A stretch of 10,883 bases of DNA. Origin: Promethearchaeota archaeon. GTDB lineage: Archaea; Asgardarchaeota; Lokiarchaeia; Sigyniarchaeales; SOKP01. Position 1 is the stretch's first letter. Every line of letters starts with the position of its first letter. Made by a program: the position numbers and the translations under genes. Shown one piece after another: positions 1 to 10,883 of this stretch. The stretch covers positions 1-10,883 of the forward strand of contig JBHLNT010000142.1 in NCBI GenBank assembly GCA_048941265.1, written 5' to 3'. The notes below the pieces were generated by a model. It was not told the DNA's origin. It saw only the letters and a list, made by a program, of their open reading frames with translations, and ran no database searches.

Positions 1-24
1 ATTCTATAATTATTTTTAAAGTAT

Positions 25-1143
25 ATGGCTAATTCGACTAATAATTTTGATATTGCTGTGATTGGTGCCGGTCCAGGGGGTTCTTTTGCTGCAAAGGCCA
101 GTGCAGAAATGGGATATAAAACGCTTTTACTTGATAAGGAACAAATTAGAGAAAATGGTCGGTATAAAGCATGTGGCGGAGCCATTGCTTGGGAATTAGT
201 TGAAGAAATTGATTATCCTGAAGATAAAATCTCAAGAGTAATTGAATCTTTAGAATTACATCATATTGATGGAGAAGATTTTTCAAAAAAGGGAAAAGGG
301 GCTGTAATTTGGCGAAGTACTTTTGATAAGTTCATAACGGATATGGCAATTGAGAGTGGAGCAGTGTTAAAAGAGAAAGAACCGATAATTGATATAGAAA
401 AATCTAATAATATCTATCAAATTAAGACAAAAAAGGGAAAATATCAAGCAAAATATGTCATTGCTGCCGATGGGGTTACTTCTCCAACGCTAAAAATGTT
501 AAAGTGGCCTTATTTTGCAAAGGAAAATTTAATTCTAACAATTACTAAAGAAATGAAAACCACAAATTCCTATATTAATACGATCTTAGGATCGGATACG
601 GTTCATTTGTTTTTTGGGATTAAAAATCTTATTCCAATAGGGTATGCGTGGTTATTTCCAAAAGCCGAAACTATTACTGTTGGATGGGGCAACCAAATAA
701 ACCTAATTAAAAATTCTCGAACAGAGTTCGATAAATTTGTGTCATTGCCATATGTTAAAAAGGCCTTAAAAGATTCAAAATTAGAGATATTTAAACCTCA
801 TCTAATTCCTGTTGGTTTAAGACCAAAACTTTATGAAGATAACGTATTTGCAGTTGGTGACGCAGGAGGAATAGTTGATCCTATAAGTGGAAAAGGCATT
901 CCATATGCTATAATGTCTGGACAATTTGCGATTGAAGCGATTAATACAGGAGAAAAAAGAGATAAACCTGATAAATTAGGTACTTTTTATGAAAAAAGTT
1001 TAGATCGAAAGTTTCTTAAAATCTTAAAGGCTAAGCGAGTAGCACGTGATAGAATTTTTCAGAGCGATGAAAGTTTAAAGCAATTTTTAGGTCTTTGGGA
1101 GAAATATAGGTCCTCACAGATTGTAATGGGAAAAATGATTTAA
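25..1143 (+). CDS. Geranylgeranyl reductase-family FAD-dependent oxidoreductase (DGGGPL reductase-like)
   Basis: 372 aa. N-terminal Rossmann motif DIAVIGAGPGG, KACGG cysteine motif, VIAADG, exact GGR signature PxxYxWxFP (PIGYAWLFP) and second FAD motif VGDAGGIVDPISGKGI. The family call is solid; the substrate is inferred from the isoprenoid context. Confidence 0.85.
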   Translation: MANSTNNFDIAVIGAGPGGSFAAKASAEMGYKTLLLDKEQIRENGRYKACGGAIAWELVEEIDYPEDKISRVIESLELHHIDGEDFSKKGKGAVIWRSTFDKFITDMAIESGAVLKEKEPIIDIEKSNNIYQIKTKKGKYQAKYVIAADGVTSPTLKMLKWPYFAKENLILTITKEMKTTNSYINTILGSDTVHLFFGIKNLIPIGYAWLFPKAETITVGWGNQINLIKNSRTEFDKFVSLPYVKKALKDSKLEIFKPHLIPVGLRPKLYEDNVFAVGDAGGIVDPISGKGIPYAIMSGQFAIEAINTGEKRDKPDKLGTFYEKSLDRKFLKILKAKRVARDRIFQSDESLKQFLGLWEKYRSSQIVMGKMI

Positions 1144-1183
1144 TTTAAAGTTCAAAAGATAATGTAATCGGTGGTTAATTCAA

Positions 1184-1732
1184 ATGTTAGTAGCAATTAC
1201 AGGTGCCTCTGGAGCTCAAATAGCTGTTAAATTTCTTGAAATCCTGAAAGAAAAGGATATTAAAACTGAGTTAATAATATCAAAAACAGCAGAAGTAATT
1301 ATAAATACTGAAACTGAATATAAAGTTTCGGAAATTCGTAATTTAGCTACAATAAGTTATGACTTTGATGATTTAGCGGCAGCTCCTGCAAGCGGTTCTT
1401 ATAAATTTGACGCAATGGTTATAGTTCCGTGTACCATGAAGACATTGGCTGCAATAGCAAATGGTATAGCCGATAATTTAATTACAAGAGCAGCTGACGT
1501 AGCTATAAAAGAAAAAAGGAAACTTATACTTGTGGTTAGAGAGAGCCCATTTAGCGCAATCCATCTTGAAAATATGCTCAAACTCGCAAGGTTGGGTGTC
1601 GTGATTGCTCCACCAATACCTTCATATTATATTAAACCAAAATCTGTTGATGAGTTAATTGAACATTCAGTTGGGAGGATACTTGACCAATTAGGTATTG
1701 AAAGCAATATAAAAAGATGGGGAGATAATTAG
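1184..1732 (+). CDS. ubiX: Flavin prenyltransferase UbiX (prFMN synthase)
   Basis: 182 aa. Motifs VAITGASG, ASGS, PCTMKTLAAIANG, NLITRAADV, KEKRKLILVVRESP, HLENML and PPIPSYY are all UbiX/Pad1 hallmarks. GGTGG SD-like site at 1170-1174. Partner UbiD-family gene lies in the same cluster. Confidence 0.96.
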   Translation: MLVAITGASGAQIAVKFLEILKEKDIKTELIISKTAEVIINTETEYKVSEIRNLATISYDFDDLAAAPASGSYKFDAMVIVPCTMKTLAAIANGIADNLITRAADVAIKEKRKLILVVRESPFSAIHLENMLKLARLGVVIAPPIPSYYIKPKSVDELIEHSVGRILDQLGIESNIKRWGDN

Positions 1733-1749
1733 GTATTTTTTAAAATATA
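1733..1749. terminator. Putative bidirectional oligo-T terminator between convergent ubiX and fni
   Basis: 17-nt gap between converging stop codons. It contains TATTTT-TT-AAAATA (1734-1747, 6-bp inverted arms), giving T6 on the + strand and T4 on the - strand. Archaeal termination typically occurs at oligo-T tracts. Confidence 0.4.
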
Positions 1750-2874
1750 TTATTGATTTAACCATTTATACAGCTCCCCAAGGATAACATATTTATTTTT
1801 TTTACCTTTTAGATTTTCTATTTTGTCCACATTCATTAACCATAAACTTGCACGTAATTCATGTTTTAATGTTCTTATTTCTTTAACGGTTTGAGTAATA
1901 GAACCACTTTTCCTATCGTTCCATGCAGTTTTTAGAAATTTAAATGCAAATCCACCAATATCAGCCCCAAAAGCGATAGATTTTGCTATATCAATTCCGG
2001 TTCTTAACCCTCCAGTGGCAATAATTAATTTTTTAGACATATTTCTAACATTAATTATGCTAACTGGAGTAGGTATGCCCCATTCTCTAAATACTTCGGC
2101 AGGATTTCGAGAATATTTTTGATTGTTAAAATTATTACGCTTAGATTCAATTGCAGCAAAACTTGTACCTCCGGACCCTCCGACATCAAATCCATCAAAA
2201 CCAAGTTTATCAAGATTTATCGCTAAATCTTGGTTAAACCCCGTTCCAACTTCTTTTGCGATTATGGGAATTTTATAAATTTCACGTAATTTTAGAAAAT
2301 TTTTGCGAAAAAGTTTATAAGAAATATCTCCTTTATTCTGAACTAATTCGTGCAAAGCATTTAAATGAATTGCCATAGCATCGGCATTAATCATCTCTAT
2401 GCATTTACTAAAAGTTTCTATTTCAAAATCTTCATTGCTAACTTGACCGATACCAATATTTCCAATTATAGGGATATTTGGTGCAACTTCACGTGTGATC
2501 CTGAATGAATCTAATAAAGCAGGATCTTCAATTCCAGCACGTTGACTTCCAACACTCATTATAATGTTTTCTTCTTCCGCGGCCTTAGCCAAAATCTCAT
2601 TTATTTCCTTAGAGACGGGATGCCCGCCTGTAATTGCTGAAATACAAATAGGCGCTGAGATTTTTTTTTTAAAGAAATTTACTGAAAGGTCAATATCCTC
2701 AAAATCGAAGTCAGGGATTGGATGGTGAATCAATTTAATATCGTTAAAATAATTAGTAGAATGCTGCACGTCATATTCTAAGGGAATCTTAAGATGTTCT
2801 ATTTTTCTATCCATAATTTCCTTAGACTGGTTTGGCTTAGGCATATCTTCTTCTTTATATTTACTACTTGTCAT
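1750..2874 (-). CDS. fni: Type 2 isopentenyl-diphosphate delta-isomerase (FMN-dependent IDI-2)
   Basis: 374 aa. RKxxH (RKIEHL), SAITGG (usually AMTGG), VGSQRA, GNIG, HLNALHE (usually HLNxxQE), KEVGTG, GGSGGTSF, WGIPT and ATGGLRTGIDIAKSIAFGA. The start could alternatively be Met11 (2844) or Met21 (2814). Confidence 0.95.
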   Translation of the reverse strand: MTSSKYKEEDMPKPNQSKEIMDRKIEHLKIPLEYDVQHSTNYFNDIKLIHHPIPDFDFEDIDLSVNFFKKKISAPICISAITGGHPVSKEINEILAKAAEEENIIMSVGSQRAGIEDPALLDSFRITREVAPNIPIIGNIGIGQVSNEDFEIETFSKCIEMINADAMAIHLNALHELVQNKGDISYKLFRKNFLKLREIYKIPIIAKEVGTGFNQDLAINLDKLGFDGFDVGGSGGTSFAAIESKRNNFNNQKYSRNPAEVFREWGIPTPVSIINVRNMSKKLIIATGGLRTGIDIAKSIAFGADIGGFAFKFLKTAWNDRKSGSITQTVKEIRTLKHELRASLWLMNVDKIENLKGKKNKYVILGELYKWLNQ

Positions 2875-2883
2875 AATTAAAAC

Positions 2884-3693
2884 TTATTTATTAATTAATA
2901 CGTTTGTACAATTTATTTTTTGATTTTTCAAGGACATGTAAATATACTCTTCTTTAAGTCCATTTATTAATTGCACCGGAATATTATAATTACAAATTTT
3001 TTTAATGAAGTTGAGCTTTCCCTCAATACCACCAGTCACATCAATCTTTTTACCTAAATCTGCTAATTTTAAACTCTCTAATTGATCAGAATAGCATTCT
3101 GTAGCCAATATACAATTAGAATTTTTATCATTTATATACAATCCATCCGTCTCCATTGTAAAAATGACTTTAGAAACGCTATATTTTTTTAAATTTTCAC
3201 ATAACTCAAGAATAATCTCATCTCCCGAAATGATAGAAAACGATCCCTGCTTATCAAGAATAATGTCGCCGTATAAAATAGGTAATATATTGAGATCCAA
3301 GGCAGTTTCGATCATATCAATAGATTGAGTTGAGATTAGATGAGAATCCTTAATGAAAATGCTGGAAGCTTGAATTGATAATGCCGGATATTTTTTTTCT
3401 AAAAATAAATTAATTAGATAAGAATTGAATTTATTCATTGATTGATGGGTTTCAGCAAGTCCGAGAATTTGGTCTGGAATGGACTTATCAATTCCTTTAG
3501 AGATGCCGTATTTTTTTGCGAGAGGATGACCAAATGAACCTCCACCATGAATTAAAATTACTTTTTCATTAGCCTCAATTATTTGCTGAACTGCGCTTTT
3601 TGCAGCATCTTCCCGTATAGAAAAAGGTTTATTTTTATCAGTTAATAAACCTCCACCTAACTTTAACAATATAATTTTATTTATGCTTTTCAA
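2884..3693 (-). CDS. ipk: Isopentenyl phosphate kinase (amino-acid kinase family)
   Basis: 269 aa, TTG start. KLGGGLLTDK, IHGGGSFGH with the IPK-signature His, PILYGD, ISGD and DVTGGI. Lies between mvk and fni, the usual archaeal arrangement. Confidence 0.94.
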   Translation of the reverse strand: MKSINKIILLKLGGGLLTDKNKPFSIREDAAKSAVQQIIEANEKVILIHGGGSFGHPLAKKYGISKGIDKSIPDQILGLAETHQSMNKFNSYLINLFLEKKYPALSIQASSIFIKDSHLISTQSIDMIETALDLNILPILYGDIILDKQGSFSIISGDEIILELCENLKKYSVSKVIFTMETDGLYINDKNSNCILATECYSDQLESLKLADLGKKIDVTGGIEGKLNFIKKICNYNIPVQLINGLKEEYIYMSLKNQKINCTNVLINK

Positions 3694-3706
3694 TTTAACT
3701 TAACAC

Positions 3707-4642
3707 TCAACCTATCATTGTCTTCCAAGCTTCAAATCCCTCTTTTTCGATTGCCTTTGCAATCTTCCCTTGAATTTCTTCACTTTCAGCTAAAGCAATA
3801 ACCAGACCTCCGCGTCCAGTTCCCGTCATTTTAGCACCTAATGCACCATTATTTAATGCAATATCTACTAATCTATCATTTATTTCTCCTGAAACCGTGA
3901 TATTTTGGAGTAATTTATGATTTTGATTCATTAAATTACCTAAAGTTTTTGAATCTCCTTTAAGGAGGGTTTTTTTAGCTTTTTCTGCTAAGATCTTGTA
4001 ATCATTAAATATTTTCGCAAACTTTTCTGGATTTTCTTCCTTTAAACGTCGAACGTCAGCAACTACTTCGGTTGTTGAAGCTGTTATACCTGAATTTGCG
4101 ATTATTAATGGCATATCTTTTGGTGATTTTAAAAGTTCCATTGTATTCTTTCCACCACTTAAATCTTTAACGAACCATATCAATCCTCCAAATGTGGAAG
4201 CCGTATTATCAATTCCAGAGGGTGTTCCGTGATACGCTCTCTCACCTTCATAAGCTGCTTCATTAATTTTTTCATCGTCTAATTTTAGATTAAAGCTATC
4301 GTTTAGGGCACGTGCTAAAGATGTACATTGAGCCGCAGAAGCACCAACTCCACTCGCAGCAATTAAATCTCCGGCAAAAGTTATTTCAAGTTTTTGGCTC
4401 TCAATATCTATTTTTAAATGCTCAATTACATTTTTAATAGACTGTAATGCTTCATCATATTTCTGTTTTTTATACCCAGGAGTGGCAGGTCTCTTATCAT
4501 CAACGCTCCAGCCTTGACCCTCAATAACTTTAACATCTGCGGTGGTATAGGAGCCCAACGCTGATGCGATGGCGGGAAGTCCGTAAACTACGAAATGTTC
4601 TCCGAAGAGAATTGTTTTACCGTATCCTTTGCCAGCCCCCAT
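3707..4642 (-). CDS. mvk: Mevalonate kinase (GHMP kinase family)
   Basis: 311 aa. GKTILFGEHFVVYG (motif I), SGVGASAA (motif II variant), HGTPSGIDN (catalytic Asp) and GAKMTGTGRGG (motif III). GAGGTGA SD 5 nt upstream of the ATG. Confidence 0.95.
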   Translation of the reverse strand: MGAGKGYGKTILFGEHFVVYGLPAIASALGSYTTADVKVIEGQGWSVDDKRPATPGYKKQKYDEALQSIKNVIEHLKIDIESQKLEITFAGDLIAASGVGASAAQCTSLARALNDSFNLKLDDEKINEAAYEGERAYHGTPSGIDNTASTFGGLIWFVKDLSGGKNTMELLKSPKDMPLIIANSGITASTTEVVADVRRLKEENPEKFAKIFNDYKILAEKAKKTLLKGDSKTLGNLMNQNHKLLQNITVSGEINDRLVDIALNNGALGAKMTGTGRGGLVIALAESEEIQGKIAKAIEKEGFEAWKTMIG

Positions 4643-5032
4643 TTATTTCACCTCTACGGTGCCTTCTGAGCCGTTAACAATTAATTTTTGACCGGTTTTA
4701 ATGTTATTAATATTAATTTTATCTACACAGGGAATTTCGCTTATGATGCAACCAACCGCTATGATCGTATCAATTTGTTCATTTACGATTGCTACCGGAT
4801 GAGTATTGCTTTTTTTCATTCTATACATCGTATACGATCCCACAGTCGAACCTTTCCCGGTTGGAAACACTAACACTTTTCCTGTTATGGTTTGACCCTC
4901 AAGCTCATGCCCAACTTCTACAACTTTACCAGAGTCAGGATCAACGCCGCCATAAAATGAAATAGCATCTTTAGTTACAATCGCTTCCGCCTCAGCAGTT
5001 CCCTTATAAATTTTTCTTCCCTCTAACTTCAT
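4643..5032 (-). CDS. Phosphomevalonate dehydratase small subunit (aconitase X swivel domain, DUF126)
   Basis: ISFYGGVDPDSG, GKVLVFPTGKGSTVGSY (catalytic Ser region) and IIAVGCIISEIP. Start moved from the ORF-track 5053 to the ATG at 5032 (MKLEGRK, 129 aa), because it forms an ATGA overlap with the large-subunit stop and has GGAGG 7 nt upstream. Confidence 0.92.
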   Translation of the reverse strand: MKLEGRKIYKGTAEAEAIVTKDAISFYGGVDPDSGKVVEVGHELEGQTITGKVLVFPTGKGSTVGSYTMYRMKKSNTHPVAIVNEQIDTIIAVGCIISEIPCVDKININNIKTGQKLIVNGSEGTVEVK

Positions 5033-6222
5033 TTTATAGCCTCCCCAACACAATTTTCGATTGTTTCAATTTTTATTTTAAACTTATTCTTTGCACGTCC
5101 ATAATAGCACGCTTTTGCCGAATCAACCAAGATTCCCTTGAAGCGTCCTTTTATAGGAGCTACAACACAGCAAGTATCCGCCGCAAACTTTGCACCCGCA
5201 TCTTCAATAATTTTGGAATAACCGGCTTCATCTGCAATTTTTTTTGTAGGGCGAGCGGTTGTAATCCAGAATTCTTTTTTTACTTTCTTTCCTTCAAGTA
5301 AACGTGCTAATTCCGCAATCTCATGAATTGAAGCATGAGGACAACCTATACTAATAAAATCTATCTCAAGATCGTCGTCAGTAAGTTCATCACGGGCCTT
5401 TTCTAAGTCGTCATAATTTACTTCAAATCTAAGATCTTTTGGTTTAGGGTATTTATTATATTCAGGAGTAATTCCTTCCATGTGGAATAAGGCAGTTCCA
5501 CCGTAAGTAGCAATGGAAGCACAAAAAGACTTGAGTTCCTCAACAGTAGCAGAAGAAATTCCCGTAATATAGGGAATATTTTTTCTTAATTCAACCAACT
5601 TATCGCCAATTATTTTTCCTAACAAACCAAATTCATTTGTACCCTTAATTTTAGTCTTTACATTAACTAAAACCTGACCATGACGATTCTCATCCAAATG
5701 ATAACCGTAATAAGGAGTTTTACCTGTTAAAGCTGCTGCTAATGCGCTAGGACCTCCTTCCCTATTAGTTCGGGCTCCTATTACGGAGTTAGAGTAACAA
5801 ACTGCACTACTCTCGGACCATGCGATATGCTGCCCGTAATGGGGTGTATTTCCAATTAGATATGGGGTACAAGAACAGGTTGTAATTATCCCCATTCTGG
5901 CAAATGCATCAATTGCCCGATTTTGGTTTTTAGCGAATTCTTCATCTATTCCTAATGCCCGCCAGTTTTCGCGGTCCATTCCGGCCGGATTTAGTGTGGT
6001 TAGAACTTTAACCTTCCCATCCTCTGCCATTTCACTTAGAAATTCCAATCCTGCCTCTCCCAGATTATCATATGAGACTCCTGCAATCTGAACGCTATAG
6101 ACATCAACCATGGATTCGGCATCAAATATTTCGCCTAAAGTTGTTAAAATTTCCATAGATTTTTTAGCGGCGTTTCCGTACTTTCCCTCCAACATCTCTC
6201 TTTCTTGTGATGTTAATTTCAA
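5029..6222 (-). CDS. Phosphomevalonate dehydratase large subunit (aconitase X catalytic domain, DUF521, Fe-S protein)
   Basis: 397 aa, TTG start. GVSY, TTLNP, CSCTPY, WSESSA, RTNREGG, IGCPH and DTCCVVAP; three Cys motifs fit the Fe-S ligands of AcnX. Adjacent to the swivel subunit, mvk and a UbiD gene. Confidence 0.93.
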   Translation of the reverse strand: MKLTSQEREMLEGKYGNAAKKSMEILTTLGEIFDAESMVDVYSVQIAGVSYDNLGEAGLEFLSEMAEDGKVKVLTTLNPAGMDRENWRALGIDEEFAKNQNRAIDAFARMGIITTCSCTPYLIGNTPHYGQHIAWSESSAVCYSNSVIGARTNREGGPSALAAALTGKTPYYGYHLDENRHGQVLVNVKTKIKGTNEFGLLGKIIGDKLVELRKNIPYITGISSATVEELKSFCASIATYGGTALFHMEGITPEYNKYPKPKDLRFEVNYDDLEKARDELTDDDLEIDFISIGCPHASIHEIAELARLLEGKKVKKEFWITTARPTKKIADEAGYSKIIEDAGAKFAADTCCVVAPIKGRFKGILVDSAKACYYGRAKNKFKIKIETIENCVGEAIK

Positions 6223-6238
6223 TTTACTCCACTCTTAA

Positions 6239-7543
6239 TCATTTAATATATTTGTCAATATCTATTGCTGGGAAATCAGCTTTATCGAAGCTCTTTCCTT
6301 TTGCTATAAGCGGTTTCGTCAGATCAAATCCAATTTTAGTAGTCATTTTAGTTCCTGGTTCTGCGCTAGGATCTAAACTACTTCCCGGTTCTTTATCTTT
6401 AATGACCATACCAACATCCCCTTGAAATCGGGTTGCCATTGCCCATTCAACAGACAAAGGATCATAGATATCAATATCTTTATCTACAATAAACACATGT
6501 TTGCAGCTAGTATGGCCCAAAAAAGCGCCATCAATAGCTTTCTTACCATCTTCATCTGATTTTTTATCAATTTTGACAATCGCATGCAACCACGAGCTTC
6601 CCCCAGGACTAATGTTCACATCCAAGCATTTCACACCGGTCTCATTCACTTTGTTGAAAATTGTTGGTTCACGTGGCATTCCCATTAATATTTTATGCTC
6701 AAGTGCCCCTGGTAATAAAGCTTGCCAAATGGCTTCCTTTCTATGAGTAATTTTTTTAACTTCAAAAACTGGTTCTTCCCTGACCACATCATATGTTTCA
6801 GTTAGATCTACAAATGGTCCTTCGGGATGCCTTTCTTCCATAAAGACCCGCCCTTCTAAAACGAATTCTGCCTCTGCAGGAATTAAAAGATCTACTGAGC
6901 GTGCCTTAACAACCTTAATGGCTTCTAATGCATTTGCAATTTCTAATTCATCAACTCCAATATCTACAGAAGTTGCCCCAGCAATTAGAATATTCGGAGT
7001 ATTTCCTATACAAAACGCTACTTCTAATTCACCATTTTTTTCTAAGAACTTATGAAAATGCCTTCCACTTACTATTCGAGTCGCAAATTTATCCTTAGAT
7101 AATTGCATCGCCCTATGAAAATCCATGTTTTGTCCGTAATCAGGGTCTCGAGTAATAACAACAGCAGAACTAATATAATTTCCCCCATCTTTTTCACAAT
7201 GTAATAATATGGGAAGTTTATCTAAATCAACGCTTGGTTCAATTATTTCTTGACATGGAGCGTCTGTGATAATTTCTGGTTTTGAACGATGTGTAATTGC
7301 TTTTGAGAGCATTGGTATGAGATCTGCTGGAGTTACGCCGAAATATGATGCAATTACATTTTTAGTACAAAAGATATTACCTGCAACGCGAAATTCTGAT
7401 TCTTTGATATTGTTAAAAATTACTTGGGTTGGTTCGATTTCTTTTAAAATTCCAGAAATCTCTAATTTCTTCGAAACATTCACGTCTACTTTACGAAGAA
7501 GCCCTTTTTCATCAATTTGATTGATATATTCTCTAAAACTCAT
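6239..7543 (-). CDS. ubiD: UbiD-family prFMN-dependent decarboxylase, predicted trans-anhydromevalonate 5-phosphate decarboxylase (AMPD)
   Basis: 434 aa. DLDKLP, DGGNYISS, FHR, PAEAEFVLEG, EGPFVDLTETYD, EHKILMGMPREP, VDKDIDI, VEWAMATRFQ and SSLDPS. The family is clear; the AMPD function is inferred from clustering with AcnX, mvk and ipk. Confidence 0.92.
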   Translation of the reverse strand: MSFREYINQIDEKGLLRKVDVNVSKKLEISGILKEIEPTQVIFNNIKESEFRVAGNIFCTKNVIASYFGVTPADLIPMLSKAITHRSKPEIITDAPCQEIIEPSVDLDKLPILLHCEKDGGNYISSAVVITRDPDYGQNMDFHRAMQLSKDKFATRIVSGRHFHKFLEKNGELEVAFCIGNTPNILIAGATSVDIGVDELEIANALEAIKVVKARSVDLLIPAEAEFVLEGRVFMEERHPEGPFVDLTETYDVVREEPVFEVKKITHRKEAIWQALLPGALEHKILMGMPREPTIFNKVNETGVKCLDVNISPGGSSWLHAIVKIDKKSDEDGKKAIDGAFLGHTSCKHVFIVDKDIDIYDPLSVEWAMATRFQGDVGMVIKDKEPGSSLDPSAEPGTKMTTKIGFDLTKPLIAKGKSFDKADFPAIDIDKYIK

Positions 7544-7590
7544 AAATTTTATTCATCTCATATACTTATTTTGATTAATACAAATATGTA

Positions 7591-7608
7591 CAATATAAGT
7601 ATTTCTCA
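7591..7608 (-). promoter_or_regulatory. Putative archaeal BRE/TATA promoter for the ubiD-to-fni operon
   Basis: The minus strand reads GAGAAATAC-TTATAT-TG: a purine-rich BRE-like segment followed by a TATA-like box (7593-7598) about 50 nt upstream of the ubiD ATG. SD-like GAGATGA at 7553-7559. The AT-rich background weakens the call. Confidence 0.4.
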
Positions 7609-7622
7609 GATTAATTATATAA

Positions 7623-8894
7623 TTAATATTTTTTTTTCTCAAAAATTTCTTTAGCATAATCAACTCTAATCTTTTTATCCTCTACTAATTTTTTCGCTAC
7701 TCTTTCTATTAACTCTTCTGGTACTCCCGCTAGTTTTGCTATATTTCTCGAATGAAGGGTCATATGTCCCTTTTGGATTCCTTCTGAAGCTAAAGCTCTT
7801 AATGCACCAACATTTTGGGCTAAACCAAGAGCAGCAGCTACCTGTGAAAGTTCACTTGCACTCTTAACATTTAAAATTTTTAACGCTAAACGGGCCATCG
7901 GGTGAATTTTAGTCATACCTCCTATGATTCCTAAAGCAAGTGGTATTTCTATTTCCCCAAATAAATTTCCATTTGCATCAACCTGAAATTTAGTCAGAGG
8001 AGAGTATTTACCGCTTAATGAAGCATAAGCATGAGCCCCTGCTTCAATAGCACGCGTATCGTTTCCGGTAGCCATTGTCAAAGCTACTATTCCATTCATT
8101 ATGCCTTTATTATGAGTGGTTGCTCTATATGGATCTGCAAGAGCAAATTCATAGGCATTCATTATTCCCTCAACTACTTCAGCTCCGCCTAACAAGTCTT
8201 TATCAAATACTGCTTTACATTTTGCTATACGATGTGTAGCCAAGTTTGATACAATCCTTAGATATATTTTGCCTCCACATAACTCTTCAATGTAAGGACT
8301 CACTGCCTCAGCCATCGTATTTACAACATTTGCGCCCATAGCATCTAAGACATCTACTAATAAATGGAGAATTAACATAATACCACGTCTTGTATTCAAT
8401 TCTCTAATTTCAAAATCAAATGCTCCGCCACCTAATTCATTCAAGAAAGGATCTTGTTCATTAGCCATTCTTATAATTTCATCTTTATGCTCAAATAATT
8501 TTTTTTTAGAGGTAATTATATCTTTTATATCAGTAATTTGAATTTGGGAAATCATAACCGATTTGATTTTTTCGGCATGAAAACCCCCATGCTTTCTCGC
8601 AAATCTAGCGGCATTTGAAGCCGCAGCTACAACAGAAGGTTCCTCTATAACCATAGGAATTAAATAATCTTTATTATTTATCTTAAAATTACATGCTATT
8701 CCCACAGGTAATTGATAACTCCCTATAACATTCTCTATTAGGGTATCTAGCTGAGATGGGCTAAAATAACCGAAGTTGCATAGTAATTTTTTATCTTCTT
8801 CATTTAAATCTATTATTTTATCGATAATTTTAACCCGTTCTTTAATAGGAAGTTTATAAAAACCAGAAATTGCCGACTTTATCTCTTTAGTCAT
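7623..8894 (-). CDS. mvaA: Hydroxymethylglutaryl-CoA reductase, class II (bacterial/'degradative' type)
   Basis: 423 aa. ENVIG, EEPSVVAAAS (catalytic Glu), DAMGAN, RIVSNL, THNKGIMNG (catalytic Lys), GNDTRAIEA (catalytic Asp) and GIQKGHMTLH (catalytic His), all class II signatures. Confidence 0.96.
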   Translation of the reverse strand: MTKEIKSAISGFYKLPIKERVKIIDKIIDLNEEDKKLLCNFGYFSPSQLDTLIENVIGSYQLPVGIACNFKINNKDYLIPMVIEEPSVVAAASNAARFARKHGGFHAEKIKSVMISQIQITDIKDIITSKKKLFEHKDEIIRMANEQDPFLNELGGGAFDFEIRELNTRRGIMLILHLLVDVLDAMGANVVNTMAEAVSPYIEELCGGKIYLRIVSNLATHRIAKCKAVFDKDLLGGAEVVEGIMNAYEFALADPYRATTHNKGIMNGIVALTMATGNDTRAIEAGAHAYASLSGKYSPLTKFQVDANGNLFGEIEIPLALGIIGGMTKIHPMARLALKILNVKSASELSQVAAALGLAQNVGALRALASEGIQKGHMTLHSRNIAKLAGVPEELIERVAKKLVEDKKIRVDYAKEIFEKKKY

Positions 8895-8982
8895 ATTTCT
8901 TACGTCATTTTTTTATTTCAGTATATTATGATAATAATGAAAATGAAAGTTGCTTAAATATTATTTATGCCTCAAATTCATT

Positions 8983-8995
8983 AAAAAAAATAAAA
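8983..8995 (-). terminator. Putative oligo-T terminator after HMG-CoA synthase
   Basis: The minus strand reads TTTTATTTTTTTT starting 13 nt after the stop codon at 9009. Confidence 0.4.
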
Positions 8996-9008
8996 TATAG
9001 TATTATGT

Positions 9009-10637
9009 CTAATAAATTTTCTGAGTGGGTATATACATTGGCACCCAATTCAGCAATCCGATCGCATTATAATCTAATTCATCTTTCTTTTCTACTCTTC
9101 TGACTTCATATTCCACAGAATTTCCTTTTCTCACATTCCATGCGACTCTTACTAAGCCTTTGTTTAGATAACTCAAATCATTCGGATTTGAATAACTTAT
9201 AGGGTTCGATTCTAGAGTGGCAAAAAGAGGAAAAAATCTCTCATGAAATCCTGAATGACCTTTAGGACAATAATTTAATCCTTTTTTATTTGGAATAATA
9301 CATCCTTCATCACAAAAATGGAGTGTAAACCCTCGTTCTTCATTTAATTCATGTTCGCTAATACGACCTAATAGAGCTGTTATTTCAACGTTCCCATTTT
9401 TTATTTGTTCATACTCTTGAACACTTTTCTTTTCTTTAAATTTGATATAATCATAAATTTTGGGACCGTATCCTAAAATTCTTTTAAATTGGGGTTTCAC
9501 TTTTAATAATCCAGAAATACAAGTCGCGCCAGAGCCATAAGAACCAAAATATATGGTATCATGGGGATTAGCATAATTTTCAAGGATAAATTGGATTTGT
9601 GACCAAACAGCCGCATTATACATATTTCCAAAATGCATTGGAACTCGTAAATGAGGCAAAACTCGTTCTTTCACATTGGTATTTATCCAATGCGCCCAAT
9701 TTTCTAATCTATCAGAAGAAAATCCTTTTTCTTTTAATTTTAAATAAATATATTCTGGTAAAAGAGTTACATCATGCAAAAAGAAATCTAATTTCTTCAG
9801 TAACGATATTTTTAAATTATTTCTATTAATTTTTGGTAAATTATTGATATTCTTAATCCAGCGTTTTTGAATTATTTGTTGCATACATTTTATAGGAAGT
9901 TTCGAAAATGGAGCGTGAAATGTATAATAATCAGCGTAAAAATCCCCTATATGCCTAATTAAATCGTCATATGCGCCTAGTTGAAAATTAAGATAGGCAT
10001 CAACCGAATAATGCCCAAAAACCTTAGCATTTTTTTCATTAGCGGGGCGATAAAAATCATTGATATCTCCTGAAATCTTCCCAAACTTTTTACTAAATAC
10101 TGCAATCCGTGGATTTTTGGAAATAATAAGAGCTATTGCTCCTGAACCTTGTGTAGGTTCAGATGGACTTCCCACATTATAGGAGGAAATATCTGCACTT
10201 ATTACAAGAGCCTTATTTATAATATCTTTCTCAATTAAGCCAATAGCATTAAGTACCGCCAAAGTTCCACCTGCACATGCATTATAAATATCTTGAGTCA
10301 AGATATTTTTTTTGAGTCCTAACATTTCGGCAAATATGTTAGATACCGACTTAACGGCATAAGTGATGGTTTCTGTCCCAACAAAAACAGCATCAATTTC
10401 TTTTGGATTAATTTTGCCTCTAACCAAGGCATTATAGGCTGCTTTTAACCCAATCGAAATGATATCTTCATCCACCTCGGCTAATCTCATTTCCTTCAAG
10501 AGCAGTCCTTTTTTGTACTTGTTGGGGTCTACATCTCTTTTTACTGCTAATTCTTCAATGTCTACAAAGTGCCGTGGAGCGTGAAAACTTATTGAATCAA
10601 TTCCAACATCGGAAAACAGATAATCGTCAGAATACAT
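9009..10637 (-). CDS. mvaS: Hydroxymethylglutaryl-CoA synthase with internal insertion and C-terminal Zn-ribbon/OB-fold (DUF35-like) extension
   Basis: 542 aa. VGIDSI, GTET (E89), NACAGGT (C121), EPTQGSGA, DFYRP, FHAPF (H241), GNMY (N338) and SYGSG, so the catalytic set is intact. About 125 extra C-terminal residues contain CDEGC-x10-CPKGH. GGGAG SD at 10645-10649. Adjacent to HMG-CoA reductase. Confidence 0.92.
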   Translation of the reverse strand: MYSDDYLFSDVGIDSISFHAPRHFVDIEELAVKRDVDPNKYKKGLLLKEMRLAEVDEDIISIGLKAAYNALVRGKINPKEIDAVFVGTETITYAVKSVSNIFAEMLGLKKNILTQDIYNACAGGTLAVLNAIGLIEKDIINKALVISADISSYNVGSPSEPTQGSGAIALIISKNPRIAVFSKKFGKISGDINDFYRPANEKNAKVFGHYSVDAYLNFQLGAYDDLIRHIGDFYADYYTFHAPFSKLPIKCMQQIIQKRWIKNINNLPKINRNNLKISLLKKLDFFLHDVTLLPEYIYLKLKEKGFSSDRLENWAHWINTNVKERVLPHLRVPMHFGNMYNAAVWSQIQFILENYANPHDTIYFGSYGSGATCISGLLKVKPQFKRILGYGPKIYDYIKFKEKKSVQEYEQIKNGNVEITALLGRISEHELNEERGFTLHFCDEGCIIPNKKGLNYCPKGHSGFHERFFPLFATLESNPISYSNPNDLSYLNKGLVRVAWNVRKGNSVEYEVRRVEKKDELDYNAIGLLNWVPMYIPTQKIY

Positions 10638-10883
10638 AATTTTTCTCCCGTTTTTTATTTGAAAATTTTATTTTAAATAGTTATCTAATTAATTAAATAT
10701 GTATTTTATTAGTAAATCTTTCAACAAAAACTTTTTGTTTTAAGCAGTTTTTCAATTTTTTTTAGGTTAGAATATTTAGTTTAAGCTTAAATATAAAGGT
10801 TATCTCCTTAAAATGAGCAGAATTCCAATAAATAATTAATTAAACGTTTTAAAACAATTAATTGATTAAAGTTAGTAATTCAA
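10638..10883. promoter_or_regulatory. Very AT-rich non-coding region upstream of the cluster; presumed promoter region of HMG-CoA synthase
   Basis: No ORF in the track. SD-like GGGAG 7 nt from the start, several TATA-like A/T boxes and a perfect 12-bp palindrome TTTAAGCTTAAA (10780-10791). The exact promoter cannot be placed. Confidence 0.4.

Follow-up and report, generated by a model that had tools for sequence, protein, structure and literature searches.

The closest described counterpart of the gene analysed in this work is the thiolase/HMG-CoA synthase (HMGS) complex of Methanothermococcus thermolithotrophicus with its DUF35 scaffold (6ESQ/6ET9). Archaeal HMGS is reported to be inactive when expressed alone (PMC12960953), and an HMGS that is unlinked to such partners would therefore need some substitute for them. 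DUF35 proteins, whose architecture and fusions to thiolase-superfamily proteins are treated in PMC2954200, carry a canonical zinc ribbon of the form C-x2-C-x10-C-x2-C (PMC12329534), and structures of DUF35 complexes have been described in which it is the N-terminal segment, together with the OB loops, that contacts the thiolase-fold partner (PMC12329534, PMC6392133). Fusions of HMGS to DUF35 have been reported from Pseudomonas fluorescens, where the HMGS is catalytically dead (PMC12960953), and, according to PMC11522927, from Streptomyces albus. As to the Asgard archaea, many thiolase/DUF35 pairs have been described in their genomes (10.1101/2024.07.05.601840), and the mevalonate genes of Lokiarchaeia are covered by PMC11052028, the main text of which contains neither the term 'DUF35' nor the term 'fusion'.

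The window analysed here, a stretch of 10,883 nucleotides representing a whole contig (C139) of the genome coded G000, carries an HMGS gene to which a DUF35-derived tail is fused. As in the M. thermolithotrophicus DUF35, a (predicted) zinc ribbon is followed by an OB-like barrel, ten residues separate the two knuckles, the C-terminal strand reads G-x-x-x-[YW] and the modelled site on HMGS is the same; the tail differs in being fused in cis, in its C-x3-C and C-x3-H knuckles, in the absence of the N-terminal helix and in having ~16 OB residues fewer, while its HMGS falls outside the archaeal type and its gene is unlinked to a thiolase. The dead HMGS-DUF35 fusions, represented by the P. fluorescens protein and by a gene of the same genome as the window (G000 C96:44364-45800), share with it the order of an HMGS fold followed by DUF35, but they lack the E-C-H-N tetrad, possess a Pfam-positive Cys4 DUF35 and adjoin a thiolase, and in a quick tree they group with archaeal HMGS, away from the window's clade. 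The G000 segment concerned (C96:43163-45800; L032, L091) comprises this known type together with the neighbouring thiolase. Catalytic motifs are kept and DUF35 is fused also in archaeal-type proteins of other Asgard lineages (L180:2993-4510 and, in reversed order, L188:4493-6040 and L189:2446-3963), but these represent independent fusions inside the archaeal HMGS clade with a full-length canonical Cys4 DUF35. To the stand-alone bacterial and eukaryotic enzymes (MvaS, HMGCS1/2) and the polyketide HMGS (VirC, PksG, CurD) the window's protein is linked by its best NCBIfam score, which is with TIGR01835; these enzymes form the sister group in trees and have a C-terminal extension that superposes on the tail. 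This extension, unlike the tail, comprises roughly 30-50 residues (in the bacterial-type set aligned) and has no zinc site.

The fusion gene and its operon

The gene (9009..10637, minus strand) encodes 542 aa and is the first of a run on the same strand. It is followed by an NAD-type (class II) HMG-CoA reductase (7623..8894), by a UbiD-family decarboxylase and two aconitase-X subunits (4643..7543) of the archaeal modified mevalonate route (their pathway role being described in PMC11052028), and by a GHMP kinase, an amino-acid-kinase-family protein and an FMN enzyme (1750..4642; Pfam families), for which the context suggests the roles of mevalonate kinase, isopentenyl phosphate kinase and type 2 IPP isomerase. 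The run is an archaeal mevalonate operon, the chemistry of which is unchanged by the present finding; a geranylgeranyl-reductase-like gene and a UbiX-like flavoprotein gene (25..1732, plus strand) are convergent to it.

The catalytic core occupies aa 1-415 (9393..10637, minus strand); Pfam reports HMGS domains over the cut-off that reach residue 373 and leaves the last 127 residues of the protein blank. The HMGS fold and the E-C-H-N catalytic tetrad are present, with E89 at 10371-10373, C121 at 10275-10277, H241 at 9915-9917 and N338 at 9624-9626 (all minus strand), in line with the catalytically intact HMGS that the original prediction, made from the sequence alone, had proposed. E89, C121 and H241 are found in 120/120 of the homologues listed (an unfiltered set) and the whole tetrad in 259/259 distinct full-length fusions, a count which is partly built in as regards the Cys because the database proteins had been pre-selected on the catalytic-Cys motif. 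In an AlphaFold2 model of the full protein (pLDDT 86, pTM 0.89), 342 residues of the core can be superposed on chain I of 6ESQ with an rmsd of 1.7, and a ~60-residue insertion in the core, roughly aa 262-325 (9663..9854, minus strand), is modelled with low confidence. The spacing from the catalytic His to the Asn is 94-115 aa in the Lokiarchaeia fusions measured versus 32 in archaeal HMGS; the insertion is common to Lokiarchaeia fusions, and two fusions discussed below, P0148 and L228, are without it. Considering that this ORF represents the one PF01154 match in the genome and that it heads the operon, the fusion protein is, on balance, taken to be the working HMGS of the mevalonate pathway in Lokiarchaeia. 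Most of its named homologues carry the label Promethearchaeota or Lokiarchaeota, some being filed under other Asgard names.

Predicted zinc site, range and ancestry of the tail

The tail (aa 416-542, 127 residues; 9009..9392, minus strand, aa 416 beginning at nt 9392) is an eroded DUF35 of the mevalonate type. Its first segment (aa 421-428; 9354..9377), modelled as a strand, aligns with the N-terminal Trp-Arg motif of DUF35, the Arg being replaced by Gly or Ala. This is followed by the predicted zinc site C442-x3-C446-x10-C457-x3-H461 (9255..9314) and by a reduced OB-like barrel (aa 470-537; 9027..9230), ~16 residues shorter than that of DUF35, in which W531 stands, in the alignment, at the invariant Tyr of the GIIxYG motif of DUF35 (all three features on the minus strand). 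The motifs to which attention had been drawn, namely C442-DEG-C446, C457-PKG-H461 and the terminal GLVRV, VEYEVRRV and GLLNWVPMYIP, are all present, and the proposed metal ligands are indeed conserved: the four positions are invariant in 120/120 homologues listed, which is not chance, and among 259 distinct full-length fusions the three Cys occur in 259, His461 in 250 and W531 in 258. Nine columns of the tail are invariant at identities of 23-87%.

A Cys near position 523 is found in all 9 fusions without His461 as compared to 5/248 with it (leaving aside a row with the His displaced by one position and an unparsed row). Since these nine look like one paralogue group, this Cys probably reflects a single event; notwithstanding this, a compensating Cys would fit a real metal site, and judging from the sequence pattern the tail may well fold around one zinc ion. 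The second fusion paralogue, without His461 and with the Cys near 523 (L047, L048, L049, L050, L051, L053, L054, L065), mostly adjoins phytoene-synthase-like, FAD oxidoreductase, hydroxylase-like, reductase and IPP-isomerase genes; in some Lokiarchaeia, such loci apparently represent a carotenoid-type cluster that includes mevalonate genes of its own.

With the window's tail as query, matches were obtained in 136/400 Asgard genomes, every one of them belonging to the window's class and none lying outside it. The tail is present in 133/153 other genomes of the window's order and in 2/2 of one further family of the class, and a tailed HMGS is the usual form of the enzyme in this one Asgard order. 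All tail matches in the fetched loci lie inside HMGS reading frames, the exception being one cut at a contig end. Apparently split fusion genes were seen in G279 (L042, L109), where the pieces are far apart on one scaffold, and in G275 (L065), where they are adjacent.

Pfam is blind to the tail: 0/68 tails match PF12172 or PF01796 at E up to 1, the L228 tail being likewise negative, and searches of Pfam, of PDB sequences and (by HMM) of 1.84 billion proteins retrieved no DUF35. Long matches in the last of these searches were rich in repeats, and two SATB1 matches (E 0.02-0.05) were set aside as chance. By structure, DUF35 chains occupy ranks 1-8 of 350,542 in Foldseek, the best match being the 6ESQ/6ET9 DUF35 scaffold, and direct comparison of the tail with the DUF35 profile gives P 7e-4; in a control with 100 block shuffles the highest score was 20.4, the tail reaching 25.4. 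Descent from a mevalonate-type DUF35, as foreseen by the original prediction with respect to DUF35, is settled by bridging sequences. L228:3565-4998 is a metagenomic 477-aa HMGS fusion in which the ribbon is fully Cys4 and the C-terminus is almost that of a textbook DUF35 (its 10 kb locus containing neither a recognised thiolase nor a recognised mevalonate gene), and the tail of this fusion scores 21.1 bits with the DUF35 HMM and 27.7 bits with the tail HMM, the best of 1000 shuffles reaching 6.8 and 7.7. In the fusions P0148 and P0151 the first knuckle is a canonical CxxC. A profile of these three tails matches the fusion-tail family with an hhalign probability of 99.4 (E 6e-21) and mevalonate-type DUF35 with one of 93.9 (E 1.6e-7), the value for the thiolase-linked DUF35 of G000 being E 0.057. 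The Atlas model of the P0151 tail has a TM of 0.57-0.64 to DUF35-bearing clusters, which is under the tool's bar for family naming. At the thresholds used, close relatives were found in 0/400 genomes for P0151 and 0/330 for L228, and none likewise for P0148.

An unrelated zinc knuckle with a small barrel, which resembles DUF35 without kinship, is regarded as a most improbable origin of the tail, considering that the bridging sequences with their shuffle controls, the Atlas match of P0151, the Foldseek ranking, the retained ten-residue knuckle spacing and the modelled position, which is that of DUF35, all stand against it. Compared to the DUF35 ribbon, the tail retains all four ligand positions as well as the x10 spacing, with knuckles that have become x3 and a His as the fourth ligand, L228 being Cys4. 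The proposal that CxxGC/CxxGH knuckles have replaced CxxC pairs is supported by the CxxC of L228, P0148 and P0151, the early-branching fusions. In the joint alignment, erosion is seen as a gap of ~16 residues over the PYxVAxVELD strand and as loss of the Arg of the N-terminal Trp-Arg motif, both lost elements holding invariant residues in 26/26 mevalonate-type DUF35s; the Trp-Arg segment is a strand at high confidence in the model where DUF35 has a helix. A Cys3His DUF35 is already known from Comamonas Shy (PMC12329534), a domain that binds an aldolase and has its His in second place among the ligands (C-x3-H-x8-C-x2-C), the His of the window's tail being the fourth; a Cys3His site as such is therefore not new in a DUF35.

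Modelled position and role of the tail

Archaeal HMGS of 6ESQ/6ET9 (starting at residue 9) and PhlA superpose on the model only to residue 416-418, and MucA to residue 425, whereas bacterial, plant, human and polyketide HMGS superpose to model residue 533-536, corresponding to their own C-termini. The end of the HMGS fold that had been placed near aa 415 is thus accurate with respect to the archaeal enzymes, with the refinement that the bacterial/eukaryotic ones extend beyond it. S. aureus MvaS aligns with 379/387 of its residues (rmsd 2.2) out to model residue 535, to which human HMGCS1 and VirC both align as well. Since the last core helix of MvaS ends at residue 349 and is followed by 39 residues, at least 31 of these 39 are matched within model residues 413-535, and since the superposition reaches 533-536, part of the tail is spatially equivalent to the bacterial/eukaryotic C-terminal extension. 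According to PMC11522927, the site at which DUF35 sits in the archaeal complex is, in VirC, precisely that of the C-terminal extension; the alignment of VirC to residue 535 would therefore put the tail at the DUF35-docking site of its own HMGS, a position that is read from alignment end points in one AlphaFold2 model, which may be drawn towards known HMGS structures. The same source calls this VirC subdomain unique to polyketide enzymes, in contrast to the overlap of ordinary MvaS and human HMGS with the same model region. Comparison of the bacterial extension with the tail or DUF35 profiles gave no sequence similarity (E ~0.5). An equivalence of the first knuckle hairpin and the bacterial hairpin was dropped, the structural alignments having ended at 533-536, and a full-length alignment in which the bacterial extension drifted onto the first knuckle was distrusted.

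The reading that we consider somewhat the more probable is that a mevalonate-type DUF35 was fused long ago and then eroded, and that the tail would now act in cis as a zinc-stabilised cap. The tail would fold around one zinc ion and pack against its own HMGS domain, on the face where DUF35 docks, thereby completing and stabilising this domain like the bacterial/eukaryotic C-terminal extension, so that no thiolase/DUF35 complex would be needed; thiolase binding would have been lost, and acetoacetyl-CoA, made either by a thiolase-DUF35 pair that is separate from the enzyme or in acyl-CoA catabolism, would diffuse in. By analogy with other complexes, from which the surfaces are taken, the parts of DUF35 which contact the thiolase appear to be those eroded in the tail. 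Against such a cap count the size and conservation of the tail, which much exceed what a mere cap seems to need, the compensating Cys where His461 is missing, the head-to-head arrangement in G138 and the two thiolase-DUF35 pairs that lie near a mevalonate kinase (L210, L211).

The original prediction had the tail recruit a thiolase encoded elsewhere. In G000, thiolase-like genes number ~20 and DUF35 matches at least 7, and the best candidate (C32:273-1529) has an HDCF motif, is highly conserved (128/154 genomes, nearly always as a single match) and is the best G000 match for 8/12 canonical mevalonate thiolases, the C72 thiolase being so for the other 4. If it were recruited, a channelling complex would be rebuilt, perhaps with the thiolase dimer shared with the stand-alone DUF35, a scheme we judge unlikely, though less so than the others weighed against the cap. 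The conservation of this thiolase and its matches to the canonical enzymes speak for it, as does the kinship of the tail, whose nearest DUF35 subtype is that encoded in HMGS-thiolase-DUF35 operons (this triad being found in most of the other-Asgard loci fetched). A further point in its favour is that no close match to mevalonate-type DUF35 was obtained in the 27 genomes sampled of the window's order (best E 1e-8 to 4e-14), some other Asgard genomes scoring equally low. A thiolase of the C32 type adjoins the fusion in G138 and, in G240, an HMGS of the archaeal type, and other Asgard lineages have joined an intact DUF35 to an archaeal-type HMGS (L180, L188, L189). Recruitment is opposed by the elements that the tail has lost (the Trp-Arg helix and an OB strand), by an HMGS core that groups with stand-alone bacterial-type enzymes rather than archaeal ones, and by the genomic arrangement: the C32-type thiolase has its own stand-alone DUF35 in 49/50 loci, and a thiolase is present in 1/45 fusion loci (median 11.3 kb each), the exception being L038 of G138, where the fusion gene lies head to head with a thiolase-DUF35 pair. 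The recruitment claim is thus left unsupported. When the tail was modelled in complex with zinc and a pair of C32 thiolase chains, the score was 0.00, a result that was counted neither for nor against binding. No archaeal-type HMGS was found in G000, and such an enzyme occurs in 1/154 genomes of the window's order, namely G240 (C199; L116/L217), which also carries a fusion and in which the archaeal-type gene and the conserved thiolase-DUF35 pair are arranged head to head.

It is rather improbable that the tail has taken on a new regulatory or assembly role by binding acyl-CoA, a downstream metabolite or a pathway enzyme such as the adjacent HMG-CoA reductase. The strong conservation of surface-looking residues (E509, R514, W531, P533) would suit such a role, yet packing of the tail on HMGS would equally predict invariant residues; acyl-CoA binding has been proposed for DUF35 in PMC2954200, but the shortened part of the tail is the strand region proposed there as the OB binding face. 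HMG-CoA reductase being the commonest neighbour of the fusion, and the presence of one paralogue clade with a rewired zinc site in carotenoid-type clusters, are further points in its favour.

Placement of the fusion HMGS

All NCBIfam models score under their cut-offs, the best being the bacterial TIGR01835 (216 bits, cut-off 360), while the archaeal TIGR00748 and NF003274 reach 154 of 353 and 183 of 244 bits. In trees, the fusion HMGS is placed outside the archaeal clade (100/100 support) and as sister to the bacterial/haloarchaeal clade, not within it, which agrees with the bacterial/eukaryote-like character that had been assigned to it. The core-only tree resolves three groups (archaeal, bacterial/haloarchaeal and fusions), P0151 and P0148 being the first to branch among the fusions, which define a third HMGS lineage that is neither of the archaeal nor of the bacterial type. 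When L228 and six KAS III outgroups are included, the archaeal enzymes separate first and L228 next, leaving the Lokiarchaeia-type fusions together with the bacterial-type enzymes (99/96), with which a mixture-model tree without outgroup (98; 31 rows, ten rows and the six outgroup rows being omitted) and a quick tree with stricter trimming agree as to L228. AU tests fail to reject a single fusion clade (p 0.244; p 0.108 with stricter trimming). The His-to-Asn spacing is graded as well (32, 37, 40, 41-59), and the graded order from archaeal HMGS via L228 to fusions plus bacterial-type enzymes is suggestive only.

On this basis a further proposal may be put forward tentatively, namely that the tailed HMGS are surviving intermediates between the complex-dependent archaeal enzyme and the stand-alone bacterial/eukaryotic enzymes, DUF35 having been fused once and eroded stepwise, perhaps from Cys4 (L228) via CxxC and CxxxH (P0151, P0148) to CxxxC and CxxxH (Lokiarchaeia), and having shrunk in the bacterial/eukaryotic line to the C-terminal hairpin, which would be its vestige. 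The structural overlap, the core-only trees with L228 outside Lokiarchaeia fusions and bacterial-type enzymes (trees which comprised no eukaryotic sequence) and the graded spacing support it. Against it count the AU values of 0.24 and 0.11, which leave a single fusion clade standing, the dependence of the L228 placement on one sequence and the lack of residual sequence similarity in the hairpin. If true, it would account for how bacterial and human HMGS came by their C-terminal extension. The fused clade provides a natural case for testing by what route an archaeal enzyme that is reported to be inactive without partners can gain independence; in the literature covered, which extended to sources other than subscription journals, no description of this clade or of the vestige idea was found.

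A tail-less bacterial-type HMGS of 377 aa (L103:3020-4150) occurs in another family of the window's class; some of its relatives are labelled Helarchaeota or Promethearchaeota, and a genome scan with the L103 protein matched itself only. With regard to the remaining pathway genes, a GHMP-family mevalonate-phosphate decarboxylase (cluster c3, e.g. L041:4722-5915) was observed in 22 loci, often directly 3' of the fusion gene; the window uses the aconitase-X/UbiD route, and some loci hold both. In L074, L075 and L104, IPP-isomerase-like ORFs of 630-649 aa were encountered with no separate isopentenyl phosphate kinase labelled there, and these ORFs possibly represent a fusion of IPP isomerase and isopentenyl phosphate kinase.
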